Virus record (IMG/VR): IMGVR_UViG_3300023223_000669
Location: 1-64,000 of that record
DNA length: 64,000 bases
Direction: 5' to 3' (one strand)
DNA from: a virus
In this document: one piece after another, positions 1 through 64,000 of the stretch
Layout: every line of letters begins with the position of its first letter
Position numbering within the stretch: position 1 is the stretch's first letter
Position numbers and translations under genes: made by a program
The notes under the pieces: model-generated
What the model was told of the DNA's origin: nothing
The model's input: only the letters and a program-made list of their open reading frames with translations
Databases searched by the model: none

Positions 1-922
1 GATGCGTGTTCGGAACATGCAGACGATTGCATACTTGATGTACCAAAGGCACACCAAGGGCCTCATGATTATAGTGATGCGGTAGATTATCGTCGTCCGT
101 TACGGCTTTTCCCAGGTCGTGGACCATCGCTGCAAACATAGCCTCGTCGTCACCACCGAGGCGTCTCGCCTCGTCAACGACGAGGAGAGTGTGAACGTAG
201 GCGTCCCCTTCGGGGTGGTACTTTTCAGGCTGAACGCGGCCCTTTAGAGCCGCAATTTCAGGCAGCACAATCTCCAGGGCACCCAGCTTATCGAGTGCCT
301 TGAAAAAGACAGAGGGTTTATCCGTACGGAGTGCCTTCTCAATCTCCATCCACAGGCGTTCGCCTGGAACGTCTTTGAGTTCGTCCAGCACCGGGATCGC
401 CGCCTCTACAAGCTCGTCCGTCACTTCCATATGTAGTTGAGCCGCGAATCTTGCAGCACGCAGCACACGCACCGGATCTTCCCCGAAGTGCGGTCCTACT
501 GGACGCAGACGACCAGCCTTGAGGTCTAGGACCCCTTTGTATGGATCGAGGATCGTCCCCGTGAACGGGTGCATGGCCATAGCATTAATCGTAAGGTCAC
601 GACGCTGGAGGTCTTGCTCTAGCGTTACATCGTTTACCTCATAGGCGAAACCATGATAGCCGGGACCTGTTTTACGCTCCGTACGAGCAATGGCAATCTC
701 AATGCCATCCTTCACAAATACAGGGAAGTCTGCCCCAACGACCTTGGCATCGTCCCCTAGTGCTTCTTTCACTAGGGCAACGTCAAGATCAACCACGACA
801 ATATCCCTATCCTTAGGTGCTCGCCCAAGTAGGGTATCCCTTACGTAGCCGCCCACATAGTAGGGCTTGCCGCCAGCGTCAACAATCAGTTGGCAGATAT
901 CTTTAGCTTTATCGTTCTTCAA
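1..922 (-). CDS. cca: CCA-adding enzyme (tRNA nucleotidyltransferase with HD domain), 3' end runs off the window
   Basis: Manual translation from TTG at 922: YYVGGYVRDTLLGRAPKDRDIVVV, IARTERKTGPGYHGF, DLQRRDLTINAMA, EDPVRVLRAARF, HPEGDAYVHT, HDLGK; these are class II CCA and HD motifs. Not in the ORF track because it is truncated. Confidence 0.93.
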   Translation of the reverse strand, partial: MKNDKAKDICQLIVDAGGKPYYVGGYVRDTLLGRAPKDRDIVVVDLDVALVKEALGDDAKVVGADFPVFVKDGIEIAIARTERKTGPGYHGFAYEVNDVTLEQDLQRRDLTINAMAMHPFTGTILDPYKGVLDLKAGRLRPVGPHFGEDPVRVLRAARFAAQLHMEVTDELVEAAIPVLDELKDVPGERLWMEIEKALRTDKPSVFFKALDKLGALEIVLPEIAALKGRVQPEKYHPEGDAYVHTLLVVDEARRLGGDDEAMFAAMVHDLGKAVTDDDNLPHHYNHEALGVPLVHQVCNRLHVPNTH

Positions 923-1235
923 AACGGCTGCACTCTTTCACGTACGCAACACCGATAGGTGGCGTAACTTCGATACCGTCTGGTCTCCAGTAGCAAATAG
1001 TCTTGATGCGTTTGTGTTCTACCGTATGTTCAATTAGCTCGGGTTCGTTTCTTTCATCCGGCATTTCGTCTTGGCCGAACTCGGTCAGCCGGAAGAGGTC
1101 TTCTTCTTCGCCCGATATGTGTTTGAGCCCTTGATGATAGACGTGTTCTTGTTGTGTTTCTAGTATCGTCAAACCATGCTTGCATCGCCAGCATAAGGTA
1201 GACTGCACATCGAGTTCTTTGGGTTCGTCATTCAT
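909..1235 (-). CDS. hypothetical protein (Cys-containing)
   Basis: 108-aa ORF tightly coupled to its neighbours; no motif recognised. Confidence 0.6.
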   Translation of the reverse strand: MNDEPKELDVQSTLCWRCKHGLTILETQQEHVYHQGLKHISGEEEDLFRLTEFGQDEMPDERNEPELIEHTVEHKRIKTICYWRPDGIEVTPPIGVAYVKECSRFEER

Positions 1236-1717
1236 GATGAGAAAACAGTCATGTCAGACCATTCGGTTTCGTCAGTGTGAGGTTGATAGTTATTGACGTG
1301 GCGATGAATTACATCAAGCGGAACGTCATGTTCATTACGCCCGAACAACACATCGGGATCCCAGGGGCCAGGAGTACGAATGATCTCGACTTCATAGTCA
1401 TAGATTTCGGCAAGCTCCAAGTATGCTTCCATTTCCCAATGAGCGATAAAAGTGTTGGCTACAATTACCAAGGGTACACCATGAAGCATACTACGTTCTG
1501 TTTGTAGCTGATTCCATTTGTGGGCGTCTTTCAGTTTGTTCAACCGAAAATGGTAGATTCCTTGTCTATCAGCCCAAAATTCATCAGTTTCGTGGAAGGA
1601 CGATAGCTCTCTGTTGTTGGATGAACACAAGTTGTGCTTAAGTCGTAGATGATTAGCAATCGTGCTCTTGCCTGTGCCAGATGCACCACGAATTAATATT
1701 AAATTACGTGTTTCCAT
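1232..1717 (-). CDS. P-loop kinase (AAA_33 / N4BP2-like polynucleotide kinase-type)
   Basis: LILIRGASGTGKST Walker A, VIVANTF, RNEHDVP motif; start taken at METRN. Confidence 0.8.
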   Translation of the reverse strand: METRNLILIRGASGTGKSTIANHLRLKHNLCSSNNRELSSFHETDEFWADRQGIYHFRLNKLKDAHKWNQLQTERSMLHGVPLVIVANTFIAHWEMEAYLELAEIYDYEVEIIRTPGPWDPDVLFGRNEHDVPLDVIHRHVNNYQPHTDETEWSDMTVFSS

Positions 1718-1913
1718 TGTTTTTTGATTTATCATCTACCCCTACTGTTTTGAAGGCGGCATCACGCAAAGGTTTGCCCGTGCATAGCCAGAATATGAAG
1801 CAACATACTGTCCACGCAATCGAGATAAACGTGCTGATCACGAACATCGTGACAACGAAGAATCCTACTAGGCAACAGATGAATAGGTATGCTACGAGAG
1901 CAGTTTCTAACAT
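1704..1913 (-). CDS. small membrane protein
   Basis: Hydrophobic MLETALVAYLFICCLVGFFVV; sigma70 promoter TTGACT-16-TATAAT ends 6 nt upstream. Confidence 0.6.
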   Translation of the reverse strand: MLETALVAYLFICCLVGFFVVTMFVISTFISIAWTVCCFIFWLCTGKPLRDAAFKTVGVDDKSKNNGNT

Positions 1914-1989
1914 GCCCTCATTATACCACAAAACAACGACTAGTCAAGAAAAATCTTGGTTTGTTGACAATCTTAGTGTATTTATCATC

Positions 1990-2400
1990 ATGCGGAGCAA
2001 ACCACACATCTGGAAAACGACATGTGGCATTGAACATAAACAATGTCACGATTGTAAGGAATTCAAACCTGTTACGACAGAGTTCTACTATTTTCGTAAG
2101 ATAGAGCCTTGCCACCCTTATGCTGCATGTAAAGTTTGCACGAAACTAAGGGCCGCCACTAGAGCACGAGGTAGGCGTCGTAGGCGTAAATTAGAGGCTA
2201 TCGAATACAAGGGTGGCAAATGTCAGGATTGTCAGCAGACGTTTCCTGTATGTGTATTCGATTTTCACCATGTTGATCCAAGTCAAAAAGACTTTACTAT
2301 TGGTGAACATATGGATATATCAGAGAAAAAACTTAGAGCAGAGCTGGACAAATGCGTCCTGCTCTGCTCTAATTGTCACAGAATGAGGCACGATACCTAA
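1990..2400 (+). CDS. HNH endonuclease (antisense to neighbours)
   Basis: YKGGKCQDC...FDFHHVDPSQKDF...ELDKCVLLCSNCHRMRH; start at MRSKP, downstream of TAGTGTAT. Confidence 0.85.
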   Translation: MRSKPHIWKTTCGIEHKQCHDCKEFKPVTTEFYYFRKIEPCHPYAACKVCTKLRAATRARGRRRRRKLEAIEYKGGKCQDCQQTFPVCVFDFHHVDPSQKDFTIGEHMDISEKKLRAELDKCVLLCSNCHRMRHDT

Positions 2401-2407
2401 GGCGTGA

Positions 2408-2851
2408 CTAGAATAGTTTTCCGCCCTCGCCTTCGGCGGCTACAGCGACTTCGGCTACAGCGACTTCGGCTGCAACGGGCTCATCCTCAATCGTCGCCGC
2501 GACGGCCGGGGCAGCGTTGCCAGCGGCGTTGCCAGTGAAGAAGAAACCACTAAAGTTTTCAAGCCGTACTTCGAGTCTGGAACGCTTGACGGTTTCACCG
2601 TCAACTTCTTGTTCCCAACGGTTTTGGATCAGCGTGCCACGCACGATGATTTGCTTACCCTTGGTCAGATGCTCAGCAATAACGAGTGCTTGTGCCTTGA
2701 AAGCAACGCAGTCCACAAAGGTCGTTTCCTTATAGTCACCAAAGCCGGTGTTAACGGCGATAGTAAATCGAGCGACTTTATTCTCGCCGTCAAAAAGTTT
2801 GGGGTCTTCTACGAGGTTACCCTGTAGAATGACTTGGTTCAGATTACTCAT
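2408..2851 (-). CDS. ssb: single-stranded DNA-binding protein
   Basis: LNQVILQGNLVEDP, FTIAVN, TTFVDCVAF, KGKQIIVRGTL; acidic/Ala-rich tail ending in F. Confidence 0.95.
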   Translation of the reverse strand: MSNLNQVILQGNLVEDPKLFDGENKVARFTIAVNTGFGDYKETTFVDCVAFKAQALVIAEHLTKGKQIIVRGTLIQNRWEQEVDGETVKRSRLEVRLENFSGFFFTGNAAGNAAPAVAATIEDEPVAAEVAVAEVAVAAEGEGGKLF

Positions 2852-2854
2852 AGA

Positions 2855-3250
2855 TTAATTGCCCGTAGCTAGCACGGGTTCTTGTGTGGGGGTTTCAGTA
2901 ATACGTTTGGCTGCCACAACTTCTGCCAACGCCTGTTCACGAGTCAGGCTACCAGCTTCGATGCGGGCATACTGTTCGCGGGAGACACGGAAGCGGCGAG
3001 GCGTACCGATAGCTGCCTCCACCTTTTCTGAGAAGTTATCTAGGGTGAGATCGGCGTCAAGATAGACACTATTCGGAATAGAGCCGGGACGACCTTGGAG
3101 TCTTTCAAGACCTCCACCTTCGATAAATTGCGTGAAGGCTTGATCGCGGGTCAACTGACCGTCAGCAATGAGAGCCTTCTGCTCGCGGGTTACACGGAAA
3201 CGAAAGCCAGTGACCCTCGCGAAGCTGTCGAGTGTTAGATTTTCTGTCAT
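2855..3250 (-). CDS. hypothetical protein with an internal duplicated motif
   Basis: LTLDSF..RFRVTREQ..LTRDQA and LTLDNF..RFRVSREQ..LTREQA. Confidence 0.7.
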   Translation of the reverse strand: MTENLTLDSFARVTGFRFRVTREQKALIADGQLTRDQAFTQFIEGGGLERLQGRPGSIPNSVYLDADLTLDNFSEKVEAAIGTPRRFRVSREQYARIEAGSLTREQALAEVVAAKRITETPTQEPVLATGN

Positions 3251-3493
3251 TTGATTTTATCTCCTACAGGGGAGTTCAACGGTTCAATACATTATGACCT
3301 GTTCCCTGTAGAATGTAAGGGACTTTTTCAAGTTTTCGTAGAGACGACCGGGGTCGTCTTATCGAACGGGGATATGGGGTGTTTTGACAAATTCGGAGAA
3401 GGTGTGTTTTGGGGATTTTGGCTATTCATGGCCTTTACTGTGTGAATCCCACAAAATGCTACGAGCGTGGATATTCACTATAGGCACATTTTT

Positions 3494-4579
3494 CTAATGC
3501 AACTCAGTTCCTCCCTTTCGGGTCAAATACTCGCTTGACAGGATTTTGAAGATCATTCGCTTAGGATTGGGATCTTGTGTACCTTTACCCCAAGTGAGTT
3601 CTTGCACCATTGGCCGAATCACAATTCCTTCGCGAATATGGCTATCGTCAAGCCGTGTGTCGCCCTCGGCCTCTTCAAGCAATTGCTCGAAATCGAAGAC
3701 TCCGCGTGTGATCACGGGAACCAGCGGAATGCCGAACATTCCGGTTAGATGTTCCAGCGACATCCAATTAATATATTCGCCGTTCACAGCAATGTCGAAT
3801 AGGCGATATCCTTTCTCCGTCTTGGCTCCGTAATGTAAGTCTTGCACGCCCGCTCCGAAAATTTCCCCGAAGAAGATGACGGAGTTGATTCGTCCTTCTT
3901 CCTCGTCACGATGTTCTTCGAGCCACAGGACGACGTGAGCCATTGCTTCGCCGTACAAATCCATAGGCAAGCCATAGATGCCGCAATCGTCGGGGTCACG
4001 TTGCGTCTTGTGCGTTCCTACGACGAGATCGAGCATATCGACCATGCCCTCTTCGGCATTTCGTACCCAGCCAACACGACTATTCGTGCCATGAATCTTC
4101 TCTGTTACGACGAGTGGCTCGCCGTAACAAAGTCTGTCGGGGTGATTGCGGAGATTTTGGATATTCGTGTAGTTGTGGAAAAGTGGGTGTTGCTTTCGTA
4201 CCTGACCCGCCCCAAGATTCTGCGGAGGATCATATTTAACGATACCGTAATAATCTGCAAGATCTTCCCCAATCTCTGCCCCGGTATTGTTAGGGACCAG
4301 AAATCCGAAGCTAACTACGCCCCGTAGGCGTGCAGCACGCACCCTGCCTTCCCTGGCGTTTTTACGCCACGAGAGATACTTGGTCACGTCCCATTCATCA
4401 GCCCGATCTCGCGGTATCATGCTTTCGGGCTGCACATGGACTACAACGTCGCCTGCGTCGTGATTGCCTTTTCCGGTAATCACTTCCCAACCGCCCACGA
4501 CCGCAATTTCTAGTCTGTCAGCGTTCGGGTGTGGTTTGATAGCATCAATTTTGATGGGTTGTACGACTAGATCACTCAT
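3494..4579 (-). CDS. RNA ligase, DRB0094/Rnl2-like, with N-terminal OB (tRNA-binding-like) domain
   Basis: IKPHPNADRLE N-terminus; motif I TEKIHGTN; FGEIFG; REGIVIRP; FKILS. Confidence 0.9.
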   Translation of the reverse strand: MSDLVVQPIKIDAIKPHPNADRLEIAVVGGWEVITGKGNHDAGDVVVHVQPESMIPRDRADEWDVTKYLSWRKNAREGRVRAARLRGVVSFGFLVPNNTGAEIGEDLADYYGIVKYDPPQNLGAGQVRKQHPLFHNYTNIQNLRNHPDRLCYGEPLVVTEKIHGTNSRVGWVRNAEEGMVDMLDLVVGTHKTQRDPDDCGIYGLPMDLYGEAMAHVVLWLEEHRDEEEGRINSVIFFGEIFGAGVQDLHYGAKTEKGYRLFDIAVNGEYINWMSLEHLTGMFGIPLVPVITRGVFDFEQLLEEAEGDTRLDDSHIREGIVIRPMVQELTWGKGTQDPNPKRMIFKILSSEYLTRKGGTELH

Positions 4580-4583
4580 TTTA

Positions 4584-5202
4584 TCAAAATATAGTTACGA
4601 GAATATCGTCTACTTTGTCTTCTAGATCCCAGGCTTCACCATGCCAGCGGAGTACGGTACCGTCGGGATTGATACATACTACAGGATTGTTGTTTTCGAG
4701 TTTTTCAACCAAAAGGCTGAGATCTTTTGTACCTACTCCAATCACAATCTCATCATCAGAGTAGAATATCGCGTCTTGGTCATAGCGAAAATGACAGGCA
4801 ACACGATTAGACAATAGGAGACGCTCGTTGGGCTGACCCAGAATGCGGCCAATAAAACGACAGATTTCGATGAATTGTTCTTCCTTCATGTTATAAGTCT
4901 ACAATTTTTCCACTGATTGTATAATCATTGATTAAAGGTCGATCAAGCAATTCATAACAAAACAGAAGACGTTCTCCAGCCCGGCCAATGAATCTACCGG
5001 GTTTCCTAGGCATTTCTTCTCCTAGTTTGTACCATTTTAAAGTACGCTTTTGTGGAGACATTTGGTCATCGACTAATGTGTATAGATACGATACGCCGCG
5101 TCGTGTTTGAGAAAGCGACAATATATCAGCAGGATATCCCAGCATGAGCACTTGCTCGTCCTGGTCGTCCATTTTGATTTTCTGGATGCTACGCATTGAC
5201 AA
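4584..5202 (-). CDS. two hypothetical proteins (4584-4889, 4891-5202)
   Basis: Adjacent co-oriented ORFs of 101 and 103 aa; no motifs. Confidence 0.55.
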
Positions 5203-5293
5203 CTTGGGATCAAACGTGATTAGCTAGAAGCAGCAGTACTGTCATGCCGCTGGTATGTTTTTTGCCGTCGAATGATACTTGCATAATGTATAC

Positions 5294-5373
5294 TGGTCCC
5301 GGGAGTAGGAATTGCACCTACCTGCTACTAACTACTCTTTCAACCGTGTATCGGACGGAGGAGATATCCCGGG
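5294..5373 (-). ncRNA. atypical tRNA-like element
   Basis: Acceptor CCCGGGA/TCCCGGG + A + CCA; T-arm GTAGG-TGCAATT-CCTAC; no canonical D or anticodon arm. Confidence 0.55.
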
Positions 5374-5382
5374 GATTTCAAT

Positions 5383-5390
5383 TAGTGTAT
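5383..5390 (+). promoter_or_regulatory. putative phage late promoter motif TAGTGTAT (also at 1974, 16621, 19130, 22002, 26093, 32019)
   Basis: Same 8-mer 9-24 nt before the ATG of six isolated plus-strand genes (the 16621 copy lies about 130 nt upstream). Confidence 0.75.
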
Positions 5391-5409
5391 TATTATATAG
5401 GAGACAATT

Positions 5410-6192
5410 ATGGTTATAATTAATGGCGATCTTATTCCGTTTGCTAGTGGTTTAGGCCATCTGGGCGTAGACGGTAGTGTTGGTGATGCCACAGGTGGCT
5501 TTGATATCTCGACACTTGCACCTTTTGGCCATATTCATATGCTATCGGGTGTTTGGCACGATCCTATGCAGGGTCAATCTGGTGTCATGCGATTCAATCT
5601 CGCAATGCAACGCTTTGAGGTGTCGGTTGATGGTGGATCGTCTTTTCAAGGTTTAACTACTGCTGGATCGGCTGTTAGCTCAGTTGGTGTTCTTGGTGGT
5701 GCTGATCTCACTGGTGACGTTGACCTCTCTCCTGCAACTGGTTCTGGTTTTATTGTAATCGGGGACACAGGCGGCACCAGTCCCATCACATTTGCAGTTG
5801 ATCAGCTTAGTTTATCTGGTCTTTGGGATTTCCCAACACAGGGTTTCAATGGTCGCGTTGTAAATGCATTAACAGATGATAATGGTACTGAGGCACAAGG
5901 CATCATCAACGTTGCTGGTGCATCAGGTGTTACCGTCGATATTATCGGTCAAACTTTGATAATTGCTCCTGCTGGCTCTGGTATCGCAAGATCCTACGCT
6001 CAGGATTTTAATGGCAAAAACATCACTATCACTCATAATCTCAATACAATTAATGTGATCGTTCAGGCCGTCGATGACAAATCGCCACCTAAGGTGTTAA
6101 TTCCTCACAACATTGAAATTGTCGATGTGAATGTTATTAACCTTAGATTTAATGGCAACCAAACAGGACGTGTGGTTGTTCTAGGGGGTTAA
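5410..6192 (+). CDS. probable virion structural protein (Gly-rich, tail/fibre-like)
   Basis: Gly/Ser/Thr-rich beta-type sequence, C-terminal TITHNLNT..VIVQ motif; TAGTGTAT and GGAG upstream. Confidence 0.55.
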   Translation: MVIINGDLIPFASGLGHLGVDGSVGDATGGFDISTLAPFGHIHMLSGVWHDPMQGQSGVMRFNLAMQRFEVSVDGGSSFQGLTTAGSAVSSVGVLGGADLTGDVDLSPATGSGFIVIGDTGGTSPITFAVDQLSLSGLWDFPTQGFNGRVVNALTDDNGTEAQGIINVAGASGVTVDIIGQTLIIAPAGSGIARSYAQDFNGKNITITHNLNTINVIVQAVDDKSPPKVLIPHNIEIVDVNVINLRFNGNQTGRVVVLGG

Positions 6193-6193
6193 G

Positions 6194-6748
6194 TTATCTA
6201 ATTCTTTGCGGCAACACAAATTCTCCGTTGTTCCGAACAACGTTGAGCATGATTGCTCGAAGCCGTTGATTATCATCCGGATATTTATCGTAGTATTGTT
6301 GACCTTTTCTCGTTAGCTTTTCTTTTTCTTCGGGGCAATCATCAAGTTCGGCAGGGCATACTTCCCAATTACCTTCAAAAACAAATTCCATGAGGCGTAA
6401 TTGGAATTCACTAAATATACCGTCGAGAAGCGTAACGATGTCTGTGGACATCACGTTCTTAACACTGTCATTGACTACTTCATTGAATCGATTAATATAT
6501 CCAATAAACACAGCCCCCATGGCACAAACACCACATGAAACCTTCTTGTCGTTTTTGAAAGTTTCTTGAAAGCTATGATCGAGATTGACTGCATCTTCAA
6601 AATACTGATGTGCATCATCGTAATATACACGACAATATATTCCAGTATCGGCTATCAGGCGTTTTAAACGCAATTGTGCGATAACGTCTTTCGCAATTGC
6701 CACGGCTTTTTTACGACGAGTTGCTGTCATTTTTATTTTAGTTTTCAT
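6194..6748 (-). CDS. hypothetical phage protein
   Basis: 184-aa ORF with CGVCAMGA motif. Confidence 0.65.
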   Translation of the reverse strand: MKTKIKMTATRRKKAVAIAKDVIAQLRLKRLIADTGIYCRVYYDDAHQYFEDAVNLDHSFQETFKNDKKVSCGVCAMGAVFIGYINRFNEVVNDSVKNVMSTDIVTLLDGIFSEFQLRLMEFVFEGNWEVCPAELDDCPEEKEKLTRKGQQYYDKYPDDNQRLRAIMLNVVRNNGEFVLPQRIR

Positions 6749-7139
6749 TGCCTTTTCTCATGTTGCAGTAAATGCACATTGTTTGTTGATTACTCAGGGC
6801 GTCGTTTCCGCCCTTCGAACGAGGTTGAATATGATCGCGTGTCATAAGGACCTCGCCTCCGCGAGAGCTAACGGCATAGAGATTCATGTGATACTTTGTC
6901 GCGTGAGTATCACGCTCCAGGGCGAAGTATTGAGCCTCGATACCACAGGCAACACAGGTGGTACCAGAGTAAGCGAAGACCCTGTAGCGTCTTCCAGCTA
7001 ATGAAATCCAAACATCTTTGTCGAACTTCTTCTTGACGTGGCCGCCTTTGCGGATCCATTCAATCACAAGTTCGACAGGATATACACTATGCCTATCGTA
7101 ATGATAGCTGTGTTTGGATCGTCTTGCTTCTAGTAGCAT
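6738..7139 (-). CDS. HNH endonuclease
   Basis: CVACG...MTRDHIQPRSKGGNDALSNQQTMCIYCNMRKGN. Confidence 0.85.
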   Translation of the reverse strand: MLLEARRSKHSYHYDRHSVYPVELVIEWIRKGGHVKKKFDKDVWISLAGRRYRVFAYSGTTCVACGIEAQYFALERDTHATKYHMNLYAVSSRGGEVLMTRDHIQPRSKGGNDALSNQQTMCIYCNMRKGNEN

Positions 7140-7146
7140 AGTTATT

Positions 7147-7233
7147 TGGAGGAGGGTAGAGAGAATCGAACCCCGAACCTTTTACAATCCCCCTGATGTT
7201 CAAAACCAGTTTGTCACCTTGACGGTACCCTCC
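7147..7233 (-). tRNA. tRNA-Ser(TGA)
   Basis: Cloverleaf GGAGGGT/ACCCTCC, loop TT-TGA-AC, long variable arm, CCA encoded. Confidence 0.9.
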
Positions 7234-7235
7234 AT

Positions 7236-7631
7236 TTATTGAATCAAACGCTTGATCTCAAGCCAGGCATAATATTCTGGGTTGAGAATTTGGCCGAGCG
7301 ATTCCTGGAACTTCGATAGCAAACCAATGCCGCTTACCAATAAAGTCACAATGCCACCGATCAAGACAAAAAATGTACCCGTGGGCTCGTCACCAGTAGA
7401 AAAGTAAGGCTTATGATTCTTCAACGTGGCATGTCGCACTAGCCATATACCAATGAGACAAACAACACTGAATACACATAAAGTGGTTGTGCCCGTAATG
7501 ATGGCTTGTTGTGTAAAGATTTCCCATAGATGTTCGGCAGCAACGCCAAGCTTCTCGGCTATTACATCTAGGCGGGTAAAAATCTCTTCTTTGAGAGTTG
7601 AGTCTACAATTTCAGCTTCTTGAATCTTCAT
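7236..7631 (-). CDS. membrane protein (2 TM)
   Basis: Two hydrophobic segments; NPEYYA motif. Confidence 0.65.
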   Translation of the reverse strand: MKIQEAEIVDSTLKEEIFTRLDVIAEKLGVAAEHLWEIFTQQAIITGTTTLCVFSVVCLIGIWLVRHATLKNHKPYFSTGDEPTGTFFVLIGGIVTLLVSGIGLLSKFQESLGQILNPEYYAWLEIKRLIQ

Positions 7632-8103
7632 TTACATCGGCCTCGGTATGCATTGTGGTTAGTACTTCGCCTATGCCCAGGTTGAGAATATGTTCTAGAA
7701 GCTTCTCGTGATTCCCATAGTAGGGATGATCTAGAAGCCCGTCAAACCATCCATACCATTTTTCATCAAGGATGACTTGAATCTCGCTCTTGGGGACCCG
7801 CTCGAAATAGTTACTGTCAACCCCGGCTTGCGGTCTGAGCTTGAGGCTCATGTTGCCTTTCCGGGACGTGGACGGGCGTGGGCCTTTTTGAGTATTTTGC
7901 TTACGACTCGCCCTGTCGGGCGAGGAGTCGTCTTTTTGGGTATGATTCGGCCCACCCCTGGCTGCATTTATTCTTTCTTGAAGGGCCTTCTCGGGAGAGA
8001 GCCCTCTGGTCATTTCGTCAGCGGTTCGCTTGAAACGCTTGGCCCCCGTCACTCGCTTGTAGCTGGCGAGGTCGGTGATTTCCTTGGCTTGTTGACTGTT
8101 CAT
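7612..8103 (-). CDS. hypothetical protein
   Basis: SYKRVTGAKRFKRT motif resembles the repeat in 2855-3250; start at MNSQQ. Confidence 0.6.
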   Translation of the reverse strand: MNSQQAKEITDLASYKRVTGAKRFKRTADEMTRGLSPEKALQERINAARGGPNHTQKDDSSPDRASRKQNTQKGPRPSTSRKGNMSLKLRPQAGVDSNYFERVPKSEIQVILDEKWYGWFDGLLDHPYYGNHEKLLEHILNLGIGEVLTTMHTEADVNEDSRS

Positions 8104-8452
8104 TACAAACGTTTTTCCAGATGACAGATGATAAGAGCCAATAATATCGCTGGCGAGGCTATCGCCAAGAAAAGATATGACCACCCATCCAAAAAGCTAG
8201 GTGTCTTGTCATCTGCATTCATAGTTATCTGCGTGTAGTTTGACGGCCGGTAAGCTTGAATTTGATTCTAGGATACCACTTGTTCCATTTCCAGCCAAAT
8301 ATCACGGCAAGGACTATACCAAAAGGAAAGATAGGAAGCATGGCAGTTGACACAAGCATAAGGGCTACCACGAGCCATGCACCTTCCTCAAACATGCTGT
8401 GAGTGTTCATGGTTACATTATACCACGCGAAGCGTGATAGTCAAGCAAAAAA

Positions 8453-8542
8453 TGGAGGTAGGTGTGGGATTTGAACCCACGGAGCCCCTAGGAGCCCTAC
8501 GGCTTAGCAAGCCGCTGCAATAGACCACTCTGCCAACCTACC
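8453..8542 (-). tRNA. tRNA-Ser(GCT)
   Basis: GGTAGGT/ACCTACC, GCGGC-TTGCTAA-GCCGT, long variable arm, CCA. Confidence 0.93.
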
Positions 8543-8556
8543 CAATTGTGTTGTAT

Positions 8557-8633
8557 TGGCACCGAGGGTGAGATTCGAACTCACGTCTTCCTGATTCAAA
8601 GTCAGGCGTCTTGGACCGCTAGACTACCTCGGA
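8557..8633 (-). tRNA. tRNA-Gln(TTG)
   Basis: CCTGA-CTTTGAA-TCAGG, TTCGAAT T-loop, CCA. Confidence 0.92.
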
Positions 8634-8636
8634 TTA

Positions 8637-8710
8637 TGGCGAGGCATACGGGAATCGGACCCGTCTCTTCGGATCGACAATCCGATATTTTACCGATAAA
8701 CTAATGCCTC
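8637..8710 (-). tRNA. tRNA-Asp(GTC)
   Basis: GAGGCAT/ATGCCTC, TCGGA-TTGTCGA-TCCGA, G73, CCA. Confidence 0.92.
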
Positions 8711-8716
8711 TTGTGT

Positions 8717-8791
8717 TGGTGCCGCCTCTAGGTACTGCCCCTAGACCCTCGGCTTTTCAGACCGACGTGCAGACTTCTACACCAAAGCGGC
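8717..8791 (-). tRNA. tRNA-Phe(GAA)
   Basis: TCGGT-CTGAAAA-GCCGA; non-canonical T-loop GGCAGTA; CCA. Confidence 0.88.
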
Positions 8792-8832
8792 TTATATTGA
8801 ATACTTCATTATACCATCGATATCATGGATTG

Positions 8833-9279
8833 TCAACTCGTTTCAGGATTTGTTTTTCTGATGTAATCTGTGGCAGAGAGTAGAATATCAATGTTTTCTT
8901 TGAACATACCCAAGCCAGTATTACATTGTTGACACAACCACCCTCGATGCTTACCTGTTTTATGATGATGATCAAAGTGTGTGCCGGGACGACGTTTGCA
9001 AATAGTACAATTACCATCTACTCTTTTTAAGGCAAGAGCATCTTTTAACTCTATACCATATTTAAATCTGAATTGACTTTCACGGCGTCTTTTAGGGTGT
9101 TTATCATAATATCGTTTAGAACGGCTACGACCATCTTTTTTATGTTTCTCTGTCCCCGCTTGTTTTAAATGGTAATGTATAGCTTGTCTACTAACACCAA
9201 GACGACGTGCAATTTCTGACTGCGAAATGCCTTCGTCATACATGCTGCTGATGCTAGACGAATTAAGTTTAGTATTCAC
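8833..9279 (-). CDS. HTH + endonuclease VII-type HNH endonuclease
   Basis: SQSEIARRLGVSRQAI HTH; KYGI...CTICK...FDHHHKTGKHRGWLCQQCNTGLG. Confidence 0.85.
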   Translation of the reverse strand: MNTKLNSSSISSMYDEGISQSEIARRLGVSRQAIHYHLKQAGTEKHKKDGRSRSKRYYDKHPKRRRESQFRFKYGIELKDALALKRVDGNCTICKRRPGTHFDHHHKTGKHRGWLCQQCNTGLGMFKENIDILLSATDYIRKTNPETS

Positions 9280-10396
9280 TTGGTAAATCTATAATATCTC
9301 TAAAAACGATGCCTACCGGGAATCTTGGCAAACAATCGTCCGTCCTATCAAAAAAACGTACAGTCAACATTTTACCAATGTATTGATCGGCTTCCTGATA
9401 CATACGTCGTCTTTCCTGCATCGTAGTTTTCATCGTGCATTCAAAAGTACGATCATTGTTGTCGTTCCGGCAGACAAACACCACGCAGCCCGCCATCTTG
9501 CCCTTGCCGTCGCGAGCACCAGTGACTTCGAACTCGTCGTCTTGAAACTGCTTCACTTTCAAGAGTTCTGCTGAGCGATAACCCCAAAGGTATAAACCTT
9601 CGTATCCCCTCAAAATTGCCCCTTCATAACCCGCCTGAATAAAGTTACCATGCTGTTCCCAAAGGGCCTGTTCGTCTTGTACGGTTTTGCTACGTACAAT
9701 TTGAACACAAGCGGACTCAACTACCACGGTTTCAAGATGGTAACGACGACGACTCCAGGCGAGAGAATCATCACCTTCAATCATTGGCATGTCATATACG
9801 TGATAGACAAGCTGTTCGCTTTCGGGCTTGTATGATTTTCCGTTAGGATCGGCAGATTTCGCCCATGATGTGATACGCTGGCAAGATTCGCCATGCACAT
9901 AAATCTCGCCGTCCAGGACTGTACCTTCTGGTAACCAATTAGCTAGTTGCTCAGCAATAATCGGTAGAGTCCAGGGCTTGCCCTGGCGGGAGGTAAGCGA
10001 AATCGTGCCATCCTCAGCCCTTTGGGCTAAGCATCGTACACCGTCGAGCTTAGGTTGAGCGTCTCCGGGCCACACAAACTTCTTCTTTTTCGAGCCTTTA
10101 TACCCATGAGCTAACATAGGCAAGGGTAGTTGCTCCTGAGCCGCCTCTGGCGTCTCGCTGTATTTTCTTTGGACCTTGTAGGTCCAAAGGGCCTTGGCTT
10201 CCAGATCAGCTTGTTCCTCAGGTAAGGTCTCGTTGGTCTTCCCAACATTCTTCGGTACGGCCACCTTCGGCTCAGAGGTCTGGAGCTTACCGTTAACCTG
10301 GCCGTACCGAGTGAAGATTTCATCGCCCACGGTCCAAATTTCCCATTGGCGGAGGTCTCCGCCTTTGGCCTTATGATACAGAATCGGATATTTCAT
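9269..10396 (-). CDS. ATP-dependent DNA ligase
   Basis: LPMLA, QPKLDGVRC, LDGEIY, YHVYD, GYEGAILR, LLKVK, C-terminal OB with RFP; WGR-like N-terminus. Confidence 0.92.
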   Translation of the reverse strand: MKYPILYHKAKGGDLRQWEIWTVGDEIFTRYGQVNGKLQTSEPKVAVPKNVGKTNETLPEEQADLEAKALWTYKVQRKYSETPEAAQEQLPLPMLAHGYKGSKKKKFVWPGDAQPKLDGVRCLAQRAEDGTISLTSRQGKPWTLPIIAEQLANWLPEGTVLDGEIYVHGESCQRITSWAKSADPNGKSYKPESEQLVYHVYDMPMIEGDDSLAWSRRRYHLETVVVESACVQIVRSKTVQDEQALWEQHGNFIQAGYEGAILRGYEGLYLWGYRSAELLKVKQFQDDEFEVTGARDGKGKMAGCVVFVCRNDNNDRTFECTMKTTMQERRRMYQEADQYIGKMLTVRFFDRTDDCLPRFPVGIVFRDIIDLPSEY

Positions 10397-11184
10397 ATTC
10401 CCATTCTCCGTCAGGAGCGATGATTTTAATAGCCTGAACCGGGCTAGTGATTACGATTTTGGTTCCAACGGTAGGATGGCTTATTTCGATGTGCATATAG
10501 ATACCGATCCATTTGATCTTAATTATGGACCCGCCCCAGGTTGAGCCACCGATGTTTACCTCAGTGGGTGCGGCGAAATAAGAGCCACCATCGACCATGA
10601 ACTTGCCATTTTCAAGCACTTCAATCTTGTAAAGAGTATTGAGCGTTTGTGCTTCGATTTTGGTGCCAGGCTTTAGGTCGTCTAGTTTGACGCCGCCTAG
10701 CCTCTTCTGTTCGTCGATACGCTTCTGAATTTCAGGGTGTAGATTCATTTTGCTCTCTACGCTCGCAGGGTGTATGGCAGGCCCGGAAAGAATTGCACTC
10801 TCATCTGATGATTCGTAGTCACCCATTCTGGTCTGTTGAACTACGGGCCCTCTTATGTTCTATTATACCGCAAGAAACGCCTTTGTCAAGGCTTTTCTTG
10901 CGAAGATGGTCGGGAATCTGAGGGTCGAACTCAGGGTTTCGGCTCATGAGACCGATGTGTTACCGCTACACCAATTCCCAATGTTTCACAATCGTCATGA
11001 CGGTTTCTACTTCTACAACATGACAGTCTTTCAAGCTATCGAAAAAGCCAATGACGATTTTTGCTCTTTCAAAGGAAGGATAGCTCGTCACGTCGGCAGC
11101 TTTGTGACCACAAGTCCATCCACCCTCGGTCATGTGGACATACGACTTTGTAGCAGGGCTGTAAATGAGAAATCTTGTCATTAG
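10371..11184 (-). CDS. two small hypothetical proteins (about 10371-10748 and 10966-11181)
   Basis: Co-oriented ORFs; sigma70 promoter at 10862-10889 between them. Confidence 0.5.
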
Positions 11185-12014
11185 AATAATACCGATGCTA
11201 GGAGTGCCATGCGTACTTGCACTCCGTATCCAATTTGTTTGAAGAAAACTGCTCGTGGATCGTTCTCCACTTCCTCGGGTAGCTCTGCTGTCCGAGGAAG
11301 AGGGTGCATGATAATTGCCTCTTTTTTTAGAAGAGGCAGCATAGCTTTTTCAATACCGTAGTAGTGATGTTCCGGGTGAAAATGTCTATGACCATTATCA
11401 ATACGCTCTTTTTGTGGACGAGTCATATAGATAACGTCCGCTTCGCGGAGTGCCGCTTCGTCTACAGACTCCAGCAGGCTTCGCTTAATGACTTCTACAT
11501 CGTATTGTTCTAGAAGCGTGGTCAGCGAGTTGACCGTGCGAGCGTGGTCGATATCTCCCCAGATCAGGATTTTGTTGCCATCGATCTGACCTTTTTCCTG
11601 CCGGATCGTGTAAAGATCCAGTAAAGCCTGCGTTGGGTGATGGCCTACACCATCGCCAGCATTGATCACCGGCACAGTGGAAACTCTTGCTGCTTCTTCT
11701 GCGGCACCACGGTCAGGGTGTCGCAACACAATTACATCGCCGTACTGGCAAACCACCTTCACGGTGTCGTGCAGGCTCTCGCCTTTCGCCACTGAGGCAT
11801 TTTCAAAGGCGTTTTCTACACTGAGCGTGCGTCCTCCTAGGCGTAGGGCCGCACACTCAAACGAAAGGCGAGTGCGGGTGGACGGCTCATAGAATAGTGA
11901 AACCAGCACGAAAGGCCGTCCGGTTGCGGTCAGCACGTTTGTGCTGTCCGCCAGCGTGAAAAGCGTTTCGATGCTCTCTCTGTCAAATTGGTCAGACTTG
12001 AGAATGTGTTTCAC
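11181..12014 (-). CDS. pyrB: aspartate carbamoyltransferase catalytic subunit
   Basis: SLFYEPSTRTRLSFE, KGESLHDT, VINAGDG, HPTQALLD, MHPLPR. Confidence 0.95.
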   Translation of the reverse strand: MKHILKSDQFDRESIETLFTLADSTNVLTATGRPFVLVSLFYEPSTRTRLSFECAALRLGGRTLSVENAFENASVAKGESLHDTVKVVCQYGDVIVLRHPDRGAAEEAARVSTVPVINAGDGVGHHPTQALLDLYTIRQEKGQIDGNKILIWGDIDHARTVNSLTTLLEQYDVEVIKRSLLESVDEAALREADVIYMTRPQKERIDNGHRHFHPEHHYYGIEKAMLPLLKKEAIIMHPLPRTAELPEEVENDPRAVFFKQIGYGVQVRMALLASVLF

Positions 12015-12474
12015 GCCGCAGTATAGCCTACCGCGATCACGTTGTCAAGAGAGATATTCAGTATCTTCTAGCACAATCAGCTTTCTTACCCGGACACTGG
12101 TGATTGTATGAACTCCGTATTCGCCGCAAGGAACGTGATCCATGAATTCTTCAAGTACTTCGATATCGATGTCGGAATACATTTCCATGGGGCGAGGGTC
12201 TTGTCCATATTCAGAAGTAACCCAATTGTAGTGTCCCTTGGCCTTGAGTGCTTCGATCAACGGCATCAAACGATCTAGCTGTTCTTGTTTGATAATCCAA
12301 GTCTCTTTAAGATAATCAGCGTCGTTCGTGTCAGCAGTAATGTTTAGTTCTAGGATGGGTTCTTGCATGGTCATATTATAGCCTATCGCGGTCACTTTGT
12401 CAAGAAATTTCTTGAGTATCTGATAATGCGATTCGTAAAAGACTAAGAAATCACAGCTAACACCGGGGTTGTTT

Positions 12475-12561
12475 TGGAGACCGGGGTGAGAATCGAACTC
12501 ACCTATCGGCTTTCGCCTTATGGTTTTGCAGACCATTGCCTACCCACTCGGCCACCCGGCC
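12475..12561 (-). tRNA. tRNA-Cys(GCA) with unusual long variable arm
   Basis: ATGGT-CTGCAAA-ACCAT, U73, CCA; 17-nt variable region containing GGC-GAAA-GCC. Confidence 0.85.
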
Positions 12562-12595
12562 TTTCAAAAAACGCTACAAGTATCCAATGTTACTA

Positions 12596-13078
12596 TTAGG
12601 TCCACATATATGGGGACAGGTCAATGATCTCTTTACACTTGTCGAGCAATTCTTTTTGATATTTTTCTTCTTCTTGAAAAGAATTCATATCGTTTAGTTC
12701 TTCTTCTGATAAATTCCAGGGATACCATTCGTCGTATTCCTCGGTCCACCATTTGTATAAGGTTTCCATGCGGTCTCGTGCGTCGGCTTGGTCGGGGAAA
12801 GCATCCCAATCGACGTGTCCGTCTCGAAGTTCCTTCTCGACAAAATCACAGAGCATTTCGAAAAGCACATGGGGAATTAAATGAGTTTTATCACTCCATG
12901 TGTGCCCCAGCTTGCGAGGTTTGACTGTGGTGTAACGATGCCAAGCCCAGCATTTAAAGCAATACCAAATCTGGCCGGGTCTCCACTCGTAAGGGACAAC
13001 CCTCCAGTAACAGGATTCAATTTTTTCGAATAGTTTCATTGTTTTGGTTGGAGCGGTGAGACTTGCACTCACTGTCAT
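12596..13078 (-). CDS. hypothetical phage protein (Trp/acidic-rich)
   Basis: 160-aa ORF. Confidence 0.6.
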   Translation of the reverse strand: MTVSASLTAPTKTMKLFEKIESCYWRVVPYEWRPGQIWYCFKCWAWHRYTTVKPRKLGHTWSDKTHLIPHVLFEMLCDFVEKELRDGHVDWDAFPDQADARDRMETLYKWWTEEYDEWYPWNLSEEELNDMNSFQEEEKYQKELLDKCKEIIDLSPYMWT

Positions 13079-13102
13079 TAAGATATAAGCTTAACGGCTC
13101 TA

Positions 13103-13564
13103 CTATTTTGCCTTCGCTCCGATATGTTCAATTAAAGATGCTAGATCAGACACTTGTTCTATCGAGTAGTGCCGACATACCATATCAACATTACCTTTTC
13201 TCCAAAAGCCGTCCTCGCAACACACGATAATGGCCTTATCCATATCAGTAGCATGTAGTCCTAATTCTAGTAATGTAATTGGAGATTTCGTGTTAGGATC
13301 AAAATAGAATATGATAAGATTAGCAGCATCCATTGCATCAATTTCCCACTGAACCTGTTGAACAAAACGATAATCTTCAAGTGTATTGCCCCACGAACTA
13401 TCCCAATCTTTGCGACGAGGATTGAGAATCGTGAGATCTACATCATGTAATTTAGTGATGACTTCATCTTGCCAATGTATAGCGGTGTCCTGTTCAATAC
13501 TGCCTGCTAGAAAGACAGAGAAGCCTTGAGGAAAGATTGGTTGGGGTGCGTAAATGACTTTCAT
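13103..13564 (-). CDS. nucleoside 2-deoxyribosyltransferase-like protein
   Basis: VFLAGSIE, WQ, LNPRRKDWD, QVQWE, KSPITLLELG, GFWRKGNVD. Confidence 0.85.
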   Translation of the reverse strand: MKVIYAPQPIFPQGFSVFLAGSIEQDTAIHWQDEVITKLHDVDLTILNPRRKDWDSSWGNTLEDYRFVQQVQWEIDAMDAANLIIFYFDPNTKSPITLLELGLHATDMDKAIIVCCEDGFWRKGNVDMVCRHYSIEQVSDLASLIEHIGAKAK

Positions 13565-13775
13565 TTTTAAGCTTATTTTTCGAGTAAAGATTTGTTTTCT
13601 ACTATAATTCCAGGTTGAACATCTGGCTCACTGAAATGTGGATATCTGATATCTCCCAAGGGAATATCCATACATTCGCAACCATGACGGAATGCTTCCT
13701 CGCCTTTCCCGTTACATAGCCAAGCAACAAAGTTATCGTAAAGCTGTTCTGTATCAAATCTGATGGTAAGTTCTT

Positions 13776-14114
13776 TCATAGTGATTTATACGTGTTGCCC
13801 TTTTGGATTTCGTGGATAGTTGTTTTGCTAACTCCATATTGGTCGGCAATCTGCCGTTCTGTCAAATTAGATCCACGAATTGCAACAACCTGGTTATTTG
13901 TTAGCTTTCGATTATGGGCCTTGCGTCCTTTCAATGTATTCGAAATTTTTCGACGCACAGTATCGCTTGTCGTTTGGCCAAGCCGATGATGACGTGCATG
14001 CTCGGAAAGAGTCATAATTTCTAGATTTGCTATGTTATTATTCTGAGGATTACCATCAATATGATGAACAATTTCGGTAGATAAAAGTTCTCGGCCCAAA
14101 TGAGCTTCCATCAC
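13776..14114 (-). CDS. HNH endonuclease with NUMOD3/HTH tail (start uncertain)
   Basis: VHHIDGNPQNNNIANLE..EHARHH; frame is open upstream to the tRNA-Pro 3' end (EHRLVME). Confidence 0.75.
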   Translation of the reverse strand: MMEAHLGRELLSTEIVHHIDGNPQNNNIANLEIMTLSEHARHHRLGQTTSDTVRRKISNTLKGRKAHNRKLTNNQVVAIRGSNLTERQIADQYGVSKTTIHEIQKGNTYKSL

Positions 14115-14187
14115 TAATCGATGCTCATCTTTGGTTTTTGTTTTACTGACTCTAATCCTCTTATACGTCGCGTAAAATCTAGTTATA

Positions 14188-14258
14188 TCAGGCCACTCAG
14201 AGTTGAACTGAGGCCGAATGCTTCCAAAGCACCCATGCTACCGTAACACCTTGGCCTG
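14188..14258 (-). tRNA. tRNA-Pro(TGG), CCA not encoded
   Basis: CAGGCCA/TGGCCTG, loop TT-TGG-AA. Confidence 0.85.
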
Positions 14259-14260
14259 TT

Positions 14261-14349
14261 TGGCTCCAGGGGGAGGAATCGGACCTCCGGTGGGGTTTCC
14301 CCCGCTTGACTAACAGTCAAGTGGCTTTTCCAACGTCGCCTACCCTGGA
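14261..14349 (-). tRNA. tRNA-Asn(GTT) with unusual long variable arm
   Basis: TCCAGGG/CCCTGGA, G73, CCA; CTTGA-CTGTTAG-TCAAG; variable arm GGGG-GAAA-CCCC. Confidence 0.85.
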
Positions 14350-14712
14350 TCATTGTTCTCTATACTCTTTCAACTCTTGCATCGTCATGTCTTTGATTTC
14401 AAGGTAATGCCAATGCCATACTGTCATACGTTCCATTGTTTCTTCAAAAGATGGACCGCTGATGATTGCAATAAATTTACCACCGCTCGCTAACGGTAAC
14501 CCACCATCCTCTAGTTGTATTACATGGCAGCGTCCCATCGCGAGGTTTTCTTCTTTGGTTTTTCCAAGGACCCACCAGTCACGCTCCGTATAGTGATACC
14601 TGTATTTGATGCCATGAAGTTCTACGACATCATCGATTTCAAGATGTGTCGTAGGTCTCCAAGGGTCCTCATAGTCTTGCCAGTCAGAAATGTCTTTGAA
14701 GTAATCATTCAT
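14350..14712 (-). CDS. hypothetical protein
   Basis: 120-aa ORF whose stop abuts the tRNA-Asn 5' end. Confidence 0.6.
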   Translation of the reverse strand: MNDYFKDISDWQDYEDPWRPTTHLEIDDVVELHGIKYRYHYTERDWWVLGKTKEENLAMGRCHVIQLEDGGLPLASGGKFIAIISGPSFEETMERMTVWHWHYLEIKDMTMQELKEYREQ

Positions 14713-14798
14713 GGTATTGTTTGGTCAGGAGCCGAGGCATCGAACCTCAATCTTGGGAGTCACAGTCCCGTATTTTAGCCATTTAAACTAGCCCCTGT

Positions 14799-14875
14799 TG
14801 GTTGCGGGACTGAGATTCGAACTCAGGCTCTCCGGTTTCAGAGACCGGCGTATTAGGCCGCTATACTATCCCGCT
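14799..14875 (-). tRNA. tRNA-Gln(CTG)
   Basis: CCGGT-CTCTGAA-ACCGG, TTCGAAT, CCA. Confidence 0.92.
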
Positions 14876-15036
14876 AGTTAAAGCTGTCGTGTTTGACTAC
14901 AACTTTCTTCTTTTTGTAGTCTACTCTGATCGTAGTATGACGATCTGGAAATTGATCAGTGATATCCCACCACTCTCCAAACATGAGAACGTGAGTAAAA
15001 CCCATGCTCGACCAACGCATTAATTGTTTATCCATA

Positions 15037-15561
15037 CTATCTCCTGTACCCCGCTTTGATCACACGATCAAGGTCTTTGTTATTATACCATTCGCCTGTC
15101 AAAAGGTAGTGACGACCTCTTGTATACTTCGCGGCCAGCCGTACTTGCTTCTCCACGGGCAGATACGCTAAGCGATCTGGCCGTGAGTTATCTGCCATGT
15201 CTGCAAGCTTAACAGTAATAGCGACAAGAGAATGGTCGTCTCGAATGCGATCTAGATACTGTCGATATGTTTCCTTATGCTTACGCTTCGTGAGTGCGTC
15301 CACGATATCGGCAAGAAAAGGATCGAATCGTACTCGAATATCCTCAAGGGTAATATCGGTATCTTCTACAACATCGTGCAGGAGGGCAGCGATTTGCGTA
15401 TAGCTTTCTTTGTGGGCAACGGAACCCTCAATTGTCATATCTTTGACGGTTTCTGCCACACGAATCGGATGCATAATATAGGGAAAACCAGCTTTATCAA
15501 ACTGGCCGTCGTGTGCCTCTACTGCAAATCGTAGGGCCTTACTGAGTCTTTCTTTTTTCAT
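15037..15561 (-). CDS. HD-domain hydrolase, RelA/SpoT hydrolase (Mesh1/SAH)-like
   Basis: AHDGQFDKAGFPYIMHP, AALLHDVVEDT, VKLADMADN. Confidence 0.85.
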   Translation of the reverse strand: MKKERLSKALRFAVEAHDGQFDKAGFPYIMHPIRVAETVKDMTIEGSVAHKESYTQIAALLHDVVEDTDITLEDIRVRFDPFLADIVDALTKRKHKETYRQYLDRIRDDHSLVAITVKLADMADNSRPDRLAYLPVEKQVRLAAKYTRGRHYLLTGEWYNNKDLDRVIKAGYRR

Positions 15562-15795
15562 TGTACGTTCGGGTGATTTCTTAGTCGTTGTGGACACGGA
15601 GGGCATTGCTCACCATTATATTCCGTAGGTAGACCACCATCTGCTGGATACGTACTAACAAGTACTCCATCGACAATTACTCCAAGACGTTCTGCCTGTG
15701 AAATCGCATCATCCCATGTACGACCTGATAGATAGCCTCCGAATCTGCGACCATCACTAATTTTACGTATATAAGTAAATGTAAACATTGATTTT

Positions 15796-16615
15796 TTATT
15801 TGACATAACTTTCTAGAAATCCAATGAGCTTTTTAGCTTCCTCTCTTGAAAGAATGAAACAATCAAAATGTCCAAAACGTGACCTGCGGCCAAAGATATA
15901 TTGGACAGCACGAATTATACGTTGCCACCATGTACGATTCCACGAGAGCGACACATAAAAATATACTTCGTCAGACCATATGTCGTCTTCGTCCGGTGGA
16001 TCATAAGCCCACTGGAGCGTGTGATCGGGACTTTGACATATACAAATTGAAAAATGTTTTTTACTGTCTTCCATGTTAGTTTGGTGGGCAATGAGTGAAT
16101 CGAACACTCGCCTTTGGTATGTAACACCAACATTCTACCGTTAAACTAATCGCCCTTATAAGACCTCGTGTTCTTCTAAAAGCCATACCTCGTCTTGAAC
16201 CCAATAGTCCCCATTATCAAACAGGATCTCAAGAGACCATCGGCATGGTCCCATTTCTTGCAAACGCACTTCCCAGAGACCCCTTTCCGTTTGTTCCTCT
16301 AAATCTTCTTGTATATCAGTTTCCACAAAAGCTACAGCAGCTTCACGATCAGCAAAGACTTTCTTGATCTGCGGAGAACAATCAGGATCGTCCCAGCCGC
16401 GTCTGACGATATATACTTTCATTTTAAGAGATCAAGTTATAATCAAAGTCTGGTGCAACTTCGAGAAACTCATTCTTAACGTATTCCGCCAGAACACCAT
16501 AACCACATTTGCGACAAAAAAGCATGTTTAAAGCACCATGTAATTCCATCACAGATATATCATGAGGCCGAGTAGGCGATAAACCAGATCCGTCACAAAC
16601 AATTTTCTTCATCAC
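15796..16615 (-). CDS. three small hypothetical proteins (15796-16107, 16156-16422, 16424-16615)
   Basis: Co-oriented short ORFs. Confidence 0.5.
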
Positions 16616-16658
16616 TTATGTAGTGTATTATTGAATCAGAGCGAAAACACTTCTATTT

Positions 16659-16733
16659 TGGAGCCGGTTGGAGGAATCGAACCCCCACATCTAATTTACA
16701 AAACTAGACCTCTGCCACTAAGGTTAAACCGGC
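16659..16733 (-). tRNA. tRNA-Thr(TGT)
   Basis: GCCGGTT/AACCGGC, loop TT-TGT-AA, CCA. Confidence 0.92.
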
Positions 16734-16757
16734 ATTATATTCTAATGGAGATATCTC

Positions 16758-17318
16758 ATGCTAGACAATTATACCCTAGAAACACTTGTTAGTCAAGGAC
16801 TTTCTCAACACGAAATGGCTGAAAAACTCAATTGCAGTCAGTCTCATGTTTTCCGTAGCTTGCGTCACCACGATCTACAGACTAGGTTTACTGGTCGATC
16901 TTCTATTCGCAATTGTATTCAGTGTGATCAGCCATATAAGGCTCATGGCAATAGGCAGAAATATTGCTCTCATACCTGTCAACATCGCTTCGCATATGAA
17001 CGCTATATTGAAAAGTGGCTATGTGGAGAAAAGGATAGCTTAGTTGCTTACTCTATTTCAAATCACATTCGACGCTGGTTGATCGAGCGACGTGGCGAGC
17101 AATGCTGGGAGTGCGGCTGGAATGAAAAACACCCAATTGGGGGCAATGTTCCTTTGGAAGCTGATCATATTGACGGCAATCACAGGAACAATATGCCAGA
17201 AAATCTACGCTTACTTTGTCCTAATTGTCATTCGTTAACCCCTACATACAAAGCTCGTAATAAGGGCAACGGTCGTCACGCAAGACGCGAACGATATCGA
17301 GCAGGTAAAAGTTATTAA
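16758..17318 (+). CDS. HTH/zinc-finger HNH endonuclease
   Basis: CWECGW...LEADHIDGNHRNNMPENLRLLCPNCHS. Confidence 0.88.
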   Translation: MLDNYTLETLVSQGLSQHEMAEKLNCSQSHVFRSLRHHDLQTRFTGRSSIRNCIQCDQPYKAHGNRQKYCSHTCQHRFAYERYIEKWLCGEKDSLVAYSISNHIRRWLIERRGEQCWECGWNEKHPIGGNVPLEADHIDGNHRNNMPENLRLLCPNCHSLTPTYKARNKGNGRHARRERYRAGKSY

Positions 17319-17667
17319 CTGGCGTGTTTTTCTAAGGCATCCACCTGGGATGCGGCCCGCATGGCTACTACATCCTGCATGTCTAATCCTTCTTTTTCTG
17401 CTGCTTCTCGCACTTCTGCCATATAGTGAGCATTTGCACGAATACCAGCAGCAACAATAGTCATTAGTAGCAATCTATTTTCATTCATCTGTTTAACATC
17501 TCTTTTGGAATTTTATAAGGAGTACGACTCTTTGCTTCTCTCGTCTAACCAAGCTCTGTACGGCACATAACACTCCTCGCACATATCACCGAAGGCTGTT
17601 CTTCTGGCAAGCGGCACAGGAGCCTTGATAGATTTCTTACAACCAATACACGTTTTATCTTTCACGA

Positions 17668-18246
17668 TTATCTTAAAAAGGACTCTTCTAATCGTTTGTG
17701 TACCTCGTCGTATCCGTCTTCGATACTGACTAGGTTTGTGTGTAATTCTGATGAGTAGTTGACTACTCCCAATCCTCGTGGTCTATTTTTCAGCCACAAT
17801 TCCATGAAGGGCCAGTAGTCGTCTACGAAAACTCTACCATAGGCAATACGCTTGTCGTCCGTGATATGTAATGTGGCGAAGGGCATGTTTTCACGCACCC
17901 AATCCACCTTTTCCATCCAGGCCCGCGATCCAGTCGTCGGACCTTTCGTCAATACATGGATATCATACCCGATGGACCGGCATATGTCAAGCACTTTCCA
18001 GCCCCATTCTAGGCGAGGAAGATTCCGCCAGAAACCAGGCTCTTTCTTGATGGCTTGAGCACGCTCATACCAGTAATCAGGCATTTGCCAGAGATCCTGC
18101 GGGAATTCTTCTTCTGGCGATTTCATTGCTTTCAAGCGTTCCCGCAGAGGTCCTTGAAAGTTGACAAGGGTTTCATCCATGTCAAACAGGGCGATCTTAT
18201 CAGGATTGAGAGCTTTTGGATTTACGTAGCCTGGGGGTAGACTCAT
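17668..18246 (-). CDS. HAD-family 5'(3')-deoxyribonucleotidase
   Basis: LFDMDETLV, FWRNL, VLTKGP, EKVDWV, VFVDDY. Confidence 0.85.
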   Translation of the reverse strand: MSLPPGYVNPKALNPDKIALFDMDETLVNFQGPLRERLKAMKSPEEEFPQDLWQMPDYWYERAQAIKKEPGFWRNLPRLEWGWKVLDICRSIGYDIHVLTKGPTTGSRAWMEKVDWVRENMPFATLHITDDKRIAYGRVFVDDYWPFMELWLKNRPRGLGVVNYSSELHTNLVSIEDGYDEVHKRLEESFLR

Positions 18247-18799
18247 GCAGTTTTCCTTTGGACATTGTATAGACGATGCCCGCCCGCTCTGTTTTGATTG
18301 ATCGTGCGGCAATACCTGTAGGCGGCACTCTTGCTGGTGAACTCGGCGTTGCCGACCATCCAAGTGTTTGTCATTGTTGTTTTATAGACTTCTTGTTTTT
18401 TCTTTCTAGTTTTGACCATGATATTGCCTTTGTTTGCGGTAAATTGAATTGGTCACCCCAGACAGTTTCGATCTGTCTTCTCCACGTTGAAAGCGTAGTA
18501 TCCTAGCCAGTAGACGATGGGGCGAAGCGGCGTTGAGGATTCCAACCTCTACAGTCCCGAAGACGTTAAGGATTCTAACCTTTACAGCCCTGTATGAGAC
18601 TCCAGGTGATTCTCCTAACCTGACCTCGCCTCGCCAAAGAGACAAGTGGCGAGACGAGGCGTAGGTCGGGAGGTCTGCCCGGAGTGATCTAAGAAGGCTG
18701 GGCTACAGTGTGATCAATGCTTGTACCGATCAGCCAATATTGATCGCTTTAAAGACGTGCTAAATACACATTGCACATATAGTTGATCGCCTTCTTGTT

Positions 18800-18875
18800 T
18801 GGTGGACCGGGGCGGTTACGATCCGCCGATCCCTGATTGCAAGTCAGGAGTTTTACCGATTAGAACTACCAGCCC
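18800..18875 (-). tRNA. tRNA-Ala(TGC)
   Basis: GGGCTGG/CCGGTCC with G3.U70, CCTGA-CTTGCAA-TCAGG, A73, CCA. Confidence 0.92.
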
Positions 18876-19160
18876 ATTCGCCTCGCTCACAAGGCGTTGT
18901 TTCAAGTGGCCTTTTATACTCATACCCAGGAGTAGCTCGAAACTGACCCGCCGAGATCGACCCCCACAACTCACGCCCAGCATTACCTGATAGTGGGGAT
19001 CTCGACCTCTGGTTTCGAGTGAATTATTGGGCTGTTCTCCTATATACTATAGAATGCCTTGCCAGGAGTCTAGAGATTTGAGCACAGCCCACCCCCCAGG
19101 GAGACCGGGGGGTCTGTTTTGTAACCGCTTAGTGTATTTCTATTTGGAGGCAAATCAAAT

Positions 19161-26950: not shown

Positions 26951-28531
26951 TCATTTGATACGATATAGCACATCAGTCCCACGCACTAGTTTTCTGTTTA
27001 CACTGGTACTCTTTATAAAGATATCCCAGTTACCAAAGTTACCTGGCTTGACTCTCACCCTGGCACTCGTCGGCATACCGATAAGGGCTCGGGCTTCATG
27101 TCCACCGTAGATAGCTCCCGAGGACTTATCCCTAACGACAAGATCCTTAGCGGGTTGCACGTCTTCGGGCTTAGTCAATTGATAGTAGGCAAGGCCGACG
27201 CCGTATACACCACCGGCCTGACGACCGAAGGTTTTATTGCGTGACATACGGTCTTCTACGAAATCACGGATCTGCCACTCGACACCACCAGCAGCAGCGT
27301 TGTCAACCTTGAGAGCCCTGAAAGTAGAAGAGACATCGTTCATGTTACGAATATCCGAGTCCGCGACTCGTTCACCATATAGCCGGTGAGTTACAATGTA
27401 CTTAGCGATTGAGTTTGTTAGGAAAGAATGCTCGCCTGGAAATATAGCCTCGCGAACAGCCGTCGAGTTATGATTTTCGAATCTCTCTGGATCTAACACT
27501 CTAAAGTTTAGATGTGCAGAAACAGGAGTCTCAGTTATGACTTCGTTATCCCTAGGCATGATGTAAAAACCAGCATGGGTTAGTTCCTTGCCAAGCCACT
27601 TGTGGCTCGGGTACTGGTGAGCCGCGATGGTCGCGTTCCATGCATCGGCCCCTACCAAGAAACTCCAATGGTAATCATCGCTAGGCACATAACTTCTAAT
27701 GAGCTTATGTTTTTGCCAAAATATGGGTGCTTGCGTAATCAACGTAGGCTTACCCTCCAGGTCCAACATGCGTACCCGGTGGAGTAGGTCTTCGATATCC
27801 ATACTGCCCTTATAGCAATGCCCTTGAGAAATCTCGAAAAGTTCACCAGCCTCAATATGCTTACGAGTCGGTGGGTTGAACGCACCAGGATAGATGACTT
27901 CGTACCGACGTAGGTAGTCTGTGACCCTATGGAATAGTCCTTTATGGTATACTAGAGCAGTATCCTCACTCAGCAAGAGTAGACGCTCGAAATCACTAAT
28001 ACCAGGAGCATATAGTACGTCAATGCGTGCAAAGTTGAGGTCCGCATTGACCCGGCTAAGTTTCGAGGCCCAGGATTCAGTACTCAATAGACAACCATCG
28101 AGGAACCACTGAGCGAGACATGCGACCCGATCGCCTAGCCTAGTCCTATTGAAACGAACGCCACTAAGGGCAAAATGCATATATGCTTCCCATTCATCAG
28201 TCACAAGATACATCCATCCATGTGACTTACGATCACGATAATGGGCTCCGGTAATTGCAAAACCAAACCGGCTCTGCGGCGGTTCGTATTCCGATAGGTT
28301 CTCTTTGGCTCTAATGTGATTACATTTGGCCAAAAAACCAGCATTATCGAGAGACACACCCCTCATGCCATGCGGCCTATCCAGGCCAGCATAATCGCAG
28401 TTAACGCCAATTACAGTTTGAGATGCACCCGGCACCCGGAGGAATCTGGAGCTAAACTCCAGTCCCATGCCAGCCTCAGAGATCACGCCCTGCCAGGACG
28501 AAGAGTTAAGTCTATTAGCAAAGTCTTGCAT
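26951..28531 (-). CDS. CinA-like + NMN adenylyltransferase (NadD/NMNAT-like) fusion with an extra C-terminal domain
   Basis: FLRVPGASQTV (CinA-like); YPGAFNPPTRKH and FLVGAD (nucleotidyltransferase); SSTAVR-like NSTAVRE; translationally coupled to NAMPT. Confidence 0.7.
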   Translation of the reverse strand: MQDFANRLNSSSWQGVISEAGMGLEFSSRFLRVPGASQTVIGVNCDYAGLDRPHGMRGVSLDNAGFLAKCNHIRAKENLSEYEPPQSRFGFAITGAHYRDRKSHGWMYLVTDEWEAYMHFALSGVRFNRTRLGDRVACLAQWFLDGCLLSTESWASKLSRVNADLNFARIDVLYAPGISDFERLLLLSEDTALVYHKGLFHRVTDYLRRYEVIYPGAFNPPTRKHIEAGELFEISQGHCYKGSMDIEDLLHRVRMLDLEGKPTLITQAPIFWQKHKLIRSYVPSDDYHWSFLVGADAWNATIAAHQYPSHKWLGKELTHAGFYIMPRDNEVITETPVSAHLNFRVLDPERFENHNSTAVREAIFPGEHSFLTNSIAKYIVTHRLYGERVADSDIRNMNDVSSTFRALKVDNAAAGGVEWQIRDFVEDRMSRNKTFGRQAGGVYGVGLAYYQLTKPEDVQPAKDLVVRDKSSGAIYGGHEARALIGMPTSARVRVKPGNFGNWDIFIKSTSVNRKLVRGTDVLYRIK

Positions 28532-30111
28532 TACGACACCGTGATAAGATCCTTGAGAGCATAGTGCGGGCCGGTCGAATTCAGATCAGACAAAGCACGC
28601 ACATTGTCCAGGGTTTCATGGTACATGATTTCGCCATTAAAGAACTTAGTAGTAAGGAAGTTCTGGAAGACGCTGCCTTCGCCAGTACGACCTTGCAGCA
28701 GCCTCAGTTGTTTCTCTGTACCAGTAATGATCTCACCAGGCACGCTACGGAACACGGCGAGACGACCACGCTTTGAATTCTTGGTCGGATCGGTTGCGGG
28801 TTGCTTGAACACGTCTCGCCACTCACCGCCACTTTTCATAGCAGAACACTTGATGGCGAAGCGTTGCGTGTCGCGGGTGAAGTCCTGTAGAAGTCCACCG
28901 CCAGAGCCAAAGGCAATGTTATCCGCAGAAATACCTTCGTCTTTGAAGGCCCGCAAGATAACGCCAACGGTATGGTCAGGAATACGAATGAGATTATCTT
29001 TAATCTCTAGGGCACGTTCAAATTCCTGAGCACGGATAGCAGCCTCTAATTCTTCGTTGTGTGGATTCATACTATCCAGCCACTTGATGCCGTCACCCTG
29101 GATCATACGGACATAATCGGGTAGCACACGGAACCCCTTAGCGTTTTCTTCGCTGCCGAATACACTCTCGATAGCATGGAATACGTCAATATCAATGTCC
29201 GGAATGTCGCCAGAGTCGGGACGGATCACAACCGTTCCTTCACGTTCTCTAATCATTTTAAGAATATCAGGGTTCCCACCGATCACGTCCGTCACGAACC
29301 GGAACATATCGTAGGAGTCGCCTACCATTGCGACGAGGCCAGTCGGGTGTGCTTGCAGGACGCGACGTACGATGTTGGCCTCGCCAGTCGGACCTTCGGC
29401 CGTCATGACAGAGTGCTCGGTTGCAGGGATAGAGAAGCCCGCCATGTCTGCACTATAGTATTGACGCAGGAGAGCGATAGCAGCCATGTTATCTGTACCC
29501 AACGCTCCCGTAGCCAGGTGAGCAGCACCAGCTAGGGCAGCGGTTTCAAGCGAAGACACGCCACGGAAACCAAAGTCATGAAGCTTGAAGGGAAGGCCAG
29601 CCATGTCACCAGTGAGATCCAGGTACTTAGCAATGATCTGTCTCACGGCACGGCTACCAGTGGCAACCGTAGTCGGAGACCAAATCTGCGAAAGCATGGT
29701 CTCTAGGTAGTTCGTCAGGAACGCTGTACGCTCACCACCAGTGTTTTCAATGGTGAATAGTGCAGTAGACTCGGGCACCACCATGCCCTCGGGTAAAGCA
29801 GCAATACGAACAGGAAGATGACCCTGATGCTCGTTGAGAATGTACTCCCAACCAGCACGATTAAATATGTCTGCTCGTCCAAAATGGGCCTCACAGACAG
29901 CAGCGGCTTCGTCGATTTTATCTTGTGTCACGACATGGCCAGTGAAATATCTTGCAAGAATATATTGGAGGCCAAAAAAGCAAGTTTCAGGAAATCTTGC
30001 ACCGATCCTGGGTTCACAATAGCTATAAACAGCTTCGGTTCCCTCTGGATAAAACTTATGATGACTATGTTTATACGAATCTGAGCCAAAAGCAACGATA
30101 TTGAAATTCAT
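28531..30111 (-). CDS. nadV: nicotinamide phosphoribosyltransferase
   Basis: SDSYK, LHDFGFRG, GTDN, IPATEHS, DSYD, IRPDSG, IQGDGI, FGSGGGLLQ, KNSKRG. Confidence 0.95.
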   Translation of the reverse strand: MNFNIVAFGSDSYKHSHHKFYPEGTEAVYSYCEPRIGARFPETCFFGLQYILARYFTGHVVTQDKIDEAAAVCEAHFGRADIFNRAGWEYILNEHQGHLPVRIAALPEGMVVPESTALFTIENTGGERTAFLTNYLETMLSQIWSPTTVATGSRAVRQIIAKYLDLTGDMAGLPFKLHDFGFRGVSSLETAALAGAAHLATGALGTDNMAAIALLRQYYSADMAGFSIPATEHSVMTAEGPTGEANIVRRVLQAHPTGLVAMVGDSYDMFRFVTDVIGGNPDILKMIREREGTVVIRPDSGDIPDIDIDVFHAIESVFGSEENAKGFRVLPDYVRMIQGDGIKWLDSMNPHNEELEAAIRAQEFERALEIKDNLIRIPDHTVGVILRAFKDEGISADNIAFGSGGGLLQDFTRDTQRFAIKCSAMKSGGEWRDVFKQPATDPTKNSKRGRLAVFRSVPGEIITGTEKQLRLLQGRTGEGSVFQNFLTTKFFNGEIMYHETLDNVRALSDLNSTGPHYALKDLITVS

Positions 30112-30689
30112 AATTGTAATATAGCGTGAATGTAATTGATCGTTATAAGTTGATCTTGATTGTAAAAATCTTCTGGAAAACGATCGCCCTTGATTGTGTT
30201 ACACATCTTACATAATAAGGTCGCATTGTTGAGATTTAAACCAAATCCTTTTGCGAGTGGGTAGTGATGATCGATCTGTAATTCTATTTTAGAACTACAG
30301 TTGAAGCATTGATTACAAAATATACGCCGTGTTGTTTCGATAAGATATTGGGTTACTTGAGCATCTAAGTTACGCTGACGTTCTCTTCTGTTGTGTGCAT
30401 AAATTTGATTGGCGGCTTTACCTTTTTGGCTTTTCTTATAAAACCTGCGTGATGCTTTTCTTTTTTCTGAACGTCTATATCGTTTTTGTGCTTTGAGACA
30501 TGCTTTTTTGCCATTTTCGGTGCGAATATAGTTTTGTCTTGTTAATTTCCCTGTGCTAGTGTTTTGATATCTTTTTTGGTTATGCCGTACACAGTCTTTG
30601 TACCACGGTCTTAGGCCATCACGTTTTTGAATATCTTTGTAATAATCATTTTCGTGTTGCCAAAGTTTGCACTTGGTACATTGTTTCAT
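30108..30689 (-). CDS. HNH endonuclease
   Basis: CTKCK N-terminus; CFNC...IDHHYPLAKG..NATLLCKMCNTIKG. Confidence 0.85.
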   Translation of the reverse strand: MKQCTKCKLWQHENDYYKDIQKRDGLRPWYKDCVRHNQKRYQNTSTGKLTRQNYIRTENGKKACLKAQKRYRRSEKRKASRRFYKKSQKGKAANQIYAHNRRERQRNLDAQVTQYLIETTRRIFCNQCFNCSSKIELQIDHHYPLAKGFGLNLNNATLLCKMCNTIKGDRFPEDFYNQDQLITINYIHAILQL

Positions 30690-31321
30690 TATTCCCTTGT
30701 TGGTCTTTTTCCAGTACGATTGAAAATAAGGTAGTCGGTGATGATTTCTTGATGATCAAAACAGAGTGAGTCGATCATTGTGGCTCCAAGCTGTTTGGGG
30801 TCTACGATGCGTGCTTCTTTTGCATCATCAGCGGCTTCGGGATACCCTATTGCTTTAGCAATGTAGACGATACTGATAGCATGAAAACGACTGTCACGAC
30901 CAGGATTGGGGTAGGTATGAAATTGCTCTAGTTGCGTTATATGCAGACCAGTTTCCTCGGTAGCCTCACGGGCCGCAGCATCAATAGCACGTTCCCCAAT
31001 GTCTACGAAGCCGCCGGGGAGAGCCCAGCCTAGCGGTTCATTCACTCTGGAGATAAGTACAATACCATCTTTTCGGAGCATAGGCGTAGACGTACCATCT
31101 AGTCTGAGTTGTCCGAAAGGATAGAGATGCCAGTCTTGCATTTCGATGATGATATCGACTGTAACTTTCGGTGTTGTGTGGTGCCAATGCTTAGGTGCTT
31201 GATGGTGGCAATCGGGGTGAGTCTCGTCACAATAATCCTTATCTATCCCTGTAGCGGGACAAATATGCCAATCGTCCAATATATCAAGCCAATGAATATT
31301 CATTAGAAATTCACTTTTCAT
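30689..31321 (-). CDS. Nudix hydrolase (ADP-ribose pyrophosphatase-like)
   Basis: PKVTVDIII, GWALPGGFVDIGE...AAAREATEETGL, RDSRFH, ADDA, FDH. Confidence 0.9.
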   Translation of the reverse strand: MKSEFLMNIHWLDILDDWHICPATGIDKDYCDETHPDCHHQAPKHWHHTTPKVTVDIIIEMQDWHLYPFGQLRLDGTSTPMLRKDGIVLISRVNEPLGWALPGGFVDIGERAIDAAAREATEETGLHITQLEQFHTYPNPGRDSRFHAISIVYIAKAIGYPEAADDAKEARIVDPKQLGATMIDSLCFDHQEIITDYLIFNRTGKRPTRE

Positions 31322-31947
31322 GATAGAAAATTCGGGTCGTCTAGATATGTGTCAACCAGCTTGGTGAATGGAATACGATGATTCTCAAAGCCCGCGTACG
31401 TAAGCTTGTGCTCCATGTTTTCAGCAGCAGGGGTGTTTATCGAGTGGACAATAACCACGGGAGAATCGGTATAGTCGTCCTTCACCATCCACCGGACTAC
31501 TTCGCTGCCGGTGTTCGGGTCGGAAATGTCGCAGTTTTGTCCATAGAACATCGGGGGCTCGCCCCCAAGATCATGGTCGAGAAAGACTACATCGAATTTG
31601 TCTTTGGCCAAAGCTTTGATCGCGGCGTCAGCCGTGTCTACCCAATATATACTATGCTTAGGAGTCAGCTTTGCAACGAAGATCTCCATGCGTCTCGGAT
31701 CATCCTCTAGGATCAGTATGTTAAGCATTCTATCACGATCGTCATTAAAAGTGCAGCCGGTAATGGGATTGAATTGCGGGTTGTATTCCTCCATGTCCAG
31801 AAGTGCTTTGATTTTCGTTAAAGCTAGAATCTGTCCCGCATGATTGTCCCGCGTGGGTTCGTGTATTTTGCGACGATCCAAGACTACAGACTCAGCCCTT
31901 GCAAGCTCAAGCTCTATCCAGGAACGTAAAGTATTCAGGATCTCCAA
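31318..31947 (-). CDS. receiver-like protein (cyclic-phosphate-processing receiver type), with N-terminal extension
   Basis: ILILEDDPRR, VFLDHDLG, TGSEVVRW, IVHSIN. Confidence 0.7.
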   Translation of the reverse strand: MEILNTLRSWIELELARAESVVLDRRKIHEPTRDNHAGQILALTKIKALLDMEEYNPQFNPITGCTFNDDRDRMLNILILEDDPRRMEIFVAKLTPKHSIYWVDTADAAIKALAKDKFDVVFLDHDLGGEPPMFYGQNCDISDPNTGSEVVRWMVKDDYTDSPVVIVHSINTPAAENMEHKLTYAGFENHRIPFTKLVDTYLDDPNFLS

Positions 31948-32047
31948 TGTCCTATTATACCACCGATTCAGGGTTTGTCAAGAGAAAAGGCCGGGAATCT
32001 TTTATAATCGATGTCATGTAGTGTATTATTATGTGGAGGACTATCTT

Positions 32048-32629
32048 ATGAAGATTGAGCTACTCAAATGCAAGAACCCAAATATCTGCAAACACTGTGG
32101 GTCGGAATTTCCTAACTGGATTCTAGTCGATGGCGTCAGAAAGAATCTCTCGACTAGAAGCTATTGTCTAGGCTGTAAGCCTTACAGTAGTGGCAACACT
32201 AAAAGACTCTCACGATACCGCGAAATCAATGGTCACGAACAGAAACTTTGTTCTGTTTGTCAAAAATGGAAAGATGTAGAATATGCATGGTATAAAGTCA
32301 CGAGGGGTGACAAAGTATATACCAACTCACATTGTAAGGATTGCACTAATGCTCGCTCTCGGTGTCTTGCTGCTGATCTTAAGAGAAAAGCCGTCAATTA
32401 CAAAGGCGAAAAATGTTATGATTGTGGTGAGTTGTTTCCTGATTACATTTACGACTTTCATCATCGTGACCCGTCTGCTAAAGACTTCAAAGTATCAAAT
32501 CACCTAACACGAAACATGGACTGGCAAAAAGTAAAAGATGAACTGGATAAATGCGATATGCTTTGTTCCAACTGCCATAGGCACCGCCATTACGATAAGG
32601 ATAATCCTAACTACTGTCCGACTCGCTAG
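32048..32629 (+). CDS. HNH endonuclease
   Basis: YKGEKCYDCG..YDFHHRDPSAKDF...ELDKCDMLCSNCHRHRH; N-terminus similar to 26120-26680. Confidence 0.88.
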   Translation: MKIELLKCKNPNICKHCGSEFPNWILVDGVRKNLSTRSYCLGCKPYSSGNTKRLSRYREINGHEQKLCSVCQKWKDVEYAWYKVTRGDKVYTNSHCKDCTNARSRCLAADLKRKAVNYKGEKCYDCGELFPDYIYDFHHRDPSAKDFKVSNHLTRNMDWQKVKDELDKCDMLCSNCHRHRHYDKDNPNYCPTR

Positions 32630-32834
32630 GTCGTTTTTCTTTAGGATAATCTAGCGAATGAAATCCGCTGTTACCGGGTGTGCCTCGAAAAATGATGCCG
32701 CCACCCTTACCGATAAGTCTTTTCAGTTTCAGCTTACCACAGGTGGGGCATTTCCTTCTCTTACCCTCAATGATATACTGAAAAATCTCGTGCATGCTGC
32801 CACATTCGCGGCAAAGATAGTCGTAAGTAGGCAT
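32607..32834 (-). CDS. FmdB-family zinc-ribbon protein
   Basis: MPTYDYLCRECG...KCPTCG...RLIG.G..IIFRG. Confidence 0.85.
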   Translation of the reverse strand: MPTYDYLCRECGSMHEIFQYIIEGKRRKCPTCGKLKLKRLIGKGGGIIFRGTPGNSGFHSLDYPKEKRPSESDSS

Positions 32835-34578
32835 TTAGTCTTTTAGTGCTTTTACAAGACCCTTAGCTCTCTCGAAATCACCATCGAATACAATGAGGAC
32901 ACGCTTAGCTCTTTGAATTTCCCGATTTCTAGTGTAGCCCATGTTGTCCCACGATTCGTGATAGTAACCACAGCCATCAGTATGATTGCGATGGCACAAT
33001 TGCTCATGTAGAAGCCCGCCAAGTTTCTGTGCATCTGTCAGGGCCTCAAACTTGGCTTTGGCCACTTTGACTGCGATCAACTTGCCTTCAAGCTCCTCGA
33101 TTTCTTTGTCGTGATCTTGCATAGCTTATTGAGTCCTTGCATTTGCGATAACGAAATCGAGTACTTCGTCGTCGGTCAGGTCTTTTAGCTCAGGGATAAC
33201 GGCTCGAAACTTGGCGGCCAGAGACACTGTTGTCTCTGCGACCTCTTTAGGGGTCAATTCGATCCCCTCTTCGGCCAAGCCGTTGCGTAGTTCGCTATCT
33301 TTCATTTCGTGATCTGATACAAGAAAAACGGCAGTAGAAAGCCGAAGAGGAACCATCCGTGCTTCGGCACGCTGCGGACGGTTGTGTACGTTGCAGCCCG
33401 AGTAACTTCGGGGATGCGAGACATGACTATGGTTTTAAGGGTGCTCATTCGCTGTAATTGGCAGGAGTGAGGGTTTTAACCTTTATCCCAAATTCATCGC
33501 CACCGGATGTCAGTGTGATTTGGGCAAGAATATCGTCACCCTTTATATAAATGTCCTTCACCGTGCCTACTTGGCCGGTTTCGAGACGGACTACGGTACC
33601 GATTGCGATACCGTCTTTGGGTTGTGCATCAAAGTCTTCCATTACGGTTACAGTATACCGTCGTTTCGAGGATTGTCAAGTAAAAGCTATGTCTTGAGCC
33701 TTTCGCTAAGTGCGTCAAACGAGAAGGACCGTTCCACGTTCAAGAGTCCGGGTAACGTGGGAGACTCGCCGTGAGGGCCAGCACAAGCACGCGAGACCTT
33801 ACCCCATAGTTCTTGCAATTCTTCCTCTGTCTTGGCTTCCCGGCAAAGGGATGCCAGGTTCTCATCGTACCAAGCATCGATGCCTGTAAGAATTATACGG
33901 AGACGTTGTGCTAAATCAGAGATAAGGTCTAAGTTTATGTCACTCATGGGTCACTTTTCCTGCATACAAAAACTCAAGGAATGTACCAGACTGGTCCGCC
34001 ATGCTTGGGATTGAAGGAATGAAGGGCCGGGAAGTTCTCTAGTAAATTCTCTAGTGTTACTAGGGCCTCGCGGACCTCCTGCTGGGTTGTCCCAGGCTTG
34101 AACACCAGGACCGTTCCAAGCTGATTTTCTAGGTCCATGATGATTCTCTAATATATCTTATCTCTACGTCCCACCCTTCGCCTTTACAGAAAGACAGTAC
34201 TTCTGCAATGCATTCCGCCTCGCCCTCATTCTCGCTGTGGAAAGAAAAGAATGTGTCCTCCCAATCCTTAAGATTGCCTTCAAAGATATCAGGAATTTCG
34301 ATTGTTAGATTGTATTCAAGTTTGGGAACAGGGGGCACGTCTATAGGCATCCAGGCGGCACCGGGGAGTTCTTCGATACGTCTGCATGTGTCCTCGCCAA
34401 TAAACCATACCCAGATCTGTTGATCGGCACCAGAATGAACGGGACCCACACGAACAGGCTTAGGAGTTCTGCCGCCAGGGCGTTGCAGCCAGTATAAGCC
34501 ATGTATGGTAGGTTTGTTTCTAGTCCACATTATGATGTAATCCTTTTTACCATACCCAAAACAGCCATCTATGGACAC
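32835..34578 (-). CDS. cluster of small hypothetical proteins
   Basis: ORFs 32835-33122, 33126-33305, 33445-33642, 33687-33947, 33973-34137, 34129-34578. Confidence 0.5.
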
Positions 34579-34814
34579 GAGGGTTGGAAGGCAGCGTCAA
34601 ACGACGAGGGTACCAATGTCGCCACCAGCGGCGTTGATTAGAGTGTATCTTAATGGGCCACTTCATCAGGCTACTTTTCCTGCTTATACAGCAAATACAG
34701 ACAGTCTAGCCCGATTAGCACCAGTAGCAGACTGTAAAACTCTTGCGAGTTGTCGGCAAAGTACCATGCTACCAGAAAGTCAATGCCCACGGTGAATAGG
34801 AATTTCATAGTGCC

Positions 34815-37344
34815 ACAGTATACCGCCGTTAGGGCCTAAGTCAAGCTCAAAATCATCGCTATTTCATCAGATTACCACTAAAGATATGGTGGTCTGGATG
34901 CTGTTTCGAGAATTCGCGAGCCTCGGGGTAAGACTGGAAATCGTGAATGCAGAGTGTTCCACCAGGCCCAAGATGGGCTACCCAATACACTTTTGTTGCC
35001 AGAAGCTCACCTATGACCGCAAGCTGGTCCTGATGCTCAAGAGCAAGGATTTCGCGAGCAAGCTGTACGTGTTTGGGTTTACGTAGTACCATTTTCAAGC
35101 TCCAACCGTTGTTTTAGCAGAGCCAGGAGAACTTCAACGTCATAAGATTGTGATGGACCTGAAAAACTTGTATTGACCTCCAAAACAAGAGGAAGACCCG
35201 CAATCAGGACTGATGTTGTCACCTTCATTATGTTCTACTTCTTTTCAAGCTCTCTTCCAAGAGCCACAGTACCAATCATAGCAAGCCTGAGAATCTCTTC
35301 CCAAGTAGCAAGGTCTGTACTGGCATCTGCAAGATGCTCGACCAATTGGATGCGTTCGGAGGTACTACGGCAGGCCGCATATTCTAGGACGATATGACGT
35401 GCGTTTTCTTGCCATCTATTCATTTTCAAGCTCCTCCTCCGGTAATACCACTAATTCTAGATGCAACTCTTCCTCGGAGAGAGAAAGAAAACCCTCCATG
35501 AGAGCAGTAACTTGATTGTCACTTGCCCAATAGGCCATGACCCAGATATGCTTGATCTGTTTGGTGGTAAGTTCCACTTTCATGATGCCACAGTATACCC
35601 TCGTTAGCGGCTAAGTCAAGTCCTTTTCAAGCTCCCCATTGATCCCACGTAGCAATTGAAGGGTCTCGTTAGCAATCGACATGAGGCCGCTGATCTTGGC
35701 AGGATCGGCACCACGGCGGATAAGCTCATCGCAAACCACATGCAGACTGATTAGATTGATGGCTGAGCATAAATCATAATTGCGTTTACGAAAGCGATCG
35801 TTGCGTGCAAAGGAATCGTCTTTTTCAAGCTCACTGACAGCAAAATCCCTAATAGGATAAGGATGAGTCATAAGACATACAGCGAATGCTCCGTTGGGAT
35901 AGATGGTGACGATTGTGCCGCGTTCGCCGGTTGCTTTAACTCTAATCATGTCGTGTTCTTTCATTAGTTATAAACTAGCTCCTGCGGCGTCTTGAGCGTT
36001 TTCAAGCCCTTCGTCGTCCCTACCGCGACTATAAGCCCAATCCATTTTCTGAATGACTAGATCAACGAGTTCGTCCCAGAATTCGGATGGCATCTTGCTG
36101 TAAATGTGACCGAGGGCGTTCGTGGCCTTGAGTTCGGTCTCTACAATCTCTCGCATTGAGTGCATCATGGTGTCATTATATCCTCGTTAGAGCCTAAGTC
36201 AAGTCCTTTTCAAGCGAACGTCCCAAGTATTCCATAAGAGACAACATACTCTCTCTAGAAAGCAAAACCTTGACGCCGGGGACATCCTCGAAGGACTTGG
36301 TACACAGGCTGATGCCTCCGTCGCGAGGGTCACGTTGGACAGATAAGTAGCGGTTGATTTCCATCATTATGATCTAATCCTTTTCAAGCTCTTTAGGGAA
36401 GCGAATAGAGGTCCAAAAACTGTTGTGATGTATTACTTGGACTCCTGTATCCTCCATTTCAAGCAATTGTCCTAAAAACTCCATAAGAGACAAAGCATTA
36501 TCTTTGGACAAGGAAAGACTGGGGCCATCGCCTGTGCTGGTCTTCACGGTAAGTATTATACGACCATCAGTAGGATCGTATGTTGCTAAAAGATCACCAT
36601 TGGTGATGCTACGTGCATTTTGTTGCCATTGATCCATTAGAGTCTAATCCTTTTCAAGCACACGCCTAGCAAAACACTTACTACCCCTACAAGGAACATT
36701 ACGACGATCCTTATGAGAGAACATGCGAGGGAGCCCGTAGCCACCTTGGCTCCAATAGGCTTTAAGCGTACGGTCACAGTATGAGCATTGTGCCAGTGTA
36801 TAGGATTTAGTCTGTGTCATTTTTAAGATTAGTTTTACAGAAGGCCCAAGAGGATCCGTCGCGTTGATTATGAGAGATCTTAATGTCCCAACCAGCAGCC
36901 TCAAAAGCCTCCTTGAGCATCATGACTACCTTTTGGTGCTTGGGTGGAGCACTTATATAAACGGGATTTAAGCGACCAGTATACCATTCTTTTTGAAGTA
37001 CAGCGTTGATCTTTTCTGTATACTTTTTATACTCTGCCTCAATTGTAGCATTTTGTAGCTTGGCGGCTTCCTCGGGTGTTATAGGTTTTATATTCTCATT
37101 CATGGTCTTATTATACCACCATTAGAGTCTAAGTCAAGTCCTTTTCAAGCTCCTCTCCAAGTGATACCAAAACAATACCAGATGAATGGAAGAAAGAACC
37201 GTGTGAGTGAATGAGACAATACATGAAGCACCATTGGTTGAGGGATGGATCATACCATAGCTCTGCGTGTATTAGCTCATAATAGGCTGTATCCACGTTG
37301 CTCCGCGTCTCCTGGGTGTAAGATATAGGTAACGGCGTACACAC
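34815..37344 (-). repeat. array of about 11 small ORFs punctuated by GCTTGAAAA(GGACTTGACTTAG) repeats and four sigma70 promoters
   Basis: ORF ends ELEKDLT, LEKD, ELEKK, ELENE, ELENGTT; TTAG-N3-CTAA palindromes. Confidence 0.8.
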
Positions 37345-37903
37345 ACTCTCTAGTAGCCTTTATGTATAGCCCCCTCCTAGGTCACCAGGGCCGCTGCGAT
37401 AGTGACTAACGCCCCAATCAGGAGCAGCCAGGCCATGCAGTAACACGCCCATCCTAGTCCTTCTCTTACTGTAATTTTGCTTGAAATAGGCTTACAGCCA
37501 CAGTCGCCCCACAGGACCCTAGCCGCAGCCACAGGTCCGCTCATGTGCGTGAAGCATTTAGCACATATCTCCATTATGTCTTTCATAATTTTAAGCATAC
37601 AATCATCACAACACCAACAGTAAACGCTACAGTCAATAGCGTCATGATGACGATCAAGTTTTCTCTTTGCTGCTTGGTCATGGTGATCCACTATACCACA
37701 TAAGTAGGCGAAGTCAAGGGAATTCGCTTGACAGCGGGATGGTTTTGGTGTATTATGTGTAATGAGACAAGAGGATAGTCCTGGCGAGGGCTTGAAAAGG
37801 ACAATTGTGAAGGTTTGTGGCAGCAGACTGGCCGATATCGGCCGCACGAGCGTTTTTCCTCGTATTACCTTGACATTGGGCGTTTTTGAGCGTATAATGA
37901 GGT

Positions 37904-38083
37904 ATGCAAAAATTCATCACATACGACGATGGGAACGAGATTCTCGTGACTACTCCCGAAGCTGAAGCAGAGGCCATTCGTCTCTATTTCATTGAAGGTG
38001 GTCGCCTCCTCGATGATTTCGATCGTGAGGAACGTACTACTGAGGCGATTTGTATTACATTCATGAGCAAGGTAGGGTACTAA
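37904..38083 (+). CDS. small hypothetical protein (59 aa, not in ORF track)
   Basis: MQKFITYDDGNEILV...SKVGY; TTGACA-17-TATAAT at 37870-37898. Confidence 0.6.
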   Translation: MQKFITYDDGNEILVTTPEAEAEAIRLYFIEGGRLLDDFDREERTTEAICITFMSKVGY

Positions 38084-38087
38084 TTGA

Positions 38088-38164
38088 CGCAGGGTGGAGC
38101 AGCAAGGCAGCTCGTCAGCTTCATAAGCTGAAGGTCGTGGGTTCGAATCCCACTCCTGCTACCA
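38088..38164 (+). tRNA. tRNA-Met(CAT), initiator-like
   Basis: C1.U72 mismatch, A11-U24, TCAGC-TTCATAA-GCTGA, CCA; lacks the three G-C anticodon-stem pairs. Confidence 0.88.
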
Positions 38165-38315
38165 GTACAGGCGGTGTAAATGACTAATGCCACACCGTGC
38201 AAGAGGGGCTTTAAAAGAGAGGACAAAGCGATTGGGTCCGTCGATTTTCCGCCAATCGTGAAAACCTCAGCCGCAGACGGGCGGAAGCGGTGATAAATTT
38301 CATCGCCCCCTCAGG

Positions 38316-38348
38316 AGACCGGGGCCGAAAAGGCTCTGGTCTTTTTTA
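38316..38348 (+). terminator. Rho-independent terminator
   Basis: AGACCGGGGCC-GAAAA-GGCTCTGGTCT-TTTTTT. Confidence 0.85.
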
Positions 38349-38862
38349 TGCCTATAGAGGATGGGGGTCATCATGCACAGTGGTTCATAAACTATTTATG
38401 ATCCGCCGTGTAGCATTGCTTGAAAATCCTGCAAGTACCACGTTTTCCCTTACTATGTAATTGCCACAAAATCGTGGCAGGCTGGGAAATGCCCTTACTG
38501 TATTCTGGCCCTCCTCGCCCGCTCGGCGGGCGAGGAGGGAAAAAGATTCCTCACCGGGAACAAAGTTCCCGGCGGGAAGCCTGTTCTCGGTGGAAGGACT
38601 TTACCAGCGGGTGCATTATGTTTTTAGGGTGGGAAATGCGGTAATTCCACACATTCATATATAATTTTTAAATGTGTTCTCTCAGACAGTCACGCCTGTT
38701 TTACGCTCGGCGTCCTCGATACGCTCACATCATACTACACTCACGGTAGAATGCAAGCTTGAAATAGATTTTCTTTTCGCTTGCCTTTTCGCGAAATTAC
38801 GTTATACTGCTGGCGTCAACACAAAAACGCCCCGCGTGGGCACAATCCAAGAGGGTAAACAT

Positions 38863-39093
38863 ATGGCCAAGGCCAACACCGAAGAGAAACGCGGCAGGGG
38901 CCGCCCCGCCAACTTCCCGAAGGACGTGGAAACCATCGCCCGCCTTTACAAGCTGCCCGTCGCCACCGTCGAGGCCGCCGAGCAAGCCCGTAAGACGCTC
39001 CCGGGCGACCGCCTGGAGCCCATCGGCGTGACCATCGACCGCCTGATCAATCGTGGTCTGCGGGAGGTCAACCGCCGCAACCGCAAGTCGTAG
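38863..39093 (+). CDS. small DNA-binding protein (AT-hook-like RGRGRP, possibly ribbon-helix-helix)
   Basis: MAKANTEEKRGRGRP...VTIDRLINRGL; SD GAGGG and TTGCCT-16-TATACT upstream. Confidence 0.6.
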   Translation: MAKANTEEKRGRGRPANFPKDVETIARLYKLPVATVEAAEQARKTLPGDRLEPIGVTIDRLINRGLREVNRRNRKS

Positions 39094-39268
39094 AACATCC
39101 TACGCGGGGTCTTTTCGAGCCCCATCAGCTCTGCTGGAATCACAATAGGATACTATTCACTGATTCGGAGCCGCTGATGGGGCTCGATCTTTTATCAGAA
39201 TTGCCTTGCTTTTCTGCCAATCGGTGCTATACTGCTGGTGAATCGCAACCCTAACCAAAGGTAATACC

Positions 39269-40324
39269 ATGACGATTCAAGGTTATTTCAATGCTCGCCT
39301 GGAAGGCGACACCCGCCCCAAGGGCATGTTCGCTGGTATCGAAGGGGAGACCTCCGAAGATATCATCGAGAGCATCCAGGACTTCCTGGTAGCTGCTGGG
39401 CGGAACTACGGCATCCTCCGGGTGCCTGCCTATGTCAACGATCCGTTCGGTGGGGTGGATGATGATGGGAAAGTCGTTCCCGCTCTCCGCGAGGTCGAGA
39501 ATCAATTTCACCTCGCCCGCACGAACGACGGGCACATCGTTTCACCGCATACGGTCACCGCACAGTATGCCCCGATGACCCTGATGGATGTCGCGACCGA
39601 GGTGCAGCCGTTTTGTGATAACGGTTGGGCTACCCCCGATGCCGTCTATGATGGCAAGAATGGTAGCGTTGAGCTTCTTTCGCTTCGCCTTGATGCTGGC
39701 GGTAGGCTTCCCAACGGGGAACTATGGTCGCATCATATCGTGTTCCGTCTCCCGCATGGTAGCGGCGGGAAAATCAAGGGCACGATCATGAGCCACCGCA
39801 ACACTTGCTCTAACGTGTTTAGTGCAATTGGACGGGGCTTCGAACTCGTGGTCACGCACCGTTGTTCCGCCAAGATGACGGAAGATGAGCGTCAAGCCAT
39901 CATGTCCGAACGGGCACAAGCCGCCATCTCTGCATGGGCTCAAGTCCAGGACTACCTCGATACCCTTTCCAAGCGTATCGAAACGTGGTCCGCACAAGCC
40001 GTCTCCTTCGCTCAGGCGGAGGGACTGACGGACAAGCTGCTGGGTATCACCGATCTCGATAAGGCCAGCACGCGGAAGAAGAACGTCCGAGAGGCCATCC
40101 TCTCCGGGTTCTCCATGCCGCAGTATGGCACGTTCGGGGCGACTGTGTACGATTGGATGAACGCCGTGACGTTTATCAACTCCAGCCCGAATTCGGCCAT
40201 GGTGAAGAAGTCCAAGGTTTCGGCCGTGGACCGTCTCATCCGCATCATCGACCCGAACGGCTCAGGCTACAAGCTTGAGGCAAAGGCCGAGAAAATCGCT
40301 GCCGCGTTCGTAAGCAACGCCTAA
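39269..40324 (+). CDS. DUF932-like phage/plasmid protein
   Basis: LARTNDG, YAPM, HGSG, HRNTCSN, GATVYDWMNAVT. Confidence 0.7.
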   Translation: MTIQGYFNARLEGDTRPKGMFAGIEGETSEDIIESIQDFLVAAGRNYGILRVPAYVNDPFGGVDDDGKVVPALREVENQFHLARTNDGHIVSPHTVTAQYAPMTLMDVATEVQPFCDNGWATPDAVYDGKNGSVELLSLRLDAGGRLPNGELWSHHIVFRLPHGSGGKIKGTIMSHRNTCSNVFSAIGRGFELVVTHRCSAKMTEDERQAIMSERAQAAISAWAQVQDYLDTLSKRIETWSAQAVSFAQAEGLTDKLLGITDLDKASTRKKNVREAILSGFSMPQYGTFGATVYDWMNAVTFINSSPNSAMVKKSKVSAVDRLIRIIDPNGSGYKLEAKAEKIAAAFVSNA

Positions 40325-40330
40325 TCAAAC

Positions 40331-40372
40331 CCTCAAGGGGCCGCTTGACAAAGCGGCCCCTTGAGGTATACT
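40331..40372 (+). promoter_or_regulatory. hairpin-embedded sigma70 promoter (also 40605-40646, 43311-43351, variant 44632-44674)
   Basis: CCTCAAGGGGCCGC-TTGACAAA-GCGGCCCCTTGAGG-TATACT. Confidence 0.85.
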
Positions 40373-40965
40373 CTGTCAATGGCAAGACACACTATCGGTT
40401 TCAAACGTGGTTCCGTCCGGGGTGCTCCGCCAGATGTGTACATCGGATTCGGGACCTACGCTAACGAGAATGACAGAGAACCCTGGGCAGACGCTTTCAA
40501 GCTCTGCAAGCATTACGGCATCATCGCCCTAGGTTTGGTTCTCCTGTTCTTTGTCGGTTCCGTTCTTTGGGTTCTCGGATGGATACCCGACGACTAAACA
40601 TAAATCCAAGGGGCCGCTTGACAAAGCGGCCCCTTGGTGTTATACTGTAGCATCATGGATAAAGAAACAACAATCTTCGCGACCATCGGGGTCTTCGTCC
40701 TCGTGATCCTGACCGCCCTATGCACATGGGGTCTCACCCGTGACACAATGCGGACCGACGCCATGGCCCACGGTGCGGGTCATTGGGTCATCGTGGACAG
40801 TGACAATGCTTTCGTTTGGGGACCGGCCCCAGAATAGCTACAAGTTTTTCAAGACCCCTTAACGTATATCATACGTGACCGCCCCTGCCGATATGGCCTG
40901 CCATATCGGCAGGAATATGTTTCCTGCCAATTTGGCCGAGTACACGCTGCTCCTCAACACTACCA

Positions 40966-41162
40966 TTATACCGCCCCGAAGGGCGGTAGTCAAGCTAGAA
41001 AACACAAACCATACAAACTAAGTGCTCGATGTCGTGTAAAATGGGCCGCTCAAGGGGGCTGGGATGCCGCGTGCTGGCATATCTCGACCCGCCCGCGTAC
41101 CCATAGCACGCAGAGCGTGCGAAAGCCCGGGAGGGACGAGGAGAGGGCGGGTCGAGCGATTT
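40966..41162. repeat. about 195-bp block-conserved direct repeat, copy 1 (copy 2 at 45520-45713)
   Basis: Shared blocks CGTGTAAAATGG-CCGCTCAAGG, GCATATCTCGACCC, GCACGC-N3-GCGTGCGAA, CGAGGAGAG, GAGCGATT with equal spacer lengths. Confidence 0.8.
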
Positions 41163-41427
41163 CAATTTAGAGCTTGCATTCTCCCGATTGTGGGGTATGA
41201 TAGGGCATGAAGCAAGAAGATAACAATCCGTTCCGCCCCGTGGCTCCCCGCCCCGGTGATGCCCTGTTTGGGGGTCGCCGTGAGGCTATCGCTGCCTCTC
41301 GCTGCATGCCCGCCCCTGTCGGGTGCGGCGGATCCGTTTCGGTTCAAGGGTTCCGCGACGATCTCTCCCGGAAAGAATTTCGCATCTCTGGTCTTTGCCA
41401 GGCATGTCAGGATTCTGTTTTCGGAAC

Positions 41428-41877
41428 ATGAAATCGCATAAGTTTTGGAAAAAGGCTTCCATCCCGGATCAATGCTGGGAATGGCAAGGTGGGAAATCTG
41501 TTCCTGGTGGATATGGAAAGACAACCCGGAAAAATAGGACAGAATATGCCCATAGAGTAGCCTGGGAATTATTTCACGGCGAGAAAATTCCCGACGATCT
41601 TTGTGTTTTACATAAGTGTGACAATACAGCATGTGTAAATCCTTTCCACCTATTTCTAGGAACGAAGGGAGAAAATAATACCGATCGGGCAAACAAAGGC
41701 CGTAATGGCAATGTAAGAGGTGAAGCCCACGGTAATGCAAAACTTTCTGCTAAACAAGTCGAGCAGATTAGAAAACTTTACACAACGAAAAATTATTCTC
41801 ATAGTGATCTAGCAGAAATGTTTTCGGTTTGTGCGGCTACAATCGGAAAAATTTGTAGACAAGAAAGATGGAAATAA
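41428..41877 (+). CDS. HNH endonuclease
   Basis: CWEWQG, YAHRVAWE, VLHKCDNTACVNPFHLFLGT..EN..DR, C-terminal HTH. Confidence 0.9.
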   Translation: MKSHKFWKKASIPDQCWEWQGGKSVPGGYGKTTRKNRTEYAHRVAWELFHGEKIPDDLCVLHKCDNTACVNPFHLFLGTKGENNTDRANKGRNGNVRGEAHGNAKLSAKQVEQIRKLYTTKNYSHSDLAEMFSVCAATIGKICRQERWK

Positions 41878-42096
41878 TCCTTGCCCAAAAGTCGATTTCC
41901 CTTGCTTTCCGCCCGTAGGATAGTATACTGCTGTCATGGATGAAAAGCTGTTTGAGCGTTTCGAGGAAGCCGTCCAAGAGTATTTCGACCACGGCACGGC
42001 AGCGGGCCTTGCAGCCAAGAAAACCCTTCGCGAAGAGGTGGGCGACGAAATAATGGTAGAGCTTGCCGACGAGTATCGAAAACGTAAGGGAATGAA

Positions 42097-43293
42097 ATGA
42101 CAGAATACCCCGAAAGTCAGATAGGCTGGATCCGCGAGCGTCCTGCTCGTGCCCTGAAAATCTATTTCAAGGGTAGCCGATCGTCTGCCATTACGGAGAT
42201 GTGCATTGGATGCATTGGCTCCGCTCAAGAGGCTAAGAAATGCGAATGTCTTGATTGCCCCTTGTGGCTGTTCCGTCCAGGGGCAATCAAGGGGCAGGTA
42301 CCGGAGCACGTCCCTTCGTCGGACGAGCTTGCAAAGCTCGCCGACGAGAAGGTATCGCCCGCCGTGCGGGAGCACGCACGGAGGCTAGGCGAGTCGAGGA
42401 AAAAGGTGACGGAATGAAATTCGAAGAAGCATTAGCTATCGTTTTTTGTCTAGCCCAACAGAATCAACTCGAAAACGACGTTATCGAGGATGATCCGGTT
42501 TTGCTGAAAGAATATGAACGCCAGACAGAAGCTATTGAGATTGTGAGTGATTTTGCTCATAACGTAGACCTTTCCGAATTCGACGCGGACGACGAACCGA
42601 CGGGGCGGCCCGTTGTTGTGACGTGTCATTCATGCGGGGAGGTACTTGATTCGCATGATGAAGGTGAAGATCAAACATGCGGCGGTTGCGGTTCTTGTGA
42701 CGTGACGGTGGATGCCAATGGACCACCTATCGGCTCGTGAAACTTCTCCTTTTTCTCCTTGCTTATTGTCATACGTGGGGTATAATCCTGATACTATGGA
42801 TAAGGAGAACAAAGGGATGATACAAGTAGAAATCACCGAAGAGGATGCTGTAGAGCTTCGCTGGATCATACGATCCAGGGGCGGCAGCGGACTACGTAGC
42901 AAACTCAAAACCGCCTTATTCGGTCTCAAGCCTGAATGGGCTGAGGAATTCGAGGAAGAATAAGACATGGAAATCATTACCGAACAAGTCGCGGGTCGCA
43001 TGATCCGCCAGGAAAGTGGCGGCAGGCTCTTTGGCGTTACCTTCCGCAAGGCGGACGGCAACGTCCGTAGGCTCGTCGGCCGTCGCGGCGTGCAACTCGG
43101 CGTCAAGGGCACCGGCAACCCCGAGCCCGTTGGTATCGTCCGGGTTCACGAGTTCGTCACGCGAGCCGAAACGGTCCGCGACGGCAAGGGCCTCTACGCG
43201 GGTGACGGCAACGCCACCACGCAATGGCGGAGCTTCCGGCTCGATCGGCTGGAGAAACTCCGCATGGGCGGAAAAGAGTACCAGGTCGCTTAG
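42097..43293 (+). CDS. early small genes: Cys-rich 42097-42417, acidic Zn-ribbon 42414-42740, 42796-42963, beta-barrel-like 42967-43293
   Basis: CIGC..C.C..CPLW; CxxC..CxxC with very acidic N-half; FGVTFRKADGNVR. Confidence 0.55.
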
Positions 43294-43357
43294 CCTTCGG
43301 CTAAAGAAAACCCAAGGGGCCGCTTGACATGGCGGCCCCTTGGGGTATACTACTAAC

Positions 43358-43588
43358 ATGAAATTAGAATTCGACAGTATAGAGGAAGTCAAAGCATTCG
43401 TGGTCAACCTTGGTGGCGTGAATACCGCTACCTTCAAGCATCCCGGCGACGTAGCTCTCACGCTTGCCAAACTTGCGAATGAGGGCATGCGTGGTGGTAA
43501 AATTCAGGCTATCAAAATCTTTCGAGCTGTCACTGGACATGATCTCAAAGCATCAAAGGTAGCGATCGATAATGTTTGGGATTATTAG
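43358..43588 (+). CDS. ribosomal protein L7/L12 C-terminal-domain-like protein
   Basis: GKIQAIKIFRAVTGHDLKASKVAID. Confidence 0.6.
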   Translation: MKLEFDSIEEVKAFVVNLGGVNTATFKHPGDVALTLAKLANEGMRGGKIQAIKIFRAVTGHDLKASKVAIDNVWDY

Positions 43589-43622
43589 CTTGCTTCCTAG
43601 TATAGCCGTGCTATACTAGGGT

Positions 43623-46600
43623 ATGAACGAGCAAAACGAAATCCGTGGCGACGAGCGTGAAGACGCTTTCGAGAATGCCCCCGAGCAGTCCGAGCTTACC
43701 GAGAAGGAGCTTGACGAGCAGGAGGCCATGCAGAATCCCGGCGGGGATCCTTGGCGACTGGAGTGGTAATGATGGACCACGGTCCTGCTGTCCGTAAGCC
43801 CAAGATGGTCATAACCGTTTTATGCTTATGGGTAATCCTCGTTTTCGGGCTTGACATCTTGAAAGCATGGGGTATACTCTAGTGGTTCGAATGATCGAGC
43901 AGAGTCAAGTAGGAGACTGAGCCATGAAAGAGAAAGACACGAAGGCCTGGAGGGAAGTTAGCCGTATGCAACGAGAAGCCGCAAAAGAGACAAAAGGTGA
44001 ACTGGTGGCATCGTGCAGGCTGCACGAGAAAACTATCGTTGCTCTGATCGAAGAGAACAAGTGCCTACGGCTAAAGCTTTCTCAAGCTGAGAAACACCTA
44101 GCTAACCTTGGTGCTACCAAGGAGGACTGAGCCACGAGTGTAAACCATATGCTCCTTGAGCGGAGCGAAGGGACGAAGCAATGAAAATCCGCACCATTTC
44201 GAGCAACGACAAAAAAGGCACGGCTATGATCGTGCTAGTGCAGCCCGATCCCAATAACAAGGGACGGGATATGAGCGAAACTCGCCACCTCAAGGGGAAA
44301 GGCGATTTCTGGACGGACAACGACGGAAACGTGTTCACCCGCAACGGTGCTAGCTTCACGCTGAGGGGCGAGTAATGCTAACCAGCAAGGAAGCAAAACG
44401 CAAGGCGGCGGTTATAGCGGTCCGTTGTCGTGTCATCGCCGACATTGCCGTAGCCGTAGGGAGCGAAGCGGTCAAGCTGCCCGAGGGCCACCCTAACAAG
44501 AAGCAAGTCCGCATGTGCCTTGAAACACTCAAGAAAATCGTGGATAAAGCGACCGAAGAGGCCATGCTTTACCTGGCCTTTGCGGACGAGGTGCCCGAGC
44601 AAGTCTTGAGAGATCGCCTCAAGTAATCACAATCGGGGGAAGTCGCTTGACTTCCCCCGATGATGTGGTACTATACAGCATGGAAGCACAGCACACATGC
44701 CGTTTCTGTGACGCCCCTGTGACGGATCCCCTAGCAATCGAACGAGCAGAGCGTATTGCTCGCAACGTCAATGCAAGGGGCAACCATGTCACGGGGCAGC
44801 CCTGGATTACGCCGGTACGCCCCGCCTATTTCTGCTCCCCTGAGTGCGTATACGCCAAGTATATAGGCTGATGGAACGCGGACGCCGAGTAAGGCATTAC
44901 GCCATGGGGCACGAGCAAACGCCTTCGGGTGATAGCCTGGAGGTGCTGGGTAAGCTAGCCAAGGCGATCCTTTGGATCGCCTTGGTGTTTTTACCCTTAG
45001 TTTTTCTTGACTTCGTGTGCGGACGGGGTACACTGTAATCATGCAAGCAATCGAAATACATTCCCTTTTTCAAGCGGACGAAGCATACCGCGAATTGGGA
45101 GCAACGCATTACCACGACTCACACTATCCCGGCAGTCGCCGTATGTGCGATTGGGGTTGGAGAGAGGGCGGCCTATTCTCCCGCCACTATTTCAACGCCG
45201 AAGGAACCGAGATTGGCTTAGTTATTCCCGACTTCTTCCCTCTGGACATGGGGGTCCAAATATTCGATAAGCCCCGCGTGTGGGGAATCGAGCACGACCT
45301 ACACCCGCTGACTGTATAGCGGCCGGGCGTAGCACTTGGGAACATAGTTCCCAAAAATCGTACAAGGTACACAATAACGCTTTTAATACACTACTTTTAC
45401 CCATTTCCCGATTGTAACGGTTGGGTAGCCTGTCGCAGTTTTACATAACTTTTACATTCCCGGATCTGCCAAAATGGCAGTCTGTCCTGCCAAAATGGCG
45501 GTTACGAACTGGACGCTAAATTATACCCTGTTTTACGCCTATGTCAAGTAGCAACACAAACTTTACAAACCAGATGCTCGGTCCCGTGTAAAATGGCCCG
45601 CTCAAGGCACCTCAATTGCCTCGTGTTAGCATATCTCGACCCCACCGCGTAGGGCTTGCACGCGGAGCGTGCGAAGGGCTGGCACGAGCGAGGAGAGAGC
45701 GTCTGGAGCGATTGTTCGAGAATTGTAAGTCTCACATTTGGTTGTTGCTTCTCCCCCATTTTACGGTATTGTTCCTTATGAGAAACGCAAACGGGATGAC
45801 GCGGGAAGAAAATACCGCCCGCCGCATGGTCATCGTGACGGTGCTGAAAAAACTTCGCACCGTGGTCCGGGAAGGCAATTCCGCCTACGAAAGAATGGCA
45901 CAGAACATTCTGACCAGGGAAAATGATGCTGCCGATGCCTTGATTCGGGAAGCCCTTTCCTAGCAAGGGAAATCGAATTTCCCCCTCATGTTTAGCACCC
46001 CGGATGCCGATAGTATACAGTAGGAAGGAAACGAACATGAGACTAAGAAATAAAATCCTGGCCCTCGCTTTCGCCGTTTCACCCTTTGCTTACATGGCTG
46101 TTAGGGTGATGACGATATGAGAAAAAAATACCCTGGCCCCGATGGAATTCTTTGCCACCTATGCGGGATCCGCTTGGACGACCCGCGTCATATGGCATGG
46201 GAAAAAAAAGACGGTACTTGCCAAATCTTTCTCCATAGCTTCTCGGATGACGAATCCGGGACAGCGTACCCTACCCTTGTCTGTGAGGCCCCAGGGTGCA
46301 ATACCCTCCACCGTGGAACAATCCGCCCGTGGGCATGCTCATCAGCATGCTATGCGGAAATAGTTTCCCTGTAGCCTAGGCGATAGCAACGCCTAGGGGT
46401 GGCCCTTGGCCCCCCTATGGCGTTATCTTTTTTCGTGCGGGGCTAAGCTACGCTCGGCTCGGCCATCATGCGGCATGGGCCAGCACACGCCCCTACAGCA
46501 TATGAAATTTCTTCCTGGGGGTACTGTATCATAACTGTAAGGCACGAATTTGGTTTTTGCTTTTCCAAGCGGATAGGGTATACTGACAACGGATTCGGAA

Positions 46601-47400
46601 ACCAAAGGAAACGGAACGATGTCATACGCCGCAAACAAAACAGTGACCGACAGCCTGGCCCGCCAGATTGCCGCTCTGATGGGTCGCCCCCATGGGATCC
46701 GCCTCTATCTGAGGGGCGAATACAGCACCCCCGAGGAGCTTCGGCAGGCCGAACGTAAGGCCCGCGTAATGGCGGAGTGCGAAGCCATCAACGGAGAGCA
46801 ACGGGCCGCCTCCAGGCAGGCCGCCAGTCAGGCCGCATGCGAAATAGTTTACGGTCGGGCCGCCAAGGGTGGAAAATAATGTACACCCTTGCTCTCACCT
46901 CGGCAGACCTCAAGACGATCGCCTTCGTAGGCGGAAGATACTTCTGGAGCGAAAGCCTTTCCAGCCTGGGCTTGGGGTGGAACAAAGTACCCGAGCATGA
47001 GGCATGGGAAATCGTTTCCCATTTTACAGAGGATACTGAGGGGGGACATTCTTTCTTCCCCATGCTATCCCACACGAGCAGCCTAGCAGGAAAACTTTTC
47101 ACATTCATGGAGGAGATCGTCTGATGTGGAAAAAACTTCTCATCGGTGCTGCTCTCGTGGTGGGGGGCTACGCTGTCGGGGCCAAGGCCCCTAGCGTCTA
47201 CTGTGGTACGCTGGAGGGGTGGGCCGATGGCACGGGCTCGCCTTGCGAGGCCGTAGCGGCCCATTTCGAGCCCTTCTGTGCCCGCCATTGGTACGAGGTG
47301 ACACAGTGAAGAAAATACGCACACGAACATTCTTCCTAGTGCAGCTAACGGTATTTATTGCTGCATTGCGAGTGTTCGCATACGTCAACGGCTTCGGGTA
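43623..47400 (+). CDS. cluster of small early hypothetical genes, many with their own sigma70 promoter
   Basis: e.g. 43924-44130, 44181-44375, 44375-44626, 45040-45319, 45788-45963, 46117-46374, 46619-46879, 46879-47124, 47124-47309. Confidence 0.5.
45520..45713. repeat. about 195-bp block-conserved direct repeat, copy 2
   Basis: Same blocks as copy 1; begins at a leftward TTGACA-16-TATAAT promoter. Confidence 0.8.
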
Positions 47401-47431
47401 GCAAGAATTTCCGTCTCGTTTCGTTTCCGGA

Positions 47432-47468
47432 GTGCCCCCTGCCATCGTGGCAGGGGGTACTTTTTTCA
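47432..47468. terminator. hairpin between convergent gene blocks
   Basis: CCCCCTGCCA-TCG-TGGCAGGGGG followed by a T-run on the plus strand. Confidence 0.8.
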
Positions 47469-47544
47469 TTCCAGCGGTCGGAAATTCTTTCCGGAAGGGG
47501 CCTGGTACCTCAACCACAGGGCAACATGAAAATCCAATTAATAG

Positions 47545-48183
47545 CTACTCATCCCTTTCGCTGTGCGACCAACTCCCATCCTCATTGATCATGACGACCA
47601 ATCGCCTCTTCGGCATCACCCCTTCCACAAGAGTCTTGTGGAAGAAGAATACTAGCTCCTGGAAGACCTCGCATGCTCTCTCGCGGCCCATTGTGTTATA
47701 CCGTTTCTCGGCTTGGCGATAGCCATGCCGAAACCAATCCATATAGTTGTATGGCATACGCGTATGCCGCGAGAAGGCTTGTCGTAAACGGGCCTCAATT
47801 ATAACGTCTAGATGAGGCTCGGGACTCCGCCTCTTTAGGGGCGGACACTTGGTTTTTACCATAGTCTCCACATTGGTTTTCAAGACCAAGTAATGATCGC
47901 GATGCACCCACCAGAATGGATTGCCCACGTCAAAGACCTTAGGAAACTTGATAACAAAATTCCCTGCCCTCATCCATTGTTCACAGCCATGAGCCATCGC
48001 TTCGTCTTCGAAGGACTGCATATCCCAATGGTCCATCGTGTCATGTGCTAGCCCCGGCACATAGGTAGAAGACCTATACGGCGGAACAGCACCAACGCGT
48101 TTCCAGCCATATCGCGTCCTTGCGTAAGGTAGATAATACTCACACGGCTCAGACTGGAATTCCGCTAGGATCATTAGTCCCAT
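47545..48183 (-). CDS. hypothetical protein
   Basis: 212 aa; AHDTMDH...EDEAMAHG possible metal site. Confidence 0.6.
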   Translation of the reverse strand: MGLMILAEFQSEPCEYYLPYARTRYGWKRVGAVPPYRSSTYVPGLAHDTMDHWDMQSFEDEAMAHGCEQWMRAGNFVIKFPKVFDVGNPFWWVHRDHYLVLKTNVETMVKTKCPPLKRRSPEPHLDVIIEARLRQAFSRHTRMPYNYMDWFRHGYRQAEKRYNTMGRERACEVFQELVFFFHKTLVEGVMPKRRLVVMINEDGSWSHSERDE

Positions 48184-48377
48184 CGCGGGCCATCTTTGTG
48201 ATTACCTTGCAAGGCGTTGACCACACGAGTACACTCGCTGAAACCCAAACCCGTATGTGCTCGTAGTCTGCGTACGGCGGTAACGTATTTGCCCTCTGAG
48301 ATCAATCGTGCCATCCGATCTAACAATGACTCGGGCTCGGGCTCCTCGCCCGGTGACGATGTAGTTTGTGTTGACAT
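48174..48377 (-). CDS. second L7/L12-CTD-like small protein (overlaps 48202-48594 in another frame)
   Basis: GKYVTAVRRLRAHTGLGFSECTRVV. Confidence 0.5.
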   Translation of the reverse strand: MSTQTTSSPGEEPEPESLLDRMARLISEGKYVTAVRRLRAHTGLGFSECTRVVNALQGNHKDGPRWD

Positions 48378-48873
48378 AAGGCGTCTGTCTCCTAATTTCT
48401 TCTCTGAATTTACGATACTTCTCTATTTCGACAGCCGCCTGCTGTCGAGAGGCGTTTTGGTATACGGTCATCTGCCTTGCGTATGAGCCATACTGCGAAT
48501 ACGCAGGCTGCGGCGGGCGAATAGTACTCTGGCCCTTAACAGAACTACAAAGCACGATTATTAGCAGAGCAAGCCATATAAGTTTGTTCTTCATTTTAAG
48601 CTCCCTGCGGGGGCGTTAGTCCCCGCAACCAATATCCAGTGTCTACATAGTAGTTTCGTTGTGCAAGTATGATAGGTGTTTCCATCGTGCCCGGTTTTCC
48701 ATCGAACTTGTAGACAGCCTTTTCATTGGCTTCATCATATAGAATATCATAGGCGTGTTCGTTGCAACGATACGTCAGGAGTCGGATCGCAGGATCCTCC
48801 TCCTGGGCAGGCTCCGCCGCTCGCTCAAGCTCTTGAGCGAGTATTCGCTCAATGATAGCGTCTACATCACTCA

Positions 48874-49227
48874 TCATCCAAGATCCGTATAGTTGATGTA
48901 GATTTCTTCGCCACTTCTGATGTATCGATTGGCATGGAATGAACCATAGTCATCGGGGACGACATTGGGTATATCCATATGATTGATATACCAACCAATC
49001 GACATACGATGCCAATTCCGAGGACACCACCACCCCTCGTCGGTTTGTAGGGCAAACCGACGAACGAAGAACGCATCCTCATCATCGAGTCGTTTCACAA
49101 GACGCCCACCGCCATCTGCGAACAGCGGCACGACAGTCCCTTTCTTAATTGGCTTGGTTGTAAATATTCCGACGCCTGCGTCGGAAATCTTACTTGGTTT
49201 TAGCATGAGCATGGCGGCACCTACCAA
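48874..49227 (-). CDS. SET-domain protein (lysine methyltransferase-like)
   Basis: PSKISDAGVGIFT, YINH..PNV, ANRYIRSGEEIYINY. Confidence 0.88.
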   Translation of the reverse strand: MVGAAMLMLKPSKISDAGVGIFTTKPIKKGTVVPLFADGGGRLVKRLDDEDAFFVRRFALQTDEGWWCPRNWHRMSIGWYINHMDIPNVVPDDYGSFHANRYIRSGEEIYINYTDLG

Positions 49228-49510
49228 ATATAGAATTCAGAACTAGGACACAACAACACGAGTGCCGCCATACCCAAGATTAGAACAATTTTGATCTTCT
49301 GACCAAGTACAAAGTGTTCTTCTGTTTTATACATCATTACTCTCCAATTCGTCATCGGAGTGTCCACACTCCGGGCACTTTAGGACGGGACGAAGTTCCG
49401 TGTCTTTGGGCGATGGTCCGAAACATCCAAAGTCTCCTGACACAAAAGCCTTACCAGGTTTCATTTCTATCTTACAGCGGGGGCATTTCATTTGTCGCTA
49501 CGCTCCAAGT

Positions 49511-50491
49511 TTACTTGGGCCAAAATACTACCATAGCGTATCCTTCGTAACCGGCCGGATTCCGTTCAACCCGCCAACCGGAGAATCGTCTAATGAGATA
49601 CTCTTCGATATGCTCGTTACCTTTGGCGTCATCGAAACTCACCGAGAGGCCAGTCTTGTTTTCATATACCGTACCTGCAACAGAATCGTTGCGGCGAATA
49701 TACCAATCATCGAGCTTAGTCTCGATCCGTTTCTCCATCGCGTCCGCGATAGCTTGCTCCTCAGGCGTTAATTCAAGTAAATCAGCCAACTTCTCCGCCG
49801 CCTGAGTGGCGGTGACCATAGCTTCGCCGGTTGCTTCTACTTGCTTTCGTAGCTTCTCTAGGCGTTCAGCAGTTTCCGCGAGCCCACCCGTGGGCGGCTC
49901 AACCATGACGCCTTTGGCGAAAATATATTCGCCGGGGGCTTCTCCCGGCGGTACCCCTGTATCTGCGGGATCAGAAGACCGTTTAACGTTTCCTTTCGAA
50001 TCGACTGCGGACACTGTACGTCCGATGTTGGCTCTTATTGCCTTGCCGTTTTCATCAATCATTTTAATGAATGGACCATCTGGATCCTGAGGGGCATTCG
50101 GTCCCTCCTCAGGCATCTTAACGATATTTGTGATTATACGTCGAGGATCGATGATAGCTGTTTCATGCTTTTGCAGACCCTTTTTCAAGGCGTCCATATA
50201 CACTTCGTTCCGCTCGGCGGCAGTTTTCTTGCGTTCCTCAAACGCATCATCCAATGCTTTACTGTGATGCAATTCACAAAACGCCAGACCAGTTTGATCC
50301 GTCAATTGAATAGGAGCATCACCTATAGCATCCTGGTCGCAGTAGTCACATTTGACATTCTTCATAGGTAATCTCACTGTCTTTATCCATCCTCGTGCCT
50401 CGGCGTGCTCCTCACAAAACGAAATGAATTGTCGTTTCGTAATAGAGCCAAATGAACCAACGGCCAGTTTATTGCATAGCTGGCATTTCAT
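49511..50491 (-). CDS. hypothetical multidomain protein with two CxxC..CxxH motifs and a coiled coil
   Basis: CQLC..FCEEH; CDYC..FCELH. Confidence 0.6.
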   Translation of the reverse strand: MKCQLCNKLAVGSFGSITKRQFISFCEEHAEARGWIKTVRLPMKNVKCDYCDQDAIGDAPIQLTDQTGLAFCELHHSKALDDAFEERKKTAAERNEVYMDALKKGLQKHETAIIDPRRIITNIVKMPEEGPNAPQDPDGPFIKMIDENGKAIRANIGRTVSAVDSKGNVKRSSDPADTGVPPGEAPGEYIFAKGVMVEPPTGGLAETAERLEKLRKQVEATGEAMVTATQAAEKLADLLELTPEEQAIADAMEKRIETKLDDWYIRRNDSVAGTVYENKTGLSVSFDDAKGNEHIEEYLIRRFSGWRVERNPAGYEGYAMVVFWPK

Positions 50492-50785
50492 TCTATCTTC
50501 TCCGCATCCACCACGGCCGACGAGACCTCATCGGTCGAGTCGGGCGTAAGCATAAGACCCTCTTGGGCCATTACGATAGCCTCCTCTTGAGAATTAGCTT
50601 CAACAAGATAATTCTCAAGAATCTGCTTTTCTAAGACAACTCGAAAGACGCTCATGATTTTCTCCATAGGCAACAGATAGCACAGAGACACACGGCAGCC
50701 ACATGCTCCAAGTGTCCTTTTGAAGCCTCCAATGACACCATTTGTACCAAAGTGGTGTCATTGAGATATGTCCAAAGTCGGTGGA

Positions 50786-51902
50786 TCATTCTCCGTGTCC
50801 TTTTGCAAGGTCCACTTCAACCATAGCATGATAGAGATTAATCTTAAGTCTTTTGATCTCTCCCGCTGGATCCCATAAACCATATGTCAAATGTACATCG
50901 GCTCTAGGATCCCTTACCCAAAATTCTACTTCCCAAAACCTAAGTCGTAACTTACCGTGTTCAGTTATCCATTGACCATTGATGTTATAACCGTCATAAC
51001 CAGCCTTTTGAAGCACACGATGAATTTTGTCGCGAGTATGACTAGCATCAACACGCACAATGGGAGACGTGAATGAATGCCCAGGGCCACCCTCACAAGA
51101 TGCAAAGGTCTTGATATCGCCCACCATCAGATCGTGAACAATAGGAGCGATCTGATCATCGCACATTGACGTAATGAGTCTGATTTTAGTTTCTTTCTTC
51201 ATTTTTAAGAACCGCACATGCAGATCCGCGACCATCGCGATAGCGACGGATCTCAACCTCAGTTGTCGGGAAATACCGCTTCAAGAACGACATGACTTCA
51301 CGCTTGACGGTCCCTGCGACAAGCAGGGTGTCTTCCGCATAAGCAATATAGATGTAAGTTGATCTAGCCATCGCTATTCAAAGCCTTTGAGAAACCACAC
51401 GTAGTACAAATCAGGACACGATGAATGAATACGTTCAGCGAAATACCTTTCTCAAATTCGGGATGAGGGCATTGTGCTTGCAATTCTTTAGCTTCATCAA
51501 TGAGCTTCTGTGAAGCCGCACCAAGTTCATCTACGCGTTGTTTGATTTGTTCAGGAGTCATTTGTTTTCGTCTAAAAGAAACCTAAGGCCCCACCACTCA
51601 ACCTCTAGAAAATCAAGTTTGTATTCTCGACAATAGATTTTGATATAAAATGCATCATAGCCTACCGCAGATAACACTTGATATGCTCGCCTACTGTCTT
51701 CATCAAGATCCTCGGAATGGAATCGTACTATAGGTTTATTGAAACAATGACCCTTGCCACCACTACAAGACGTAAACGTTTTGAAGCCTGCTTCGCGAAG
51801 CAGAGTGACAACGGGTCGGATTTCAACATCAACCTGAGTAATGTCGAATTCATGATCATCCATACACTTCATGGAGATAGGCGGTTCAGATTGTACCTTC
51901 AT
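50786..51902 (-). CDS. two paralogous TYW3-like proteins (50786-51256, 51558-51902) with small ORFs between them
   Basis: IAPIV..L...IKTFASCEGGPGH and IRPVV..L...FKTFTSCSGGKGH. Confidence 0.5.
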
Positions 51903-51906
51903 GCCA

Positions 51907-52986
51907 TTAAAACCCTACCGCCGCAAGACCAAATTGACGACTGATATCAACTTCATTTTTCATATATCGTTTCCCGTACTTCTGCATATCAATATGTTGT
52001 CTAAGCTTCATAAGCTCCGCTTGTTTCACCGTTGACATGCCTTGAAACTGATCAACGAAGTGCCGTTCTTCATATTGCCATTGTGTCCATAGATTCAAGG
52101 CATATTCATACATCAATGGTTCAAGATAAATGAAATCAAAACAACGTCCGTCGCGTGTTAAGGCTGGATCAACTGTTACCAGTTGTTGATTTGTTGTAAT
52201 AATAATTTTGGCACGTCCCTCAAACAATCCATCAGAATATGATAGCAAATGTGACAGGAATTTTTTGCCCTTTTCAGTCTCACGATTTAGTAAATCAACA
52301 TTGATATCGTCAAGAACTAATGCATGAAACTCGCCGAATGTAACAGCGTGCCAAAAAGCATCTGCTAACAAAATATCTTCACTATTGACATAACCAACAG
52401 TATCACCCAAGTATTGACGCAACAACAATTTAATAAAAGTGGTCTTGCCAACACCCGGTTCTCCTGCCAACACTAGTAATGATTCTGATGATGCTTGATA
52501 ATCCTCAACCAACATTGTACTGTCAATATTGGGATATAGATTTGGATCTATAACAAATTCGTCTGGACTAATGTTTTTAATGTTCCAGGAGTCTGGTTTA
52601 TAAAAAAATCGTAATGAGACTTGATCTTTCTCATCAGGAAAAGCCATATATGTACTTATAGACTTTAGAAAATCATATGTGTCTTCATCACTAACCATCT
52701 TAGTAAAAACAAAAGCAATCGTGTGAGAGAACATCAAGTAGATATCTTCCAGATCAACAAAAACGACATGATACGGTGAACTAAAATCAGCAAATCGATG
52801 AATAGCTTTTGCCGTTACAGCAAGATGATCTAGAATCACATTAACATCTTTTACTTCTATTTGGGTTATATAACGATACCCTTCATACCGCAGCGATGTT
52901 ATTTTAGACTGAATAGTATGAGACGGCGACATTTGGGTCGCGTAAGGAACACATTCAATAGGCGGTTTTTGATATTCTATTTTCAT
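51907..52986 (-). CDS. AAA+ ATPase
   Basis: LAGEPGVGKT, LVLDD, IIITTN, DPALTRDGRCFD. Confidence 0.85.
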   Translation of the reverse strand: MKIEYQKPPIECVPYATQMSPSHTIQSKITSLRYEGYRYITQIEVKDVNVILDHLAVTAKAIHRFADFSSPYHVVFVDLEDIYLMFSHTIAFVFTKMVSDEDTYDFLKSISTYMAFPDEKDQVSLRFFYKPDSWNIKNISPDEFVIDPNLYPNIDSTMLVEDYQASSESLLVLAGEPGVGKTTFIKLLLRQYLGDTVGYVNSEDILLADAFWHAVTFGEFHALVLDDINVDLLNRETEKGKKFLSHLLSYSDGLFEGRAKIIITTNQQLVTVDPALTRDGRCFDFIYLEPLMYEYALNLWTQWQYEERHFVDQFQGMSTVKQAELMKLRQHIDMQKYGKRYMKNEVDISRQFGLAAVGF

Positions 52987-53309
52987 CGGTTTATTAGATA
53001 AATTGAATCGAGTTTTAAGCCAGAGGCTATCTCTAGAAAGTCTTTACAAGTCCAATCTGCAATAGCATATGAACGACGGCCATTTGTTCCACTAAGAATA
53101 TATTTAGATGATTGTCCACAACCACAACAACAAAATTGGTAATTAAAGAACCATGTCCTGCTTGGTCGTGCCATCACGCCTTCAATTTTCCAAGCAGAAT
53201 ACCAACGGCCAACAATGGCCAAGCGATCATGCTCATGGCAAGAGTCATAAAGCCATAGGACGGCAGAAATCGCGTGAACCACACACCCACCAGGAGATAA
53301 AGAACAATT

Positions 53310-53948
53310 TCAAGCATCGTTCCAACCTCGCGGAGCGAGAATATATCGCAGATCACCCGTAAGCTCTACGGGGCCGCCATACGTATCCACTCCTACATCG
53401 TAACGATTCTCTACATGCGGCAGATGAGATTTCGTCCATACGCCATTCGGGAATACCGTATGTTCCTCTGTTACCCGCTCGGGCGTGGGCACGACTTCGA
53501 CGTGAACATGCCCATGCAGACGCACAGAGCCATGGAACCGGCCATTCCAATCACCCATAGGATAATGGCACATTACGAACGAGGTCCCCTCGTGAGTAAG
53601 CTCGTATATATCGGGCAGAATATCAACATACAAGTCTTCGTAGTCCTCTACGATCTTTTTTAAGCCAAGCTGCTTATATTTCTTATTGGGCTGATCATGA
53701 TTCCCAGGAATCATTAGCTTATAACCATTGAGTTGACGAAGGATGTCTAGCACAAACTGCTCGTCTACTCCTGGTCCCATAGCAAGGTCCCCGAGGAAGT
53801 ATACTACATCCTCGGGAGTTACCCGAGAATTCCACCGCTCGATGAGAGCGGCGTTCATTACTACGACAGACTCAAACGGTCTGTCGCAGTAGCGAATGAT
53901 ATTTTTGTGCCCGAAATGCGTGTCCGAGCACATGAAGACTTTACTCAT
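53310..53948 (-). CDS. calcineurin-like metallophosphoesterase
   Basis: SDTHFGH, YFLGD, GNHD, CHYP, LHGHVH, DVGVD. Confidence 0.92.
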   Translation of the reverse strand: MSKVFMCSDTHFGHKNIIRYCDRPFESVVVMNAALIERWNSRVTPEDVVYFLGDLAMGPGVDEQFVLDILRQLNGYKLMIPGNHDQPNKKYKQLGLKKIVEDYEDLYVDILPDIYELTHEGTSFVMCHYPMGDWNGRFHGSVRLHGHVHVEVVPTPERVTEEHTVFPNGVWTKSHLPHVENRYDVGVDTYGGPVELTGDLRYILAPRGWNDA

Positions 53949-54829
53949 GATTCTGATTTGGCACTCGGGCGTTCGGTTCCATGTAAGCAGATTTAACGCC
54001 CGTGCTGTTCGGCATCATAATGAGTTCAAAAAATTCGTCCAGATAAGGGTCCTGGCGATTAGCCAGATACTCGCGAGCTTGCCCCATTCTAGAAGCGTCT
54101 CCGGATAGCCAAGCCAGCATTGTTTTGTCGAAGGACTGAATCAATCTGCGACGGATATCCTCAGCGTCCGTTGAAGAAATAGTAATGTGAGGAACTTGGT
54201 CATGTTCATACGGCTTGTTCCAAACACAAAGAGCCGTAGTGAGTGTAATACCCTCTGGCCGGATAACCGGCTGTTCGTTCTTTTGAGGGCGACGAACGAA
54301 CGGCAGGAAGCCGAAAAGACCCATGAAAAATCGTCTGTTCATTCTATTTTACCTGTTGATTCTGAGGCCAAGACATTGATTCGGCCATTTGATCTTCGGT
54401 CATCCAGAAGCGACCATCGCCGCCGTTTAAGATGCCAACGAGATACCTGTCTGTTACTTCATCGATATAAAGGAAACGACCAGCCATCATGAATATGTGT
54501 CCAGCCTCATACCTTGGCATTCCGGATACAAACGGAAGAGTCCAATCTATTTCTTGCTCTGGCGTCTGACAAGACGCCGCAGTATACCCGATAATTGCCA
54601 CGATGGCAAGTAAAATCTTAGACATGTTTCTTCCAAATTGTGTCCATATAGTCTATCATGTCATCAATAGATTCGCGACTGTTGATGCTTGGGAAGCGAC
54701 CTTGCAGCATACGGCGAGCCTCGGTCAAACATCTGAGTATTTGACGGAGTGAATCTTTAGGCATGTCGTCTATCGGCTGTAAGGCCGGGAACACAGTGGT
54801 CGATCCATCAATGTGTTTCCAAGTAATCA

Positions 54830-55810
54830 TTATACAATGATCCTTTCGTCAGCAATATAGTCACACATGATCTCCACGAGGAAGTTGTCCCAAAATTTCA
54901 TATCTACCTTGTCAGGCAGATCACTCTCGCTGGCTAGTCGTTCCACGAACGCGAGGTCGTGATCTAAGATACGTTGGACATATTCAAGCGGACGTTCGCC
55001 TCGTTTGATGGCGAGCAACAAGGGAGCATCTATGAGTGGGAAATACACACGACCATAGGTCAGGATCTCAATCAATTCCTTAGACACCCGAACCGCGTGG
55101 CTAAGGGCCTTCCAATCAACGCCGCCCGCTTCGCGTGCAGCGTTAGCTCTCTTGCCGTAACGATCCAGAGTATTACATACGGCTTCATGCACAAGATACA
55201 GTGGCGTGCTTTCACCGAACCATTTACCTGCAATCTGTAGCTCACGGATACCTTGCGGATTCGTACGTTCGTCGTCCTTCGGTAGTTTGTCCCAACCACA
55301 CCAACTCAATAGTGGTACTGTGTCACCAACAAGACAATCCGGCACTACTAAAGCGTCACGAAACTCGATTAGCTTATCTAGCCTCGATCCTTTCAGACTG
55401 TATTTCGTGGCTTGCCCACGAGCGTAACCAATAAACGCATTCATTTTCTTGCTCAGGAGCAAGGAACGATGCTCCTGAATACGATCCCACACCCATCCAT
55501 AGTCCCCTCGGAAAGTGCAACTTTCCGGTGCGAAAAGCATATCGATAGCTACGGTTTGCCCCTGCGTTGCCAAACGCAAGAAGTGATGTAAACTATAATA
55601 CTCACAGTCTAGCTCGCCCGCTTTGTTTTTACGGGTGTCGTCCTTAGGCGTGGAGGCGGCAGTTTTTGGGATCCTGCCCAAAAAGATCTGTTCCACCGTA
55701 GGTAGAAAGATCCCCTTGAAATCGAGATCAGATGTCTCGGTCGCCGTCCCATACAGGTGGCTACCGAACGTCGTCTCGCAAATCAGGTTCGTTGGTTTTT
55801 CAGTCATCAC
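54830..55810 (-). CDS. DNA pol beta-superfamily nucleotidyltransferase (RlaP/NrdC.10-like)
   Basis: FGSHLYGT...SDLDFKGIFLP; DWKALSHAVR. Confidence 0.85.
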   Translation of the reverse strand: MMTEKPTNLICETTFGSHLYGTATETSDLDFKGIFLPTVEQIFLGRIPKTAASTPKDDTRKNKAGELDCEYYSLHHFLRLATQGQTVAIDMLFAPESCTFRGDYGWVWDRIQEHRSLLLSKKMNAFIGYARGQATKYSLKGSRLDKLIEFRDALVVPDCLVGDTVPLLSWCGWDKLPKDDERTNPQGIRELQIAGKWFGESTPLYLVHEAVCNTLDRYGKRANAAREAGGVDWKALSHAVRVSKELIEILTYGRVYFPLIDAPLLLAIKRGERPLEYVQRILDHDLAFVERLASESDLPDKVDMKFWDNFLVEIMCDYIADERIIV

Positions 55811-56111
55811 CAGGAACCAAATCCAGATCCAAGGCTTCTCTCAGGTCACGATCTAATGCAATCCTATCCAACATGTCCTGGATTTGTCCAGCCGTTGCTA
55901 TGGATTCTTCGCCTTGGTCATTGGTAAACGTATAAATACGCACAACCTCAGAACTTGTAAGAATATACACATGGGAACCATGTATGTCGCACGGAGTATC
56001 AAGCACAGGCCCTTCTTCAAACACGACGGGTACAATGTCATCAGCGGTAACTAGCGGCGTAGTAGAGCAGCCAAGAACAGCTACAAGACTAAGGAGTAAA
56101 AGATTTCGCAT
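55800..56111 (-). CDS. putative lipoprotein
   Basis: MRNLLLLSLVAVLGC lipobox. Confidence 0.65.
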   Translation of the reverse strand: MRNLLLLSLVAVLGCSTTPLVTADDIVPVVFEEGPVLDTPCDIHGSHVYILTSSEVVRIYTFTNDQGEESIATAGQIQDMLDRIALDRDLREALDLDLVPGDD

Positions 56112-56592
56112 TTCTAATTATATCATCAGGATTGAATTTATGGACCGTGCGGCCCCTGATTCCCGCATAGTCTAAACAGTTTTTCGTACCACCCTTGGCT
56201 CCATTCCAGTAGGCAGCCAACTCATCACAATTGTCTACCATCCATTCGTTGCGTGTCTGTAATTTCGACGCAGCATATCCAGGCTCGCAAATATACAACA
56301 CCTGGGTACATTTGTCAAGTAATTTCTGGTATTCTTGTCGCGAAACACCAGGCCACTTCGCGTCATACCCTTCAAATGGTAGAGCAACAGTTACAGGCAA
56401 ATCTAGATGAAAACCGACTTCAATCCAAAACTGATCAATACCCAAGGCTCCCCCGGAGATCAACCCGGGTCGCTCCTCAGGCAATGCCTGTAGGAAGTCT
56501 CGCATATGTCTACGGATAGCCCGAAAATTCTCGTGGGCATCATAGCCACCAAGCTTATCCGGTCTATGTCCTGTCACCGCGTATGTTGTCAT
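56089..56592 (-). CDS. YspA/DUF1273-type SLOG protein
   Basis: AVTGHRPDKL, ISGGALGIDQ, RNEWMVD, GGTKNC. Confidence 0.88.
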   Translation of the reverse strand: MTTYAVTGHRPDKLGGYDAHENFRAIRRHMRDFLQALPEERPGLISGGALGIDQFWIEVGFHLDLPVTVALPFEGYDAKWPGVSRQEYQKLLDKCTQVLYICEPGYAASKLQTRNEWMVDNCDELAAYWNGAKGGTKNCLDYAGIRGRTVHKFNPDDIIRNAKSFTP

Positions 56593-57128
56593 CTTGCTTC
56601 CTCTACCTGACGAGACTGTACTTCCGCAGGCTCCCATGTACGATTACGGTAGAAACCCCATGTTCGTCTTTTCAAGCCAAAGCGAATAAAGAGACTCCAT
56701 GTACCTTCCTGTCCTTCCGGAATGGTAATTCTATGTGCCGCATGTTTTGAACGCACATGAAGCAGGGGGTGTAATGGGCGACGAAGCTTCATGATAGAAG
56801 GACCATATGGCACATTCTGTCGTTCTGGCATTTCTTCGTTGTATGCTCCAGCTAAAAGCACACTGACGCTATTCCAGGGATGGTCATGTAGACCATCATT
56901 ATCATCTGCCCAAAAACGATGAATGTAGATACCTACCCAGGGTGTCGAGAAAATATAGAATCGCTCAAGATAGTCCTCCTCTGCTCCGCCGCGTTCCCGA
57001 GGAATCATACGGCGGCCACCAATACGGACCCTCTTGCGAAAAAAGTTCCGTGTACCCACACGTTCTAGCAGAGCGGCGAACCGCTCGAACCATCGTTGTT
57101 TAGGCTCTCCAGAGGTCTTCGTCGTCAT
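56589..57128 (-). CDS. cupin-like phage protein
   Basis: YLERFY, IYIHRF, LHDHPW, GAYNEE, HRI. Confidence 0.7.
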   Translation of the reverse strand: MTTKTSGEPKQRWFERFAALLERVGTRNFFRKRVRIGGRRMIPRERGGAEEDYLERFYIFSTPWVGIYIHRFWADDNDGLHDHPWNSVSVLLAGAYNEEMPERQNVPYGPSIMKLRRPLHPLLHVRSKHAAHRITIPEGQEGTWSLFIRFGLKRRTWGFYRNRTWEPAEVQSRQVEEAR

Positions 57129-57627
57129 AGCGTCTACCTTCGTCTTGAAGGTCGAGTTCTTCGTTCACTACATTATGACGTGTATCTGGTATCGTGTCAA
57201 CCTGAATTCCGGCCTTCTGCACAAGTTCTATCCCAGCAGTATCAGGATAATCTTCATACGATTTATAAATCCGAGAATAGACAATCCTCTTGATGCCCGC
57301 CTGAATGATCAGTTTTGCACACTCAAAGCAGGGTGATAATACACAATACAATGTAGACCCTACAGAGCTATTGGTACTGCAAGCAACCTTTGCAATTGCA
57401 TTAGATTCAGCATGGAGACATTCCTGTTTAGTGACAAGACCATCTGGTCCCCCAATCTCACAACAGTTATCAAAACCCGAAGGCGTACCATTCACGCCCT
57501 CAGCAATAATTCCGCCCTTAGGCGAAACGAGAATAGCTCCCACTTGGTATCGCTTTGCATGCGATAGTTGTGCCATTGCGTATGCACATTCCATATACGC
57601 TTTGTCGAGGTTCGCCTGATTAGCCAT
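57100..57627 (-). CDS. dCMP deaminase
   Basis: QVGAILV, GVNGTPSG, LHAESNAI, LSPCFECAKLIIQAGI. Confidence 0.93.
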   Translation of the reverse strand: MANQANLDKAYMECAYAMAQLSHAKRYQVGAILVSPKGGIIAEGVNGTPSGFDNCCEIGGPDGLVTKQECLHAESNAIAKVACSTNSSVGSTLYCVLSPCFECAKLIIQAGIKRIVYSRIYKSYEDYPDTAGIELVQKAGIQVDTIPDTRHNVVNEELDLQDEGRRYDDEDLWRA

Positions 57628-58182
57628 GTTTACATGCCGCCTTTGCCTCCAGGATGAGGTCTATCAGTAGTGTATTTGAACTCTGCGAAGAATCGTTCGA
57701 TATAGGTTTGCTTAATTCGTTCATAAATGGCCTCGGCATTTAACTCGGGCGTATCAGCACTAGCCGCTCTAATCTGACGAGCAAGCTCTGATAGAGTAGC
57801 ATTCAAATCAGTAAGTTGATGTGCAATACGAACAGCAATTTGTTGGGCTGTAGCCCTGCTCGTCAGATGAAGTAATTCCTGTAGCTTGTCTTTGAGTTCC
57901 GGCATAAAGTTTGCCACAAGACGCTGTTGGGCATCATACGCCTTGCGTTTCATGACAATCTCTTTCGGCTCATCTGCCATGATAAAATCGCCGCCATGCT
58001 CCGTGGGGCGGTTGTATACATCGTTTGCTTTTAGTGGCGAATCCGCTTCAACCATTATACCCGTATATGTCATTGTCGCCGGTTTGAATCCATTGATAGC
58101 AAACCCTGCCGCGTCCTCAGAAGCAACATAAGCATAAGTTCGATTCTCGGGAGTATTTCCCATCACGGCATATACAAAGTAT

Positions 58183-58635
58183 TTAGTCATCATACTGTAC
58201 CAACACAAAACGATCTCCCTCTAGGAGAGAATCAACGACAGGGCGAACTTGTCGTTCCCAATCCAGACCGCCCAAGCCACAGCCTAGCGTGGGCAAGAAA
58301 ATGGTATTGCCATGGCCCACGCTAGAGAGCAATCTAGCAAAACTACTAAGCTCTGTACAACCACGTTCGATCCATTCAAGCCGCGATGGATCACGCCAGT
58401 TGTGTTTGGTAGGCATACAAATCACGGGTCGATGCACAAATAAGATATCGTTCAATAACCGAATATGATCAGCAAGTTCCTTAGGTAGTTCAGGAAACCG
58501 TCTTGCCGCTTCTTTGGCCATACCCGCACCCATAACAGCATTACCATCACGACGTAGTGTTGTATTTGTAGGAACAACTACCCAGCCATCTGCATCATGA
58601 GCTATCTGCCAAATATCACCCTTTGCGTATTTCAT
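58183..58635 (-). CDS. macrodomain (ADP-ribose processing) protein
   Basis: KGDIW, VVPTN, VMGAGMAK, PTKHNW, LPTLGCGLGGLDW. Confidence 0.88.
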   Translation of the reverse strand: MKYAKGDIWQIAHDADGWVVVPTNTTLRRDGNAVMGAGMAKEAARRFPELPKELADHIRLLNDILFVHRPVICMPTKHNWRDPSRLEWIERGCTELSSFARLLSSVGHGNTIFLPTLGCGLGGLDWERQVRPVVDSLLEGDRFVLVQYDD

Positions 58636-58704
58636 CGTTACTCACATTATACCGCCACGTCAACATAAGTCAACTTAATGTGGCAATATTTTACGTCTTA
58701 CGAC

Positions 58705-59034
58705 CTAGACAGAAAAACTTTCCCCACAGCCACATGAGTTCCTAGCGTTCGGATTCGTGAACTTGAACCCGCGACCCATCAAGCTGGTTTCAAAATCAAT
58801 CTGAATCCCGTGCAAGTAGAGAAAACTCTTGGGGTCACAAACGACCTGGATGCCTTCTTGCTCAAAGACTTGATCTATCTCAGAAGGAGCTTCATTATCG
58901 AAACCAAGAGTGTATGAAAATCCTGAGCATCCTCCGCCTTTAACACCAACGCGAAGATATGCGTTCTGTCCAAGGTTTTGCTCAGCCATGATACGTGTTA
59001 TTTCTAAAACAGCTCTGCCAGTAAGTGTAATCAT
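58705..59034 (-). CDS. iscA: Fe-S cluster A-type carrier
   Basis: LRVGVKGGGCSGFSY, CGCGESF. Confidence 0.95.
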   Translation of the reverse strand: MITLTGRAVLEITRIMAEQNLGQNAYLRVGVKGGGCSGFSYTLGFDNEAPSEIDQVFEQEGIQVVCDPKSFLYLHGIQIDFETSLMGRGFKFTNPNARNSCGCGESFSV

Positions 59035-59038
59035 TGTA

Positions 59039-59692
59039 CTACGCGTCGTTTAGTATTATCCACAATAGCGACATCAGCAAAACCGGTAGAGACATCAGTA
59101 TCAACCAAGCACGCTGCTTCCGTGTTGTACGATGTAGAAATATTTGTTTTAATAACCATCGCTTGCCTGTGCATGTCCAAAATAGATTGTTACGTCCTAC
59201 TAATTCTCTCCTGATTAGTAGTTGTTCTTGATAGTGATCAAGCGACCTCTTCCACATTTCTTGGTAGTGTGGATTGCGGATATGCTCCGCTCTGAGCATT
59301 TCGATATGGCATGCCTGCATACGAGCACAAAGTATCTCTAAAGCGTACTTGACCGACCGTAGCCATAGACGCCGCATTTTGATCTGGGAAACCACGGAAG
59401 TTTATTTGTTTTTGTGCCATTCGTTTAATACACCCAACAATTCGTGTGCTCTGACCTCACACTCCTGACGCACGCCCTTAGATTCTGTAGTCGCTAACCT
59501 TTCTAGCACTACGGCCAACCGTGTGTCAATCGCTTTCAGAAGCTTTTCAATGGAAGCTTTTCTCTTGCGTGTTTTTAAATATGCTCCTACTAGTGTCACA
59601 GCTAAATCAACCCCAAGAGCAACCTGAGGAACAAGAATCTTAAGGCTCTGTCTAAGAACAGGATTACTCAGTATTTTCGTTACCGCATCCAT
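59039..59692 (-). CDS. two hypothetical proteins (59039-59395 with a C-terminal TM segment; 59402-59692)
   Basis: Lie between iscA and iscU. Confidence 0.5.
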
Positions 59693-60065
59693 CTTGTTTC
59701 TCCACGTAATCTGTAATCGCGGCTTTTATCGCGTCTTCCGCGAGGACACTACAATGGATTTTAACAGGCGGGAGTGAAAGCTCTTTGACAATCTCGGTGT
59801 TCCGTACAAGTTTCGCTTCCCCGATGGTCAGCCCCTTGATCCACTCTGTCGCAAGTGACGAAGCAGCAATAGCTGACCCACATCCAAACGTCTTAAATTT
59901 AGCATCTACAATAACGTCTCCTTCCGCCTGGATTTGCAGTTTCATCACGTCGCCGCATTCAGGGGCCCCAACAATCCCCGTGCCCACCTGTGCCGACTCC
60001 TTATCTAAAGAACCCACATTGCGGGGATTATTGAAGTGATCTAATACTTTATCAGAATAAGCCAT
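59664..60065 (-). CDS. iscU: Fe-S cluster scaffold protein
   Basis: MAYSDKVLDHFNNPRNVG, APECGDVMKL, FGCGSAIA, LPPVKIHC. Confidence 0.96.
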   Translation of the reverse strand: MAYSDKVLDHFNNPRNVGSLDKESAQVGTGIVGAPECGDVMKLQIQAEGDVIVDAKFKTFGCGSAIAASSLATEWIKGLTIGEAKLVRNTEIVKELSLPPVKIHCSVLAEDAIKAAITDYVEKQDGCGNENTE

Positions 60066-60066
60066 A

Positions 60067-60753
60067 TTACTTCCACCATTCAAAATCGGGGTCGTTCGAA
60101 AGACCAAGGTCACGAAGTTGCTTTTTGCCAAGCTGACGCTTACGTTCCACAACCTCTACCATAGAATACTCTACAACATTGGCTTGTTTGATAAAATCCC
60201 AACGCTGGTGAGCCTTCTCTTTCTTGATGTACCAGACCTCGAACCAGCAGGCGTTGATACGCTCGAAACGGCGATCTCCAATCTGACACTTGTCGGGGTC
60301 ATACTGAGGTTTACGTTGCCAACGATGATGTTCCGTATCCTCACGTAGAAAGCCCTTTGCGTCAACATAGAAGTGACGCCAACGGGGCCAACGTTGGTCC
60401 TTCTTGACTAGTCGCTCTCTCCAAGTGTCAACCTCGAACTCCACATGCTCGCGAAGGTGCTTACCACGCAAACTACGAGCATCAGCATGCTCGCAGATTT
60501 CGCTAAACACCTTGTCCCAGGGACGCCCCACGTTAACACGCAGAAATTTGACAAGAGGAGAAATACGGTCGGCAAGCTCAAGACCCCAACCATTGTAACG
60601 TCGTCTCATCCCCTGCCGTTCCGGCAGGGCATCTAGTTCATCGATAGTTTTGCCGCTAATCTGGGTTCTGATCACGCTGTCGTAACCGCCCCTGCGAACC
60701 GTGTCGATGATCACGTCTTTCATATCTGCACGCATTTTGTACCTCCGATTCAA
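60067..60753 (-). CDS. hypothetical Arg/Trp-rich protein
   Basis: PLVKFLRVNVGRPWDKVFSEI. Confidence 0.65.
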   Translation of the reverse strand: MNRRYKMRADMKDVIIDTVRRGGYDSVIRTQISGKTIDELDALPERQGMRRRYNGWGLELADRISPLVKFLRVNVGRPWDKVFSEICEHADARSLRGKHLREHVEFEVDTWRERLVKKDQRWPRWRHFYVDAKGFLREDTEHHRWQRKPQYDPDKCQIGDRRFERINACWFEVWYIKKEKAHQRWDFIKQANVVEYSMVEVVERKRQLGKKQLRDLGLSNDPDFEWWK

Positions 60754-61157
60754 CTGCTACCAAAATGGCAGCAACTTCGGCGGCTCGGATATCTAGGTGC
60801 AGGTGTTCGGCTTCATGACGCCTATTACGGTAGTCGTCAAGGCGAAGCCTGAGCCAGCTAACCAGAGCTGTCTTATCCAACAAGTTGTACCGATTGGATT
60901 TTAAATTCGATTGTCAGACCTTTTGTCAATTCTAAATATTTGGCCTTCACTAAGATTTGTGAGTTCTGCAAATCTGCATTACCCTCAATCCTAGATCTGA
61001 GCCACGCATTCATTACTGGCTTGATCAGATCAATCGCTTGCCGCTGTTCCTCAGTGGCACTTTTTAGCCCAATCGGGATAGAACGGCGAATTCTACCGTT
61101 CTGGACGACAACCTCGGTGTTATAACGTGCTTTGATCATGATAGCATTATACAACGT

Positions 61158-61952
61158 TTAGTCCTGGTTGTCAAGTAAAAATTCACAATCATCCACATGT
61201 TGCGGTACTCCACCCGGGCGAGTCCACAAGTTAATCAACGTGTGATAAGCAAGACGAATCTCCAAATCGGAGAGTTCTGTCTGGGAATTTCCTTTCACCT
61301 GTCTGGGATACATGACATAATTTTCCGCATCCACCCCGATTGGCAGGATCATCCAACCGGTATAGACACCTTTTGCTTCCCATCCAACCACATGAGGAAC
61401 GCCTAACATATGACCAATCTCATGTAAAGACGTTGAAAAGGCACGTTCTGGAGTCTCTTCCAATTCATCAGCATCCAACAGAATCCTACCGTCCTGTATC
61501 CACACGCCAAGGAGCTTATCTTTCATTTTGAATTCACTACCTTGAAGATCGATCAAACGAACACCAATGATATCAGGACGATTCACCAACCTCATTGGAT
61601 ATTCCATAGACATGACATGGACTTTAAAATGTACTGGAATATGCTTAGCCCATTCTGTTAGGGCTTGCATCATTGCCTTCCACGTTTCAGGATATCGTTT
61701 AACCTCCCAGAGACGTACCTTAAGATTTATACGTACATAAAAATCTGGTGGTAGACCTCGTGCCCCTGTATACCCAGATATGACCGTAAAGTTAGTCTGC
61801 TCCTCTGGACTAAGATCTAATGGAGCCACACAGGCGATACAGGCTAGACAGGAAGCCAGCAACGCAATTAGGAAACCGGTCGTACGATTCATTAGCATTC
61901 CCCAGGCGAAAGAACAGCCGCCCACAAGGGCGACTTTACAGGCCATTACCAA
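61158..61952 (-). CDS. metzincin (matrixin-like) zinc metalloprotease, probably exported (true start likely near MNRTT)
   Basis: HEIGHMLGVPH plus Met-turn VMYP; hydrophobic signal with Cys. Confidence 0.8.
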   Translation of the reverse strand: MVMACKVALVGGCSFAWGMLMNRTTGFLIALLASCLACIACVAPLDLSPEEQTNFTVISGYTGARGLPPDFYVRINLKVRLWEVKRYPETWKAMMQALTEWAKHIPVHFKVHVMSMEYPMRLVNRPDIIGVRLIDLQGSEFKMKDKLLGVWIQDGRILLDADELEETPERAFSTSLHEIGHMLGVPHVVGWEAKGVYTGWMILPIGVDAENYVMYPRQVKGNSQTELSDLEIRLAYHTLINLWTRPGGVPQHVDDCEFLLDNQD

Positions 61953-62145
61953 TAGTTATTACGCTAAGTGACTATCTGGAAAAAGCTTGAAAAAGGGAAA
62001 AGCATACATATCGTGTACTACGTATAATATGTCGGCCCTCTGTGGGCCATAGAGCTACGTGGCACCGTGTTGCTTCGCCTCTGTTTGTCTCGTCCTGTAT
62101 GGGACTATTATGACATGATTTCACGACTTCGTATAGCACTTTCCC

Positions 62146-62409
62146 ATGAAAACATCAGTACACAACGAAGCTGACTTAGAGGGCTATCCCAAGCCCCTGC
62201 CGGAAGGCATGATAGCGATCCATTTCAAGATGGTCGCAGTAGGCCCTAACACGATGGCCGCAGCCGAACACCGCGGGCCGAGGCTTTGCCAAATTGTTCG
62301 CGAACAGCCCGGGTATTTTTTGTTGAGCCAGGATGGCTCAGGTTTAGGTCTACGAGAAGCCATGCATGGGCTTGTAGACAATTTTTGCGATGCTCAAGAA
62401 GGTAAATAA
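62146..62409 (+). CDS. hypothetical protein
   Basis: 87-aa ORF at the strand switch. Confidence 0.55.
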   Translation: MKTSVHNEADLEGYPKPLPEGMIAIHFKMVAVGPNTMAAAEHRGPRLCQIVREQPGYFLLSQDGSGLGLREAMHGLVDNFCDAQEGK

Positions 62410-62410
62410 T

Positions 62411-62773
62411 ATGAGTCAGAGAAGTAAAAGGTCCAAAAAGGGCAAAGGTGTTCACCAAGATATTAGTGGTTCGACCCTCAATATGGGTGGTCTCATTGCT
62501 CGACATGATAGAGGTAAAGACCCGGAAGTCCGCGTCCCTTTGAAAGCGACGGGTGACATTCCCGCTGAAAAGGCTAAGGGTCTTGCCCAAGCATCTCCTC
62601 TTTTCCAGCCTATCAAAGACGCTGTTAAGCCTGAGTCCAAACAGGAAGAAGCCAAGGCCGTTGCTGAAGCCACGGTCAAGGAAGAGAAGAAGGAAGAGAA
62701 GGCCAAGCATCCTGCTCCTAAGCAGCGTGTTCTTCGTAAGAAAGAAGAGAAGACAGAAGACAACGCGGAGTAA
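62411..62773 (+). CDS. Lys/Glu/Ala-rich low-complexity protein
   Basis: EEAKAVAEATVKEEKKEEKAK; start at MSQRSK. Confidence 0.6.
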   Translation: MSQRSKRSKKGKGVHQDISGSTLNMGGLIARHDRGKDPEVRVPLKATGDIPAEKAKGLAQASPLFQPIKDAVKPESKQEEAKAVAEATVKEEKKEEKAKHPAPKQRVLRKKEEKTEDNAE

Positions 62774-62774
62774 C

Positions 62775-63368
62775 ATGACAGCAAGCGGTGTAGCGGCGAG
62801 CAGCACCCCCTCCTATGCCGACGTTTCTGACATTGTTGAAGCGTTAGTCAACATAGAGGGGCGACGAACCCCGATCCCTGGGATGGATTTTGAAGATACC
62901 GCTCAGGAGATCAGGATGGAGTGCGTTCGCGTGCTTCAGTTCTACGATGCCTCCCGCATCGGCCCCTCGCCTTTCAAATATCTCCAAACGTGTGTACGAA
63001 ACTTTTTGTACAATCAGCGTAGAGGTATTTGGGTACCGAATAATCCCCCTTGCGTTCGGTGCCCGCTTTGGGATAAGATGAGAAAGCTTTGTACTATTGA
63101 AGAGGTAGGTTGCGATAAAATCGTATTGTATCGCGAGAACATGGCCACGAAGGCTGCCCTCAAGCAACCAGCCACGCTGGAAATTGATGTCATGGATTAT
63201 CGCCATGAGCAGGAACTTGAGGCAAAACTTCTAGACCGAAGCATTCGTGACGCATTGCCCGAGCATTTGATTGAATACTATGACAAAATGCTCTTGGGCG
63301 AAAAGGTGCCGCCTCGGTACAAAAAACAAGTTCGAGAGATTGCTACGGGGGTGATTAATAATGCCTAG
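62775..63368 (+). CDS. sigma-factor-like protein with Cys-rich insert
   Basis: DFEDTAQEIRM...YDASR...FKYLQTCVRNFLYNQRR (region 2-like); CVRCPLW..C..GC insert; short region 4-like end. Confidence 0.7.
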   Translation: MTASGVAASSTPSYADVSDIVEALVNIEGRRTPIPGMDFEDTAQEIRMECVRVLQFYDASRIGPSPFKYLQTCVRNFLYNQRRGIWVPNNPPCVRCPLWDKMRKLCTIEEVGCDKIVLYRENMATKAALKQPATLEIDVMDYRHEQELEAKLLDRSIRDALPEHLIEYYDKMLLGEKVPPRYKKQVREIATGVINNA

Positions 63369-64000
63369 GACAACACCGCTCGTACAGAGAGATCGTGTAA
63401 TCGCCCTTGTCAAACAAGGCATGAGCAATACCGAAACCGCTCGTCAGATGAAGAAAGAATTTCCTGATGAATGGAGTTCGCAGTATGCACACCGGACGGT
63501 TGCACGTATTCTTAAGGATGCCGCAGAGGAAGCTATTATCGAGCCCTCGGTTGATCCGGAAAAAACACTTGATGAGATGAGTCGTGAAGAACGTTATCGA
63601 TTCATTGAAACCAGACTCCAGCAAACACCACGTTTCCGTATGGCATTTCGTAACTTCAAAAAAGAAGAAAAAGAGGTGTTCGTTGATGAGTATTTGAAGA
63701 TTGTTAAATCTACAGACACATTAACTGAGGCTGAGGAACAAGCTTTGTTTGCGGCCATCCTTGAGCTTGTTCTTGGATTACAGGCATTAGGTAGAAAAGA
63801 ACAACTAGAGCAACTGCGAGAACGAACGTTAGCTGGTGAGATTCCAGATGGCGACCCAAAGCATACTCGTAATGTTGATCCTAGATATCAAAAAGAACAT
63901 AATGACCACATGAAGCTTTATCATGCCGGTATCAGCGAACTGAAGATGTCGCGTTCACAACGACTCAAAGAGGTCCGTTCTCAGAAGCAGACGCTTGTAG
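63361..64000 (+). CDS. HTH + helical protein, possibly terminase small subunit (3' truncated)
   Basis: Manual translation MPRTTPLVQRDRVIALVKQGMSNTETAR...; open to the window end. Confidence 0.4.
   Translation, partial: MPRTTPLVQRDRVIALVKQGMSNTETARQMKKEFPDEWSSQYAHRTVARILKDAAEEAIIEPSVDPEKTLDEMSREERYRFIETRLQQTPRFRMAFRNFKKEEKEVFVDEYLKIVKSTDTLTEAEEQALFAAILELVLGLQALGRKEQLEQLRERTLAGEIPDGDPKHTRNVDPRYQKEHNDHMKLYHAGISELKMSRSQRLKEVRSQKQTLV

Follow-up and report, generated by a model that had tools for sequence, protein, structure and literature searches.

A phage tRNA-Cys with a class II-like long variable arm belongs to a recurrent, mostly phage-borne family that keeps cysteine identity elements

Introduction

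In the textbook division of tRNAs into class I and class II, long variable arms occur only on the Leu, Ser, Tyr and Sec isotypes, and this rule serves gene finders, identity studies and the design of orthogonal tRNAs. A preliminary description of a 64,000-nt stretch of viral DNA (hereafter the window), which covers the first 64 kb of an IMG/VR record that is complete at 183,100 bp and has direct terminal repeats, pointed to a gene that does not obey it: a tRNA-Cys(GCA) with a class II long variable arm, taken to be either a remodelled Cys tRNA or a tRNA that inserts Ser or Leu at Cys codons. The locus thus raises the question of which amino acid such a tRNA carries, and why it has the arm.

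The only published long-armed tRNACys is selC*, which is of the 8/4 type and comes from anaerobic bacteria (PMC5389517; review PMC7609411), and the variable loops of tRNA-Cys in 61 cyanobacterial species have 3-7 nt (PMC6933170). Neither our literature searches nor the review of non-canonical tRNAs (PMC7609411) yielded an account of a tRNA-Cys from phages or Planctomycetota that combines 7/5 geometry with a long arm, and the phage 7/5 family appears to be undescribed. New here are its link to cultured Caulobacter and Brevundimonas phages and like-for-like frequencies in viruses and cells, as well as statistics on arm geometry and discriminators, a test of codon conservation and the co-occurrence of long arms on several isotypes.

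Results

Fold of the tRNA and of its variable arm

The gene and its diagnostic parts are the following.

12475-12561, minus strand: tRNA-Cys(GCA) gene, 87 nt including the encoded CCA, a 7/5 cloverleaf with a long variable arm (ARAGORN; Rfam RF00005)
12527-12529, minus strand: anticodon GCA in the loop CUGCAAA, with the context A36-A37-A38 (sequence; ARAGORN structure)
12503-12519, minus strand: variable region, 17 nt, AA-GGC-GAAA-GCC-GAUAG, with a hairpin at 12508-12517 (3 bp, GAAA tetraloop) followed by 5 unpaired nt (ARAGORN; energy evaluation; homologues)
12475-12478, minus strand: discriminator U73 (12478) and encoded 3' CCA (12475-12477) (sequence; ARAGORN)

ARAGORN places the boundaries at exactly 12475-12561 on the minus strand, the preliminary description having named no strand, and the gene exceeds the Rfam RF00005 gathering score of 29 with 51.7 bits (E = 7.5e-9). 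Read from the sequence, the acceptor stem has 7 bp (GGCCGGG/CCCGGUC) with a G2.U71 wobble, the D stem has 3 bp (GCC/GGC) plus G13.A22, the anticodon arm combines a 5-bp stem with the 7-nt loop CUGCAAA containing U33, and the T arm is GUGAG-UUCGAUU-CUCAC. The 7-bp acceptor stem, the 5-bp T stem, the UUCGAUU T-loop and G18G19 are those of an RF00005 elongator tRNA. The geometry is therefore 7/5 rather than 8/4 or 9/3, and an 8/4 arrangement is impossible because U8 faces C65, so that an eighth pair cannot form. The programs and the reading of the sequence together confirm a tRNA-Cys(GCA) with a class II-like arm, and each element reported earlier (the standard 7/5 fold, GCA, U73 and a 17-nt variable region holding GGC-GAAA-GCC) is found in it.

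Canonical bacterial tRNA-Cys, as in E. coli cysT, has the same GCA, U73, 7/5 geometry, 3-bp D stem with a 13.22 mismatch and G15, and the core sequences group together; the difference lies in the variable region, which has 17 nt with a hairpin here, in contrast to the 3-7 nt loop of class I. The last variable nucleotide is a G, which is possibly the G48 partner of G15 in an E. coli-type G15-G48 Levitt pair, position 48 being not uniquely assignable in a long arm. The variable region of most long-arm family members ends in C.

By energy evaluation, the cloverleaf reaches -31.3 kcal/mol with the variable hairpin and -25.6 with the hairpin open, so that the hairpin contributes about -5.7 kcal/mol. 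The unconstrained MFE of the single sequence is -34.1 and belongs to a fold other than the cloverleaf, an outcome often met when unmodified tRNA sequences are folded alone. Since single-sequence folding gave no cloverleaf, we relied on the cloverleaf energy and on comparative evidence. The variable regions of 34 long-arm Cys tRNAs exceed their shuffles in stability, with a mean z of -3.35, and the same test on true class II arms gives -3.2 for Ser, -3.9 for Leu and -2.0 for Tyr.

The long-arm Cys arms have stems of 3-4 bp, mostly 3 bp, and about 3 unpaired nucleotides on the 3' side, with 3 bp and 5 nt in the window. A class II tRNA-Tyr arm has the same layout (a 3-bp stem, 1 nt on the 5' side and 3 nt on the 3' side), whereas phage tRNA-Ser arms (n=35) have 4-7 bp, none fewer than 4, and mostly 1 unpaired nucleotide on the 3' side. 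The arm of the window tRNA-Cys is thus Tyr-like in geometry and unlike Ser. With GCA, U73, a stem of 3-4 bp capped by a tetraloop and 2-5 unpaired 3' nucleotides, the window tRNA has every feature by which we informally delimit the 7/5 long-arm family. The GAAA loop is not specific to Cys, because it is frequent in all phage long arms.

Distribution in phages and in cells

In GenBank the phage has no close relative, and GenBank phages hold no exact or near-exact copy of the 2-kb neighbourhood of the gene, nor viral contigs one of its anticodon arm joined to the variable arm. Long-arm tRNA-Cys genes are nevertheless present in the Brevundimonas phages Kabachok, Domovoi, Papperlapapp, Marchewka, Bambus, Kikimora and Gurke and in the Caulobacter phages CcrColossus, CcrPW, CcrRogue and BL64; the Kabachok gene as query retrieves the Caulobacter members and 2 of the Brevundimonas phages beyond those first met. 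GenBank labels these genes plain 'tRNA-Cys', the arm being unremarked. They share with the window gene a length of 85-89 nt, GCA, U73, the encoded CCA and a hairpin at the same position, and GGC-GAAA-GCC is identical in the window, Kabachok, Marchewka, Colossus and PW. The Kabachok tRNA (87 nt) has an identical T arm and the same distance between hairpin and anticodon loop at an overall identity of 75%; in it and the other cultured-phage homologues, the acceptor and anticodon stems differ from those of the window with full compensation. The carriers are jumbo Dolichocephalovirinae, unrelated to the window phage, whose TerL is only 24% identical to that of any isolated phage.

The variable stem covaries among the cultured-phage homologues, from GGC/GCC to CGC/GCG in Kikimora and GGUG/CACC with a GCGA loop in CcrRogue (MAFFT alignments misregistered the variable region, and the second one also the 5' end). 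These compensatory changes suggest that the pairing is maintained by selection and, with the -5.7 kcal/mol of the hairpin, they remove the objection that the arm does not form.

A pattern scan of IMG/VR for the Cys anticodon loop, a long gap and the T-loop found at least 33 long-arm tRNA-Cys genes from diverse contigs. In an unbiased slice of viral contigs, taken with a gap range wide enough for short and long forms alike, the long arm is present in 6 of 50 distinct tRNA-Cys genes (12%). The survey of phage tRNAs for GCA with a long arm that had been proposed therefore returns a recurrent type, and the window tRNA-Cys is a member of a mostly phage-borne long-arm family. The premise that long arms are confined to Ser, Leu, Tyr and Sec tRNAs holds as the textbook rule but fails often in phages, in about 12% of the sampled tRNA-Cys.

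Scanning 401 Pseudomonadota genomes with the same pattern gave only class-I-length tRNA-Cys among the matches listed, the 18 longer matches that were fetched being no tRNAs; the tally includes one unpublished genome (G388), which contributes a single class-I-length match. A relaxed pattern found no long-arm tRNA-Cys in 201 Alphaproteobacteria genomes. By contrast, a true tRNA-Cys(GCA) with U73 and a long arm is present in 3 of 101 Planctomycetota genomes, and in two of these its hairpin is the identical GGC-GAAA-GCC, so that the form is not strictly viral. The pattern CTGCAAA-N7-GGCGAAAGCC gave no tRNA among the 80 loci listed in cellular genomes; it demanded C32, and the planctomycete genes with U32 escaped it. 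With these genes found, we rejected the idea that long-arm tRNA-Cys is restricted to phages.

Whether the long arm is simply normal in the host lineage depends on the host, for which one further gene gives a clue.

14722-14797, minus strand: tRNA-His(GUG) with A73 and no encoded G-1 (sequence)

A tRNA-His with A73 and no G-1 departs from the usual histidine identity and is characteristic of one alphaproteobacterial group and of the phages of that group (PMC5389517). This type, the homologues in Caulobacter and Brevundimonas phages and a weak likeness of rIIA to roseophages point to Alphaproteobacteria as the probable host group. Assignments from TerL (24%, to Bacillus phages) and from rIIA (30-40%, mixed hosts) were uninformative as such. 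Given that the long form was found in none of the 201 genomes of this group, itself an unproven host, the possibility that the arm is the normal state of the host lineage is unlikely.

Cysteine identity and charging

U73 and GCA are the major determinants for CysRS, U73 alone being sufficient in minihelices (PMC9976931). Among the distinct long-arm GCA tRNAs, 32 of 34 have U73; in the same data set G73 is found in 30 of 35 tRNA-Ser, and A73 in all 18 tRNA-Tyr and all 35 tRNA-Leu. The Cys identity elements are kept in the long-arm tRNA-Cys. Neither a CysRS domain nor a class IIa synthetase core was found in the window phage, and host enzymes must therefore charge the tRNA.

In 94 tblastn alignments of ORFs of the window phage to 27 related loci, at a median identity of 42%, the residue opposite a Cys codon is Cys in 50% of cases and Ser in 8%, and Ser is no commoner there than Leu, Val or Ile. 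Cys is better conserved in the ORF alignments than Ser, Asn or Thr, and against relatives with a short tRNA-Cys, 22 of 24 Cys positions of the window phage are Cys to Cys. The gene is the sole tRNA-Cys among the called tRNAs, and Cys makes up 1.6% of codons in long ORFs.

Transcription of the gene can be judged from its flanks.

12375-12403, minus strand: sigma-70 consensus promoter, a perfect TTGACA-17-TATAAT, just downstream of tRNA-Cys (sequence)

There is no promoter-like site between tRNA-Cys and the upstream ORF and no terminator-like site in the scanned 11900-13300, so that maturation of the tRNA probably starts from the upstream transcript, at whose 3' end it would lie.

We consider it probable that the window gene is a functional elongator tRNA-Cys, charged by the host CysRS, with a selected short arm of the Tyr type. 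The tRNA would be cut from a longer early or middle transcript of the uncultured 183-kb phage, would receive cysteine from the host CysRS through U73 and GCA, and would read UGU and UGC in phage mRNAs, while the Tyr-type hairpin (3 bp and a GAAA loop, with several unpaired 3' nucleotides) would be maintained by selection, as in the rest of the mostly phage-borne family. The first option of the preliminary description, a remodelled but genuine Cys tRNA, fits everything that we checked: U73 and GCA kept in 32 of 34 members, Cys codons at conserved cysteines, and no CysRS of the phage's own.

Class I synthetases leave the variable region facing the solvent. Mukai et al. (2017, PMC5389517) found the long-armed selC* tRNACys to be charged with cysteine and active in translation, and together these two points suggest that CysRS would tolerate the arm.

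Selection or neutrality of the arm

The most serious rival to this reading accepts a working Cys tRNA and takes the arm to be neutral and merely tolerated. The hairpin would have been gained by insertion or by recombination of tRNA genes in phage clusters, and would persist, with no specific benefit, as CysRS, EF-Tu and the ribosome are indifferent to it. The history of the arm lends this account some credit. On a Cys-only tree, weakly resolved with only 69 columns, the long and short states are clustered, with 18 changes on the best tree against 30.6 in shuffles; at least 4 changes are required by the branches with strong support, which means that gain or loss of the arm has happened repeatedly. 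A single origin of the Cys arm was rejected on the same grounds. Sister phages found via a neighbouring gene carry a normal 74-nt tRNA-Cys (L008/L010), some phages have both the short and the long form (L199/L281), cellular Planctomycetota carry the arm too, and GAAA-capped arms are generic in phage class II tRNAs.

Neutrality sits less easily, however, with compensatory changes that keep the pairing across deep divergence, with a frequency of about 12% in phage tRNA-Cys against none found in more than 600 Pseudomonadota genomes (among the matches listed), and with the clustering of long arms on several isotypes in the same phages (kinship ignored). The frequency difference to cells and the multi-isotype clustering, again with kinship ignored, suggest phage-specific selection. 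We therefore give the neutral arm an appreciable chance, well short of even, and hold to the selected one.

Companion tRNAs and a possible role against nucleases

ARAGORN finds 16 tRNA genes in the window, and all but one of them lie at 8.4 to 21 kb on the minus strand. Besides tRNA-Cys, one gene of this set is long-armed outside the expected isotypes, as are several genes of relatives, whose long-arm tRNAs are of the Pro(UGG), Thr(UGU) (89 and 83 nt), Asn and Phe(AAA) types. Two ligases lie near or within the cluster.

14261-14349, minus strand: tRNA-Asn(GUU), 89 nt, U1-A72, G73, variable arm GGGG-GAAA-CCCC, Asn-like ends (ARAGORN; missed by Rfam at the gathering score)
L008:13948-14034, L008:15012-15100, L012:3546-3638 and L012:13093-13175, in relatives: long-arm tRNAs for Pro(UGG) and Thr(UGU), the latter of 89 and 83 nt, and one of 93 nt whose anticodon is AAA
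3494-4579, minus strand: RNA ligase (Pfam RNA_ligase and PHA02142 OB domain), near the tRNA cluster
9269-10396, minus strand: ATP-dependent DNA ligase, inside the tRNA cluster

The two ligases are equipment of the tRNA-repair type. A second long-armed class I isotype accompanies 17 of 32 phage loci with long tRNA-Cys and 8 of 44 with the short form (odds ratio 5.1, p ~0.003, kinship ignored).

One speculative explanation for a selected arm, in line with the nuclease resistance that the preliminary description gave as an example, is that tRNA-targeting nucleases may cleave a phage tRNA of this shape poorly, or that the arm may mark the tRNA as the phage's own, with recognition by CysRS intact; we hold this to be rather unlikely. 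The broader version, in which the arm would serve counter-defence or self-marking on Cys, Asn, Thr and other tRNAs against a nuclease whose contact face on the tRNA lies between anticodon stem and D loop, seems to us doubtful as well. The nuclease evaded might belong to a host defence or be an enzyme with which the phage shuts off its host. A hairpin that leaves the tRNA body at positions 44-48 would sit between nuclease contact sites; this position, the RNA ligase near the cluster and the ability of phage tRNAs to neutralise tRNA-cutting defences make steric escape plausible. To our knowledge, no nuclease targeting tRNA-Cys has been described in the relevant hosts.

The closest precedent is phage T5, whose tRNA-Lys, Thr and Asn neutralise AriB of PARIS, a tRNA-cutting defence (PMC12409363). 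As in the window, a phage copy of a host isoacceptor differs there from the host tRNA outside the anticodon, whereas no defence against tRNA-Cys is implicated and the variable arm is given no role (PMC12409363). Variable arms are mentioned neither in that paper nor in the one on bacterial Schlafen. The arm need not be an anti-defence device, because sister phages manage with a short tRNA-Cys and some Planctomycetota carry the long form.

Several further tRNA-like elements lie in the same part of the window.

8720-8791, minus strand: tRNA-Phe(GAA) with an atypical T-loop (Rfam 44.7 bits; missed by ARAGORN)
20500-20571, minus strand: tRNA-Gly(UCC)-like gene with a degenerate T-loop (Rfam 31.9 bits; missed by ARAGORN)
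21312-21412, minus strand: 101-nt tRNA-like element with large insertions (Rfam 33.1 bits; missed by ARAGORN)
20947-21031, minus strand: tRNA-Tyr(GUA), possibly degenerate, in which the acceptor stem is weak (U.G pairs, A.G mismatch) and the spacer nucleotide 26 is absent

Unusual tRNA genes were also seen in other phages of the survey. Kabachok has an 87-nt CAU tRNA with a long variable arm and U73 (L028:4177-4263) that adjoins a normal initiator-like tRNA-Met. A 362-kb viral contig carries a tRNA with a CUA anticodon (an amber suppressor or Pyl-like; L019:17865-17937) and a tRNA called with a 2-nt 'anticodon', and a 177-kb viral contig carries a tmRNA gene (L009:19611-19997).

Other amino acids and other functions

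A long arm could also let SerRS (or the enzymes for Tyr or Leu) charge the tRNA, so that a wrong residue would enter at Cys codons as recoding or deliberate mistranslation; this is the second option of the preliminary description, which had named Ser and Leu. SerRS ignores the anticodon and takes the size of the extra arm as its main determinant (PMC9976931), and since some SerRS enzymes accept U73 on long-armed allo-tRNAs (PMC5389517), low-level serylation of the window tRNA may still occur. U73 is also found in 5 of 35 phage tRNA-Ser genes, one of them in the window itself.

8453-8542, minus strand: tRNA-Ser(GCU) with U73 instead of the usual G73

The size and ends of the window tRNA nevertheless argue against the proposal. 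Its arm, with a 3-bp stem and 5 unpaired 3' nucleotides, lies outside the Ser range of 4-7 bp and about 1 nt (0 of 35 phage tRNA-Ser below 4 bp), and its U73, shared by nearly the whole family, is neither the G of Ser nor the A of Leu and Tyr. For TyrRS, the bacterial combination of A73 and GUA is replaced by U73 and GCA, and C35 and U73 remove major determinants. The codon alignments, in which Ser occupies a mere 8% of the Cys positions, do not support systematic Cys-to-Ser decoding in the window phage, and we regard the insertion of Ser, Tyr or Leu as very improbable. Very improbable too is a role outside translation, be it as a decoy for a host tRNA nuclease or toxin, as the substrate of a tRNA-dependent transferase or as a 3' processing signal of the upstream mRNA: the gene does close a transcription unit and is followed directly by a consensus promoter, and phage enzymes that use tRNAs for other chemistry exist (PMC13219725), but the full canonical set (7/5 helix, UUCGAUU, G18G19, the U33 loop, CCA and Cys identity) in the only called tRNA-Cys of a phage that uses Cys codons speaks for decoding.

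Discussion

The window tRNA-Cys resembles one published system in its parts and differs from it in its build. It shares the long variable arm, U73 and a Cys anticodon with the selC* tRNACys of anaerobic bacteria (PMC5389517). That tRNA has 8/4 geometry and resembles tRNASec in its body, its gene lies beside selB*/cysS*, and its anticodon is often UCA. The window tRNA, in contrast, is plain 7/5 and phage-borne, with no CysRS gene alongside.

A recurrent long-arm tRNA-Cys in phages, together with the co-occurring Asn, Thr and other forms, means that the class I/class II rule is routinely broken in viruses with the code unchanged. If the arm protects against tRNA-cutting immunity, it would represent a new, structure-based route of phage escape, and such a counter-defence would explain why class II-style arms recur on class I isotypes specifically in phages. 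A neutral arm would reveal the architectural latitude that CysRS, EF-Tu and the ribosome grant to a tRNA. The function of the arm is directly testable, because family members sit in cultured phages of Caulobacter vibrioides CB15.

As to the origin of the tRNA body, a comparison of long-arm Cys cores, without their arm and with a masked anticodon, places them near Ser as well as short Cys tRNAs; Ser neighbours are found for short Cys tRNAs too, and the core neighbours show no excess of Tyr. The window core is nearest to another long-arm Cys tRNA and to several ordinary short ones. A descent from tRNA-Tyr was considered in view of the like arm geometry and of an anticodon, GUA, that is one change from GCA; it was rejected, as the core neighbours show no Tyr enrichment and the window tRNA sits among ordinary Cys tRNAs on the Cys-only tree, and all 18 phage tRNA-Tyr compared have A73 in contrast to its U73.

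A separate case was met in a 9.3-Mb planctomycete genome, where a tandem array (L430, G413:C1:3006018-3009056) alternates 74-nt short-arm tRNA-Leu(UAA/UAG) with 85-nt tRNA-Tyr. One 85-nt tRNA of this array has GCA and A73, with acceptor and T arms identical to those of the Tyr copies, and looks like a remoulded, Tyr-derived tRNA with a Cys anticodon.
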